DNA of 64,000 bases from Candidatus Heimdallarchaeota archaeon (lineage in GTDB: Archaea; Asgardarchaeota; Heimdallarchaeia; Heimdallarchaeales; Heimdallarchaeaceae): positions 608,001 through 672,000 of the forward strand of contig JAUVXV010000001.1 in assembly GCA_030603365.1 (NCBI GenBank), written 5' to 3'. The notes under the pieces are model-generated. The model was not told where the DNA came from and searched no databases. It was given only the letters and a program-made list of their open reading frames with translations. Below, one piece after another: positions 1-64,000 of the stretch. Every line of letters starts with the position of its first letter. Position 1 is the stretch's first letter. The translations under genes and the position numbers were made by a program.

Positions 1-940
1 CCACACTGTCAGCATGGTTTATTGTGGGGGGATAATATATGCCACCAATCTCATACTCAATCATTCCTTCACATCGCCAAGCATGACTATATCCCTCAAC
101 AATCTCTCTCATTCTTTTTAGGATATGATCTCGAATATCATTGCTGAAAGTTCTGAATGTTCCTTGCATTTTTGCAATGCTTGGAATAATGTTGTGGGCG
201 TCACTACCTTCTACCATAGGTATAGAAATAACAGCTTTCTCAAGTGGGTCTATTTCTCTACTTACAATTTTCTGAATGGCGTTATAGATGTCAACCAAAA
301 CAGCTGTAGGATCGAAAGTTTGATGGGGGCTTGCTGCATGTCCTCCCTTGCCTTTAATTTCAATTTTAAATTGATCTGCTGAGGCTAGAAACGGTCCTTT
401 TCTTGTTGCAATTGTTCCACTAGCTCCTTCTCTCCAAACATGAATACCGAAAATCTGGTCAACATCATCAATATGACCTTCTTCAACGATTAATTTTGCT
501 CCTCCACCTCCTTCTTCAGCTGGTTGGAAGATAAGCTTGATTTTGCCTTCAAGTTTGTCTTTATGTTTAAAGATGATATGAGCTGCGGTTAACAACATAG
601 CTGTATGAGCATCATGACCACATGCATGCATTTTTCCTGGGATTTTACTACAATATGGTTTGTCATTGTCTTCTGTAACATTGAGTGCATCTATATCAGC
701 TCGAAGAGCTATGGTTTTTCCTTCCTTCCCAGAGTCTAAGATTGCAATCAACCCAGTTTTAGCAGTTTTGATGACATTATAACCTATCTTAATTAATTCT
801 TCTTCAATAAAAGCAGAGGTTTTAACTTCCTCAAATCCAGTTTCAGGATACATATGGAAGTGTCTTCGTTTTTCTATTACATATTCTTCCATTTCTTTAG
901 CTTCACTAATTAATACCTGTTTGAATTCATTCATGTCCAT
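1..940 (-). CDS. M20D family amidohydrolase (partial, runs off the window start)
   Basis: Manual minus-strand translation from ATG at 940: ...RRHFHMYPETGFEE...IALRADIDAL...GKMHACGHDAHTAM...LIFQPAEEGGGGA, the canonical M20D motifs. Not in the ORF track because it is truncated. Confidence 0.9.
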   Translation of the reverse strand, partial: MDMNEFKQVLISEAKEMEEYVIEKRRHFHMYPETGFEEVKTSAFIEEELIKIGYNVIKTAKTGLIAILDSGKEGKTIALRADIDALNVTEDNDKPYCSKIPGKMHACGHDAHTAMLLTAAHIIFKHKDKLEGKIKLIFQPAEEGGGGAKLIVEEGHIDDVDQIFGIHVWREGASGTIATRKGPFLASADQFKIEIKGKGGHAASPHQTFDPTAVLVDIYNAIQKIVSREIDPLEKAVISIPMVEGSDAHNIIPSIAKMQGTFRTFSNDIRDHILKRMREIVEGYSHAWRCEGMIEYEIGGIYYPPTINHADSV

Positions 941-1094
941 AGGGTCTTTGAAATTCCTCGCTATTTTTACTTTTCTCTAATACGATAAACTCTCAAGAGA
1001 TAATTTGGGTTTTGTGAAATTACATTTCTGTCAATCTGGAAGATAAAGTGGATAAAAACTTAAAATGAATACATAGAGTAGCGATTTTGTATTT

Positions 1095-2411
1095 GTGGAG
1101 GAACTTAAAATGAATAATATAGAATACGATGTTATAGTCGTTGGAGCAGGATGTGCAGGTCCAGCAGCAGCCAAGAAAGCTGCAGAATTGGGATTGAAAG
1201 TATTATTACTGGAAAAATCTCAAGTTCCTGGAGAAAAGAATGTATCAGGAACATGCTTGAATGGTGCTGCAATTTTAGACCCAGACTTGCATTACATAGT
1301 TGAATGTCCTGTTGAACGAACTATTAGAGAAATGCGAACCTATCATATCAATGAAGACAGAACAACAGTCTTTCATGAAATACCATCAGAAGGAATATTG
1401 TTACTGTCAGTAAGAAGAGATCATCTTGACACTTGGCATACTGAAGAAGCCAAGAAAGCAGGTGCTGAAGTTAAACTCTCAACAACTGTTGTTGATATAA
1501 TTGAAGAAGATGATTATATTAAAGGAGTAATTACTGATTCTGGTGAGAAATACTTTGGAAAGGTAATAATTGATGCAGCTGGAGTGAATTCTATTGTTGG
1601 TCGAAAAGCAAGATTAATTCCTAAACGTAAAGGAACCAACATGATTCTTTATGTTACTGTGGCAGTCAAATTAGGTGAAGAGGTTATTAGTGAACGATTT
1701 GGAGATTGTATAGAATATTATCTGTCTCCTGGTATTCAATATAAAACCTGGCCTTGGATTTTTCCTAAGAAAGATACAGTAACTGTTGGAACTGGTGGTT
1801 ATATGGATGAAAATCTAATAACTGATGAATTTCCAAATGTAAATAAATATATGGAAAACTTCCTGAATCTCCCTGTAGTAAAGAAAAAACTTGAAGGAGG
1901 AGAGATTGTTTCTTGGGGTTTGCATCTTGAATATGATGAAGCCATTGAGAAAAGAGTAAGAAACGGTTTAATTCTCACTGGAGAAGCAGGTGGATTTGTA
2001 ATTCCTTTCCTAGGTGAAGGTATGCCTGAAGCTTTCTTTACTGGAATATATGCTGCCATATCTGCTGCTGAAGCAATTGCAGCTGGCGACTGTTCAGAAA
2101 CAAAACTATCTGAGAAGTATGAAGAATTAATCGGTGATAACTTCTTTATGCAAGCGTTTAGGCACATTGCAGCTGTAAACAAAGAATCAATTTTATCTAA
2201 AACTGATGAAGAAATAACTCAAATGATGCAACAAGTGATTATGGGCGGTGGTTTCATCTCTAACGCTATTCATACAAAATGGCTAAAGGGTGTAGAAGAA
2301 GAAAATATGGAATTGCTTCAAGAAGCTTATGATTTCCTAGAACTGATTCAACCTTATGCTACTGTAGATCCTGATTTCGAAAATCTCTATAAAGAGAGGG
2401 GAAGAAAATGA
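1095..2411 (+). CDS. FAD-dependent oxidoreductase, FixC/geranylgeranyl reductase family (likely start ATG 1110)
   Basis: YDVIVVGAGCAGPAAA Rossmann motif, EKS..PGEKNVSG (FixC-like), VRRDHLD, WIFPK, GEAGG..PFLGEG. GGAGG lies upstream of ATG 1110. Confidence 0.85.
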   Translation: MEELKMNNIEYDVIVVGAGCAGPAAAKKAAELGLKVLLLEKSQVPGEKNVSGTCLNGAAILDPDLHYIVECPVERTIREMRTYHINEDRTTVFHEIPSEGILLLSVRRDHLDTWHTEEAKKAGAEVKLSTTVVDIIEEDDYIKGVITDSGEKYFGKVIIDAAGVNSIVGRKARLIPKRKGTNMILYVTVAVKLGEEVISERFGDCIEYYLSPGIQYKTWPWIFPKKDTVTVGTGGYMDENLITDEFPNVNKYMENFLNLPVVKKKLEGGEIVSWGLHLEYDEAIEKRVRNGLILTGEAGGFVIPFLGEGMPEAFFTGIYAAISAAEAIAAGDCSETKLSEKYEELIGDNFFMQAFRHIAAVNKESILSKTDEEITQMMQQVIMGGGFISNAIHTKWLKGVEEENMELLQEAYDFLELIQPYATVDPDFENLYKERGRK

Positions 2412-2668
2412 AGGTAGATATGAAAGTAGATTATTACCCTGGAGAGACAGGGGAGTTCATCAAAGTTGATGAAAGCAAATGTGTTGGTTGTGGTGATTGT
2501 GCAAAATTCTGTACAAGAGATGTCTGGGAACAAGATGGAGCAATTTATCGACCAGTCAACCTTAAACAGTGTGTAGAATGTGGCGCATGTTGGAATGTTT
2601 GTGACTACGATGCAGTCCTCTTCAGTGAACCTAAAGGTGGTACTGGAGTTCGTTTCAGCTATGGTTAA
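2408..2668 (+). CDS. 2x[4Fe-4S] ferredoxin, FixX-like
   Basis: CVGCGDCAKFC and CVECGACWNVC, FixX-like ending PKGGTGVRFSYG; overlaps the stop of the upstream gene. Confidence 0.9.
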   Translation: MKVDMKVDYYPGETGEFIKVDESKCVGCGDCAKFCTRDVWEQDGAIYRPVNLKQCVECGACWNVCDYDAVLFSEPKGGTGVRFSYG

Positions 2669-2674
2669 GAAAAG

Positions 2675-3025
2675 GTGAAAAGAATGGTAAATATGGATGA
2701 AGTATTGGAAACACTTGAAAAACAAAAAGACAAATACACTCACGAGAGTGTTGCAAAACACTTCAAAACTTGGAACAAGAAGCTACAATATCATTTTACT
2801 GATATTGACGAATACTATGTTATAGAGTTGGTTAATGGAGAACCTCAAACAATAGTGAAAGAGAAATTAGAAAATCCAGATATTATGTACTCTATGAGTA
2901 CTGATATTTTTCTTAAGCTAAATAGACGTGAAATTAGTGGCTTTAAAGCGTATCAAAGAAAAGAGTTGAAAATTAAAGCTACAATGGCTGAAACGATGAA
3001 GCTTCAGAAGTTAGATAAACTCTAG
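2675..3025 (+). CDS. SCP2 sterol/lipid-binding domain protein
   Basis: PDI...MSTDIF.KL...EISGFKAYQRKELKIK...MKL matches the SCP2 consensus; followed by a long T-tract. Confidence 0.75.
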   Translation: MKRMVNMDEVLETLEKQKDKYTHESVAKHFKTWNKKLQYHFTDIDEYYVIELVNGEPQTIVKEKLENPDIMYSMSTDIFLKLNRREISGFKAYQRKELKIKATMAETMKLQKLDKL

Positions 3026-3051
3026 TTTTTTTTTTTTTCCTTTTCTTTTTT
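3026..3051 (+). terminator. Oligo-T archaeal terminator after the fixC/fixX/SCP2 operon
   Basis: Long T run followed by CCTTTTCTTTTTT immediately after the stop codon. Confidence 0.6.
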
Positions 3052-3092
3052 GCGGAATAATCTTTTTATATCACTTAAAAGATAGTTCTAGT

Positions 3093-6000
3093 TTGATGTC
3101 CTCAAAAGATAAAGATATGTTCTTACTAAGAAAAATGAGGGAGTTAGAGGACAAATTAGATCTCTTAGATGAGAAAATGCTATTTCTATTCCAAAAGGTG
3201 AATACACTAACGAAGGCATTAGACGCAACGACTCCAGAAGAACCAGTTAGACCTGAACCTGTGATTAAAGAAGAACTAGTTGTAGAAGAAGAGATTCCTT
3301 TGGAAGATAAATTAGTTGAACCTGTACTTGAAGAACCTGTTCCAATGAGAGAACAAACAGAGGTTGTTGAAGCACAAGCAGTAGCACCAGCAATAGTAAA
3401 AGAATACTCAAAAAAGGTAATTAGAGAAGAACCAGCACCAGTTGAAAGGGTCTTTGAGAAACCTCCAAAAGAACCCTTGAAAATTGTTGAATTTGTCAAG
3501 AATGAAGAGAATCTTCCTTATTTCTTGCTGTTTGCATTCTTTATTCTCTTGGCAGCTCTCGTTTATGGAACTATTTCACAAATCATCAATCTACCTTTCT
3601 TCACTCCTATGAATGCTTTCTTGATTATAGGTCTTACAGCATGTCTATTTGCAATTCTAGGTTTTGTCTGGAAAATCTATTTAGATAGAAGACAAAAAAA
3701 GTTTCCAGACAAAAAAGAGCGAATACAAAATTACTATGTTTTTCCTTGGAGTTTACTAGGAATTGGGACTGCTGGGATCTTCTTATCATTTATACTATCG
3801 CAAACTGTAATTGAAGGAGAACTTAGTACAATAATTGTTTTACCAGTAGCTGTTGTAGCAGCACTAGTTACCTTAGTTATTGCAATACTTTTCAAGAATG
3901 AAATACTGGTTGGAGAAGCAGCACTTTCAATAGTACTTATCTTAATCGTACCTATATTTACAGATGAAACATTTTTAAATCCTTCATATGGAGGATATCT
4001 GTATTTCGGTTTTTTCTTTGTATTTATAGCAGCTTCATATGTTCTTGCGAAACTTAAAATTACTGTAGCTCCTGCTTTAGTTTCGATAGTATCATTCCCT
4101 GTTTTCGCATTTATTCCAACAATTTATCAAACAATGCACTTGGAAACACTCCTTGTGATCATACCATCATGTTTAGTTGCAACATTACTTTTAGAAAATG
4201 CATTTGATCATTTCGAAGTTTATAAAAATAGAGTAATGAAAACAGTGGTTACAATTGTTAACATAGTACTTCCCTTATGTAGTTACTTTTTCCTGCTATT
4301 TATAAGAAATGAAGCAGAAATTCCTTCTTGGGAAATTCTCATTTCAACAATGTTTTTGGTTGTAACATATTTTCTTACAATCAAGAAAGTATTATCATCA
4401 CGGTTCGATGAATATGAGATTAGAAATCCAAATCTCATTGAGTTTCTTTATGTAGTACTCATAAATACCGCGATTTTTCTGTCGTTGGTTTCAGAGCTTA
4501 TTTTAGGTGATCTAAGTTTGGCATCGACTTATGTCTTTGTTGGACTATATTTTGTACTACAGATCGTTTTCTCAATACTTACTATGACTTGGAGAGTAGA
4601 TAGAGAAGCAACATCATTCTTCCATAGTATAGTCTCTATGTTATTTGTTGAAGGTATCTTCATTATGTTCTTCACAAATGTTGGTAATGTAGTGACTATA
4701 AACCTTGGATATGAAATAGTGCTTTCAGTCAGTCTAGCATTTCTATACATAGCTCCCCTAATCAATATCTTCGTATTAAGAAAGCAAGAGCATGTTCTCT
4801 CTTCAGCGTTTAGTATTATATTACTTGGAGGAATTAACCTCTTTATTTTCAACTATCTTCCCAGATTTTTAGCTGTTGACTTAACAATTTCTAGATCTAT
4901 ATGTGAACTGTCAATCATACTTGTTTCAATTGCACTAGGTGTTATATCACTACTAGACACTTTAGAAAAGTTCAAGTTTGAAAAGCAAAAATCAAAAATT
5001 ACAACATCTCATATTCATGCCCTATCTATACTAACTCTTACAACAAGTTTATGGGTATTTAATACAAATGAGCCTCTAGACTATGTTATTGTATGTGGGA
5101 TATTTGTATCTGTTGCGCTTTGGATAGTTACCTCCTATCTAAGAAGGAAAATAGAGAAACACATCACAGAAGATTTACTAGGTTATCTTGCAGTATCATT
5201 GATATTCATTTCAGTAACAGGAGCAATGAGTAATACAGCGATTCCATTAGCAATTTTTACATCAATTTGTGCGACTGTTGCTTTAACAATAATACCACTT
5301 TTAGCAAAGAAATATACCCTCATTTTCGCGTTATTACTATATATTCCTCAGATAATTTCATTGTTTGCATTCCCTGGTGTTTCAACGATTTATGGAGTTG
5401 ATTGGTTACTTTCTATAGTATTCTTGATTCCAACTCTATCATTGGTAATCAAATCAATCAATAGTAAGGAATGGTTCGATAGAGTAGGAACAACAGTATT
5501 AATTACAGTAATGTTGGTTTTAACTGCTTTAAGTTTAGTTGGATCAGATTATGAGGTACTAACAGTAATAAATTCATTTGTTTTGATTTTCTATCCTATC
5601 ACTATATATGCTACAAATACCTGGTTTATTAAGAAAATATCAGCCTTAAATATTACAATAGAATATCCTATTGATCTTCTGATACTTACATTTGGAGCAA
5701 TATTTGCAAACATTTTTGTTTCAACTACTCCAGTAAACGATGTTCTAATCTTCATTTTCATAATGATAGGTTCTGTAGTTGGGCCTCTTCTATATGCGAT
5801 TAATCGATTCATAATTAAGGATACAGAAATAACTCCATTAATCTATAAACTTGTGAGTACTGGATTTATAGTTGCAATACAAATACTTCTTATTACATCA
5901 GGAGCAATGCAAATAATTTCTACGTATTATTACATTACTTTGCTATTAGCTACCACTTTAGTAGGATTATTAATTCAATACAAAGAGAAATTCGATTCTC

Positions 6001-7373
6001 TAACTGTTCTCCCTTCCTTAATTTCTATTATGATAATACCCATTTATACTGCCTTATACAATCCAGTAATTAGCTCTTGGTTTACTTTTTCCATATTCAT
6101 TATCTACTTAATTATCCTTTCATTAGGATGGTTTGGTTCCGAGTTTCCACCAATTACCTTATTGTCATATTTCGTAGGATGTCTTGCATTCATTCTTTCC
6201 ATTTTTGTTCCAAGTATGTCCTTCTTCATAGGGTTACCTGATTACTTCCCATTGCTACTCTTTACGATATGGATGATTGGAGTAATAATATCCATTGCTC
6301 TAATGAAGAGGAAGCCAGAGAAGAATATAGATTTCTTCCTTACATGGCTCTTTGTAATAACATTATCTACAATATGTGCTGATAGAATACTGAGAATTTC
6401 ACCATCAACTTTTCTAACAGATATACTAGGATTTACTTTAACAGCAATTCCTGCATGTTTTGTTTTCATAATATTTTCTTCTTACTTACAGTACAAAATG
6501 AAATATCCAAACAAAGGAATGATTACTCATATAATCGCTGTTCAAGCTCTGCTTATCTTCGTAGGCTCTTTCATTTTTGGTTTTCTACCTTTCCCAAGTA
6601 CTCCACAAACTGCCAAAATTCTTATTTATATATTCTTCAATGTTTTTACGGTAATAACCTTCATAGTACTTGAGTCACTTGTTATAGAATATACTCTAGT
6701 TAAAACAGATACACCAAAATCCGAATCTGTCAATATTATTCTATTCTTACCAATCTATGCTTTTTCATTAGCTATATCAATTTCCTACAACTACTATGGC
6801 TTTATTCCTCTTGTATTAGGTGTTGTCTTCTATGGTATGAGTCAGAGACATGGTATGAAAACTAGCTCTGTCTTAGCTGCTATTGCTGTTGCTACAAGTG
6901 CATTTTTCATAACACCTGCTGATCAAATATTAAGTTACACAACATTTGGAATTGTCAGTGGAGTGATGACAGCAATGCTTGTAATAGGTATTTTACTATA
7001 TCTCAGGACAAAAAATGAATTTCATATTGTAACAGCTGTATCAATTGCTTTGATTGCAGAAACCATAATAAGTTTCATCTCACCAATGGTTTTACCACTA
7101 CAATTTGGACTAGCGTTTAATCTAGCTCTTCTAGGATTACTACTTGGAGTAATATTCTCTGTAAGAGAGTTTCGAATTATTTTCTCTGTTGCTTCAGGAC
7201 TAATACTTATTCCCTACCTAGTAATTACATTTATTCAACAGGAAGAAGCTGGTCTGTTAGCCCTACTTTTCTTAGTTACAGGAATAATTTTCATTCTAAC
7301 ATCGTACATGGTTTACAATAGACAAAGAGTTAAACTCAAAGAGAGTTTAGAAAATAGCCAAGAAACTAAATAA
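3093..7373 (+). CDS. Very large polytopic membrane protein (N-terminal coiled coil, E/P-rich linker, then dozens of TM helices; DUF2339-like architecture)
   Basis: 1426-aa ORF with continuous hydrophobic segments from about residue 140; no catalytic motif recognised. Confidence 0.6.
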   Translation: MMSSKDKDMFLLRKMRELEDKLDLLDEKMLFLFQKVNTLTKALDATTPEEPVRPEPVIKEELVVEEEIPLEDKLVEPVLEEPVPMREQTEVVEAQAVAPAIVKEYSKKVIREEPAPVERVFEKPPKEPLKIVEFVKNEENLPYFLLFAFFILLAALVYGTISQIINLPFFTPMNAFLIIGLTACLFAILGFVWKIYLDRRQKKFPDKKERIQNYYVFPWSLLGIGTAGIFLSFILSQTVIEGELSTIIVLPVAVVAALVTLVIAILFKNEILVGEAALSIVLILIVPIFTDETFLNPSYGGYLYFGFFFVFIAASYVLAKLKITVAPALVSIVSFPVFAFIPTIYQTMHLETLLVIIPSCLVATLLLENAFDHFEVYKNRVMKTVVTIVNIVLPLCSYFFLLFIRNEAEIPSWEILISTMFLVVTYFLTIKKVLSSRFDEYEIRNPNLIEFLYVVLINTAIFLSLVSELILGDLSLASTYVFVGLYFVLQIVFSILTMTWRVDREATSFFHSIVSMLFVEGIFIMFFTNVGNVVTINLGYEIVLSVSLAFLYIAPLINIFVLRKQEHVLSSAFSIILLGGINLFIFNYLPRFLAVDLTISRSICELSIILVSIALGVISLLDTLEKFKFEKQKSKITTSHIHALSILTLTTSLWVFNTNEPLDYVIVCGIFVSVALWIVTSYLRRKIEKHITEDLLGYLAVSLIFISVTGAMSNTAIPLAIFTSICATVALTIIPLLAKKYTLIFALLLYIPQIISLFAFPGVSTIYGVDWLLSIVFLIPTLSLVIKSINSKEWFDRVGTTVLITVMLVLTALSLVGSDYEVLTVINSFVLIFYPITIYATNTWFIKKISALNITIEYPIDLLILTFGAIFANIFVSTTPVNDVLIFIFIMIGSVVGPLLYAINRFIIKDTEITPLIYKLVSTGFIVAIQILLITSGAMQIISTYYYITLLLATTLVGLLIQYKEKFDSLTVLPSLISIMIIPIYTALYNPVISSWFTFSIFIIYLIILSLGWFGSEFPPITLLSYFVGCLAFILSIFVPSMSFFIGLPDYFPLLLFTIWMIGVIISIALMKRKPEKNIDFFLTWLFVITLSTICADRILRISPSTFLTDILGFTLTAIPACFVFIIFSSYLQYKMKYPNKGMITHIIAVQALLIFVGSFIFGFLPFPSTPQTAKILIYIFFNVFTVITFIVLESLVIEYTLVKTDTPKSESVNIILFLPIYAFSLAISISYNYYGFIPLVLGVVFYGMSQRHGMKTSSVLAAIAVATSAFFITPADQILSYTTFGIVSGVMTAMLVIGILLYLRTKNEFHIVTAVSIALIAETIISFISPMVLPLQFGLAFNLALLGLLLGVIFSVREFRIIFSVASGLILIPYLVITFIQQEEAGLLALLFLVTGIIFILTSYMVYNRQRVKLKESLENSQETK

Positions 7374-7477
7374 ACCATAAAAACCATTCTTTCCTTTTTT
7401 TTCATTGTTAGAATCAGATGATGTTTTGATTTATGATAACTCTTAATAATCTATCTGGGATTTTAAAAATGTGAATA

Positions 7478-9721
7478 ATGTCTGAAATGAGAGGAGTAGT
7501 TAAAGGAATGGACTGTGCCAATTGTGTGGCTAAAGTCAAAAAGAATATAATGAACTTACCTGGTATTGAAGATGTAAAAATTAATCTTGTTTCAACAAAA
7601 TTAATAGTTGAATATAAAGAAGAAGAAACTTCAGAAAAAGACATCATCAAAGCGATTAGGCGAAGTGGATATGGGTTTGATAGTTCATATGAACGCAAAT
7701 CTTTCTTCAATTTAAAATATAACAAGAATTTAGTATTCTTCATATTAAGTGCTATATTTCTGATTATCGCATTATGTTTTGACTATCTAAGAATTGATCA
7801 CTTTCATCCTTTGTTCTATCTACCGATTATCATCATAGGCGGAATACCAATTTATCTGAAAGCATTTGCATCAATTAGAGCAAAAACTATTGATATTGAT
7901 ATCCTCATGGTTATAGCTGTTATTGGTGCCATGATTATTGGATTCTGGGAAGAAGCAGGAGAGATAATAGTACTATTTACTCTAGCAGAACTACTTGAAG
8001 CTTTTTCAATGGATAAGGCAAGAGAATCTATTCGCGCATTAATGGATTTAACTCCTCCTACAGCAACAAGATTACTCAAAGGAAGAAAACATGAAGATGT
8101 TCCACTCGAAGATTTAGTTGTTGGTGATAGAGTTAGTATAAAGCCTGGAGGAAGAGTTCCAATTGATGGTAAAGTTGACTGGGGAAAAACAACCGTAGAT
8201 CAAAGTCCGATAACTGGTGAATCTCTCCCTGTTCATAAGGATGTTGGCGATCAAGTTTTCTCAGGGTCAATCAACCTGGATGGTTACATCATCATTCGTG
8301 TAACAAGTATGCCAGAAGAAAGCACTGTAGCACGAATAAGAAAACTCATTGAAGAAGCTGAACAACAAAAATCAAAACGAGAACAATTCATTCAGAAATT
8401 TGCAAAATATTATACTCCAACAATGGTTGGTATTGCTTTGTTTGTTTTTCTTATCCCAGGTGTTATAATCAATTTCATAAACTCTGCGAATTTGGTAAAT
8501 CCAATATTTAATCTAGGATTACTTCAAGATTCAATCTATTATGGGGTTAATTCAGTTTTTAACTTGGCTATACTGCAGGAATCACTCTATTATAGTATAA
8601 TAATTCTGGTAATTTCTTGTCCATGTGCACTGGTTCTTTCTACACCAATCACTGTAGTTACAGCGATAACACGTGCTTCAAAGAGAGGAGTATTAATTAA
8701 GGGAGGAAAATATCTTGAAGCAATATCAGACATAAAAACAATAGCTATGGATAAAACTGGAACCCTATCAACAGGTAAGCTCAAAGTCTATAAAGTTGAA
8801 GCACTAGAAGGTTTTTCTGAAAAAGACATTATTGAGATAGCCTATAGTCTAGAATCTCATTCGGAACACAAAATAGCAGAATCCATAATAGAGCTGGGTA
8901 AAAAGGAGAATGTGAGGCTTCTTGGTTTTAAAGATGTTAAGATTATTCCAGGAATGGGGATACAAGGAACTCGAAAAAAGCAGACATTCTATATTGGAAA
9001 TGAAGCACTAATTGATGATGTAGTAGGCTTAGAATATTGTGATATAGATTGTGAAGAAAGTGAAAGTATAGTGAGTTATGTACTAGCAGACAAAAAAGTA
9101 ATTGCACATATACATATGTCAGATGAATTGAGAAGTGAAACAAAAGACTCAATTCAGGAACTAAAGAAATTAGGTGTAAAGGAAATTATCATGCTTACAG
9201 GGGATAACAAGGAAGTTGCTACAAAAATAGCTGCAGAGCTAGATATATCCTTTGAAGCAGAGTTATTGCCAGAACAAAAAATGCAATACATCCAGAAATT
9301 AAAAGATAATAATCAATCAGTAGTTATGATTGGGGATGGGATAAATGATGCTCCAGCTCTTACTTTGGCCGATGTAGGGGTAGCTATGGGTGCTGCAGGA
9401 ACGGCAATTGCTATAGAAACTGCTGATATCGTTCTGTCTTCAGACAATCTTTTCAGCATTCCTTATCTGTTTAAGCTCAGCAAAGATACAAAAAGAACAA
9501 TTCAGATCAATATCGCTATATCCCTTTTCATCAAATTTGTATTTTTCAGTTTGGTGTTCTTAAGTGTGACATTCCAAAGTCTAGCAGATTTTTTTGGTAA
9601 TTCATTGTTGTGGCTCTCTGTTCTCGTTGGCGACATGGGTGCATCTCTATTAGTCATCCTAAATGCTATGTTGGTAGGAAGGAAAAACTATCCGAAGAAA
9701 TACGAATTGCCAAAGAAGTAA
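7478..9721 (+). CDS. zntA: Heavy-metal P1B-type ATPase, Zn/Cd/Pb (ZntA/CadA) subgroup
   Basis: GMDCANC HMA domain, TGES, CPC, DKTGT, GDGINDAP; K in TM7 and the GDMG Asp in TM8 are typical of P1B-2. Confidence 0.88.
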   Translation: MSEMRGVVKGMDCANCVAKVKKNIMNLPGIEDVKINLVSTKLIVEYKEEETSEKDIIKAIRRSGYGFDSSYERKSFFNLKYNKNLVFFILSAIFLIIALCFDYLRIDHFHPLFYLPIIIIGGIPIYLKAFASIRAKTIDIDILMVIAVIGAMIIGFWEEAGEIIVLFTLAELLEAFSMDKARESIRALMDLTPPTATRLLKGRKHEDVPLEDLVVGDRVSIKPGGRVPIDGKVDWGKTTVDQSPITGESLPVHKDVGDQVFSGSINLDGYIIIRVTSMPEESTVARIRKLIEEAEQQKSKREQFIQKFAKYYTPTMVGIALFVFLIPGVIINFINSANLVNPIFNLGLLQDSIYYGVNSVFNLAILQESLYYSIIILVISCPCALVLSTPITVVTAITRASKRGVLIKGGKYLEAISDIKTIAMDKTGTLSTGKLKVYKVEALEGFSEKDIIEIAYSLESHSEHKIAESIIELGKKENVRLLGFKDVKIIPGMGIQGTRKKQTFYIGNEALIDDVVGLEYCDIDCEESESIVSYVLADKKVIAHIHMSDELRSETKDSIQELKKLGVKEIIMLTGDNKEVATKIAAELDISFEAELLPEQKMQYIQKLKDNNQSVVMIGDGINDAPALTLADVGVAMGAAGTAIAIETADIVLSSDNLFSIPYLFKLSKDTKRTIQINIAISLFIKFVFFSLVFLSVTFQSLADFFGNSLLWLSVLVGDMGASLLVILNAMLVGRKNYPKKYELPKK

Positions 9722-9762
9722 GTTAATAAACATTTTTACTAAAATAAGAATGGTAAGTAGCA

Positions 9763-11628
9763 ATGAGTAAACCAGATAAAGCTTTGAATAAAGCAACTGT
9801 GTATATTCTTATAGGGTTGATTTTATTAAGTTCAATATTTGCAATTATGATGTTTGGTCCAGGTTCAGGACCTCAAAACGCTTTATTTTCAACAAGTTTA
9901 AAATATTATACAAAAGGAACCGAAGAATTATATTATGTTGATTACGCACAAGATATCATCCAAGATATTAGGGAAATTGGTGTCGATGTCACTGGTTATC
10001 CTACTGAATATTCAGTATTTCTTGATCAAGTCTTCAGCTCAAAGGAATATGATATGGCTATAATAGAATTTGGGGATCTAAATTCACCACATCTTGAGTT
10101 AATGTTTAAAGAAGGTGCAAGCTATAATATATTCAATTTTGAAAATGCACTTGATGGCAATACAACTCTAAATCTACTTAATAATATAACAATAGAAACT
10201 GATTTCAACGCAAGAAAAACCTTATTCTACCAACTACAAGAGCATTTAATGTTAAATATTGTTCCAATGGTGCCATTATTTACACCAGTGAGAACTTTTG
10301 CTTATTGGGATAATTTGGAGGGATTTTACAGTGAACAAGGATTATCTCACAGCCTTCCATACATGTCTTTCAATGGTTTACATGAAGACCAAGTTACAGT
10401 AGATGAACTCTATGTAGGAGCAGGAAGATGGTTTGATCTGCATCCATTAACGATGCTTGAAGATGCAGAAAAACTAATTGTGTCACTGATGATGGATAAA
10501 CTAGTAGAACAAGATAAGAAAGGAATGGCTACAAAATTAGGTCTAATTGATAACTGGGAATACCTAAATGATACAACTCTACTACTTCATTTACGAAATA
10601 ATGTGAATTGGCAAAACGATGTTGATAATCTTTTTACAACTGAAACTCTAACTACTGCCGATGTTTTATTCACTTTAGATTTGTACAAAAGCCTTTATTC
10701 TAATCTAAACTATGAGTTATACAACTGGATAGAATCTTACGAAGAATATAACAGTACAACCGTAGTAATATATATTGATTCAAATCAATTGACACCTGAA
10801 AGAGAACCATATGGCTTTGCACTTGAGGATTTAGCTATTTATCCATTTCCTGAATACTATCTTAATGTTGAACCAACAATAGAAGATGTAGTTAATTCAG
10901 ATAGATGGACAAAATTCAGAGTTAACCCATTTGGTACAGGTAAATACTGCTTTAATGCGTCAGAAAGTCAAGAAGATCTTGCTGCCATTCTTTACCGTTT
11001 TAATGATTGGCATGGAAATGGTATCCTTCCTGGAGAACCAACTAATTTAGCTTTTAATAGAATTGAAGTTCAGATGTATGAAAGTAGCTATGTTATGAAT
11101 CTTGCTCTTCAAGAAGGAAGAATTGACTGGGCTGATTTCAAGAAAAATCCTGTTATTGAGGATGCAATACCTGAAGAAAATTTCAAGGTAGAATTTAAGA
11201 TAGAAAATTCATTAATATTCCTAGCTTTCAACTTACAGAATTCGATTTTTGGTGGAGCTAATAACTTCGAGCCTACTAACGAAACAGGAGTTTCAAAAGC
11301 TCTAGCAATAAGAAAAGCAATTGCTACAATTATTCAAAAATCCTTAACGAATGAGAGATTACATAATGGGAGATACAACCTTACAGATTCCCCGCTTACA
11401 TACTTCTTCACTGATTACTATTATACTGGAGTGACAGATTATCCCTTTAGTATTGACCAAGCGGTGGAGTACTTGATACTTGCAGGCTATAACATTTCTG
11501 CAAGGGTTGAAGATGCAGAGGAGACCAGTTTCAGTCTTGTCAGTTCAATTGTAGGTTTGAGCTTTGTCTCACCAATCTTAGTACTTATAATCAAAAGAAA
11601 AAAGATTCACTTGAAGATTAATGACTAG
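9763..11628 (+). CDS. Family 5 (OppA/DppA-like) solute-binding protein, apparently circularly permuted, with C-terminal TM anchor
   Basis: LRNNVNW..TADVLFT, PFGTGKY, FLAFN, IRKAI motifs; the usual C-terminal block (IGVDV..YDMA..RKTLFYQLQ..VPMVPL) is at the N-terminus. Confidence 0.8.
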   Translation: MSKPDKALNKATVYILIGLILLSSIFAIMMFGPGSGPQNALFSTSLKYYTKGTEELYYVDYAQDIIQDIREIGVDVTGYPTEYSVFLDQVFSSKEYDMAIIEFGDLNSPHLELMFKEGASYNIFNFENALDGNTTLNLLNNITIETDFNARKTLFYQLQEHLMLNIVPMVPLFTPVRTFAYWDNLEGFYSEQGLSHSLPYMSFNGLHEDQVTVDELYVGAGRWFDLHPLTMLEDAEKLIVSLMMDKLVEQDKKGMATKLGLIDNWEYLNDTTLLLHLRNNVNWQNDVDNLFTTETLTTADVLFTLDLYKSLYSNLNYELYNWIESYEEYNSTTVVIYIDSNQLTPEREPYGFALEDLAIYPFPEYYLNVEPTIEDVVNSDRWTKFRVNPFGTGKYCFNASESQEDLAAILYRFNDWHGNGILPGEPTNLAFNRIEVQMYESSYVMNLALQEGRIDWADFKKNPVIEDAIPEENFKVEFKIENSLIFLAFNLQNSIFGGANNFEPTNETGVSKALAIRKAIATIIQKSLTNERLHNGRYNLTDSPLTYFFTDYYYTGVTDYPFSIDQAVEYLILAGYNISARVEDAEETSFSLVSSIVGLSFVSPILVLIIKRKKIHLKIND

Positions 11629-12340
11629 AATTAATGAAATAGGATTAGTGGACTTAAAGGGTAAACCACTAATTCAATCTTTTAGTGGAAGTGGAGCTAT
11701 AGGAACCATTCTATCAGCTTTCCTCATAAAAGCTTTCGAGATGGAACAAGTAGCAGTAATTCATGCAGATTCTGCCCCTCCAGTAGCAATGGTCAAGGGA
11801 GGATTAATAGAACATCCAATTAGGCTTTTCCAATCAGAAAAACTTTCATTGATGACTTGTGAAGTATCAATACCATATGCCATCCTTCCAGAATTTCTAG
11901 ATACTTTGATTCAATATTATATCGAGAAGGAAGTATCCTATATTGTACCAGTGGGAGGTTTGCCAGTTTTACCAGATAATTATGATAATGGTTATAGTTA
12001 TGGTGTAGTTAATAATTCGGACATGTTATCATTCCTAGAAGACAAAGGAATTCCACTATTAGAAGAAGGAGTTATCTATGGGTCAGTTGTAGAAGCTCTA
12101 GAATTATGTCATATTCATAATTTCAGTTCTTGTTTTGCACTTCTTGCTGAATGTGATCCAAGTTCCGCAAGCTATTATGCAACAAAGCAAATACTTCAAC
12201 AGCTGTCCAGTATCTTTGATATTGTCTTTGATGAAGATGAATTCAGTAAGGTAACTAATACAATTAAAGCTCGCATCGAAGAAAGTACTCGATACATAAG
12301 AGAAGATATAATGGATAAAACACGAGAGAGTCATCTCTAA
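11621..12340 (+). CDS. PAC2 / proteasome assembly chaperone family protein
   Basis: LIQSFSGSGAIGTI, PPVAMV..G....PIRLF, VPVGG, GVIYG, AECDP pattern. Confidence 0.75.
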   Translation: MTRINEIGLVDLKGKPLIQSFSGSGAIGTILSAFLIKAFEMEQVAVIHADSAPPVAMVKGGLIEHPIRLFQSEKLSLMTCEVSIPYAILPEFLDTLIQYYIEKEVSYIVPVGGLPVLPDNYDNGYSYGVVNNSDMLSFLEDKGIPLLEEGVIYGSVVEALELCHIHNFSSCFALLAECDPSSASYYATKQILQQLSSIFDIVFDEDEFSKVTNTIKARIEESTRYIREDIMDKTRESHL

Positions 12341-12427
12341 GTTCCGACAAAAATCTTTTTTCTTTTAAATTCTCATTTTCGATGAAAAGACGCTTTTTAT
12401 CGCATTTTAAGGCCTCCGTTACAGCAT

Positions 12428-12443
12428 GAAAAAAGTTTAAATA
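12428..12443 (+). promoter_or_regulatory. BRE + TATA box for the putative ncRNA
   Basis: GAAAAAAG-TTTAAATA (TATA at 12436-12443) about 23 nt before the structured region, with no downstream + strand CDS. An alternative AATATATA lies at 12458-12465. Confidence 0.55.
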
Positions 12444-12465
12444 GGTTGGTGGACAAAAATATATA

Positions 12466-12810
12466 GGTCAAGGGTTAGGCTAGATTAGGGCTTAATGGTA
12501 ATCTAAAAGGGAACTGCAAACTGAACAGGAAGCGAAATCCGATGTTTCAGCCCTCCCAAGGGTAATCTCGGGAACTATGGTTGAACCCCTTTTTAGATGG
12601 TTTGAACCCCCATTGGGCTTAGTTAAGACCTCCTAAGCCTGAAATCCCCCAGAACCAGACTCGTGTTTGGTTTAACAGACATCTTCTGTCTGCCAGAATT
12701 TCAGTGGCTTGTGGGCTACTGGAATGGAACCCCCAACCAAACCCTCGAAACATCGAGCTAGAATCTCCTTCCTGTTCAGGCAGAAATCCCTCAGGGGTTT
12801 TTCTTCTTTT
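12466..12810 (+). ncRNA. Putative novel structured non-coding RNA (~330 nt)
   Basis: GC visibly above background. Long closing helix: 12521-12532 CTGAACAGGAAG / 12768-12779 CTTCCTGTTCAG, 12540-12548 CGATGTTTC / 12747-12755 GAAACATCG, plus CTGC/GCAG and GGGA/TCCC. Internal hairpins at 12481-12505, 12554-12573, 12615-12640, 12653-12672, 12676-12692 and 12702-12721, with G-U pairs favouring the + strand. Ends in a T-tract. Confidence 0.7.
12755..12796 (+). repeat. 42-bp direct repeat, copy 1 (master, 3' end of the ncRNA)
   Basis: GAGCTAGAATCTCCTTCCTGTTCAGGCAGAAATCCCTCAGGG followed by a T-rich tail. Confidence 0.97.
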
Positions 12811-12928
12811 ATTTTTGTTTATACAAAAAAAAATGATATTTTTCTTCCTTTGAGAGAATTTGGTAAAATCTAACTTGTTTTTATAAAAAGAAAATGAGTT
12901 GGGACAATAAAACTCTTAACTAATTTCT

Positions 12929-14530
12929 TTATTTTTTGTATCTCGTCTTAACAAGCGTAACTGTCCCAAGAAAAGACAATAGAACAATAAACAGACCAAA
13001 ATAAGATTCTTCAGTTTGTTCAGTTGTTGGTTTACTAGTTGCTTGGCAATCATAGTTGTAGATAAATGGATAAGGATCAGTCATGTTATAATTTCCATCT
13101 ATGACGTATTCTCCTTCTCCTTCAAAATCTGTCCAGAAGTTGCCTTGATCAGAATCATAGTCATACCACCTGTTGTTGTAATTACGATCATAAGCTTGAG
13201 AATAACCGTATTCTGTACCAGCTAAATTATTGCAGATAAAATAATTACCATAGACTTTATTCCAATTAGATTCAAAATCAGTTATACATACTCCATATTC
13301 TCTGTTTTCTTGGAAAGTGTTAGCTATAATCTCATTATTACTCGAATCTTCAAGTTTTATTCCATATCTGTTCTCGTTACAAGTATTGTTAAATATGAAA
13401 AAAGAACTTGAAACATACAAATTAATGCCATTAGTATTGTTATTACAAGTGTTATTGATTATCTGATTGTCTTCTCTATCAGGACGATCATGACTAACGA
13501 CATACATCCCATTATTCAAGTTATCATTACACTCATTATCTTGTATTAAACATGAACCGCTACGGCTAAAACGCATCCCATTCTCAATGTTTCTATTACA
13601 ATTATTCTGTTCAATAATTGAGAAATAATTTTCACTTAACCACATTCCATATGTACCATCAGAGCAGTTATTATAACCAATGTATAGATTGTTGCTATTA
13701 GCAGTAGATATTCCTACATAATTAAGTCTGAGGTCATTTCTATACATAGAAACATTGTAAAGTCCGTAAAAATAGAAACCATCATCTGCAAACTGAACAG
13801 TGTTCTCAATGAGAATAGAGTCTGCAATTGCATACAAATTAATTCCATATCGAGAGTTTGTACATAAATTATCATAGAGAGTAAGCTGTTTAGAATATGC
13901 AAAATTCATCCCATCAATGAGATTATACAAACACATGTTTTCAGTAATAGTAAATCGATCTAGAGCCCCCCCCATTATCCCACATTTATTATCATAACAA
14001 AGATTGTTGCTGATTACACTGTCATTGGAAATAAACACACCTATTCCACCCTGATTATAAGCGCATGTATTTTCACTAATGTTTAAATTTGAACAGAAAT
14101 AAGTATAGATCCCCCACACCTCAGTATTAATACAATGATTATTATTAATATCTAATATTTGACCGGTATTATTAACAAGATAGATTCCAACGAATGTAGC
14201 AGTTATAACACAGTTCTGAATTGCAAAATTCTTAGTTGTATCTCTTATTATTATTCCTGCATCTGAGGTAGTATCAATTTCAAGATTTTGTATTAAGAAT
14301 GGATTTGTTTCAGAACCATTCCCTGGAAAGCCATAAGATAGAAAATCATCATCTGAATCTATTAGTATTGGAGAGCTTGCGATTTTAATTGAATAATCTC
14401 GTGTTTCTGATAATTCAAATAAGAGAAGATTCTTTCCCTCGAATAAATTTGTCTCATTACTCTTATGCTCTCCAGAAGTGCTGACTATCATAAATATGAT
14501 GAAAAACAAATAGATGGTTCTAGATCTCAT
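12929..14530 (-). CDS. Surface protein with right-handed parallel beta-helix (NosD/CASH-like) repeats and C-terminal TM anchor
   Basis: Signal peptide, PILIDSDDDF..YGFPGNGS..NPFLI cap, GI.L....N.I.NN.C repeats, GNFWTD..D.YP end, TEES-TM-basic tail. Confidence 0.85.
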   Translation of the reverse strand: MRSRTIYLFFIIFMIVSTSGEHKSNETNLFEGKNLLLFELSETRDYSIKIASSPILIDSDDDFLSYGFPGNGSETNPFLIQNLEIDTTSDAGIIIRDTTKNFAIQNCVITATFVGIYLVNNTGQILDINNNHCINTEVWGIYTYFCSNLNISENTCAYNQGGIGVFISNDSVISNNLCYDNKCGIMGGALDRFTITENMCLYNLIDGMNFAYSKQLTLYDNLCTNSRYGINLYAIADSILIENTVQFADDGFYFYGLYNVSMYRNDLRLNYVGISTANSNNLYIGYNNCSDGTYGMWLSENYFSIIEQNNCNRNIENGMRFSRSGSCLIQDNECNDNLNNGMYVVSHDRPDREDNQIINNTCNNNTNGINLYVSSSFFIFNNTCNENRYGIKLEDSSNNEIIANTFQENREYGVCITDFESNWNKVYGNYFICNNLAGTEYGYSQAYDRNYNNRWYDYDSDQGNFWTDFEGEGEYVIDGNYNMTDPYPFIYNYDCQATSKPTTEQTEESYFGLFIVLLSFLGTVTLVKTRYKK

Positions 14531-14549
14531 TTATTTTACCTTCTAATGA

Positions 14550-15347
14550 TTAATTTTTCTTCTTTCTAAATTTCTTGGTAAGACTAGTAATTGGTATAAC
14601 AAGTATAATAAAAATTGACATGTCTGACTGAATTATGGTTGTTGTAGGAGTTGTTGAGGGAGTTGTTGTAGATGTTGGTGTAGGAGTTGGAGTTGATACA
14701 TCATAAATTTCCGTTCTATTGGTAAATTCAAAATGATAAGTGATATTGGTGTTAGTAACATCGATAAACATTCTATATGTAACTACAGGAACAGGGACTG
14801 AGCTACAATTAGTGAAATCAAACCAAAGGGTGTATTCTCCTAAAGGGAGAGTCTTTTTTCCTTCAGGATAATTTAAAATTAACATTTCAAATGGAAAAGA
14901 TTTCTTATGTACTCCCGGAGTAATAATGAGAGATCCCGCAGGCCATTCATAAATAAAAACTAACTCAAGTTCGATACTTTTATTTTCAAGATTAGTTTCT
15001 AGATGAGGGAATGGAATTGGAGAACAACCATATGTACCAGTGATGTCATGTGAGGTGGGATTTTCATATTCAAGATACACATAGGTTCCAAATATTGTAA
15101 AATTGTATGAATCTTCTTCATGAAAACCTACTGAAGGAGGAAAATCGGCATCCATAATTCTCACAATTAGATATTCCTCTTCTGAAAGAACTGGAGGAAT
15201 TGCTGTACAAAATACCAAACCTAAGAGAAGTGGAATAATAATCCCCAATACCAATTTTTGATTCATTTTTATGTTTATTTTGGTTAGTAGATTTTTAGAA
15301 ATTTTCTTACTTAAAACCTCTTCAACCGTTTTCTTCTTGGGAATCAT
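14550..15347 (-). CDS. Secreted, membrane-anchored beta-rich protein (cassette family A); true start may be the internal MNQKLV
   Basis: Signal peptide after residue 28, YENP and TLPLGEYTLWF motifs shared with 15560/18674/19483, T/P linker, TM and KKFRKKK. Confidence 0.7.
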   Translation of the reverse strand: MIPKKKTVEEVLSKKISKNLLTKINIKMNQKLVLGIIIPLLLGLVFCTAIPPVLSEEEYLIVRIMDADFPPSVGFHEEDSYNFTIFGTYVYLEYENPTSHDITGTYGCSPIPFPHLETNLENKSIELELVFIYEWPAGSLIITPGVHKKSFPFEMLILNYPEGKKTLPLGEYTLWFDFTNCSSVPVPVVTYRMFIDVTNTNITYHFEFTNRTEIYDVSTPTPTPTSTTTPSTTPTTTIIQSDMSIFIILVIPITSLTKKFRKKKN

Positions 15348-15462
15348 TCTACAAACCTAAATTCTGTGTTATAGACAAACTGTTTGTTGTAATTCAACTT
15401 ACCCACATTATTTATATAAAGTACGATAAGAGTATTTCAATACAATTCATTAGATAAATTTC

Positions 15463-15504
15463 GAGCTAGAATCTCCTTCCTGTTCAGGCAGAAATCCCTC
15501 AGGG
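15463..15504 (+). repeat. 42-bp direct repeat, copy 2
   Basis: Identical to the master over 42 bp, then ATTTTTTCTTCTTTT. Confidence 0.97.
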
Positions 15505-15559
15505 ATTTTTTCTTCTTTTCTAAGAAACTAATATAAATGAAAAATACTTTGTATATTAG

Positions 15560-16228
15560 ATGAAAAGACTGTTCGCAAAAATTCTTTCTTCTTGGTTAGT
15601 TATCTCAGTTTTTGTTGCTTCTGTTCCAGCTTGCTCTCAAGCAGTCGATTCTGGTTATACTATCTATACACGTATAACGAATATTGATCTTCCTCCGAGT
15701 TTAATCTTCTATGGAAGCTATCCTAATCATACTTTCTTTGAGTTTTGGTATACTGCAGAAATAATCAATCCATCAGAGAAAAATCTATACATAATGACGC
15801 CTACAACTTGTCTAACTTTCATCAATGAAAATTTATCTTTCGAGAATGAATCTTACGATGGTTTTGTGTGGGGTGATCCTAAGCTATGTGGTCAATCTAT
15901 TACTAATCACACAATTGAACCTGGGATTTTGGAAGGACAACTGACATTTGAACTCTCTGTGAATGATACATTAAAGACTCTCCCCAATGGGAATTTCACC
16001 GTCTGGATTCAGTTTCATGATTATTTAGAGGAACACGAGTATATTTATTTCAAATCAACTATTGCAGTTAATGACTCGAATATCACAATAACACATGAAG
16101 GTGCAGATGTCATATTTACCTTTCCTTCAGTGTCTGCCCTCCCCAAAGAAATATCTATTTTTCTGACATTTTTAGTTATAGGACTTCCAATAATTTTTCT
16201 TGTAAGAAAACGATCACAAATGGTCTAG
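15560..16228 (+). CDS. Secreted, membrane-anchored protein (cassette family A)
   Basis: Signal peptide, YTRIT.I.LPP..PNHT.FEF.YT.EIINP, TLPNGNF.VWI, C-terminal TM and RKR; TATAAAT 22 nt upstream. Confidence 0.75.
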   Translation: MKRLFAKILSSWLVISVFVASVPACSQAVDSGYTIYTRITNIDLPPSLIFYGSYPNHTFFEFWYTAEIINPSEKNLYIMTPTTCLTFINENLSFENESYDGFVWGDPKLCGQSITNHTIEPGILEGQLTFELSVNDTLKTLPNGNFTVWIQFHDYLEEHEYIYFKSTIAVNDSNITITHEGADVIFTFPSVSALPKEISIFLTFLVIGLPIIFLVRKRSQMV

Positions 16229-16256
16229 TTCTTTAGTCTAATTGAATTGAGACATC

Positions 16257-16298
16257 GAGCTAGAATCTCCTTCCTGTTTAGGCAGAAATCCTTCAGGG
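16257..16298 (+). repeat. 42-bp direct repeat, copy 3
   Basis: 2 mismatches to the master; match extends 5' through ACATC. Confidence 0.95.
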
Positions 16299-16363
16299 TT
16301 TGTTCTTCCTTTCCTTATGCTTTCAAACAATATTACAGAAAGCTTTTATTTCTTCAAAAATAG

Positions 16364-16975
16364 TTGACCTTGATATCTATGAGCAAAGATAGTATTTCTC
16401 TAAATATGCTTACCTTAGCTAGTGATCCATTAAGAATATCAATCTGGTTTGAAATCCAAAGAAAAGCTGGAATTACTGCAAAAGAAATAATTCAAAAACT
16501 TAAACTTGAAGGTACTAATATCTACTATCATCTTAATAAACTTGAAAGAAGTAGATTGATTGTATCAGAATCTAAACCCGTTCCAAAATCAAATTTGTTA
16601 GAGAAATATTATAGCATAAATGTGGCTTTTTTTGCACCCGAGGAATGGAAAGCAAGATTTGACATAGGTAAATCAACAAAACATTTGAAGGATATGATTC
16701 TATACAATTTGTATTTCAACATGTTTTTGATTAACAAACAGATTATTGACGTTCAAGAACAAACTAATGAACAGATTCAGAAGAATATTGAACAATATGG
16801 TAAATTTGTCTCTAAATTTATTTTTCTGCAAAAGGATGACTTACCAAAAGTGAGCGCGAAAATAGATGAGTTCTTTGAATTTTTAAACCAAATCAAAAGA
16901 GACGCTGATAGGGATCCAATAACCGATATCAGTGATGCAACAGATACAATTCTTATCAACCTCCTCCCACTCTAA
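16364..16975 (+). CDS. ArsR-like winged-helix transcriptional regulator
   Basis: DPLRISI...TAKEI...L.L...NIYYHL.KLE...LI...EKYY. Confidence 0.8.
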   Translation: MTLISMSKDSISLNMLTLASDPLRISIWFEIQRKAGITAKEIIQKLKLEGTNIYYHLNKLERSRLIVSESKPVPKSNLLEKYYSINVAFFAPEEWKARFDIGKSTKHLKDMILYNLYFNMFLINKQIIDVQEQTNEQIQKNIEQYGKFVSKFIFLQKDDLPKVSAKIDEFFEFLNQIKRDADRDPITDISDATDTILINLLPL

Positions 16976-17060
16976 TCTCTATTTAAGAAAATACATTCCA
17001 ATATATTTGAGCGCTACAACAAATTTAAATAAGCTTAATTGTTCTTAAATATGTGTTTGT

Positions 17061-17840
17061 GTGGTTTTAAGGATGAATAATTCCAAGAATGATCACAAGA
17101 AGTATCACCAAAGTCTGATGAGGAAACAAAAGAAGTTATACCCAAATCCAGGTGAAGTTCTTTTTGAATCAGAAACCAAAGCCAGAATAGGTAAGAAACC
17201 TTTCCGAAAAACACTCAAAATTTCTTCCAAAAATAAGATACTTTTACAGGTATGTTCTTCTATTTTATTTTTCACTCTTTTTTATGTTTATGTCACCACT
17301 CACCACTCATCCAATGCATTATTATTTTTGATTGCTTTCACCCTGCTCTATGTTTTTACTTCTACAATTCTATTCGGTTCTTTAATCAAATTTCTATCTG
17401 GTGAGCATTACTCTTTTGGAGTAATTTTTTCTGAATTCTTCTTTGTTATAGGTATTATGATTGGAACATTTAGTGCCTTGTACCTACCCATATTGCTCAT
17501 TCTTTTTGCATCTGAAAAAAGTGGTGAGTGGTTAAGATATGCTCTAACTACAGCTCTCGTAGTTGCACCCCTCTCGTATATATTTAGCGTCAGTTATGAA
17601 TTTCTTAGAAAAGAAGGATACAAAATAAGAGAAATTTTCCTGTATTTTCGAATTAAGAAGCTCAGAAGAGAGGAACTAAAGAAAGAAACACAAAAGGTAG
17701 ATATTTTTTATGAAAAGATAGGCAATATATCAGAGAACTATAAAGAAAGAATCAGTAGAACATTAACAAGAGAAGACATCATTGAGCAAAACAAAGACAC
17801 TCGAACTACTAATTCTATAAAAGAAACAAATATACAATAG
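17061..17840 (+). CDS. Membrane protein (about 4 TM), distant paralog of the next gene
   Basis: Shares ALL..., YLP..I.F.SE...EW and ..T..D.FY.. spacing with 17842 and 29661. Confidence 0.6.
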   Translation: MVLRMNNSKNDHKKYHQSLMRKQKKLYPNPGEVLFESETKARIGKKPFRKTLKISSKNKILLQVCSSILFFTLFYVYVTTHHSSNALLFLIAFTLLYVFTSTILFGSLIKFLSGEHYSFGVIFSEFFFVIGIMIGTFSALYLPILLILFASEKSGEWLRYALTTALVVAPLSYIFSVSYEFLRKEGYKIREIFLYFRIKKLRREELKKETQKVDIFYEKIGNISENYKERISRTLTREDIIEQNKDTRTTNSIKETNIQ

Positions 17841-17841
17841 G

Positions 17842-18591
17842 TTGAAATTAATGCAAGAATCAGTACTTAGCAAGACTAAAAGATTTTTCAGGAAAAATGA
17901 TATCTTCTTCAAAGTCTCTCTTTTTTTATTTCTAGCCGCGGGTACAGCATATGCATTTATTTTTGGAAACGCTCTACTTAAAATTGTAGCATCTCTATCT
18001 CTCGGAACTATGATTGCTTCATTTATCTCAAATTATGTTTTCAATTATCTTTATGGAGACGCATTCAAGCTTACACATGCAATAAATGAGATACTTTACT
18101 TGTTCCTAGGAATTCCAATAATGATCATAGCAATAGGTTACTTGCCGCTCAGTGTTTATATTCTCTTTTTTTCAACTGAAAATAATGAATGGATTGTCCC
18201 AATCTTAATTGGTATAATGGTAACAATGCAAATATCCTCTTTCATTTACATAATAAAAAGAAGGAGTAAAGAGAAAAGGAAAAATATCTTCCAGTTTATC
18301 AAATATATGTTCGACTTTAAAACAAGAGCAGAAGAGCAAAGAAAATTGCAAAAACAAACAGATCAAATAGACCGTTTCTACACAGACATGGAGAAAGTAA
18401 GGGATAGAGTAGATACCACAATGGAACGCAGTACCATAGATTTTGATGAGTTTGATTGGAAGAAAGTAAGAGGGATTAATCGAGAAGATAAAACAGAGGT
18501 AATCTGCTGGAATTGTAAAGAGACTAATAATACTAGTAATCTTGTATGTTCGAGCTGTGGAGTGGCTCTAAAGGAAAAATTATCGAGCTAG
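17842..18591 (+). CDS. Membrane protein (about 4 TM) with C-terminal zinc ribbon
   Basis: TM segments, CWNC..CSSC; close paralog of 29661-30437. Confidence 0.75.
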   Translation: MKLMQESVLSKTKRFFRKNDIFFKVSLFLFLAAGTAYAFIFGNALLKIVASLSLGTMIASFISNYVFNYLYGDAFKLTHAINEILYLFLGIPIMIIAIGYLPLSVYILFFSTENNEWIVPILIGIMVTMQISSFIYIIKRRSKEKRKNIFQFIKYMFDFKTRAEEQRKLQKQTDQIDRFYTDMEKVRDRVDTTMERSTIDFDEFDWKKVRGINREDKTEVICWNCKETNNTSNLVCSSCGVALKEKLSS

Positions 18592-18626
18592 AATCTCCTT
18601 CCTGTTCAGGCAGAAATCCCTCAGGG
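18585..18626 (+). repeat. 42-bp direct repeat, copy 4
   Basis: Identical to the master; supplies the TAG stop of ORF 17842-18591. Confidence 0.97.
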
Positions 18627-18673
18627 GTTTTACTTCTTTCTTTGGAATTAATAAACTATTTAAGGTCAGAATA

Positions 18674-19348
18674 GTGAGTATATTGATGAAGAGATTTCAC
18701 AAGAATTTAATTTCCTTCTGTTTTGTTTCCCCTTTGATACTTACTTACATTGTTTCATTTACTCAGGCTTCAACTTCTGGTTATACAATTTATACACGAA
18801 TAACTGATATAACTCTCCCTCCAGAGATAGTTGAGAAAACTTTCTTCCCTAATCATACAGCGTTTGAATTTGATTATACTGGAGAAATCATAAATCCCAC
18901 GGGGATTGATTTGTTTATCTGGACACCAACTACTTGCTTAGTTCATAATACTGGAAATATAACTTTTGAAAATGAACAAAATGATGGTCACATTCTCGGG
19001 GGAGAAACCCTCTGTGGACAGGCATTCACTCAACATAAGATACCTCCTGGAATTTCTGAAGGAACATTACCCCTTTACATTTCTATAAATGGTACAGTTG
19101 AGACTCTCCCAAATGGAAATTACTCTGTATGGATTGTCATACCTGATTGTGAAGATCAACATGATTATGTTCATTATCCGTCAATTATCTCAGTTTCAAA
19201 TTCTAATATTGTAACTACTCATACTGGAGCAAATATGACTTTCACTTTCCCATCTGTACCCTCATTCCCTCCCCTTCCAGTTTATTCCTTATTTGTTTTC
19301 TTTATTTTGTTGACTATTATACATTACATTAGAAAAAGAAAAATATGA
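18674..19348 (+). CDS. Secreted, membrane-anchored protein (cassette family A; likely start 18686)
   Basis: Close paralog of 15560 (SGYTIYTRIT, TPTTCL, LCGQ, TLPNGN, FTFPSV); TATTTAAG 22 nt before ATG 18686. Confidence 0.75.
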   Translation: MSILMKRFHKNLISFCFVSPLILTYIVSFTQASTSGYTIYTRITDITLPPEIVEKTFFPNHTAFEFDYTGEIINPTGIDLFIWTPTTCLVHNTGNITFENEQNDGHILGGETLCGQAFTQHKIPPGISEGTLPLYISINGTVETLPNGNYSVWIVIPDCEDQHDYVHYPSIISVSNSNIVTTHTGANMTFTFPSVPSFPPLPVYSLFVFFILLTIIHYIRKRKI

Positions 19349-19382
19349 TTTATGATCAAATGCTGTAATTTTCTTCAACATC

Positions 19383-19424
19383 GAGCTAGAATCTCCTTCC
19401 TGTTCAGGCAGAAATCCTTCAGGG
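19383..19424 (+). repeat. 42-bp direct repeat, copy 5
   Basis: 1 mismatch; match extends 5' through AACATC. Confidence 0.96.
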
Positions 19425-19482
19425 GTTTTTCTTCTTTTCTTTGCCTATGTTTTAAATACCTGTTTGTCAAAATTGTATACTG

Positions 19483-20127
19483 ATGATTCAATTTGATAAA
19501 ACTAAAATCTCATCGGTTTTTGTTTTTTTACTTGTATTTTTCTTCTTTGTGAATATTGTACAATCTGATCCAGAAGATATACTTTATAGTCGCATTTCTG
19601 AAATTACTATAAATACTCCTAACTATTCTTCCGAATATAATTATACAGATTTCGATTTTAGTTTTATCATAGAGTTATATAATCCTATGAATGAAGTTAT
19701 ACTTATCTCAACTCCACACTCAATTCTCTTTAATCCTCACGTCAATGTTAGTTTTGCTAATGATTCCTACTCGCTATTTTTCTTGTATGGCTATTATACT
19801 GTACCAACTGATCACTCCATCCCTCCTAATACCACAACTTATTTGAGAGATTATCCTCTTCATTTTACAGATGCAAACCTAACACGATTACCTGAAGGAA
19901 ATTATACCTTATGGTTTGAATTAGATGGACCATCACCTATCACCTATCAACCATTGTCCTCCTTCATAAATGTAAACGACACAACAATAGAAATTTCTCA
20001 TGAAGAATATAATGGTTCATTATTTGTAATTCCTGAATATTCAAGGTTCTTTGTTTATTTTGGAACAACTCATTTATGTTTGATAATATTGATGATTTTT
20101 TTCTTCAAAAAAAGAAGAAATCATTAG
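19483..20127 (+). CDS. Secreted, membrane-anchored protein (cassette family A, divergent)
   Basis: LYSRISEI, NYTDFDF...ELYNP, LPEGNYTLWF, TM and KKRR; TTTAAATA 25 nt upstream. Confidence 0.7.
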   Translation: MIQFDKTKISSVFVFLLVFFFFVNIVQSDPEDILYSRISEITINTPNYSSEYNYTDFDFSFIIELYNPMNEVILISTPHSILFNPHVNVSFANDSYSLFFLYGYYTVPTDHSIPPNTTTYLRDYPLHFTDANLTRLPEGNYTLWFELDGPSPITYQPLSSFINVNDTTIEISHEEYNGSLFVIPEYSRFFVYFGTTHLCLIILMIFFFKKRRNH

Positions 20128-20139
20128 AATTCAATGAAT

Positions 20140-20181
20140 GAGCTAGAATCTCCTTCCTATTCAAGCAGAAATCTCTCAGGG
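20140..20181 (+). repeat. 42-bp direct repeat, copy 6 (most degenerate)
   Basis: 3 mismatches; first 19 bp invariant. Confidence 0.93.
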
Positions 20182-20320
20182 TTTTTCTTTCATTATTTTA
20201 CTTCAAAAATGTAATTTTCTTCTTAAAATGTACAAATAGTTGTACGGATTAAAGCATGCTCTGTACAAAGCATTATATTAAATCTGTTGGAAGACTTGTG
20301 ATAATTAGTCGATAATTCAA

Positions 20321-21034
20321 GTGATAAACATGAGTGAAAAAGACCTTTTGGGAAAAGCAATCGCTCGTTATTTAACCAAGAATTTTGTAAAGTGGTTTAG
20401 TATTGGTTTCGGTGCAGCTCTAATTCTTGGAACTGTTATTGGAGTTAGTTTTTATTATGGTTTCAATCCCTTAACCGACCATGATCCAGATCCTGATATA
20501 CCTTTCTCAACAAGGTTGGCAGAGGAGATAGCTTCAGAGATACCTAATGTTGTTCATGTGATTATAACTGGTAATGCCACTCAAGCTATTCATGAAAGGT
20601 TAAGTTGGGCTATAATCGACCAAGAAGGTGATAACACTTCATATAGTTGGAATGTAACAGCATATGTTATGTTCCCAGCTGATGCCATTAATTTTCTCCT
20701 TTCCACAGCTGAAGTTAATGAGATTGGAACAGGACTGGTTACATCAATTACAAACACTGAAAGAGTAGGAACATTTGGGGTAGCACCTTATGGTGAAGAT
20801 CCTGAACCACCAAACATGAAATGGTCAACAGAATTGTATTTAGCTAATTATACTGTAATTTTGTTATTTATTGATATGGAAGGTTTGATTCTCTTCCAGA
20901 CATCAACTTGGCAAGGAGATTACAATATAGATGATACTGATATGCAAGGATCAGCTGTTCTTTTACCTGAAAGTGCGTTTGATGATTATATACAAGTACT
21001 AAAGGATTTGTTTACACCCCATCTACAAATATAG
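20321..21034 (+). CDS. Hypothetical protein with single N-terminal TM anchor and acidic extracellular domain
   Basis: One hydrophobic helix at about residues 25-47; no family recognised. Confidence 0.6.
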   Translation: MINMSEKDLLGKAIARYLTKNFVKWFSIGFGAALILGTVIGVSFYYGFNPLTDHDPDPDIPFSTRLAEEIASEIPNVVHVIITGNATQAIHERLSWAIIDQEGDNTSYSWNVTAYVMFPADAINFLLSTAEVNEIGTGLVTSITNTERVGTFGVAPYGEDPEPPNMKWSTELYLANYTVILLFIDMEGLILFQTSTWQGDYNIDDTDMQGSAVLLPESAFDDYIQVLKDLFTPHLQI

Positions 21035-21136
21035 AAGAAATGATTATTGTAGGATTTAATAATTGTGTAGTATAATCTAAATTATTCTTGAAAAAAGAAA
21101 ATTAGTTGAGGTAATAAAACTCTTACCCATTCTTCT

Positions 21137-22765
21137 TTATTTATTGTATCTCGTTTTAACAATCACAACAGTCCCAAGGAAAGATAATAGAACAATGAAA
21201 AAACCAAAAGAAGATTCTTCAGGTGGGTCAGTTGTTGGTTCACTAGTTACTTGGCAATCATAATAGTATTCAAATGGATAAGGATCCGTCCTATTGTGGT
21301 TTCCATCAATTTGATACTCTCCTTCTCCTTCATAATCGTTCCAATAATTCCCTTCATCTGTTGCGCTTTCATACCATCTATTGTTATATCCTTCATCATA
21401 AGCTTGAGAAAAGCCATGCTCTGTACCATTTCTGTTATTGCAGATGAAATAATTGTGATGTATCTTGTTCCAAGTTGACCAATCCCAAATCTTTATCCCA
21501 TATTCTATATTTTCTTGTAAGATGTTATATGAAATTGTTGTGAAATCTGTTTCCTCAAGTATAATGCCATTTTGATTATTTTTGCATGTGTTATTGGCTA
21601 TTGTTAGTGAATCAACTTCCCTTAAGCGAATTCCAATATTGCTATCACTACAGGTATTTAAAACAATACTGGGAGTTCCTTTATAGATTGTAATTCCATA
21701 ATCAACATTTCGAATTACAGTATTGTTCAGTACTTGAGTTGCTATGCTTGTGTGAATATCAATTCCTGCATATTCATTATCATAACAGTAGTTATTTTTG
21801 ATTATTGATGCAGAATCAGCGATAATATCTATTCCTGAGGTGCTGGAATTACATGTGTTTTCTTGAATAGTCATTTCTTCAGTGTAAGCCATCCTAATGC
21901 CATAATGACTTTCAGTACAGTAATTTTTCTGAATTGTAGCTAGAGAAGAATATTGACAATAAATTCCCCAATTTGTATTTTCACAAGAATTTTCAGATAT
22001 TGTACCTAAACTAGATGAAAGAAAACTTATCCCCCACCATGAACTGGTAACAGTATTCGAAGTAGCATTGACCGAATTCGAACCTAAAATATGAATACCT
22101 GCATTGTTTGCGGAATAGCAATAATTATCTTCAATTATAGAATTGTGTGTTTGAGATAATGCAATTCCGAAGTCACTGTTATAACATTCATTATTCTTTA
22201 TTATCTCGTGGTTTGAATAGTAACATACAATTCCTACAGCACCACCACTGCACTTGTTGTTAGATATGGTTACATAATTTGTTGAATAGATGTAAATTCC
22301 ATACCACTCATCTCCATGACAAACATTATTGCTAATCTCAATATTTTCAATAGTGAGATCACTTATGCTTATTGCTGATACATTTGCATTCACTGTGCAG
22401 AATTGAATTTTGAAATGCTTTGTGACATTTGTAATAAAAATTCCGAATTCCAGATCTGTTTCTATTGTGTAGTATTCTATAAGATACGGTTCTTCCTCAG
22501 TTCCAATTCCAGGAAAACCATACGAGTCGAAATCTTGGTCATTCAGTATGATAATGGGGTCTAGATAGGACAATTTAATATTATATTGATGTTCATAAAC
22601 AGAATTACTGTATTGATCTATTGATCTTCCCCCTTGATTTGTCAATTCAAACTGTTGCATGTTTAGGATTGTTATAAGCATTAGAAGGATATAAAAGAAC
22701 TTAATAGATCTTAATGTTCTACTCTTCATAATATTCTGTCCTCTATATGTAATAATGTCATTCAT
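21137..22765 (-). CDS. NosD-like beta-helix surface protein
   Basis: Same cap, repeat, GNYW and EES-TM architecture; close paralog of 22772. Confidence 0.85.
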   Translation of the reverse strand: MNDIITYRGQNIMKSRTLRSIKFFYILLMLITILNMQQFELTNQGGRSIDQYSNSVYEHQYNIKLSYLDPIIILNDQDFDSYGFPGIGTEEEPYLIEYYTIETDLEFGIFITNVTKHFKIQFCTVNANVSAISISDLTIENIEISNNVCHGDEWYGIYIYSTNYVTISNNKCSGGAVGIVCYYSNHEIIKNNECYNSDFGIALSQTHNSIIEDNYCYSANNAGIHILGSNSVNATSNTVTSSWWGISFLSSSLGTISENSCENTNWGIYCQYSSLATIQKNYCTESHYGIRMAYTEEMTIQENTCNSSTSGIDIIADSASIIKNNYCYDNEYAGIDIHTSIATQVLNNTVIRNVDYGITIYKGTPSIVLNTCSDSNIGIRLREVDSLTIANNTCKNNQNGIILEETDFTTISYNILQENIEYGIKIWDWSTWNKIHHNYFICNNRNGTEHGFSQAYDEGYNNRWYESATDEGNYWNDYEGEGEYQIDGNHNRTDPYPFEYYYDCQVTSEPTTDPPEESSFGFFIVLLSFLGTVVIVKTRYNK

Positions 22766-22771
22766 TGTTTT

Positions 22772-24364
22772 TTATTTTCTATATCTTTTTGTAGTAACAA
22801 CAACAGTCCCAAGAACTGATAATACAATAATGAGAAGACCAAAGTAAGATTCTTCAGTTGGTACGATTGTTGGTTCACTAGTTACTTGGCAATAATAATA
22901 GTATTCAAAGGGATAGGGATCAGTGTTGTTATCTTTTCCGTCAATCTGATACTCTCCAATCCCTTCATAATCGTTCCAATAGTTCCCTTCATCTGTAGAG
23001 CTTTCATACCATCTGTTATTATACCCTTCATCATAAGCTTGAGAAAAACCATGCACAGTACCATTTCTATTGTTGCAGATGAAGTAATTGTGATGAATTT
23101 TATTCCAGGTTGACCAATCACCAATCTTGATTCCATATTCAATATTCTCTTGTAGAATATTGTAGGAGATGGTTGAAAAATCTGTTTCGGACAGAACAAT
23201 TCCTTTTATATTCATTGCACAAGTATTGTTAGAAAGAGTAATTGATTGTACTCCTGTTATAGATATTCCAATTCTATTGAAACTGCAATTGTTCAGAAGG
23301 ACATTAGGAGAGCCTTTATAAATTGTAATGCCCGATAATTTATTCATAAAAAGCGAATTGTTTGTTACCGAAGTAGATATGCCTCTCCAGATATTTATAC
23401 CATACTCAGAATTACTGTAGCAAACATTGTTTCGAACTTGAGATTCGGAATCTTCATCAACTGCAATACCTTGTTGACAAGAATGACACTCATTTTCTGA
23501 AACATTTATCTTTCCAGTGTGCCAAAGTTCAATACCTGCAATACTATTTATGCACAAATTTCTATCTATAACTGCTCTATTTGAATATTCTGCCAATATC
23601 CCCCAAAATGTATTATTACAAAAATTATCAGTTATATAACCAAAACTGGAACTAATGAAGTCTATTCCAAAACCTGACTTATAAACTGTATTTCGAGAGA
23701 TGTTAATATAGCTAGAATACATAATGTGAATTCCAGCATAACTGTTGTGATGGCAGTAATTATCTCCAATATAGGAGTTATCGGTTTCATATAGGGCTAT
23801 ACCAAAATCATTGTAAATGCATTCATTATTCTCGATGAACTCATTATTTGAGTACCAACAAACAATCCCTACTGCACCTCCTCTGCACCAATTATCAGTT
23901 ATTATCACATAATCTGTTGAATAAATATAGATTCCATACCATTCTTCTACTTGACAAACATTATTTCGAATTTCTATATTCTCTACTGTTAGATCACTAA
24001 CGCTGATTGCTGATACACTTGCATAAACTACACAGTATTGGATTTTGAAATGCTTGGTAGTGTTTGTAATAAATATCCCAAATTCCTCATCTGTATCTAT
24101 TGTGTAGTTTTCTATAAGATAAGGCTCTTCTTCTGTTCCTTGACCTGGAAAAGCATAATAAATGAAATCTTGGTCATTGATTATAATTATAGGATCACTC
24201 ACGGTTAGTTTAACCTCATTAAATATTTCCACTGAAGATATCTGTTCAATATTATCATGTTCCATATCCTTAGAAATTTCATCGCTATTTGCATAAAAAA
24301 ACAATAAAATAATCAAACTGACGTAAATAACTCTCTTTTTTCTCTGATTCATACATTTCCTCAT
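22772..24364 (-). CDS. NosD-like beta-helix surface protein
   Basis: Same architecture; C-terminal ~110 aa nearly identical to 21137. Confidence 0.85.
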   Translation of the reverse strand: MRKCMNQRKKRVIYVSLIILLFFYANSDEISKDMEHDNIEQISSVEIFNEVKLTVSDPIIIINDQDFIYYAFPGQGTEEEPYLIENYTIDTDEEFGIFITNTTKHFKIQYCVVYASVSAISVSDLTVENIEIRNNVCQVEEWYGIYIYSTDYVIITDNWCRGGAVGIVCWYSNNEFIENNECIYNDFGIALYETDNSYIGDNYCHHNSYAGIHIMYSSYINISRNTVYKSGFGIDFISSSFGYITDNFCNNTFWGILAEYSNRAVIDRNLCINSIAGIELWHTGKINVSENECHSCQQGIAVDEDSESQVRNNVCYSNSEYGINIWRGISTSVTNNSLFMNKLSGITIYKGSPNVLLNNCSFNRIGISITGVQSITLSNNTCAMNIKGIVLSETDFSTISYNILQENIEYGIKIGDWSTWNKIHHNYFICNNRNGTVHGFSQAYDEGYNNRWYESSTDEGNYWNDYEGIGEYQIDGKDNNTDPYPFEYYYYCQVTSEPTIVPTEESYFGLLIIVLSVLGTVVVTTKRYRK

Positions 24365-24367
24365 TTT

Positions 24368-26002
24368 TCATCTTATCCGTTTATTATGATTCTTGTATCT
24401 CCTTTCCTTTTTATATCGCATTTTAGCAATCGACATAGTCCCAATAAATGATAATACAACAGTAAGAAGACTTAAAGAAGATTCTTCTGTTGGTTCAGTT
24501 ATTGTTTCTGTTGTTATACACTCAAAATAGTATTCAAATGGATAAGGATCAGTCATATTGTATTTACCATCTATTGAGTATTCTCCTTCTCCTTCATAAT
24601 CTGTCCAAAAATTGCCTGTGTTTGAATCAAAATCATACCACCTATTGTTATAACTACGATCATAAGCTTGGGAAAAACCGTATTCTGTACCAGCTAAGTT
24701 ATTGCAGATAAAGTAATTGCCATAGATTCTATTCCATGTAGATTCAAAATCTGTTATACATACTCCATATTCTCTGTTTTCTTGGAAAGCATTAGAAATT
24801 ATCTCATTATTACTCGAATCTTCAAGTTTCATTCCATATCTGTTCTCGTTACAAGTATTGTTAAATATGAAAAAAGAACTTGAGACGTACAAATTAATAC
24901 CATAAGTATTGTTATTACAAGTGTTACTGATTATCTGATTGTCTTCTCTATCAGAACGTTCATGTCTAAAGACATACATCCCATTGTCCAAATTGTCATT
25001 ACAGGTGTTATTCACTACTAAGCAAGAACCACTTGAACGCAAGTAAATTCCATCCCGTGTATTATTGTTGCAGATATTATGATCTATTAATGAAGACTGA
25101 CTTTGAGTTGTCCAAATTCCGTATGTACCAGCAGAACAGTTGTTATAAACAATGTCAACACCATAAGTACCATGGTTATCTATTCCAATATAAGTGAAGA
25201 CAATATTATTTCTAATCACTGTAATGTTTTTAAGATAGGAAAGAGTAAATCCATTGTCCGAATATTCAATGGTGTTTTCTGAGAGAATGGCATCTTCTAC
25301 TGAATATAAATCGATCCCAATTCTAGTGTTTGAGCAAAAATTATTTTGTAGGTTTATATTTTTTGAATATGCTTGATTTATACCAATTTTGAGGTTGTAT
25401 ACACAATAATTGTTCGTTATTATTGTGCCTTCTGCACCCCCTCCTATTATACCATATTCATTATCATAGCAGAGATTATTTACAATTTTACTATAGTTAG
25501 AATAAAAAACTCCTATACCTGCTTGAGTATAAGCACAAGTATTATTGGAAATAGTCAGGTTTGGGCAAAGAAAAACATATATCCCATAAATGGCGCTATT
25601 TGTGAAATGGTTGTTGTTGATTGAAGAATAACTTCCTGTGTTATTAAATAGATGAATACTTGTGGCACTTGCACTTACACTGCAATTGAAAATGACAAAA
25701 TTCAAGGTTGTATCTCTAATAAATATGCCAAAATCTGAATCTGTTTCAATCTCTAGATTTTGTATTAAGAATGGATTAGTCTCAGAACCATTCCCTGGAA
25801 GACCATAAGATAGAAAATCATCATCTGAACCTATTAGTATAGGAGAGCTTGCGATTTTAAATGAATAATCTCGTATTTCTGATAAATCTAATAAGAAATG
25901 ATCCTTTCCCTCGAATGAATTTATCTCTTTACTCTTGTAATTACCAGAAGTGCTGACTAGCATAAATACGAAAAGAAACAAACAGATGGTTCTAGATTTC
26001 AA
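24368..26002 (-). CDS. NosD-like beta-helix surface protein (TTG start)
   Basis: Close paralog of 12929 (shared N-terminus and DREDNQII..SQAYDR block). Confidence 0.85.
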   Translation of the reverse strand: MKSRTICLFLFVFMLVSTSGNYKSKEINSFEGKDHFLLDLSEIRDYSFKIASSPILIGSDDDFLSYGLPGNGSETNPFLIQNLEIETDSDFGIFIRDTTLNFVIFNCSVSASATSIHLFNNTGSYSSINNNHFTNSAIYGIYVFLCPNLTISNNTCAYTQAGIGVFYSNYSKIVNNLCYDNEYGIIGGGAEGTIITNNYCVYNLKIGINQAYSKNINLQNNFCSNTRIGIDLYSVEDAILSENTIEYSDNGFTLSYLKNITVIRNNIVFTYIGIDNHGTYGVDIVYNNCSAGTYGIWTTQSQSSLIDHNICNNNTRDGIYLRSSGSCLVVNNTCNDNLDNGMYVFRHERSDREDNQIISNTCNNNTYGINLYVSSSFFIFNNTCNENRYGMKLEDSSNNEIISNAFQENREYGVCITDFESTWNRIYGNYFICNNLAGTEYGFSQAYDRSYNNRWYDFDSNTGNFWTDYEGEGEYSIDGKYNMTDPYPFEYYFECITTETITEPTEESSLSLLTVVLSFIGTMSIAKMRYKKERRYKNHNKRIR

Positions 26003-26005
26003 TTA

Positions 26006-27532
26006 TTATACCTTCCAATGATGCATTTTTCTTCTTCTTACCAAAAAAGTAACCCCTAAGAAATAAAAACTTATGTAGACTAATTTTGGAGTTAGTGCTT
26101 CTTCTGTCTCTACAGGTGTCTGCGTTGGAGTTGTTGTAATTTCATATCTAAATGGCTCGGCATTAGGATAACGATCTACGAAATCTTCTCCACCATCTAT
26201 TGTATAATTTCCTTCTCCGATATAGTCTGACCAGTAATTTCCTAGTTGATTCTCTTCATCATACCAATGATTATTGAATCCTTCATCGAAACATTGAGAG
26301 AATCCAGAAAGCATTTCAGCATTATTGTTGATAAAATCGTTATAGAAGATATCATTTTGCCAACTCCAAGTTGAAAAAATACCAAAATCACTATTATTTT
26401 CCAGAATATTGTAGTGTATCGAATTATAGCTTGCATATTCTAAATGCATACCATATTCAAGGTTATTAGAAAAAGTATTATTTGCAATCATTCTTCGGTT
26501 TGCATCTTTTATCTTGATTCCAATTCCATTGAATTCACAGAAATTATTAACGAAATCTGATGGTTCGTTTACATCGAATTCATTATCAGATATTTTAATC
26601 CCATATAGGCCATTATGATTACATGTGTTATTTTTTACAAGAAGATACTCCCCTGCAACAAAACTCATTCCAACCTCTAAATTATATTCACAGATGTTAT
26701 TAGTAAAATTACTAGATATCAAACCTCTACTTGAAATCCCAGTTAAAATGCTATTTGAGAAGTTATTGCCAGATATTACTGAATTAGGGCAAGATTCAAT
26801 ACTTAATCCTACATTACAATTGATGCATGTATTGTTTAGAATCTTATTAGAGCGGGAATATTTAATTTTAATCCCATAAAATGTGTCTTGACATAAGTTA
26901 TCTTCTAAGATGATGTTTCTACTGTCACCACATACGATTCCTGCACAAGTATTATCTGTTATATTAGAGTATCCCGCACAATCAATGTCAATCTGCCCCC
27001 AAAAACAGCTGTTATTGACCACAGAAGAATACGGTACATCCCTAAGAATAATCCTACAGGATTTGTACTGAAGTATATTATCGTGTAGAACTACACCTGC
27101 TGACTCTCTGATCCATATTGCTGTATAATTGCAGTGAGTAATGGTATTATTAAGGATAGATATGGTATTGGTACCAACATTTGTCACCATTATTCCTCGT
27201 GTTCCTGTTAAGTGACAATTTCTTATAACAAAATGTTTTGTAGTATCCTGAATTAAAATGGCGTCTTGTACATAACTTATGATGTTTAGATTTTCAATGA
27301 TGTAAGGGCGAGTGTTATTTCCATACCCCGAAAAACCATAATCAGTAAAATTATCGTCTGAAATTATCCGAATCGATTCATGGTTAGAATATGCTTTAAT
27401 TTCAGGAAAACTAGTTTGAAAAACATTATAAGACTCCCCTAAAATTTGAAATTTGGATTCAGATGTTGAAATCGTGAAAATAAGCATTGATAGAATTATC
27501 ATTAAAAATAGGTTGTTTTTTTTGTTCATCAT
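26006..27532 (-). CDS. NosD-like beta-helix surface protein
   Basis: I.IISDDNF..YGF.G.G...PYIIENL cap, repeats, GNYWSD, TEEA-TM-RRRK. Confidence 0.85.
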   Translation of the reverse strand: MMNKKNNLFLMIILSMLIFTISTSESKFQILGESYNVFQTSFPEIKAYSNHESIRIISDDNFTDYGFSGYGNNTRPYIIENLNIISYVQDAILIQDTTKHFVIRNCHLTGTRGIMVTNVGTNTISILNNTITHCNYTAIWIRESAGVVLHDNILQYKSCRIILRDVPYSSVVNNSCFWGQIDIDCAGYSNITDNTCAGIVCGDSRNIILEDNLCQDTFYGIKIKYSRSNKILNNTCINCNVGLSIESCPNSVISGNNFSNSILTGISSRGLISSNFTNNICEYNLEVGMSFVAGEYLLVKNNTCNHNGLYGIKISDNEFDVNEPSDFVNNFCEFNGIGIKIKDANRRMIANNTFSNNLEYGMHLEYASYNSIHYNILENNSDFGIFSTWSWQNDIFYNDFINNNAEMLSGFSQCFDEGFNNHWYDEENQLGNYWSDYIGEGNYTIDGGEDFVDRYPNAEPFRYEITTTPTQTPVETEEALTPKLVYISFYFLGVTFLVRRRKMHHWKV

Positions 27533-28797
27533 TGAGCCACTTCCAGGCTTGAACCTTTTCTCTTTCTTCTCCTTATAACTTGAAAAAGAAATGCTGATTC
27601 AATTAGTAGTAAGCACCATAAATCAAAAGATAAAATGGATGTATGAGGTGTTGATGTCATATGTAGTATATTTTCAAAGGTCTTCAGTTTTAGTTTATAG
27701 GTCCTTTCTTCAGTTGTTGAGTTATAATATTCTTCGAAAACATAAAATGATGTTACTGGATCTGAAAGGCTATACAGTCTTAAAATTGTTGAGCCATATG
27801 GATATGTTTCCATATGTACAAGGTTACCATCAGCTGAAAAGATTTTCAGAACACACACCGTAGTTCCATGTTTAGTACTAGTTTTCATAACATAATACTC
27901 CCCATTGAAATGACAATCAAAATAATACGAACTCATTGTTTTAGTTTCCAAAGTAAAATTGTTGACCAACTCATTATCATAAGATATCTGAGAAGCAAAA
28001 GTGGGTCCATATGTGTAATTTGTGTAAATAACACTAATTCCCTTTTCATATAATGAAATTGAGTGAATTTCTTGACTTAGTTTTCTATGCCAAACAACAG
28101 ACCTATTATTGGTATCTATTTTTAATATATCATCTTTGTAAGCAACAAACAAATCTCCTTTGTGGTTTTCAGCAAATTTCCAATCTAGGAAAGGTCTTGA
28201 TCTAGTATAATTCATCGTATTTATAGTTGTGAAACTTACTTCCCAGTCATAATATCCTGTCTCATTGAATGCATAAATCGTCGTATTTGTATAGTTGATA
28301 TCATCTATTGAGAAGAAACCTTCAATTCTTCCAAGGTAGAAATTGCCTTTATTTGAAAGCCCAATCTCATTTAGATAAATAGTATCTAATGTTATTTTTC
28401 TTATTAAACTCATATTTGAATCGAATTTGATATACGTACAATTGTATTGATTAGGAGGCCAAACCATATACGTGAAAATATTCCCATCATCATCCATAAT
28501 CGGATCGTTGCTGAAATCAGCATTGTTTTTGGGAGCATTAAGTATTTCGTTCCCATTTTTGTCAAATTTAAGAAAGTGTATGTACCCTTCGTACATTGCA
28601 TCTAATGTAAGTAGTGTATTTTGATATTTATCAATTCCATGGCTTTCCATACTTCGAACAACCATATACTTGTACATTTCTCCAAACTCAATTTCCCAAA
28701 GATCCTCAGCTGTATTATCTAAAGATTGAATTGGAATAACTGAAATACATAAACAAATCAACAAGAAATAACATATAATTTTCTTCTTGGGTATCAT
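27529..28797 (-). CDS. Secreted, membrane-anchored protein, probable beta-propeller
   Basis: Signal peptide, KFDKNGNE / DDDGNIF / FNETGYYDW / FSADGNLV blade-like motifs, TM and RRRKRK. Confidence 0.6.
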   Translation of the reverse strand: MIPKKKIICYFLLICLCISVIPIQSLDNTAEDLWEIEFGEMYKYMVVRSMESHGIDKYQNTLLTLDAMYEGYIHFLKFDKNGNEILNAPKNNADFSNDPIMDDDGNIFTYMVWPPNQYNCTYIKFDSNMSLIRKITLDTIYLNEIGLSNKGNFYLGRIEGFFSIDDINYTNTTIYAFNETGYYDWEVSFTTINTMNYTRSRPFLDWKFAENHKGDLFVAYKDDILKIDTNNRSVVWHRKLSQEIHSISLYEKGISVIYTNYTYGPTFASQISYDNELVNNFTLETKTMSSYYFDCHFNGEYYVMKTSTKHGTTVCVLKIFSADGNLVHMETYPYGSTILRLYSLSDPVTSFYVFEEYYNSTTEERTYKLKLKTFENILHMTSTPHTSILSFDLWCLLLIESAFLFQVIRRRKRKGSSLEVAQ

Positions 28798-28913
28798 TTT
28801 ACTTACCTTAGTTTTTTGAAATAGAGAAGCTATTTTCTATAATAAGGTATTTCCACAATATATATTAAAAGCTAGATGAGAGTATTTCAATACAATTTGT
28901 TAATCGAATTTTA

Positions 28914-28955
28914 GAGCTAGAATCTCCTTCCTGTTCAGGCAGAAATCCCTCAAGG
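28914..28955 (+). repeat. 42-bp direct repeat, copy 7 (distal)
   Basis: 1 mismatch; its tail TTTTTCTTCTTTTATTTT matches the master's tail furthest. Confidence 0.96.
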
Positions 28956-38155: not shown

Positions 38156-38207
38156 CCTTTTGTAAAAGGGTGTGTAGAACGTCGCACAGGCGGTTCTAGA
38201 AAAAAGA

Positions 38208-41138
38208 TTAGTTTGGAGGTGTTTTCCTAATTTGTGGTCTTACTCTAGGTATTATGATAACTGTAAGAATAATTAGAGCAGATATCCAAATTGCAGCCGT
38301 TTCAATAGTGGGTAAAGCATCCCAAAAGGGAACATTATTGAAAATTCTTATTCGTCCATCAGTCGGTGTATGGTCTACTAATTTGAGTGGTACATAAAGG
38401 AAATATTCTCCATATTGTGTAAATGTATAGGTAAATTCATACTTGTTTGATACTGCATTGAATTCCAGTTCGATATATTCGATGAGATTGTCTGGCATTA
38501 GCAGATCTGCATTAAGAACTGCTCCCCCTTGTGTGTAGACTGTACCGTTTTTGAGAGTTATTTCAATAGCAAAATCTATGGACTGTCTTATCATTATATC
38601 GACGGGATTGTTTTCAAGATATAGCTGTGGTCTATGTGTATCAATTAGCCAATCAAAAGTTTCATTCACTAGAAGAAGGTTATTTGCATCTAGTTTGAAT
38701 ATTCCTTTGTATTGAGAGCCTAATCCCACTCTTTGAGGATTTGTTTCAAGTGTATCTGGTAAGAGCCCATGATCTGTAAATGGATAACCTGAACCAAACA
38801 CCATTATTCGTCCATTATTTACCTCCTTAGCCAAAGCTGTATCAAAAATGTAAATTTTATCATTAATTATGATTTCTGGTGTTCTAGCTAATACTGTGTC
38901 ATTTGGATCATTATCTTCTGTAAAGTGAAGCATTTTACCCCAGAACATGAAAGAATCTACAGTAAGCATAGATGCCTCTTCAGTAGTGTAAACTTCGTAA
39001 GGTACATTTACAGGAACGGTCTCCCAAACCGTAATATTGAAACGATCGAGAAACTCATCACACGTGTAATAATTGCTCGATATTAATGGAGAACCCTCAA
39101 TAGATTCAACATCTATAAACCTGATACTGTCAATTAAAAATAGAAGCGAACCTCCCGTACTTACAAAATTGTAAATATCATCTATCTCTTGACTCGTAAA
39201 ATTCAGCTCTGGATCTGAAATAACTAAGATATTAACATCTGTGAAATTATAATCGCCGCTAGTATGAGTTCTAATTCTGAAACTTCTATCTTTTAGAATT
39301 CTTGTCAAATGCATATGAGTACCATAAGGTGTAGATGCATCGAACCATCTATTCAGAGTGTCGTTTTCGTGGGAAATATCAAATAATACTGTTCCTCCTA
39401 AAGGTCGTGTTATTATATCAAATAAAATGAAACTATTAATTCCTGTAAATCCAGAACCTGAAATACCCAAATGACCCTGTACATTTCTCATTCTAGTATT
39501 CATAGGAATAGTAAAAGTTACATTAATGTGATTCCAACCTTCATAGATAAAGATATTTTGTGCATATTCTAAAAATTCATCTGGGACTTGCTGATGTTCT
39601 AGTATAATCATTCCATCTGAGGATGAGATTAGTTTAACTTGAAACTCGAAACTTTCTCCCTCAACACATGCATAATAATATTCATTTTCAGAGGAAATTC
39701 TTCTTGGAAGAGTTGCGAAAATTCCAGTAGGTCCGTAAAGACTTAGAGCGTCATAAGCTGCTACTGGATTGATTATTCCATTCCCTTGATAGACTATGGG
39801 ATGTCCCAAGTCATCTGCTGAACCAATTACTGCTGCCTCATAAGCATGTGGACTCAAACCAGGGAATGCACCTATAAGAAGGGCCATTACTCCTGAAACG
39901 ATTGGAGCTGATACTGAAGTACCAGAAACCCATCTAGAACCACCATCCTCTGCATCACTTCCTTGTATTGCTATACCTGGAGCAAGTACATCAACTCCTG
40001 CTGAGAAATTCTGGTTCAAACCTTTGGAAGTAAAGATTGTTAGATCGTTCAGTCCATCTGAAGCACCAACAGAAATTACATGATCCCATATTGCAGGAGC
40101 TCCTACAGAACCTCCAGAAGGACCATAATTTCCTGCAGAAGCAATTATTGGAATGTCATTTCTAGCGGCTTCATACACTAGTTCCTCTATAGGATCTCCT
40201 GTTTCAGCGAAAGTAACTGAAGTAAGACTTGCAGAGATTAAATCAGGTGCTTGATTTATTGCTTCATCAAAACCAATTATAAGCCATTCATCTTTTCCAG
40301 ATCCTGTTTGATTTAATACTTTGATATTAATTAATCGAGCATCAGGTGCAATACCATAATCTTCAGTTTCAATAATATCTCCATTTTCATCACGGTATTT
40401 TCCATTTCCTGCAAGAATAGTGGCAACATGGGTCCCATGACCACTGAAATCTGCTTGATCTTCTAATCCTGGAACAGGTGTTATATCAAGAATTACTTTA
40501 GGTTCATCATAATTCAACAGGCCATCTAATGCAGGTACTTTAGAAGTATTCAATCCACTATCTAGAATTGCTACTATAACACCATAACCGGTATGATTCG
40601 CATCATGGATGGTATCTATTTGCAATGCTTCTCTGAGCTCTGCTAGATTGACCAATCCTGGAAATTCCATATCAATATTCATTGGAACTACATACTCGTA
40701 AGTTCCTATTGGGTAAGTATATTTAATCTCAAAATTATTGAAATCAATTTGATTGAGAAAACTATCTATATAACTAATAATAATTGCAGGGATTGATTTG
40801 AATACACGTTCTACATTTATACCGTGATTAATTGCATCCCTTGCAAAGAAATCTCTATCTTCAGTAGTAAAAAATGAGATCATTGCTCTGTTGTCATATT
40901 CGACAAGATTTGATAGGACTACATGAGTTCTTAATGATTCTGACCATCTTTGATCATGTAAAATATTTTGTGCTTTTATTATGGTGTAGGGGTTTGCTTG
41001 TTTATCTTCTACAGTTGTTTGGAATGGAGCTATTTGAAATCCAGTCGATGCATCGTTTGCACCAAATATTAGGTTATAAGTTGGGACTGGGAGAGCTAAA
41101 AATAAAAGAAACAACAAAACGAATGGCTTACTCTTCAT
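38208..41138 (-). CDS. Membrane-anchored S8 subtilase, Site-1 protease (SKI-1/MBTPS1)-like architecture
   Basis: Catalytic motifs AILDSG, GHGTHVA, SAGN, SGTSV; then a VLFDISH..LVISDPE..F...EI....FV..GGSL domain and C-terminal TM. Confidence 0.85.
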   Translation of the reverse strand: MKSKPFVLLFLLFLALPVPTYNLIFGANDASTGFQIAPFQTTVEDKQANPYTIIKAQNILHDQRWSESLRTHVVLSNLVEYDNRAMISFFTTEDRDFFARDAINHGINVERVFKSIPAIIISYIDSFLNQIDFNNFEIKYTYPIGTYEYVVPMNIDMEFPGLVNLAELREALQIDTIHDANHTGYGVIVAILDSGLNTSKVPALDGLLNYDEPKVILDITPVPGLEDQADFSGHGTHVATILAGNGKYRDENGDIIETEDYGIAPDARLINIKVLNQTGSGKDEWLIIGFDEAINQAPDLISASLTSVTFAETGDPIEELVYEAARNDIPIIASAGNYGPSGGSVGAPAIWDHVISVGASDGLNDLTIFTSKGLNQNFSAGVDVLAPGIAIQGSDAEDGGSRWVSGTSVSAPIVSGVMALLIGAFPGLSPHAYEAAVIGSADDLGHPIVYQGNGIINPVAAYDALSLYGPTGIFATLPRRISSENEYYYACVEGESFEFQVKLISSSDGMIILEHQQVPDEFLEYAQNIFIYEGWNHINVTFTIPMNTRMRNVQGHLGISGSGFTGINSFILFDIITRPLGGTVLFDISHENDTLNRWFDASTPYGTHMHLTRILKDRSFRIRTHTSGDYNFTDVNILVISDPELNFTSQEIDDIYNFVSTGGSLLFLIDSIRFIDVESIEGSPLISSNYYTCDEFLDRFNITVWETVPVNVPYEVYTTEEASMLTVDSFMFWGKMLHFTEDNDPNDTVLARTPEIIINDKIYIFDTALAKEVNNGRIMVFGSGYPFTDHGLLPDTLETNPQRVGLGSQYKGIFKLDANNLLLVNETFDWLIDTHRPQLYLENNPVDIMIRQSIDFAIEITLKNGTVYTQGGAVLNADLLMPDNLIEYIELEFNAVSNKYEFTYTFTQYGEYFLYVPLKLVDHTPTDGRIRIFNNVPFWDALPTIETAAIWISALIILTVIIIPRVRPQIRKTPPN

Positions 41139-41303
41139 AAATATAGAATGAGTTTGTGACTTTTAGATTTTTCCCTAGTATTAATCGAAGATGTGATTAT
41201 TTTTGTCAGTAATAATGATATCTCCCTCTTTTTCTCTCCTAAATACTTTGAAATGGAAATGCTTATATTCAAACAAATGGGATGGCTTCCAAGGTGAAAA
41301 GCT

Positions 41304-41708
41304 ATGCCTTATCAATGGTTAAAACGTTCTCGTAGAAAATTATCTGGTGGCCTCATTCGTCGCTCATCTTCAAAGAAGAAAAGAGATATGGGAAGATATC
41401 CAGCTGAAACTCAAATTGGTCCAAGAAAATTAAAACATATTAGAACAAGAGGAGGAAACTTCAAACATCGTGTTCTTACAGCTGAGGAAGCTATTGTCCT
41501 AGATCAATCAACAGGTGTCAGTGAGAAAGTCAAAATACTAAATGTACTAGAAAACAGAGCCAACAGAGAATATGCCCGACGTCGAATTATCACAAAGGGT
41601 TGTGTTATTGATACAGCGCTTGGCAAAGCACGTGTGACCAGCAGACCTGGACAACATGGTGTTATTAACTGTATTTTGATTGATAAGAAGGAAGATAAGG
41701 ACAAGTAA
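41304..41708 (+). CDS. rps8e: 30S ribosomal protein eS8
   Basis: SGG, RTRGGN, RRIITKG, ARVTSRPGQHG. Confidence 0.97.
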   Translation: MPYQWLKRSRRKLSGGLIRRSSSKKKRDMGRYPAETQIGPRKLKHIRTRGGNFKHRVLTAEEAIVLDQSTGVSEKVKILNVLENRANREYARRRIITKGCVIDTALGKARVTSRPGQHGVINCILIDKKEDKDK

Positions 41709-41749
41709 ATCTTCCAAATCTTTAATAATTAATTTAAAAAGGCTATATT

Positions 41750-42097
41750 ATGTTACGCAAAAAGCGTCACTTTGTTCTTTATCCTGAATATTTTGATAAA
41801 CAACTTTCAAGAAAGCAGGGAAGAAAAGTTCCAAAAAGTAAAGCCGTAAGTGAATGTAATTTGTCAAAAATAGCTTATGCTTGTAAATATCTTGAGTTAG
41901 AATATGAAGTTGAAAAAGACAAAAAATATTCTAAAAATTGGTGGGGAAGTGAAGGCAGGATAATAGTCAATCCTGAAGGTGTTGCTAGTAAAACCGATTT
42001 AATTAGAAGAGTATCCAATATCTCAAGAAAACTGAAGAAAACTGAGAAAACAACAAATACCAAAAAAGGGAAATCTTCAGTCAAACCTAAAAAGTAG
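41750..42097 (+). CDS. srp19: Signal recognition particle 19 kDa protein
   Basis: LYPEYFD..LSRKQGRKVP, KKY..WW..GR. Confidence 0.92.
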   Translation: MLRKKRHFVLYPEYFDKQLSRKQGRKVPKSKAVSECNLSKIAYACKYLELEYEVEKDKKYSKNWWGSEGRIIVNPEGVASKTDLIRRVSNISRKLKKTEKTTNTKKGKSSVKPKK

Positions 42098-42120
42098 TTT
42101 TTACCATTAGAGGGATATCG

Positions 42121-42435
42121 ATGGAACGTGATAGAATAACAAAACTTGGCAATATCAATTTCTTTTCAGACTTAAGACTAGCTATAATAAAAGATCCTCC
42201 TAAATTACCTAAAATTAGATCTCATGTTGTAAATGAAAAAATGGAGCACATAGGTAATGTCAATGATATCTTTGGTCCTGTAAAGTCCCCATATGTTAGT
42301 ATCAGAATTAAAGAACAGTTTAGAGATATGTTATCTACTGAAACAATCCTTTATGTTCTTGAAAAACCACAACGACAAGTAAGGCAACAGAAACGTAAAT
42401 ATTCTCAGAAGAAATCTCGTTATACTAAAAAGTAG
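42121..42435 (+). CDS. gar1: H/ACA RNP protein Gar1
   Basis: IGNVNDIFGPVKSPYVSI. Confidence 0.92.
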   Translation: MERDRITKLGNINFFSDLRLAIIKDPPKLPKIRSHVVNEKMEHIGNVNDIFGPVKSPYVSIRIKEQFRDMLSTETILYVLEKPQRQVRQQKRKYSQKKSRYTKK

Positions 42436-42637
42436 AACACTTAAATTTGGAGACATTACTTTTTTTGTCGCCATTAAAGTCTAATTTTTAGAATCATTTT
42501 CATTTTGAAAAATCAGAAAAATCTTTGAGCGGTATTAACACTTAAATATGCTGTTACGGTATGTATATACAGACGATAGGGTTGTTGTATAGAGCTTATT
42601 CTGTTAGTGAATAGAATCGATGACAATCTGCTGGTGA

Positions 42638-43099
42638 ATGATTAGAATGATTCCATTGCAAAGGATAAAAACTGAAAAAAACTATAGCATAGCTTTAGGT
42701 GATGAAATAATAGAACTTATTGACAGAACTTCAAAAAAACAGTTGCTGTATAGAGAAGTCTTAGATCTTTTAGGAAATCATGATACTATCATTCACAAGA
42801 TTGACGAACTACTTTACACAAACAAAATTCTCAAAATTCCTATAGAGATAGGAAATGTAAAGGATTATGTTCTTCTTATTCCAACGAAAAAAGAAACAGG
42901 ATGGATGACAATGATATGTCCCTGTTTTACCTGCGATAGAATTGATGAATGTGCAGTTAATAACCCTGTTAATCCAGTTTCATGTAGACTGTATAATGAA
43001 TGGTTAATTGAAGAAGATGAATCCAATGCAATAAAACCTTTCAAATTCGTAGAATTTGATATACTGGATGATGATGAGATTAAGATACCAGCCAAATAA
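42638..43099 (+). CDS. Rpc34/TFE-beta-like protein with C-terminal Fe-S cluster motif
   Basis: PCFTC.....C.....VNPVSC..YNEWL; conserved position downstream of rps8e-srp19-gar1. Confidence 0.75.
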   Translation: MIRMIPLQRIKTEKNYSIALGDEIIELIDRTSKKQLLYREVLDLLGNHDTIIHKIDELLYTNKILKIPIEIGNVKDYVLLIPTKKETGWMTMICPCFTCDRIDECAVNNPVNPVSCRLYNEWLIEEDESNAIKPFKFVEFDILDDDEIKIPAK

Positions 43100-43169
43100 T
43101 CATCAATTTTAAAACAACGGACGTAATTTTTATCAATAGTTATTTTCAATGAATCCTAAATAACCTTAT

Positions 43170-43766
43170 GTGAACACTTTGAGTGACGATTTTTATTATA
43201 AAAAAGCCAAATACAGCGGTTTTCGATCAAGAGCATCTTATAAGTTATTAGAATTGAATGATAAATTTAAATTTCTCAAAAGAAATCAATTTGTAGTTGA
43301 CTTAGGAGCTGCTCCAGGAGGATGGACTCAAGTTGCAGCAAAAAAGATAGGGAAAGAGGGTACAGTCTTAGCAATAGATAAAGCTTACATTGAACCTTTC
43401 AAAGAGAATAATGTCATAATTCTTCATGCGGATATTTTCAATGCGAAATTGGCAACTGAAATAACCAAAACTTATGGTCTTGTTGATGTTCTCATTTCTG
43501 ACTGTGCACCCAATATCTCAGGACAATATAGTAAGGATCACTCTATTCAATCTATGTTAGTACAAAGAGCTCTTGAATTAGCAAAAGATATTCTAAGGAA
43601 TGATGGTAGTTTTGCTTGTAAGCTTTTTCAGGGAAGTGAAACACAAGACATTATTAAAGAGGCCAAAGAAACATTTGTAGTGGTTAAGTTGTATAAACCG
43701 AAAGCATCTAGAAAACGCAGTTCTGAAATCTATCTTTTTGGTTCACAGTTGAAAGGTGGAGAATAA
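43170..43766 (+). CDS. rlmE: 23S rRNA Um2552 methyltransferase RlmE (FtsJ)
   Basis: RSRASYKL, DLGAAPGGWTQ, SDCAPN, KPKASR..SSE. Confidence 0.95.
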   Translation: MNTLSDDFYYKKAKYSGFRSRASYKLLELNDKFKFLKRNQFVVDLGAAPGGWTQVAAKKIGKEGTVLAIDKAYIEPFKENNVIILHADIFNAKLATEITKTYGLVDVLISDCAPNISGQYSKDHSIQSMLVQRALELAKDILRNDGSFACKLFQGSETQDIIKEAKETFVVVKLYKPKASRKRSSEIYLFGSQLKGGE

Positions 43767-44964
43767 AACAATTAGAGGCAAAAATATGTCAACTAATAAC
43801 AATATGTGGAAGAATGTTGAGGAAGGAAAAACAACAATCATCACATTGAACGATGCTGCAAGAATATACGATTCATTAGTGTTTTATAATCCTAGAATGG
43901 TAATTAATAGAGATTTAACCCTACTTATGCTAGAAGCAATTTATTCATTGGAAAATGAACCTTTGACAATTATTGACCCTCTCGCTGGAACTGGTATTAG
44001 GAGTTTTAGAATATTAGAAGAAATACAACCAGAAGTAATTAAACAGATTATAGTAAGTGATAAGAATCCTAAAGCAGTAGAAATTATTGAAAAAAATGCA
44101 TTAAATCTCAAAAATAAAGATAAACTTAGAATTCAGAAAGCTGATGCATATGAGTTTATTGCACAATTGATGAACGAAAGAGTATATCCTGATATTATCG
44201 ATATTGATCCTTTTGGGTCTCCTATAAGATTCATTGAAATTTCCCTCAAAGCTTTACAAAAAAAACAAGGTTACCTTTTTGCGACCGCAACAGATTTACA
44301 AGTCTTATGTGCAAAGTATTCAGATGCATGTTTTCGAATATACAATGCTCACCCAACCAGATATCATCTGTGTCATGAGGTAGCTCTAAGAATTCTGATT
44401 TACAATGCTTTGATAAGTGCTGGTAGATTGGGCGTTGCAATTAAACCTATTTTAAGCATTAATCATGAACATTTCTTACGAATTAAATTAAAGATTCTGG
44501 AAAGTAAAGAAGAAGCTAATTCTCAGCATAAGGAACAAGGGCAAGTTCATTTTTGCCCAAGGTGCTCATACTATCAAATTATTAGACTTAAAGAAAGCTT
44601 CAACTTAGATGCATGTCCAATTTGTGAATCGAATTTGGAAATAGCAGGACCTTTATGGTTAGGCACACTTCACGATAAGAAATATATCCAAGAAATGCTC
44701 AAAATAATGGATCAAAAAGATTTACCTTCACAAGATCAGATTAAGAAGATTCTATCAATAATCTTAGAGGAAGAAGACAATCCTTTTTTTTATTATCTAC
44801 CTTATATGTTAAGGCAAATTAAGAAAAAAGGTGTGTCGAGACAACAAATAATTGAAGGACTCTTAGATGAAGGATTTAAAGCATCCAGAACAATTTTCGA
44901 CCCAGAAGGTTTAAAGACAAATGCAACTTACACTGAGATATTAGAATTGATTCAAAAGTACTAA
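43756..44964 (+). CDS. trm1: tRNA (guanine-26-N2)-dimethyltransferase
   Basis: VFYNPRM..NRD, GTGIRS, DIDPFGSP, TATD, E..LRIL, GPLWLG. Confidence 0.95.
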   Translation: MENKTIRGKNMSTNNNMWKNVEEGKTTIITLNDAARIYDSLVFYNPRMVINRDLTLLMLEAIYSLENEPLTIIDPLAGTGIRSFRILEEIQPEVIKQIIVSDKNPKAVEIIEKNALNLKNKDKLRIQKADAYEFIAQLMNERVYPDIIDIDPFGSPIRFIEISLKALQKKQGYLFATATDLQVLCAKYSDACFRIYNAHPTRYHLCHEVALRILIYNALISAGRLGVAIKPILSINHEHFLRIKLKILESKEEANSQHKEQGQVHFCPRCSYYQIIRLKESFNLDACPICESNLEIAGPLWLGTLHDKKYIQEMLKIMDQKDLPSQDQIKKILSIILEEEDNPFFYYLPYMLRQIKKKGVSRQQIIEGLLDEGFKASRTIFDPEGLKTNATYTEILELIQKY

Positions 44965-44973
44965 TAGTTAGAG

Positions 44974-45666
44974 GTGGAACTAATCTCAGAGAAAAATACT
45001 ATCATAGTTGGAATCGATGAAGCTGGAAGGGGCCCTGTAATAGGTCCAATGGTATTATGTGCATATGCAATTGATAAGAACAAGGAAAAAGAATTAACAA
45101 AAATTGGTGTGAAAGATTCTAAAGTTCTATCATCTAAAAAGAGAGTATCGCTTTATCCAATGATAGAGAAATTAAGTTCCAAAATAGCAGTTAAACATCT
45201 TTCTGCAGCTGAAATAGATGAATTAAGAAAGAGACATACTCTTAATGAAATTGAACAGAAAATAATGATAAAACTTGTAAAAGATTTGAAATTTATTCCA
45301 GGTGAAATATACATAGATGCTGCCGATGTTAATGCGGAAAGATTTGGAGAGGCATTCAAGAGGGAGTTCCCAAGTTCGAAGGTCATATCTAGACATCAAG
45401 CTGATAAATATTATCCAGTAGTTTCCGCAGCTTCAGTAATGGCAAAAGTGCAAAGAGATCAGGTCATAGAAAAACTATCTAAGGAAATTGGTGAGGATTT
45501 AGGATCTGGCTATCCAGCTGATCCAAAGACCAAAAAATTCTTGAGAACATATTATTCCAAAAATAAGAAATTTCCACCTTTTGTGAGAGAATCTTGGGAT
45601 ACTGCTAAAAAATTAAAGAAGGAATTCTCTCAAACCAAAAAACTCTCAGATTTTCTAGAAAAATAA
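44974..45666 (+). CDS. rnhB: Ribonuclease HII
   Basis: GIDEAGRGPVIG, DSK, VSAAS.MAKV.RD, GSGYPAD. Confidence 0.97.
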   Translation: MELISEKNTIIVGIDEAGRGPVIGPMVLCAYAIDKNKEKELTKIGVKDSKVLSSKKRVSLYPMIEKLSSKIAVKHLSAAEIDELRKRHTLNEIEQKIMIKLVKDLKFIPGEIYIDAADVNAERFGEAFKREFPSSKVISRHQADKYYPVVSAASVMAKVQRDQVIEKLSKEIGEDLGSGYPADPKTKKFLRTYYSKNKKFPPFVRESWDTAKKLKKEFSQTKKLSDFLEK

Positions 45667-45670
45667 CTTC

Positions 45671-46303
45671 TCAATCTGTTTCTTGGTTTCTTCTTTTTTT
45701 GAAAATTACAGGAAACAAAAATCCTGTTAAGAGTCCAATGGCATGAGCCACAACGTTTGTATTAATACCAACAGTCATTACAAGGAATATTACACCAATC
45801 CCAAGATACACCCAGAGTTTTTTATCTTTCTCTTCTTGGTAGATGATAATTACATCTGCTCCCAATAAACCAAAGACCCCTCCACTTGCTCCAGCTGAAA
45901 GAGTTCCAGCACCAAATGTGAGTGTTAGTAAACCTCCCATTAACCCAGAAATTAGGAATACAAAATAGTACTGCCATGAAAACAGATGGTCTTCTAACTT
46001 CAATCCAAAAATAAGTAAGAATAAACTATTAGAAACTAAATGGAGCCAGTCAAAGTGGACAAAGATTGAACTAATTAATTGATATACATGTCCTTGATAC
46101 ACCAGCGCATTGGCTTGACCCACTTTAATTAGTAGATCTTCAGAAATATAATAAAAGGCATCAAAATTAATATCTGAAGCCTGTACTAGAGTAATTATCC
46201 ATAATGTAATATGTACAACAAAGATGATTATCAATATATTTCTAGTAGGTAGATTAATCTTCCAGAAAGAATTAAATGAATATTTTTCAGTTTCTTCAGT
46301 CAC
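45671..46303 (-). CDS. Rhomboid intramembrane serine protease
   Basis: FVH...HLVSN, GASG catalytic Ser, AHAIG catalytic His. Confidence 0.92.
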   Translation of the reverse strand: MTEETEKYSFNSFWKINLPTRNILIIIFVVHITLWIITLVQASDINFDAFYYISEDLLIKVGQANALVYQGHVYQLISSIFVHFDWLHLVSNSLFLLIFGLKLEDHLFSWQYYFVFLISGLMGGLLTLTFGAGTLSAGASGGVFGLLGADVIIIYQEEKDKKLWVYLGIGVIFLVMTVGINTNVVAHAIGLLTGFLFPVIFKKRRNQETD

Positions 46304-46352
46304 AGTTTATAAGAAAAGAATGGTATTAAAATTGTTTTTATTGAAAAGAAAA

Positions 46353-47888
46353 TTAAGAAGAGATTTTACTCTTCTCAATTGAATAATAGACACAGGATTC
46401 TACTCCCTCACTAATTATTGCTTTTCTTGCTTTAACGAAGCCTACAATAGTACTAAAGAATAAACCTATCATAAGAAATATAATAGCAACTCCTAGTGAA
46501 ACAATTGGTCCAATTAGATGCTCTATTATAAGTTGGTTTTGTGTAAGCCCTTGAAATTGATAACTAATTCGTAGAATAGCTAGTGGTAATGTACCTAGAA
46601 GCACTATGAATGCTCCAATTATCAAACCTATGAATAGCTTAATTGGTGATAGTTTTAATGGCTTATCAGAAGCTTGAGGGAGCTCAATTCTAGCATTGTC
46701 TTTCTTAATTGCATTTACAATATTCGAAAAGGAGCTTGGTAACATAAAGGCAGTAAGATTCAGATTAACTACTATGGTTAACAAAGCTAGTCCAATACCT
46801 ACGAAAAGCAAAGCTAAACTAATTGCCCTACCTGGTTTTATAAGCATTTTAAGAGGGACTGCTCCAAGTAGTGTTTCTTGAAAAGCTTGATAGGTAGCAA
46901 TTACAAAGAAGAAAACAAACATCCACATTAATCCTGCAGAGGCAAAAGAATGTACTACTGTTGTTATTTTCAAAGGATTTTCAATTGTAGGAACATCCAT
47001 TTCGGCAATTTCCTCAACAGTTTTTCCTAATTGGGTTCTTTGCCTCCTCAACAACTTTATGATTTTTAATAACCAATAACTTATCGCAAATAGTAATATT
47101 GCTATTCCTAGAAAAATCCAAGTGTCCCATAATAACGCATTCAAACCAACAGGTGTCACATATGTTGGTGAGTAGTTAACAGCGTAGTGCATTGCTCTAA
47201 TTATAGCAACTGGTAATAGTGCAGATCCTGTAACAATCATACCTGTTATTGTAACAATCTTTGTCCATTTTGGAATTAGGTTCTTAGGTTGTAGTTTTTC
47301 TAAATCCTTTTCTCCTTTAACCAATGCTTTCAATCTTTTGGGTAATTCATTGACTTGAATACCCAAATTTAGTACTATTGTAGCTAGACCAAAAGCAATA
47401 CCTCCTATTAGAAAAGCAACCCCTAATCCTTCAATTGGGACAGTAATTATTTCATATATATGATCAGCGAATTCATTACCATTAATTCCAGCTATTATCC
47501 AAAATATCATTAAAACTGCTGCTACTAATTCAAAGAGTATTCCTGTAATAAGGAAGATTGGAAAACTTTTAGCAAAGAATGGTATCGCAGGTTTGTCTAA
47601 TTTTAGACCGGCTTTCTTAAAACTCACAGTTGCATTTTCACCTGTTTGTTTTATATTTCTCACTATTATCACAATAGCAAAACCTATCCCTAGTTTCAGA
47701 AATCCTAATCCTAATAGTGGAATAATTTCTAAGAATCTCTTCAGTACTATCTCAACTACTGTACCTTGTATTGTAGCTTCATTAATCGTTCTCCAAATCC
47801 CTAATCCCAATGATATAAGTACAAGAGAAAAACCAAAGAAAAGAATCTCTTTATATCTTTTGAACATTTTTTCCATCATTTTAATCAT
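46353..47888 (-). CDS. Polytopic membrane protein with internal repeats
   Basis: GI.F/L.(L/I)..IV.N(L/I) motif occurs three times. Confidence 0.6.
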   Translation of the reverse strand: MIKMMEKMFKRYKEILFFGFSLVLISLGLGIWRTINEATIQGTVVEIVLKRFLEIIPLLGLGFLKLGIGFAIVIIVRNIKQTGENATVSFKKAGLKLDKPAIPFFAKSFPIFLITGILFELVAAVLMIFWIIAGINGNEFADHIYEIITVPIEGLGVAFLIGGIAFGLATIVLNLGIQVNELPKRLKALVKGEKDLEKLQPKNLIPKWTKIVTITGMIVTGSALLPVAIIRAMHYAVNYSPTYVTPVGLNALLWDTWIFLGIAILLFAISYWLLKIIKLLRRQRTQLGKTVEEIAEMDVPTIENPLKITTVVHSFASAGLMWMFVFFFVIATYQAFQETLLGAVPLKMLIKPGRAISLALLFVGIGLALLTIVVNLNLTAFMLPSSFSNIVNAIKKDNARIELPQASDKPLKLSPIKLFIGLIIGAFIVLLGTLPLAILRISYQFQGLTQNQLIIEHLIGPIVSLGVAIIFLMIGLFFSTIVGFVKARKAIISEGVESCVYYSIEKSKISS

Positions 47889-47979
47889 CCTTGTTTTAAA
47901 AAAACCATGTTTCCTCTCCTCTCCTCAAAAAAATAAGATAGAGAGAAAGTATAGAATTTCAATTCTTTAGTTCTTAAGA

Positions 47980-48402
47980 TTAGCGTCCGAAATTTGGTGC
48001 AGGTAATCCATTCTTCTCTGCGATTTTCTTCATTAGATTAGTTAGCATAGTGAGTTTATCTTCACCCATTTGTTGAGCAGTTTCAAGAGTAGTTTTCATA
48101 TCTACCATATGAATTTTTTCTCCAACCATTTTACCAGCTTTCATACGTCCAAGAATGATAGCATCCTTCTCTTCAGGGCTTAATCCCATTAGTATTTTTG
48201 TTCGTGTTGCAATAAATTGCTTCATTTTCTTCTCCTTTAGACTTGTAACAGCTGTTATCAGTCCAGCTAGAGATTTTACTCTTTGTTCTTCTGGTTGCCC
48301 AGCAATCATTTTCAACCTTTGAGTTAACATCTGTTGTCTTTGCTCTTCAGGAGCATCAGCCAACATTTTAATCATATCATCCATATCATTCATTTTAATC
48401 AC
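47980..48402 (-). CDS. Met-rich helical hypothetical protein
   Basis: PEEQR/PEEK repeats, high Met content. Confidence 0.6.
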   Translation of the reverse strand: MIKMNDMDDMIKMLADAPEEQRQQMLTQRLKMIAGQPEEQRVKSLAGLITAVTSLKEKKMKQFIATRTKILMGLSPEEKDAIILGRMKAGKMVGEKIHMVDMKTTLETAQQMGEDKLTMLTNLMKKIAEKNGLPAPNFGR

Positions 48403-48598
48403 ATTATAAGTAATTTTTCAAATAATACATTACCTGAATTTTTATTTAAACTATCTGGAACCACAAAATTTCTGAAAAATAAGGCCTTATCCAATTGTGA
48501 GTAACTATACTACATTTGTGGTCTCTCTTGAAGTGCTTTACGAGAAATATTGAAGAAAATAACAATAGAAAAAGATTAACATCTATTTTAATCAATAA

Positions 48599-49174
48599 GT
48601 GTCATACTTCATATTTCTCTTTGAAAGCATATTCAAATTAACAATCTTTTTAATGAAAACAACAAGGTTCTCAATGGAGATACTTTTGGATATGAATAAT
48701 GTGCCTATAGCCAGTATTGATGAAAATGGGAAGGTTACTATTCTTAGGCATATCTACTTTAAATGCACACTTTGTTCTGACTGTTGTAGATTAAACAATA
48801 TTCCAGCTACTGACAGGGACATGGTGAGGATACTGGATGCTGGAATTGCAGTAGGCCAAGCTGTTGAAGAAATGAGTCCTGTTTTGATAGCAAGTAAAGA
48901 TTTGGAAAAAGGGTTAGTAAAAGCATATATTCTGCGAAAAAAACCTTTTGTTAACGAATGTGCATTTTTAGAAGAAAGTGGACTATGTAAAATTCATCTC
49001 TTTAAACCAATAGCTTGTGATCTGTATCCCTTTTCTGTTAGGAAGAATGATAATTGTCTCTTAGCTACAGTTCATCCTAAAAATGTTTGTAGATTCATTG
49101 AATTGGATGTTGAGAAAAATAGATCGAACACTCTAGAAATTGTTGAAGACTTATTAGCCAAACTTTTCGATTAG
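48599..49174 (+). CDS. YkgJ family (CxxCxxCC) Fe-S/Zn cluster protein
   Basis: FKCTLCSDCC, CAFL...LCKIH..KP.AC.LYPF; real start probably downstream of 48599. Confidence 0.85.
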   Translation: MSYFIFLFESIFKLTIFLMKTTRFSMEILLDMNNVPIASIDENGKVTILRHIYFKCTLCSDCCRLNNIPATDRDMVRILDAGIAVGQAVEEMSPVLIASKDLEKGLVKAYILRKKPFVNECAFLEESGLCKIHLFKPIACDLYPFSVRKNDNCLLATVHPKNVCRFIELDVEKNRSNTLEIVEDLLAKLFD

Positions 49175-49227
49175 AATCATACAACCGAATGAGAAACCTT
49201 ATCATATCTAGTTAACATTTCACCTTC

Positions 49228-50598
49228 ATGAGCTTGTTTAAAACAAACTTCATGAAGCTGGTTGAAGCATATCTACAAGATAAAGGTTTCAAAATTGAAA
49301 TGTGCAATATTTACACTCGAAATGTAGATTTTTACGAGAGTTACAAAAGAGTAATTATGTGTGCTTACAAAGATGATTTATTACTTTGTATTCGAGCAAG
49401 AAGTGGAGAGGCTTCAGACCCATTTAAGGGTACAGACGAGCAGGTAGAGTTGAAATTACAAGAACCTGCTTTGAAATTATTAAGTTGTGTTCTAGCTCTG
49501 AATTCTGGTATTGATTCAATTTACTGTGATAAATTCAAAAACATGAAGGCTGTGCCAGTTATTATCATGGAAAAATCCTCAAGAAATCACCCTCTCTATT
49601 ACTACTTTGATGGTGATGCTAGGGAATCAAAAGTTTGGTATAAAAAGAAGAATGTAGTATATTTACCTTGGGAATGGATAAAAGAATTCTGGAATGAGGA
49701 TTTTGAGATGTCTCTCATGGATCAAGGATATGAAGTAAAAGAACCACTAATTTACGAACCAGAACCACATATTAAACAAGCAGTAAATGAAATTGAGGAT
49801 ACACTTGCTTCTAGAAGAATAGGGATTTTGAAATCCGTTCATCTAGACAAACCTACTCTTCCACCTATGGCATTAACATTAACACAAACTAATCAAATGT
49901 TAATCTTCGTTGTAGATGAAGAAGATGATGATGTTCATCCTAAACTAATGGACTTTGCAGTATATCACTTTGGAACAAAAACCAAGAAGTTTCCAACAAC
50001 TGTAAGAGCTCTTTTCTTCAATATAATAAGTAAAGATACTGATCAGAGTTATCTTCAACCTTATGTTCCAAAGGATAATGAATTTGTAAAGAAACACTTT
50101 GAGCACTCTATTGTGATAAAAACTACAACTAAAGCTATAGAACTTCTTCTGGATGTTGCAACTATTGAAGAGATCTCTGCTTTATCTCAAATGAGCCCAA
50201 TTTCAAGTATGGATTTTGATTCACTCCTAAAAACATCAAATGGCTATTGGTTCTCCAAAGTATTTAATGAAGCAAAAAAACGATTGAAATCCTTCTTTGT
50301 TCCTAAATGCCCATTTTGTGAAAACACAAATATAAACCATGAAGTGCCAGAACATGTCCTTCCTAAACTTAACTTGAACATAGAATTGAATAAAGAAAAT
50401 TCATATGTTGCATTTTGTGATGACAAAAGAAGTGGTTGTGGTTTGGGATTCATAATTATAAAGGATAAGTTCCAGGGAGGAGTACATGGATTCTTTGTTG
50501 GAGTAGAACAGCAGTACTCACATGAAGTAGGAAATGCTAAATCAAAAATACAAGATCTAGGTCTGGATACCCATTCATTCTCTCACATAAAGAGCTAA
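49228..50598 (+). CDS. Hypothetical protein with C-terminal zinc finger
   Basis: CPFC ... C......CG near the C-terminus. Confidence 0.6.
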   Translation: MSLFKTNFMKLVEAYLQDKGFKIEMCNIYTRNVDFYESYKRVIMCAYKDDLLLCIRARSGEASDPFKGTDEQVELKLQEPALKLLSCVLALNSGIDSIYCDKFKNMKAVPVIIMEKSSRNHPLYYYFDGDARESKVWYKKKNVVYLPWEWIKEFWNEDFEMSLMDQGYEVKEPLIYEPEPHIKQAVNEIEDTLASRRIGILKSVHLDKPTLPPMALTLTQTNQMLIFVVDEEDDDVHPKLMDFAVYHFGTKTKKFPTTVRALFFNIISKDTDQSYLQPYVPKDNEFVKKHFEHSIVIKTTTKAIELLLDVATIEEISALSQMSPISSMDFDSLLKTSNGYWFSKVFNEAKKRLKSFFVPKCPFCENTNINHEVPEHVLPKLNLNIELNKENSYVAFCDDKRSGCGLGFIIIKDKFQGGVHGFFVGVEQQYSHEVGNAKSKIQDLGLDTHSFSHIKS

Positions 50599-50987
50599 TC
50601 AACTGGAATAAATTTGAAACCGTATTTTATTAATCCTTCAGTGCCATCTTTGGATAGAACTCTGAGTACCATTCTAACAGGCATACCAATTTCAATAAGA
50701 CTATAATCTATATCCACTATTTGTCCAGTAACTTTAATCCCATCTTCAAGTTCTATTATTCCAATAGCATAAGGCACATTTGCCATCATATCATTTGATG
50801 TCTGATTCACTTGGGTGAATTGAATTATTCTACCTTTTTCTGCTAATTTGTACTCTTGAACATTTCCACTTCCACAGCTGGGACAAAAGCTTGTTAATGG
50901 AAACGCTTTGTAATCGCAATCTAAACATTTAACGCCAATACCAAGGTATCTTTGTCTTTTCTCTCTCCATATTTTTGGTGGCTCCAT
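50595..50987 (-). CDS. DUF35 Zn-ribbon/OB-fold scaffold of the thiolase-HMGS complex
   Basis: C.DC....FP...CP.C, PYAIGIIELEDG, YGFKF. Confidence 0.93.
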   Translation of the reverse strand: MEPPKIWREKRQRYLGIGVKCLDCDYKAFPLTSFCPSCGSGNVQEYKLAEKGRIIQFTQVNQTSNDMMANVPYAIGIIELEDGIKVTGQIVDIDYSLIEIGMPVRMVLRVLSKDGTEGLIKYGFKFIPVD

Positions 50988-52168
50988 TATTTCTTAACCT
51001 CCTTTTTACCAAAAACATTCACGTAAGCCATAGCTCCTGTTCCAAGAACATTCTGTGTTAATCCAAAATTATGATCATCAACTTGACGTTTATCTGCTTG
51101 ACCTGTTAACTGTTCCACTATCTCAATGATTTGAGCAATCCCTGTTGCTCCAAAAGGATCTCCTCTAGATTTGAGACCACCACTGGTATTTATGCTTACT
51201 TCAGAATTGATTTTGGTTTTTCCTTCTTCAACAGCTAATCCTCCTTCTCCCTTTGGAAAGAAACCCAAATCCTCTATAGCTAAAATCTCACCTATTGGAT
51301 AGGAATCATGAACCTCTGCAACATTGATATCAGCTGAAGAAATACCAGCCATATCATATGCATTCTTTGCAGCTATTTGTGTAGCGCTTAAAGCTGTTAG
51401 ACTCTCTCGGTGGTGTAAAGCTAGATGATCAGACGCATGACCTAAACCTAGAACTTCTGTTAAATCGTTAGATTTCAGATTGTTTGAAACAAATTCTGAT
51501 GAAGCAAGTATTAGAGCACTAGCCCCATCACAATGAGTAGCAGGATCAAATCGACCGATAGGTTCTGATATTCGTTTTGCACTTAGAAATCGTTCTAATG
51601 GAATTTCTTTTTGAAATTGGGCATTTTTATTATTTACACCATTTCTATGATTCTTCTCAGGAACTAAGGCAAGTTGTTCCAGTGTGGTTTGGTATTCTTT
51701 CATATGAGCTTTTGTTAGAAGGGCATACAGACTTGTTAAAGTTGCACCCATTTCGAATTCCCATGAGTAATCTATTGTTGTTCCAAGTATTTTTTCAATA
51801 GTGCTACTATTTACAAAATCACTTAGTTTTTCCACTCCTACAACTGCTATGCAATCGAACAAACCACTTCTGATACCTTGAAAGGCTTGCTGGAAAGCTG
51901 CAGCTCCACTAGCTGTTCCAGCTTCTATTCTGGTTAGTGGGATTGATAAATTACATTCTCTAATACAAGAAGCTCCTACAGAAGCTTGAGAATTTGTGTT
52001 TGTAACTAAAGATCCAAAGAAAATTGATTGAATGAGCTCTTTCTCAAGTTGTGCATTTGTGACAGTTTCCATAAGAGCTTGAGATGCTAAAGAGCTAGGA
52101 CTCTTGTCAAAATGTTCTCCGAATTTTGTCATCCCGTGACCTATGATAAATACATCTTCATTGTTCAT
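50987..52168 (-). CDS. Acetoacetyl-CoA thiolase homolog (SCP2-type) with substituted catalytic residues
   Basis: TKFGE, VGVEK, DGASA, AEVHD, INTSGGL are present, but EAGTASG, HDSY and GDP replace CxS, HDCF and GHP. Confidence 0.9.
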   Translation of the reverse strand: MNNEDVFIIGHGMTKFGEHFDKSPSSLASQALMETVTNAQLEKELIQSIFFGSLVTNTNSQASVGASCIRECNLSIPLTRIEAGTASGAAAFQQAFQGIRSGLFDCIAVVGVEKLSDFVNSSTIEKILGTTIDYSWEFEMGATLTSLYALLTKAHMKEYQTTLEQLALVPEKNHRNGVNNKNAQFQKEIPLERFLSAKRISEPIGRFDPATHCDGASALILASSEFVSNNLKSNDLTEVLGLGHASDHLALHHRESLTALSATQIAAKNAYDMAGISSADINVAEVHDSYPIGEILAIEDLGFFPKGEGGLAVEEGKTKINSEVSINTSGGLKSRGDPFGATGIAQIIEIVEQLTGQADKRQVDDHNFGLTQNVLGTGAMAYVNVFGKKEVKK

Positions 52169-52172
52169 CTTA

Positions 52173-53219
52173 TCACCTTAACACTCCTTTGAATCTAACA
52201 TAAACACCATAATCGATGTACTTCTTTCTATTCACATAATAATCAACATTGAGAGGATAAGATTTCACTTCTTCAATCATATCAGTTACCAAAAATGAGA
52301 ATGCATCACTTCCTGCTCCACTTCCATAAGAAGTAACAAATATCCTATCTCCTGGACTAGAATAATTTAATATATTTGCTAAACCTATCATTGAAGATGC
52401 AGAATAAGCATTTCCAATTTCTTTGCATACTAAACTTAAATCAATTTGCTCTTTAGAAAAACCTAGCATTCGAGCTGCAGATAATGGGAATTTAGTGTTG
52501 GGTTGATGAAACGTGACATACTTGTAATCACTAGGTCTTGATCCAAGTTGTTCCATTAATTTTTTAGAAGCTTCGATAACATGCTTGAAATAAGCAGGAG
52601 ATCCTGTGAATCTATTACCGTGAGATGGATAAATTGCTCCTTCTCTTCGCCAAAAATCTGGCATATCAGTAGTTAGTGAATAAGTTCCTTCCAACTCAGC
52701 TATTACTCTTTTTTTTCCAATTAGAAAAGCTGCACTTCCTGCACCCGCAGTGTACTCCAAAGGATCCCTAGGACGAGCTTGACTGCTGTCAGCACCTATA
52801 GCTAGTCCATATTCAATCATATCAGATTTGGCTAAACCAAAACACATTTGCATTCCCGCAGTCCCTGCTTTGCAAGCAAATTCCAAATCGGCTGCAGTTA
52901 GAGATTCTTCAGCATCTAAGGCAGCTGCAACAAAAGTAGCTGTAGGTTTAACAGCATAGGGGTGTGATTCACTCCCCACATAGATTGCCCCAATATCTTT
53001 AACATTACCCCCCCATCTATTGATTGCATTTCGAGCAGATTCAACAGACATGGTTATTACATCTTCATCAGGACCAGGAACAGATTTACTATTAACTTGA
53101 AGCTGATTTACTATCTCTTTTGAATCCTCTTCCCAAACCTTTGCGATTTCTTCAGTTTTTATCCTATATTTTGGAATGTAAGAACCATAGGATACTATTC
53201 CCACTTTGCTCATTTTCAT
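52173..53219 (-). CDS. Hydroxymethylglutaryl-CoA synthase (archaeal type)
   Basis: GSESHPYAVKP, DLEFACKAGT (catalytic Cys), FHQPN, GN.YS, SYGSGAGSD. Confidence 0.96.
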   Translation of the reverse strand: MKMSKVGIVSYGSYIPKYRIKTEEIAKVWEEDSKEIVNQLQVNSKSVPGPDEDVITMSVESARNAINRWGGNVKDIGAIYVGSESHPYAVKPTATFVAAALDAEESLTAADLEFACKAGTAGMQMCFGLAKSDMIEYGLAIGADSSQARPRDPLEYTAGAGSAAFLIGKKRVIAELEGTYSLTTDMPDFWRREGAIYPSHGNRFTGSPAYFKHVIEASKKLMEQLGSRPSDYKYVTFHQPNTKFPLSAARMLGFSKEQIDLSLVCKEIGNAYSASSMIGLANILNYSSPGDRIFVTSYGSGAGSDAFSFLVTDMIEEVKSYPLNVDYYVNRKKYIDYGVYVRFKGVLR

Positions 53220-53342
53220 ACCTTGATGGAATCAATTTATCGATGTAATAGAAGTAATATTGAAGCTAAATTATCTCCTTTTAGAACAAGTATTAATCAC
53301 ACCTAATTAAAATTTTCTACCCAAATATGGATGAAAAAATAA

Positions 53343-54026
53343 TCAGTCGTTGTTTCCATTTTCAATGTTCTTTGGTACTTTAGAAATAATAACTCTAGCA
53401 GGTTTAAGCACAATGCTATCTAAGAGAAATCCTTTTTCTACCACTTCTATAATTCTGTTGTCAGGTAATTCTTTATTGTCAAGTGTATAAAGAACCTCAT
53501 GATGTTTAGGGTCAAAAATCTCGTCTTGTGGATTAATAATCTTAATCCCTAAATCGGTGAAAATATCTTTTATATTTCTAAATATCAGTTTAAACGCTTC
53601 ACTAGCAGTTTTAATGTCAGTTTCTTTAGTATTCTGTAAGTGAGTTCTCTCTATGTCTTCATAGATTGTGAAAAATTTTTGTAAGATATTTGCTTTGTTC
53701 CTGTAATTTGCGACTTCTTGATCTTTATGAACTCTTTTCTTATAGTTCTCAAATTCTGCTTGAACCAATTGAGCAGTATGAAGGTATTCTTCCTTCAATT
53801 TAATTTCAGAAGCTAGTGATTTTGAAATTTTTTGATATTTCTTAACAAGAGGATTTATCTTACCTTTGTCAATTAACTTGATTATTTCATCTTCGATTCT
53901 TTTCCTTTCTACTTCTTCTGGATCAATCTCTATTTCCTCTGTAAGAAAAGCATCTTCTGAATCTTCTTCAACGTCAACTTCAATTATCTCTTCTTCTTCG
54001 ACTGGGTCACTACTCTCCTTGTACAT
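53343..54026 (-). CDS. grpE: Nucleotide exchange factor GrpE
   Basis: QAEFENYKKR, FDPKHHE, KGF.L...VLKPARV. Confidence 0.93.
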   Translation of the reverse strand: MYKESSDPVEEEEIIEVDVEEDSEDAFLTEEIEIDPEEVERKRIEDEIIKLIDKGKINPLVKKYQKISKSLASEIKLKEEYLHTAQLVQAEFENYKKRVHKDQEVANYRNKANILQKFFTIYEDIERTHLQNTKETDIKTASEAFKLIFRNIKDIFTDLGIKIINPQDEIFDPKHHEVLYTLDNKELPDNRIIEVVEKGFLLDSIVLKPARVIISKVPKNIENGNND

Positions 54027-54240
54027 GAGAAAACCTCTTGTTCTAGCTTGTCCCGCAGTCCATTTACTGACATTTAAAATCTTCTATCTATCCAATTAAA
54101 TTTAGACTAACACAAAGAGAATAAAATTAAAACTTGATGGATGTAAATGTTTAAGTACAAATTTATTTGGCGTTTCACATCTGTATAGGAGTCAATTGTA
54201 AGACTCTTTCAAATTAAAAAAATTCAAAAGAGGAAACAAA

Positions 54241-55461
54241 ATGCATGAAAAAGTAGGAAAGAATCCATCGAAAAATAAAGAGGAAATTAAGAGGTTAATT
54301 AAAAAACTACATGCTGGTGAAGACCCCGAAGCTGTTAAGGAAGAATTTAAGGAATTAATTAAAGGATTAACCCAAGCAGAAATCACTCAAGCAGAAGAAC
54401 AGCTTATTAAAGAAGGCATGCCTGTAGAGGAGATACATCACATGTGTGATGTTCATTTATCCGTGTTACAAGAAACATTGATTGAAGACCAGAATCTAGC
54501 TCCAGAGGGTCATCCAATTAACATCCTAATGCAGGAACATGTTATATTATTAGAAAATGTTAATAGGCTTAGAGATATCTATGCAGATATAAAAGAAAAA
54601 AGTAGTTTTGAAGAAGTTTCTGATGAAATACAAGAGATAGAAAACATCATTCAGTTGATTAAGAAATCCGAAAATCATTATTTAAGAGAAGAAAATGTTC
54701 TATTTTCCTACTTAGAAAAATACGGCGTTACTCAACCTCCAAAAATTATGTGGATCGATCATGATCGAATTAGAGATGTTGAGAAAGAGTTATTCAAACT
54801 AATCGATAAAAAGGGTAAAATGAACTATAATGAATTCGTTTCGCAATTTCATCTTAATGCTCATGGTTTAGCTGAACTGTTAGCAGGTCATTTCCCAAAG
54901 GAAAACAAAGTTCTATTTCCAACTGCCATGCAACTATTAAAAGAATCTGAATGGAAAGAAGTAAGAAAGCAATTTGATGATATTGGATATTTCCTCCTAA
55001 CTCCAGATATTGTTGAAACTGATGAAGAGAAGTTAGTGGAAGAACCCAAAATTCTAGATGCAAAAAATGTAGATTTAGGCACTGGTGTTCTTCAATTAGA
55101 AGTGCTTCAACAAATCTTCAAAACTCTCCCATTTGACACTACATTTGTAGATAAGGATGATATTGTAAGATTCTATAGTGAAGGAAAGGATAGAATTTTT
55201 GTGAGGACTCCCAGTGTTATTGGTAGACTTGTTGAAAATTGCCACCCTAGCAAAAGCGTAGATAGAGTTTTGGCAATAATAGATAGTTTCAAGAAGAACA
55301 CACTAGATAAAGCTGAATTCTGGTTAGAACTTGGAGATAAGATGGTTATGATTAGATACTTCCCCGTGAGAAACTCTAAGGAAGAATATTTGGGAGTTCT
55401 TGAAGTTACACAAGATATAACAGAAATTAGAAAGATTGAAGGTGAGAAACGCTTACTCTAA
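54241..55461 (+). CDS. DUF438 + hemerythrin + PAS domain protein
   Basis: LH.G..PE.VK, MCDVH, GHPI, HYLREEN.LF, MW..HD, KENKVLFP, NCHP.KS, YLGVLEV.QDI. Confidence 0.9.
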   Translation: MHEKVGKNPSKNKEEIKRLIKKLHAGEDPEAVKEEFKELIKGLTQAEITQAEEQLIKEGMPVEEIHHMCDVHLSVLQETLIEDQNLAPEGHPINILMQEHVILLENVNRLRDIYADIKEKSSFEEVSDEIQEIENIIQLIKKSENHYLREENVLFSYLEKYGVTQPPKIMWIDHDRIRDVEKELFKLIDKKGKMNYNEFVSQFHLNAHGLAELLAGHFPKENKVLFPTAMQLLKESEWKEVRKQFDDIGYFLLTPDIVETDEEKLVEEPKILDAKNVDLGTGVLQLEVLQQIFKTLPFDTTFVDKDDIVRFYSEGKDRIFVRTPSVIGRLVENCHPSKSVDRVLAIIDSFKKNTLDKAEFWLELGDKMVMIRYFPVRNSKEEYLGVLEVTQDITEIRKIEGEKRLL

Positions 55462-55520
55462 TTCCTCTTTCCTTTCATATTTCAACCACTGGTTTTTTAA
55501 AGCTTCAATTTCTATAATGT

Positions 55521-55594
55521 TTGGCCAGAGCTTATCATAGACCTCTCTGAGTAATGTTATGGCTAACAGTGATGAGAGTGTGCTCTCTGGCCAA
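55521..55594 (+). ncRNA. K-turn-containing hairpin (5' leader or small RNA)
   Basis: 10-bp stem TTGGCCAGAG/CTCTGGCCAA; CTCT-CTGA (55543-55550) pairs with GTGATGA-GAG (55569-55578); TTTTAAAG promoter-like element about 25 nt upstream. Confidence 0.55.
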
Positions 55595-56224
55595 TTATTA
55601 CAGGTGAGTGATATGAAAATAATTGTACTCTCTGGATTACCTTTGAGTGGAAAAACAACCTATGCAAAGATAATAGGTCCAAAATATAACATGCCATTGT
55701 ACGAAACTGGAACTGAAGTTTTAGAAGAAGTAACTGGAAGAGGTTTGGATTTTACTCCTGCCAATATTAAATTAGTAACTGATGAATGCAAGAAAATATC
55801 TGATAGTTTCTTTACTGAAAGATTGATGAAAAAAATAGATATACTTCCAGATGATGTTCCTGGAGTTTTTATTTCAGGAATTCGTGCTGTATCTGAAGTT
55901 GAAATTCTCAGGAAACAGTATGGAAATGATAATGTTTCTGTGATTGCTTTTCATACATCAATGAAAACCCGGTTTAAACGGTTAAATAATCCTGATAGAA
56001 TTGAAGAAACAAAAGGAGCTAAAGCTAAAGAAGATGAATTGTTAAGAAATTTTGATAATTTCCTTGCTAGAAACAAAAAAGAATTAGGTTATGGCGTTGG
56101 AGATGTTATTGCTCTTGCTGAATATGTGATGAGCACTGAAAATGAACTCTGGCCACATGTTTCTATGAAAATTAATACTGAAAGTTTTGAGACAATTCTC
56201 AGAGAGATATTGAATCTTGATTAG
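55559..56224 (+). CDS. P-loop nucleotide kinase, UPF0200/dephospho-CoA-kinase-like (likely start 55613)
   Basis: MKIIVLSGLPLSGKT, GIR..SEV, RF.RL, F..R...EL..G. Confidence 0.75.
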   Translation: MANSDESVLSGQLLQVSDMKIIVLSGLPLSGKTTYAKIIGPKYNMPLYETGTEVLEEVTGRGLDFTPANIKLVTDECKKISDSFFTERLMKKIDILPDDVPGVFISGIRAVSEVEILRKQYGNDNVSVIAFHTSMKTRFKRLNNPDRIEETKGAKAKEDELLRNFDNFLARNKKELGYGVGDVIALAEYVMSTENELWPHVSMKINTESFETILREILNLD

Positions 56225-56286
56225 TAAATCAATATCACTTCTCGTTTTTTGATTTTCTTCTTTATCAAGGAAATAAATAACTTTAT

Positions 56287-57282
56287 TTGTTTCAGAATCC
56301 AATAGATTCTGTAAGGTGTAAGATAATGGTTTTCAACCCATATGATAATGATGATTCAAAAGATGATCCTAAGAAAGCAAAATTAAGAAATCAAGCACAA
56401 CAAGATTTTATTTCACAGCTTCAACAAAGAATAGCAAATCAGTCTAACAAAATTGAAGAATTACAGATGGAAATATCCAAGTTAAACGAAATGTTACTCG
56501 TTAAGAATCAAGAAATTGAGAACTACTCATTTAAGATGCAAGAAGAGAGAGAGTTTTTTGAACAAGATAAAAAAGCACGAAGTGATAGGGAGTATGAACT
56601 TACAAAACAGCTTCAAAAAAAGGATATTGAGTTGAAGAAAAGCCAAGAGGAATCGAGTGCTTCTTATCCCCCTACTCCAGCTTCAACTGAACCAGAAGAA
56701 AAACCCCAGATCTCAGAAGATAAAACCTCACAGGTTGATAACTATTTGGAAACCTTAATGGCATATTATAAGAAACCCACTAACGATGTTTTCCTAAATT
56801 CATTAAGGGATATGATAGTTCATTGCAGTATTAATGGAACTGTTGATCAGCAAATTTTGGGTTCTCTTCTTAAAGCTGAAAAACCGCTGACTGAAGAAGA
56901 ACTGAAACAGAAATTAAGTAAAGAACCTCAGCAAATTAGTAGAGCAATATTCAGATTAGAGCAAAAGAATCATATTAAGAAAGTTGGTAGAGGTTATTCT
57001 GCTATTTCTTCAGAATTTGCAGAAATGACAGATATTTCAACTAATTGGAAAAGTCTTACAGATGAAAGAATATATGAAAATCTTCTTTCGGTTGTCTATG
57101 TTGAATCCAATAATATTGAACTAATTAAAGCCTTTACAAAAGCAAGAGATGCTTTGATGGAAATGGAAGCTCTTTCAACTATCAAAAGACATGAAATGAG
57201 TCAGATGATTGAAAAACTAAAAAGACATCCATTTACAAGTGAAGAACTTACCAATAAAATTCTTGAATGGAAAGAATCTTAG
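56287..57282 (+). CDS. Coiled-coil protein with C-terminal winged helix
   Basis: Heptad Q/E/K-rich N-terminal half; PLTEEEL...ISRAIFRLE....IKK..RGY wHTH. Confidence 0.6.
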   Translation: MFQNPIDSVRCKIMVFNPYDNDDSKDDPKKAKLRNQAQQDFISQLQQRIANQSNKIEELQMEISKLNEMLLVKNQEIENYSFKMQEEREFFEQDKKARSDREYELTKQLQKKDIELKKSQEESSASYPPTPASTEPEEKPQISEDKTSQVDNYLETLMAYYKKPTNDVFLNSLRDMIVHCSINGTVDQQILGSLLKAEKPLTEEELKQKLSKEPQQISRAIFRLEQKNHIKKVGRGYSAISSEFAEMTDISTNWKSLTDERIYENLLSVVYVESNNIELIKAFTKARDALMEMEALSTIKRHEMSQMIEKLKRHPFTSEELTNKILEWKES

Positions 57283-59112
57283 TTAGAATATTATCTTCAT
57301 TCCAAATGGTCCACGGAAGATAAATTTACCCTTTTTTTCTTCTACTTCAATAATTAAGTCAACAGGATATCCATTAATTGAAGATTCTTTCGAAATAGAA
57401 ACTTTTACTAGGCCTTCATAGATTTTTATTTGTCTCCCAGGACTCACATCATAAGAAGAAAAAGGTGTATTTAGAATGAGAGCAATTCTGGGTGAAAAGT
57501 AAGGATTCTTTAATAGAATGAAAGAATACATGTTCCCTTCTTTCACATATCTTCCATTGTGATAAACATAGAACCATTCTTGCAGGAAAACATTGAGTTC
57601 ATTCACGGGTATATATTCTTGTGTTACTAATCTCTGTAATTCTGTGATGTCAGCATAACTGATGACTGGTAATTCATAAACACCCAATTCTTGTAAATCC
57701 TCAATTCCTTGATAAATTTCTTCTGTACATCTTTCTTTTATAGAATAATGAAGTATTACTAACAATTCAAGAGTATCCTTTGCTAGAATCTGATCTTTCA
57801 GATTAATGGCCAGATAATGTGATTGAAGTAAGATTAATAGTGCGAGCTCAAATTGTCTTCTTTGAAGAAGAATATAACCTATCTGAATAAGAAGAGCGAT
57901 TTCATCTTTTCCATCCAAGACTGCTTTCTTATCAATTAATCCACTTTCCATAATAGTCGAAGCCAAGATTACAGCTCTTGTGAGACGAAGTAAATCTAGC
58001 CTTTCTTGTCGTTCACATAAAAACAAAAATTTCTCTGAATAGTACCCCTTTAGTCTCTCATGATTATCGGTTACAAGAAAATAAACCATCCTAAGAAAGT
58101 GCAAATCCATAAAAATGTCTGAAACAAGTGAAGGAAATATTGATGAGATCTCTGTTATAGTATTTAGATGTCCTTCAAGTTTCTCAAAATCTAATAAAGT
58201 GAATTCAACAATGCTTAGAAGATAAAGAATTCGAGCTTTCAGTCTTACAGATAATTCTTCAATATAACTCTCTTTTTCCATTAATGCTATTCTTAATTCT
58301 AAAGATAAATCAGATAAAATAGTGTACGCCTCTACAAGTTCAAATCTTAAAGTTTCTAGATTTCCAGTTTCTACTTTTTCTATGTAATTGGGGAACTCAA
58401 ACTCTATTTCATTCATCATTTCTATTAGCATATTTTCTTCTGGAAGAGTGTGATACTGAGCTGTTTCTTGTTGAGGTGAAATTTTGTCAACCTGTGTAAA
58501 CTTTTGAAGAACACTAATTGCATGTTCTTGTATTTTTTTAATTCTTGTAACAGGATCAAACATTTGACTTTTTTCTACGGAATGACGAATCTCATCAGAT
58601 AGGATGATATCATGTATTTTGTCTAAAACCTCATTATGTTCTGCTTTTAAGCATGTATTCCTTAATAGAAAAATAAAAGAAGAACTGATAAGAACAGGAA
58701 CCTCAACAGATTCGCAAGTTTTCACAAGTTTTAAATCGCTTGAAACTACAATACCATTAATTTCTTTAGCTGCGACAATGTTTGACAAATCATTAATCTG
58801 GGGAGAGGAAAGATTTTCATCTAGATTATCCTTAAATTTTCGAACATCTTTCATTGGAACTCTAAGGATCTGAACAGGGGGTTTAATTCTTCTGCGAAGA
58901 TACCAACGTATTTCTTGTAGGATGTAGTTAGTTACATACAGTTCAATACCCATATCAGAAATAATTTCAAGAAAGATTGTGAAATCAGAGGGATTTTTCT
59001 CAAATCCACTAATGAAGAAATTGGTATCTAACACGAATTTATTTGATTGAACACTATTAGCATTCATTCTTTCCCCTCTGTTTTCTACTTCTCCTAAGAT
59101 AAGAATAAGCAA
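57283..59112 (-). CDS. PIN-domain protein with long helical C-terminal region
   Basis: FVLDTNFFI, E, NDLS..A......VVSSD acidic PIN residues; real start probably MNANSV. Confidence 0.7.
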   Translation of the reverse strand: MLILILGEVENRGERMNANSVQSNKFVLDTNFFISGFEKNPSDFTIFLEIISDMGIELYVTNYILQEIRWYLRRRIKPPVQILRVPMKDVRKFKDNLDENLSSPQINDLSNIVAAKEINGIVVSSDLKLVKTCESVEVPVLISSSFIFLLRNTCLKAEHNEVLDKIHDIILSDEIRHSVEKSQMFDPVTRIKKIQEHAISVLQKFTQVDKISPQQETAQYHTLPEENMLIEMMNEIEFEFPNYIEKVETGNLETLRFELVEAYTILSDLSLELRIALMEKESYIEELSVRLKARILYLLSIVEFTLLDFEKLEGHLNTITEISSIFPSLVSDIFMDLHFLRMVYFLVTDNHERLKGYYSEKFLFLCERQERLDLLRLTRAVILASTIMESGLIDKKAVLDGKDEIALLIQIGYILLQRRQFELALLILLQSHYLAINLKDQILAKDTLELLVILHYSIKERCTEEIYQGIEDLQELGVYELPVISYADITELQRLVTQEYIPVNELNVFLQEWFYVYHNGRYVKEGNMYSFILLKNPYFSPRIALILNTPFSSYDVSPGRQIKIYEGLVKVSISKESSINGYPVDLIIEVEEKKGKFIFRGPFGMKIIF

Positions 59113-60703
59113 TTATTGAATAAAAAACTATCTGCACTATGTGAATACCAATAGATGTTTCTTCCGTCTCGGTGAAAAATGGCATTGACATATTTTCAGG
59201 TTTAGATTCTAAAAAGTAATCATAATAATAATTATCAAATGTTTCAATAATTGAAAGGTCTGTATAATCCTGTAAAAAGGAATAATAGTCTTCTTTGAAA
59301 TAGAAAGAAAATCCGTCAAGAAGACCCTCTTGTGAATAAGCTAGCCAACCTTCAGTTTCAAAGCTTATGTCTGTTACAGCATAACTTGGAATAACTTTTC
59401 TCGTATTATTAGTTATGTAATGAAGCGCTCCATGCCATAATAATTGATGAAATCCAGCATTAAATTGATATTCAAGATGGAGACTTACTTGCTTAATGGT
59501 GTACAAAGAACTTGTTACTCCAGAAAGAACAAATTCAAACCCATTAAGCTCATCTTCTATCTGTTCCCAGATACTTTTTACTAATTTTACACCACCAATA
59601 TAACTATCCCAAATTGGGATTAAAGTTGGTGGTATAAAAGAGATCCAGGAATCATGAATTGGTGATGATGAATAATAAGTTTCAGTCACATTGTTATAAA
59701 CTAGAAGGTGGGTATCAAAATCTAAACCTTCATGATAAAATAAATATCTCAATCCGAGAGTTTGGTTCATTTGATCAAACCAAAGTTTCCATTCTTCCAA
59801 TCGTTCCTCTGTAGAAATACTATTGTCATACACTTCATAATTCGCAGAGCTATTAGTTATGAACATGTTTTTTTGAGTTTGTACTAACGGAGATAAGATT
59901 TCTTCATACCCCTGAAGTGATATAATGAAAACACTACTTCTTTCCTCAAAGACAAAGTGCAATGATAGTGAAAGAAGTAATCCTGTTTCTTTATTCCATG
60001 TTGCTTTCATGTTTATTGGTGTATCTAGGTTAATATCTAGAGATACAGTAAACTCTTCATAATCTTGATTATAAACATTAATAGTAAATGATTCGTTTAG
60101 TATAAGACTAGTAAATTCAGCTTCATATCTGTTAAAATTGTTTCCAATAATGAAAGGTAAGAAATCAAAATAATTAGAATCCTTTATCAAACTTCCAAAA
60201 TTAGGTCGAGTGATATTTGTAAAAATATTAGGAATGTAAATTGTTGAGGCTTCTGGTAATTCAGCTTCTAGAACACTTGCTTCCACAGGATGATAATTAA
60301 AACCTATAAGATTGCTAAGAAATTCTCCTCCTGTATCGATACTAGCACCAATGGTGTCACCTAGAATGATATAATTTTCATAAGAATAAACTGAAACATC
60401 GGTATCTTCAAATTTATCTGATTCTATATAATATATCTCCCTTAGTTCTGTTTTCCTATTTTTAACCAGAACATTGAATTGACTACCAGTAAATGAACCA
60501 TCAATATCAAAACCTAAGATTTCAAACATCTTATTTAGATTTTCCCCTTGGATAATTTCATAGTTTAGCTGATACCCTTTGTCTTGAAAGCTGATTGTAC
60601 GGAAATCAACCTCTGAATCTGAATAGATATTGTTGGGTTTGATAAGAAGAACGAATATTAATATAAATGTCAGACATTTTGTTTTATTTTTCACTCTTAT
60701 CAC
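59057..60703 (-). CDS. Secreted surface protein with C-terminal TM anchor
   Basis: Signal peptide, two related beta-rich halves (WNKETGLL / YSQEGLL), TEETS-TM-RRSRK. Confidence 0.65.
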   Translation of the reverse strand: MIRVKNKTKCLTFILIFVLLIKPNNIYSDSEVDFRTISFQDKGYQLNYEIIQGENLNKMFEILGFDIDGSFTGSQFNVLVKNRKTELREIYYIESDKFEDTDVSVYSYENYIILGDTIGASIDTGGEFLSNLIGFNYHPVEASVLEAELPEASTIYIPNIFTNITRPNFGSLIKDSNYFDFLPFIIGNNFNRYEAEFTSLILNESFTINVYNQDYEEFTVSLDINLDTPINMKATWNKETGLLLSLSLHFVFEERSSVFIISLQGYEEILSPLVQTQKNMFITNSSANYEVYDNSISTEERLEEWKLWFDQMNQTLGLRYLFYHEGLDFDTHLLVYNNVTETYYSSSPIHDSWISFIPPTLIPIWDSYIGGVKLVKSIWEQIEDELNGFEFVLSGVTSSLYTIKQVSLHLEYQFNAGFHQLLWHGALHYITNNTRKVIPSYAVTDISFETEGWLAYSQEGLLDGFSFYFKEDYYSFLQDYTDLSIIETFDNYYYDYFLESKPENMSMPFFTETEETSIGIHIVQIVFYSIIAYSYLRRSRKQRGKNEC

Positions 60704-63620
60704 CCTTTTTTACTTTTGATTTGATCTTTTTTTCCTCTCTGAAGGAAACAACTACAGCAGGAGGGACAATGAATAAACGTGACACAAACACATCGATAAG
60801 TATTCCAATACCTAAACCTAAACCTAATTGTTGCATATGGATAGAAGATGTAAAGACCAAGCTTAGGTAGGTAACAGCCATGATTAAGCCAGCAACAGAG
60901 ATGTTGTTCATTGTTTGATTCACTGCAGATACAATAGCTTCTTTTGAATCTTGTTTTTCTTCAAAGATGTTCTCAAATATTCCTAAAAATAATACATCAA
61001 AATCCAAACCCAATGCTGTTAAAACCGCATATAACATTAGAGGAACAATCCAGTATATCTGACCCCCTAAGAATAAAAGTGTAATAATACTGAAGATACC
61101 TAAACTAATACCCAGCGACATTAAAATTGTTACTAACACCCTTACAGACATTAAGAAATCTCTTAAAAATAGGAGTAGAAGTGAAACTATCGCTAAAGAA
61201 GCAAACACAAAAATCAAATTAAAATCAATAATTATACCTGTTTTGGAATCATAGAGTACTGGAGCAAATCCTGTAACATAAGTATTCCATTCAGAGATAT
61301 CTCTTTCTTCAAGTTGTGCTTGGATTGTATCCCTGACAGCTTCTATTTGAACGTCAAGTTTTTCATCTCCTTCCATATACTGAGACCCTAAAACTACAAT
61401 TCCAAAAGCACTATCTGATAGGATATAGTTTTTCATTAAGATTTGAATCTCTTCTATAAGAAACAGAGAGCCATTTTCCATGCTCTCATAATATGGCGTT
61501 CCTAAAGGATGACTTAATCCTGAATCTATCTTGAGATCTGCATCTTTCCGAACTTCTTCAGTAATTGCAAGAACATGATCAATTGATTCAAAATTCAAGC
61601 TTTGGTTATCAAATAAGAATGAATCAGTTTCTGTAGATTGGAAAAGAATAATTACTTGACTTATTTGTTCAACTCCCATGTGCTCAGTTATAGCATCCAT
61701 TCCTTGTCGTGAATGATATGTTTGAGGAGCTGTTGATATTTGAGCATAATCAGTAGGAACTATAAAGAAAATTACTGCTCCAACAACTGATATAATCAAT
61801 GCAATTACTAGGATTTTCTTAGGGTTGTGAACAGTCTTTTTTACATATTTAATAATTGAAAATTTTCTTCCTTTAAACAGTTTAATATTGATTCTCCACT
61901 TTGTGAGTATGTCTGCCTTAACTAGAATTAATATGGCAGGAATTAGGGTTAGTGATACTACCATACTTGTTAGGAAACCTATAGTACCTCCTATTCCTAA
62001 TCCTGTTGCAGTGGCAAATCTACTTAGGATTAATGCTCCGAAACCAAACGCTAGTGATAGTGAAGAAATAACAATACTCTTTGAAGTACGTTTTAAGGTG
62101 ATTTTTAATGCTTCAAGCTTTGATTCTGTTTTTTGAAGATTGAGGAGATAATCTCCCATTAGGAATACACAATAATCAGTTGTAGCTCCTAAAAGGCTTA
62201 CACTCAGAATCATTAAACTCGTAGATCCTAACCCACCTATACTGGAACCTATCCCTATGAAAATCAAACGTGAAACTCCAAAGGATATTGCTAAGACAAA
62301 AATCTGAATTAATGGTAGAATGGGGGAACGGTATACCAATAAGAGGATAACAATAATTGAAATTACGACTATGAGATCTGTTTTTTGGAGTTGGGTCTCA
62401 TAATCCAATGATATTTCAACAATAAAGAAATCAATTCCCGTTACATAAATCTCTAAAGGTAAGTTTTCTTGTTGCATTTGTGGTAGTATACTAAGCATCT
62501 CAAGATATGCAGCTTTACCTTTTTCGTTTAGATGATTCAACGCTAAATTAAAAGTTATCAGAGTTGAATCAGTCTCCTCTATACTTAAATTGAAATTTGT
62601 ATATTGTTTTAGAAAAGTTTTAATTATTTCCTCTGTTATTGGGGGGATAGTTTGTTCTAATCTTAAAATTGGTAGGAGATACTTATTTTTAGCATCAATA
62701 AAGCCTTCAATGTTTCCATCATCATAGACTTCTTGGACAAAATCAACATTAGAGGATTCAGTAGAATTAAACAAGAACTCGGTAATCTTCTGATACCCAT
62801 AAGTTGAATTTTGCCATAAACTTTCATTGAAATTATCTGATATAGATAGTAGTAGTTGTTGTTGGCGATAATCTGAAGTGAACTCTTCGAAGAAACTTCT
62901 ATTACTCCTTATAATGCTCTTTGACAATTCCAGTACTTCTTCTTCATTACTAGGAACTGAGCTATTTGCAGCATCTTTGAACACTTCTGAAAAAGAACTA
63001 AAGAAATCATTAGCAGTGGATAAGTATCTAGATTCATTATAACCATCTAGAACTGTTTTTAAATAATTTTTTGTTAAGGTTTCAGAAATGTCTGTAGAGA
63101 GTTCAATATCGTTAGTAACATTATACTGAACTATCCAAGTGCTGCTAAAACATTCTAAACCACCCCATACGAAATGTATAGAAGAAAAAGCCATTTGTGT
63201 TGCAAACCATTGCAAGCTTAAAATCGATCTTAATAGATTATCCGCATCATCAAAGAGTGAGGCATAAGGTTTGCTAGGTGATAAAAAAGGACCTATCTTT
63301 GGATTGTGTGAGATATTGTAGACCAAACTAGAAATAATAGAATGCATTTCATCAGTTAAGATACTTCCATTAGGATTGAATATTAGTATTTGAAACGAAC
63401 TATTTACTTCACTGAAAGTAGAAAGAATTTCAGTACCCACAGAAGATTCAGAAGGTCTAGACGTAGAAAGGTTTGATCCTTCATCCTCAACATAATCAGT
63501 GACATTCAATATTTTGTTAATATTTATTGAGACAAGTAAAGACCAGAATAATATTATGCAAATTGCAAAAACTTTTGGTTTCTTTAACAGTTTGTCCCAT
63601 ATTTCCAAATTAATCAACAA
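60684..63620 (-). CDS. MMPL/RND family transporter
   Basis: Two RND repeats: YVTG, LVYRS, GATTDYCVF, LGLDFDVLF, large extracytoplasmic loops. Confidence 0.9.
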   Translation of the reverse strand: MLINLEIWDKLLKKPKVFAICIILFWSLLVSININKILNVTDYVEDEGSNLSTSRPSESSVGTEILSTFSEVNSSFQILIFNPNGSILTDEMHSIISSLVYNISHNPKIGPFLSPSKPYASLFDDADNLLRSILSLQWFATQMAFSSIHFVWGGLECFSSTWIVQYNVTNDIELSTDISETLTKNYLKTVLDGYNESRYLSTANDFFSSFSEVFKDAANSSVPSNEEEVLELSKSIIRSNRSFFEEFTSDYRQQQLLLSISDNFNESLWQNSTYGYQKITEFLFNSTESSNVDFVQEVYDDGNIEGFIDAKNKYLLPILRLEQTIPPITEEIIKTFLKQYTNFNLSIEETDSTLITFNLALNHLNEKGKAAYLEMLSILPQMQQENLPLEIYVTGIDFFIVEISLDYETQLQKTDLIVVISIIVILLLVYRSPILPLIQIFVLAISFGVSRLIFIGIGSSIGGLGSTSLMILSVSLLGATTDYCVFLMGDYLLNLQKTESKLEALKITLKRTSKSIVISSLSLAFGFGALILSRFATATGLGIGGTIGFLTSMVVSLTLIPAILILVKADILTKWRINIKLFKGRKFSIIKYVKKTVHNPKKILVIALIISVVGAVIFFIVPTDYAQISTAPQTYHSRQGMDAITEHMGVEQISQVIILFQSTETDSFLFDNQSLNFESIDHVLAITEEVRKDADLKIDSGLSHPLGTPYYESMENGSLFLIEEIQILMKNYILSDSAFGIVVLGSQYMEGDEKLDVQIEAVRDTIQAQLEERDISEWNTYVTGFAPVLYDSKTGIIIDFNLIFVFASLAIVSLLLLFLRDFLMSVRVLVTILMSLGISLGIFSIITLLFLGGQIYWIVPLMLYAVLTALGLDFDVLFLGIFENIFEEKQDSKEAIVSAVNQTMNNISVAGLIMAVTYLSLVFTSSIHMQQLGLGLGIGILIDVFVSRLFIVPPAVVVSFREEKKIKSKVKKGDKSEK

Positions 63621-63858
63621 ATGATTATTTTCATTTCATATTTATATTTGTATTTCTAATTCCCTTGCTAAAAATTTCATTTACTGAACAGAAGTGCATT
63701 TGTATAATTTTTTTTTCTTATTTTTCAATATCTGGTTTCTTTACCGAGTAATTTAAAAGCAACGGACAATAGATAGCTTAGATGACTTGAGATTTACAAT
63801 TTAAAACACTATAATAATCTCAGTAAAAATGCTCATCGTGAAGAAATTGTGTGTTAAA

Positions 63859-64000
63859 ATGACTGAAGAGGAAAATCTTGAAGAAGATACAGTTGTTGAA
63901 GATGAAAGCATCAAGAATCTAGCTATTTCTGCCGATAAACCTGTTATTATCCTATCTATGGAATTAATGGCAATGAATCTTAGATTGAATATCGAACATA
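63859..64000 (+). CDS. Partial ORF (MTEEENLEED...), runs off the window end
   Basis: Open frame from ATG 63859 to the end of the window. Confidence 0.5.
   Translation, partial: MTEEENLEEDTVVEDESIKNLAISADKPVIILSMELMAMNLRLNIEH

What the first reader, a model, noticed from the sequence alone, without database searches (positions are those of the whole stretch)
12466..12810. Unannotated ~330-nt structured RNA matching no archaeal RNA class I recognise
Seen: BRE/TATA, a long interrupted closing helix (perfect 12-bp and 9-bp segments), six hairpins with + strand G-U pairs, a nested multiloop (CTGAAAT 12639 / ATTTCAG 12698) and a terminal hairpin followed by a T-tract. It lacks the SRP helix-8 (CAGG..GGAA..AGCAG) and RNase P (GAGGAAAGUCC-type) signatures and has no tRNA cloverleaf. 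Inference: a novel stable RNA. Repeated restoration of its 3' end during array growth would imply it is functionally important.
Basis: partly seen in the sequence, partly recalled or inferred. Interest (0 to 1): 0.85.

Follow-up and report, generated by a model that had tools for sequence, protein, structure and literature searches.

The report
Conserved, probably circular RNA gene
This is a real, strongly conserved gene for an undescribed RNA of about 270 bases, found in only one family of Heimdall (Asgard) archaea; it is framed by the motif that the tRNA-splicing enzyme cuts, so it is probably released as a ring, its function is unknown, and mobile DNA has repeatedly inserted at its 3' end.

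Summary
Window 12466-12812 (+) is a stand-alone RNA gene. It has a conserved BRE/TATA, 46-50% G+C against about 32% in the flanks, and a T-tract terminator. It matches no Rfam family. The genome's SRP RNA, RNase P RNA and tRNA-Cys all lie elsewhere.

The "closing helix" is a canonical bulge-helix-bulge (BHB) motif: 3-nt bulge, 4-bp helix, 3-nt bulge, flanked by helices. This geometry is kept in 24 distinct homologues from five genera. Across 23 stem pairs, 99.5% of cells are canonical and 12 pairs show compensatory double changes.

The leader and trailer are poorly conserved, whereas the enclosed 205-290 nt are highly conserved. I therefore predict excision by the splicing endonuclease at 12519/12520 and 12785/12786, followed by ligation by RtcB into a 266-nt ring. 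The genome encodes both enzymes.

The RNA carries 3-6 repeated (G)AACCCC motifs, a hairpin loop GACCUCCU (like the 16S anti-Shine-Dalgarno tail) and a U-tract. It is single-copy and detected only in this family. Function is unknown; a multivalent C-rich binding platform is my best guess.

Its last ~58 nt recur six times downstream, which marks it as an integration site. The scan found this RNA family before in another genome (e1-4778004).

The parts
12430..12443 (+). BRE/TATA promoter element (AAAAAGTTTAAATA)
   Evidence: Conserved in all homologues at the same distance upstream of the RNA.
12466..12519 (+). 5' leader ('5' exon'). The start is inferred from the TATA distance. Sequence is poorly conserved.
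   Evidence: The leader differs in sequence and length between subclades and genera, except next to the BHB. ARAGORN finds no tRNA in the ligated leader plus trailer.
12508..12512 (+). Outer BHB helix, 5' strand (AGGGA). Pairs with 12787-12791 (UCCCU).
   Evidence: The outer helix is present in all genera with different sequences. It is a perfect 8 bp, GCAAGGAA/UUCCUUGC, in genus g2.
12514..12517 (+). Central 4-bp BHB helix, 5' strand (CUGC). Pairs with 12780-12783 (GCAG).
   Evidence: 0 non-canonical cells of 96. Variants are CUGC/GCAG, AUGU/GCAU, GUGU/GCAC, CUAC/GUAG and CUGU/GCAG.
12518..12520 (+). 5' three-nucleotide bulge (AAA). Predicted cleavage between 12519 and 12520.
   Evidence: AAA is invariant in 24 sequences. 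The cleavage position is inferred from the canonical BHB rule (after the second bulge nucleotide), from established knowledge.
12520..12785 (+). Predicted excised RNA of 266 nt, probably ligated into a ring. This is the highly conserved part.
   Evidence: BLAST and CM conservation is confined to this part. BHB geometry. EndA and RtcB genes are present.
12521..12532 (+). P1, 5' strand (CUGAACAGGAAG). Pairs with 12768-12779.
   Evidence: 12 bp. 7 positions show compensatory double changes, and 2 of 288 cells are non-canonical. Genus g5 has CCAGAUAGGAAG/CUUCCUAUCUGG.
12540..12548 (+). P2, 5' strand (CGAUGUUUC). Pairs with 12747-12755 (GAAACAUCG).
   Evidence: The first 7 bp are kept in all sequences, with compensatory changes at 3 positions.
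12550..12563 (+). P2a, a variable hairpin (absent in one subclade).
12579..12611 (+). Two tandem modules, GGUUGAACCCC-UUUUUAG and (AU)GGUUUGAACCCCC: C-rich motifs plus a U-tract.
   Evidence: Nearly invariant across the genus. The A[ACU]CCC motif occurs 4-10 times (overlapping count) per RNA against about 1 in shuffles.
12615..12639 (+). P5 hairpin whose loop carries the invariant GACCUCCU (12627-12634).
   Evidence: The stem covaries: GGGCUUAG/CUAAGCC, GGCUUUU/AAAAGCC, CAGACUU/AAGUCUG, GGCUUAG/CUAAGUC. GACCUCCUAA is invariant in five genera. It shares ACCUCCUA with the 16S 3' end of this genome.
12647..12654 (+). Invariant single-stranded CCCCAGAA.
12655..12692 (+). Hairpins P6a (12655-12670) and P6b (12676-12692).
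   Evidence: P6a covaries: CCAGAC/GUCUGG, CCAGCA/UGCUGG, CCAAAC/GUUUGG, AUCAGA/UCUGAU.
12699..12729 (+). Optional inserted hairpin, lineage-specific.
   Evidence: Absent from L012 (88% identical) and from most homologues.
12730..12744 (+). CCCCCAACCAAACCC. CAACC probably pairs with GGUUG at 12579-12583 (P3).
   Evidence: RNAalifold consensus. GGU/ACC is kept in all genera, but there is little variation to test the pairing.
12784..12786 (+). 3' three-nucleotide bulge (AAA). Predicted cleavage between 12785 and 12786.
   Evidence: The bulge is AAA, AAC or UAA, always 3 nt and always 4 bp from the 5' bulge.
12786..12816 (+). 3' trailer with outer-helix strand, a local hairpin and the T-tract terminator (12798-12816).
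12755..12812 (+). 3' segment that acts as the attachment-site-like repeat (copy 1, inside the intact gene).
15463..15520 (+). Isolated copy 2 of the RNA 3' end.
16257..16314 (+). Isolated copy 3 of the RNA 3' end.
18585..18642 (+). Isolated copy 4 of the RNA 3' end.
19383..19440 (+). Isolated copy 5 of the RNA 3' end.
20140..20197 (+). Isolated copy 6 of the RNA 3' end (most diverged).
28914..28971 (+). Isolated copy 7 of the RNA 3' end (distal end of the inserted block).

Best explanation
This is a stand-alone, host-encoded gene for a family-specific non-coding RNA.

Shown:
- It has its own conserved BRE/TATA promoter and oligo-T terminator.
- The leader and trailer pair to form a canonical archaeal bulge-helix-bulge motif (helix, 3-nt bulge, 4-bp helix, 3-nt bulge, helix) that encloses the conserved RNA.

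Inferred from the established behaviour of archaeal splicing endonuclease and RtcB on any BHB (tRNA introns, pre-rRNA, Thermoproteus SRP RNA):
- EndA cuts after the second nucleotide of each bulge, at 12519/12520 and 12785/12786.
- RtcB joins the ends of the released 266-nt piece into a ring. In the ring, the 12-bp P1 stem is capped by the loop GCAGAAA.
- The unconserved leader and trailer are joined as a by-product.

The ring is a rod (P1, P2) that opens into a multi-branch core. The core displays, largely unpaired, 3-6 copies of (G)AACCCC, a U-tract, CCCCAGAA and CAGAACCCC, and a hairpin loop GACCUCCU that resembles the anti-Shine-Dalgarno tail of 16S rRNA.

Inferred with low confidence:
- The RNA acts as a nuclease-resistant multivalent platform or sponge. 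About 40% of my weight is on an oligomeric RNA-binding protein that reads C-rich/U-rich single strands. About 20% is on G-rich or Shine-Dalgarno-like RNA targets. The rest is on functions I cannot name.

Separately, its last ~58 nt serve as the chromosomal attachment site for mobile DNA. Each insertion regenerates the gene and leaves a 3' fragment further downstream.
For: Gene reality and strand:
- G+C island.
- Folding z = -2.9.
- Conserved promoter and T-tract.
- G-U pairs specific to the + strand.

Not a known RNA:
- Rfam gives nothing.
- SRP RNA, RNase P RNA and tRNA-Cys are elsewhere in the genome.
- No tRNA or tmRNA is found, even in the doubled (permuted) circle or the ligated exons.

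BHB motif:
- Across 24 distinct sequences from five genera the 3-4-3 geometry is invariant.
- H, P1 and P2 are 99.5% canonical. 12 of 23 pairs have compensatory double changes, against a mean of 2.9 in column shuffles, and 0 of 500 shuffles reach 12.
- The outer helix covaries and is 8 bp perfect in g2.

Which part is functional:
- Conservation is high inside the BHB and low in the leader and trailer.

Machinery:
- Two EndA-family genes and RtcB are in this genome.

Motifs:
- A[ACU]CCC occurs 4-10 times (overlapping count) per RNA against about 1 expected.
- GACCUCCU is always in the P5 loop and, like most C-runs, is predicted mostly unpaired in circular folds.
- ACCUCCUA is shared with the 16S 3' end.

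Host gene:
- Single copy, at the syntenic position PAC2 - RNA - ELP3, in genera with and without arrays.

Attachment site:
- Six isolated 3' copies in the same orientation.
- ELP3 lies about 700 nt from the RNA in a relative but about 20 kb away here.
- Similar extra copies occur in at least six other genomes of the genus.

Precedent:
- Circular SRP RNA made by EndA at a BHB (PMC4731332).
- EndA substrates outside tRNA (PMC7714728).
Against: - No RNA data could be examined.
- A search of metagenome contigs for the ligated junction found nothing, but that collection appears to be DNA assemblies.
- In genus g1 the 3' bulge faces one or two unpaired A's on the 5' strand, or alternatively an A-U pair followed by an A-C mismatch. 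The motif there is slightly relaxed rather than textbook.
- Function has no direct support. No extended complementarity to other genomic sequences was found, with at most about 14 nt, which is chance level. Shine-Dalgarno use in this genome is only moderate. No candidate protein partner was identified.
- No integrase gene lies in the inserted block, so the integration mechanism is unresolved.
Confidence: 0.72

Rival explanations
1. The RNA is a stable linear RNA of about 345 nt. The bulged closing helix is a protein-binding or stabilising rod and is not a substrate for the splicing endonuclease.
For: No read evidence for cleavage or a junction was obtainable. In genus g1 the 3' bulge sits in a slightly asymmetric internal loop.
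Against: The exact 3-nt / 4-bp / 3-nt geometry is kept through many compensatory changes in five genera. Leader and trailer outside the motif are unconserved, as expected for discarded flanks. EndA (two subunits, the type the literature describes as broad-specificity, PMC7714728) and RtcB are encoded.
Confidence: 0.1
2. The locus is a decayed intron-containing tRNA-Cys(GCA) gene. The 266 nt are a giant intron at position 37/38, and the ligated exons are, or were, the functional product.
For: In g1 and g3 the 5' strand reads CUGCAAA, identical to the anticodon loop of the genome's real tRNA-Cys. The BHB sits exactly as a canonical 37/38 intron would. Integrative elements typically target tRNA genes (established knowledge).
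Against: - The 'anticodon' covaries with its partner: AUGU in g2, GUGU in g5, CUAC in g4. The helix is therefore selected, not an anticodon.
- There are no D or T arms, and ARAGORN finds nothing in the window or in the ligated exons.
- The exons are the least conserved part.
- A normal tRNA-Cys exists on C14.

At most this is a remote evolutionary origin.
Confidence: 0.03
3. The RNA is a highly divergent or circularly permuted member of a known universal RNA family (SRP, RNase P/MRP, or another) that covariance models miss.
For: Thermoproteus hides its SRP RNA in a permuted, BHB-processed gene (PMC4731332). Short strings such as CCAGAA...GGCUU faintly recall RNase P CR-V (my own recollection, a lead only).
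Against: - Full-length SRP RNA (91 bits) and RNase P RNA (163 bits) genes are present elsewhere in the genome.
- No Rfam hit, even at E<=10, in the window or in five genera.
- The defining motifs are absent in any permutation.
- No TROVE/Ro protein is encoded that would suggest a Y RNA.

Confidence: 0.03
4. The RNA belongs to the mobile cassette system rather than to the host. It would be an integron-like platform RNA, or a guide for recombination at its own 3' end, possibly working with the catalytic-domain-less 'Recombinase' protein next to the array.
For: Seven direct copies of its 3' end delimit cassettes. A PF07508-only protein lies just beyond the array here (30538-31371) and in G009. 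No conventional integrase is present.
Against: The RNA is present as a single copy at the same syntenic place in all five genera, including many genomes with no extra copies and with ELP3 only about 700 nt downstream. Its most conserved parts, the C-rich core and the P5 loop, are not part of the repeated segment.
Confidence: 0.07

Closest known systems
Circular SRP RNA of Thermoproteus tenax (Plagens et al. 2015, PMC4731332)
   Same: Both are stand-alone stable-RNA genes whose flanks form a BHB. That BHB is cut by the tRNA splicing endonuclease and the product is ligated into a stable functional ring.
   Different: The Thermoproteus RNA is a permuted copy of the universal SRP RNA, and circularisation repairs the permutation. 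The RNA here is not SRP RNA (the genome has one elsewhere), matches no known family, and circularisation is predicted rather than observed.
Circular pre-16S/23S rRNA intermediates and circular 23S rRNA of archaea (PMC12918454, PMC7714728)
   Same: A long processing stem formed by leader and trailer carries a BHB. Excision and ligation give a circle. The RNA is conserved and its flanks are discarded.
   Different: Those are ribosomal RNAs in an operon. This is a 205-290-nt RNA from its own promoter, with no similarity to rRNA apart from an 8-nt ACCUCCUA string.
Archaeal tRNA introns that carry a functional RNA, such as the tRNA-Trp intron encoding a C/D box sRNA (reviewed in PMC7714728)
   Same: The useful RNA is the excised piece between two BHB cuts. 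In g1 the geometry equals a canonical 37/38 intron.
   Different: Here the 'exons' form no tRNA and are unconserved. No C/D boxes were recognised, and Rfam snoRNA models gave nothing.
tRNA and tmRNA genes as attachment sites of integrative elements (established knowledge)
   Same: The 3' end of a conserved stable-RNA gene is duplicated at each insertion, the gene is regenerated, and tandem insertions leave serial 3' fragments.
   Different: The target is neither a tRNA nor a tmRNA. No integrase is found in the inserted DNA, and some units are only 0.35-0.8 kb, so they look more like cassettes than elements.
Multi-motif sponge or seed RNAs of bacteria: CsrB/RsmZ (repeated GGA) and C-rich RsaE/RoxS-type sRNAs (my own knowledge, analogy only)
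   Same: A short single-stranded motif is repeated several times on a structured scaffold. C-rich motifs in a low-G+C genome could pair with G-rich ribosome-binding sites or titrate a protein.
   Different: There is no sequence or structural homology, it is a different domain of life, and no partner has been identified. The resemblance concerns how it might work, not membership.

Membership tests
BHB-processed (EndA/RtcB) circular RNAs of archaea | Two 3-nt bulges on opposite strands separated by a 4-bp helix | tested here: met
   Kept in all 24 distinct homologues. The 4-bp helix has 0 of 96 non-canonical cells and three pair types at position 1.
BHB-processed (EndA/RtcB) circular RNAs of archaea | Flanking helices on both sides of the motif (hBHBh') | tested here: met
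   The inner 12-bp P1 has 7 covarying positions. The outer helix is present in all genera and is 8 bp perfect in g2. In g1 it is offset by 1-2 unpaired A's.
BHB-processed (EndA/RtcB) circular RNAs of archaea | Splicing endonuclease and RtcB ligase encoded by the organism | tested here: met
   PF01974 hits at C13:113944 (97.6 bits) and C1:60945 (46 bits). RtcB at C1:367073 (550 bits).
BHB-processed (EndA/RtcB) circular RNAs of archaea | Reads or blots showing the ligated junction (circle) | not testable with these tools
The junction pattern was absent from metagenome contigs, which are DNA assemblies. An earlier scan note (e1-4778004) reports such reads for a homologue, but I could not check it.
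Archaeal SRP RNA (Rfam RF01857) | Match to the covariance model / helix 8 motifs | tested here: not met
   No hit in the window. The genome's SRP RNA is at C14:291610-291917.
Archaeal RNase P RNA (Rfam RF00373) | Match to the covariance model / CR-I and CR-V with P4 | tested here: not met
   No hit in the window. The genome's RNase P RNA is at C1:492966-493289, 163.5 bits.
tRNA (intron-containing or permuted) / tmRNA | Cloverleaf with D and T arms in the exons or in the circle | tested here: not met
   ARAGORN reports 0 genes in the window, in the ligated exons and in the doubled circles of five genera. The anticodon-like CUGC covaries as a helix.
Any Rfam 15 family | cmscan match | tested here: not met
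   0 matches at gathering score over 64 kb. No match inside the RNA at E<=10. 0 at E<=1 in six homologous loci. Permuted versions were not tested.
Y RNA / Ro RNP | Ro60 (TROVE) protein encoded | tested here: not met
   No PF05731 match in the genome, which is 89% complete.
Stable-RNA-gene attachment site for integrative elements | Direct repeats of the gene's 3' end bounding inserted DNA, with the gene left intact | tested here: met
   Seven copies in one orientation. About 20 kb lies between the RNA and ELP3, against about 0.7 kb in a relative.
Stable-RNA-gene attachment site for integrative elements | Integrase encoded by the inserted element | tested here: not met
   Pfam finds no tyrosine or serine catalytic domain in the ORFs tested, which were not all of the ORFs in the block. 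The genome's only PF00589 hit is on C11. A PF07508-only protein lies beyond the array.

The most novel reading that the evidence does not exclude
The ring is the RNA core of a ribonucleoprotein or regulator unique to this Heimdall family. It would use its anti-Shine-Dalgarno-like loop and repeated C-runs to act on translation or small-subunit biogenesis.

In addition, the single 5' BHB strand of its precursor could pair in trans with the isolated 3' BHB strands that end the cassette transcripts. EndA/RtcB would then process or join cassette RNAs, giving an RNA-level link between a housekeeping circular RNA and an integron-like gene array.
Probability: 0.1. Interest if true: 0.9.

Novelty: new variant of a known kind. 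Interest (0 to 1): 0.7.

Why it matters
Heimdall archaea are the closest known relatives of eukaryotes, and their non-coding RNA repertoire is almost unexplored.

This gene is conserved across five genera and has a consensus promoter. Its apparent sole purpose is to deliver an RNA of unknown function through the tRNA-splicing pathway, probably as a ring. Until now, EndA substrates outside tRNA and rRNA have been rare curiosities: one permuted SRP RNA and a few mRNAs.

A dedicated, family-wide circular RNA would show that this pathway is used to manufacture stable regulatory or structural RNAs. It would also give a defined molecule for pull-downs to find its partner.

It is further the first non-tRNA stable-RNA gene I could find acting as an integration hot spot in Asgard archaea. 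This both argues for its importance to the host and marks where these genomes acquire surface-protein genes.

Tried and rejected
- Full-length covariance model. I used a 149-position model of the central domain instead, which carries only 5 base pairs.
- Ligated junction. The pattern TGTTCAGGCAG-N2-5-CTGAACAGGAAG gave 0 hits in metagenome contigs.
- Signature pattern in metagenomes. It gave 88 loci, of which only 9 are true homologues by the model. All are collinear DNA and add little diversity.
- 3'-strand pattern with 1 mismatch. Outside the family it gave only chance hits. The g5 hits were inside a coding gene.
- Trans targets. Reverse-complement 11-mers across the genome gave nothing longer than about 14 nt, which is chance level.
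- Shine-Dalgarno census. There is only moderate G enrichment at -12 to -6, and AGGAGGUC is not enriched.
- Y-RNA idea. No TROVE protein is encoded.
- tRNA-Cys idea. Rejected by covariation and ARAGORN.
- RNase P/MRP-like strings that I recalled. They are not supported by any model.
- K-turn and loop-E readings of the J1/2-J2/1 internal loop. They did not fit consistently across genera (by eye).
- 16S processing stem. I could not locate the 16S 5' end with standard motifs, so I did not compare rRNA processing stems with this BHB.
- Complex prediction, structure prediction and the large protein searches were not used, because no protein partner is in hand.
Full report
**What is there**

Window 12430-12816 (+ strand) holds a compact RNA gene. 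A BRE/TATA element, AAAAAGTTTAAATA, lies at 12430-12443. The likely start at 12466 lies about 25 nt downstream. The unit ends in an oligo-T tract at 12798-12816.

G+C rises to 46-50% against about 32% on both sides. The + strand folds to -115.7 kcal/mol, z = -2.9, and no shuffle of 100 does as well. The - strand also folds well (z = -2.4). The strand is therefore fixed by the promoter, the terminator and the G-U pairs in conserved stems, which would be A-C mismatches on the other strand.

The flanking genes are a PAC2-family protein upstream (11621-12340) and, on the opposite strand downstream, a NosD/beta-helix protein.

**It is not a known RNA**

- Rfam 15 gives no match at gathering score anywhere in the 64 kb.
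- It gives no match inside the RNA at E<=10.
- It gives none at E<=1 in six homologous loci from five genera.
- The genome's SRP RNA is on contig 14 (91 bits, full length). Its RNase P RNA is at C1:492966 (163.5 bits).
- ARAGORN finds no tRNA in the window, and a normal tRNA-Cys(GCA) lies on contig 14.
- ARAGORN also finds nothing in the doubled (permuted) RNA or in the joined leader plus trailer of five genera.

**Conservation and distribution**

BLAST finds the RNA in nearly all genomes of the same family at 69-93% identity within the genus, and the match is limited to the RNA itself.

An exact signature, GACCTCCTAA-N4-16-CCCCAGAA, occurs once per genome in all five genera of the family. It occurs in none of 369 other genomes of the phylum, and the reversed control gave no hits.

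A covariance model of the central 149 positions hits this genome and 27 of the 30 other family genomes, one strong hit per genome in all but one fragmented assembly. It hits none of the 52 genomes in the six other families of the class. Nine further homologues occur on metagenome contigs.

Close relatives of the neighbouring PAC2 gene are labelled Candidatus Heimdallarchaeota. Two closed genomes of the family (genus g5) carry a 213-nt version.

The position is syntenic: PAC2 - RNA - ELP3 in g1 and g3. PAC2 lies upstream in g4. ELP3 lies downstream in g5, after a short reading frame that I read by eye as ribosomal protein eS30.

**The key feature: a bulge-helix-bulge motif**

| Element | 5' strand | 3' strand |
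|---|---|---|
| Outer helix | 12508-12512 | 12787-12791 |
| 4-bp helix | CUGC, 12514-12517 | GCAG, 12780-12783 |
| 3-nt bulge | AAA, 12518-12520 | AAA, 12784-12786 |
| 12-bp helix P1 | 12521-12532 | 12768-12779 |

An earlier first-stage note (e1-5503793) suggested a BHB, so I tested it on 24 distinct homologues.

- The 3-4-3 geometry is invariant.
- The 4-bp helix occurs as CUGC/GCAG, CUGU/GCAG, CUAC/GUAG, AUGU/GCAU and GUGU/GCAC.
- P1 changes at seven positions by paired substitutions. For example, g5 has CCAGAUAGGAAG/CUUCCUAUCUGG.
- P2 (CGAUGUU/AACAUCG) changes at three positions.

Over these 23 pairs, 99.5% of cells are canonical and 12 pairs carry compensatory double changes. Column shuffles give a mean of 2.9, and none of 500 reaches 12.

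The outer helix differs in sequence in every genus but is always present. It is 8 bp perfect in g2. In g1 the 3' bulge faces one or two unpaired A's, so the motif there is slightly relaxed.

**What the motif implies**

Archaeal splicing endonuclease recognises this motif in any RNA context, and RtcB ligates the products, circularising the excised piece. This has been shown for tRNA introns, pre-rRNA, a 5' UTR and the permuted SRP RNA of Thermoproteus (PMC7714728, PMC4731332, PMC12918454).

This genome encodes two EndA-family proteins and RtcB.

The leader and trailer outside the motif are the least conserved parts, and the enclosed 205-290 nt are the most conserved. The functional product is therefore the excised piece, here 12520-12785 (266 nt), most likely as a ring in which P1 is closed by the loop GCAGAAA.

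This step is inference. A junction search in metagenome contigs found nothing, and that collection appears to be DNA.

An earlier follow-up in this scan, on a homologue in another genome (e1-4778004), reports abundant circular reads in sediment RNA. I could not check that and do not count it as evidence.

**Anatomy of the excised RNA**

P1 and P2 form a rod that opens into a multi-branch core.

Local hairpins are supported by covariation:

- P5: GGGCUUAG/CUAAGCC, GGCUUUU/AAAAGCC, CAGACUU/AAGUCUG, GGCUUAG/CUAAGUC.
- P6a: CCAGAC/GUCUGG, CCAGCA/UGCUGG, CCAAAC/GUUUGG, AUCAGA/UCUGAU.
- P6b: CAGAC/GUCUG.

Several hairpins are optional insertions at fixed points, as in other structured RNAs. The 31-nt insert at 12699-12729 is one of them.

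The invariant elements are mostly single-stranded:

- GGUUGAACCCC followed by a U-tract.
- A second GGUUUGAACCCCC (in g1 and g2).
- GACCUCCU(AA), always in the P5 loop.
- CCCCAGAA.
- CAGAACCCC(C)AACC.

GGUUG probably pairs with CAACC (P3), but these positions vary too little to test the pairing.

The motif A[ACU]CCC occurs 4-10 times (overlapping count) per RNA, against about 1 in shuffles. Circular folds keep the P5 loop and most C-runs unpaired. The P5 loop shares ACCUCCUA with the 3' end of this genome's 16S rRNA, GGAUCACCUCCUA.

**Function**

Nothing here shows what the RNA does. The evidence consists of repeated, invariant, exposed C-rich motifs plus a U-tract on a nuclease-resistant scaffold, single-copy and conserved at family level.

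My best guess is a multivalent binding platform for an oligomeric single-strand RNA-binding protein. Candidates are KH-domain or Sm-like proteins (from general knowledge, untested).

A second possibility is pairing with G-rich or Shine-Dalgarno-like sequences through the anti-SD-like loop and C-runs. This genome shows only moderate Shine-Dalgarno signal, and I found no extended complementary target. No Ro/TROVE protein is encoded.

**The 3' end as an insertion site**

The last ~58 nt (from GAGCUAG at 12755 through the T-tract) recur six more times in the same orientation, at 15463, 16257, 18585, 19383, 20140 and 28914. No copy of the 5' part recurs.

In a relative without extra copies, ELP3 starts about 700 nt after the RNA. 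Here ELP3 is at 33056, so about 20 kb has been inserted.

Extra 3' copies also follow the RNA in at least six other genomes of the genus. This is the pattern left by serial site-specific insertion into the 3' end of a stable-RNA gene, with the gene regenerated each time.

The mechanism is unresolved:

- No integrase domain is found in the inserted ORFs that I tested.
- The genome's only tyrosine recombinase is on another contig.
- Some units are only 0.35-0.8 kb.
- A protein with only the PF07508 'Recombinase' domain lies just beyond the array here and in G009.

**Rivals**

- A linear, unprocessed RNA cannot be excluded without reads. It would not explain the exact conservation of the splice geometry.
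- The decayed tRNA-Cys reading (e1-5503794) fails. The anticodon-like CUGC covaries as a helix, there is no cloverleaf, and a real tRNA-Cys exists.
- A divergent or permuted known RNA is unlikely given the genome's own SRP and RNase P RNAs and the empty Rfam searches. A permuted cmscan could not be run.
- A role as part of the mobile array is contradicted by its presence, single-copy and syntenic, in genera and genomes without arrays.

**Verdict**

This is a real, undescribed, family-specific RNA gene of Heimdall archaea. It is very probably processed at a canonical BHB into a roughly 266-nt ring. Its function is unknown, and it doubles as an integration hot spot.

The biogenesis follows a known route. 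What is new is a dedicated gene for a non-universal RNA made this way. The same RNA family was already flagged once in this scan on another genome.

Noticed in passing
window 12810-32900: About 20 kb lies between the RNA and ELP3 (33056-34648), divided by six isolated copies of the RNA's 3' end. The cargo includes at least two NosD/beta-helix paralogues confirmed by Pfam, with similar neighbouring ORFs linked to them by DNA repeats. It also includes several small unknown proteins of 200-265 aa and a winged-helix protein. No integrase domain was found.
   Followed up: partly
window 30538-31371 (+); L107:2552-3376 (-): A protein of about 275 aa whose only Pfam match is the 'Recombinase' domain PF07508, with no resolvase catalytic domain. 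It lies just beyond the last 3'-end copy, both here and in another genome of the genus (G009). It was not seen in a relative that lacks the array. It may be linked to the array.
   Followed up: partly
L108:1142-2440 (G020); L107:3797-5029 (G009): A SecY-family gene lies between two copies of the RNA 3' end in G020 and next to the array in G009. A translocon paralogue therefore appears to travel as cassette cargo.
   Followed up: no
G000 C14:291610-291917: The genome's SRP RNA matches Rfam Archaea_SRP over its full length but scores 91.2 bits, just under the gathering score of 96.5. Standard annotation would miss it.
   Followed up: no
G000 C8, about 10078 (- strand): The 3' end of 16S rRNA (GGATCACCTCCT) is preceded by what looks like an expanded terminal helix. 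The usual 5'-end motifs of archaeal 16S were not found within 2.5 kb upstream, which suggests insertions or introns in the gene.
   Followed up: no
G000 C13:113944-114174 and C1:60945-61205: There are two separate splicing-endonuclease-family genes (97.6 and 46 bits). This suggests a heteromeric enzyme, the type described in the literature as having broad substrate range.
   Followed up: no
L072 and L073 (genus g5, closed genomes): In the two closed genomes the RNA is shorter (213 nt excised). It is followed by a short reading frame that looks like ribosomal protein eS30 (by eye, not tested) and then by ELP3. The upstream gene differs from PAC2.
   Followed up: partly
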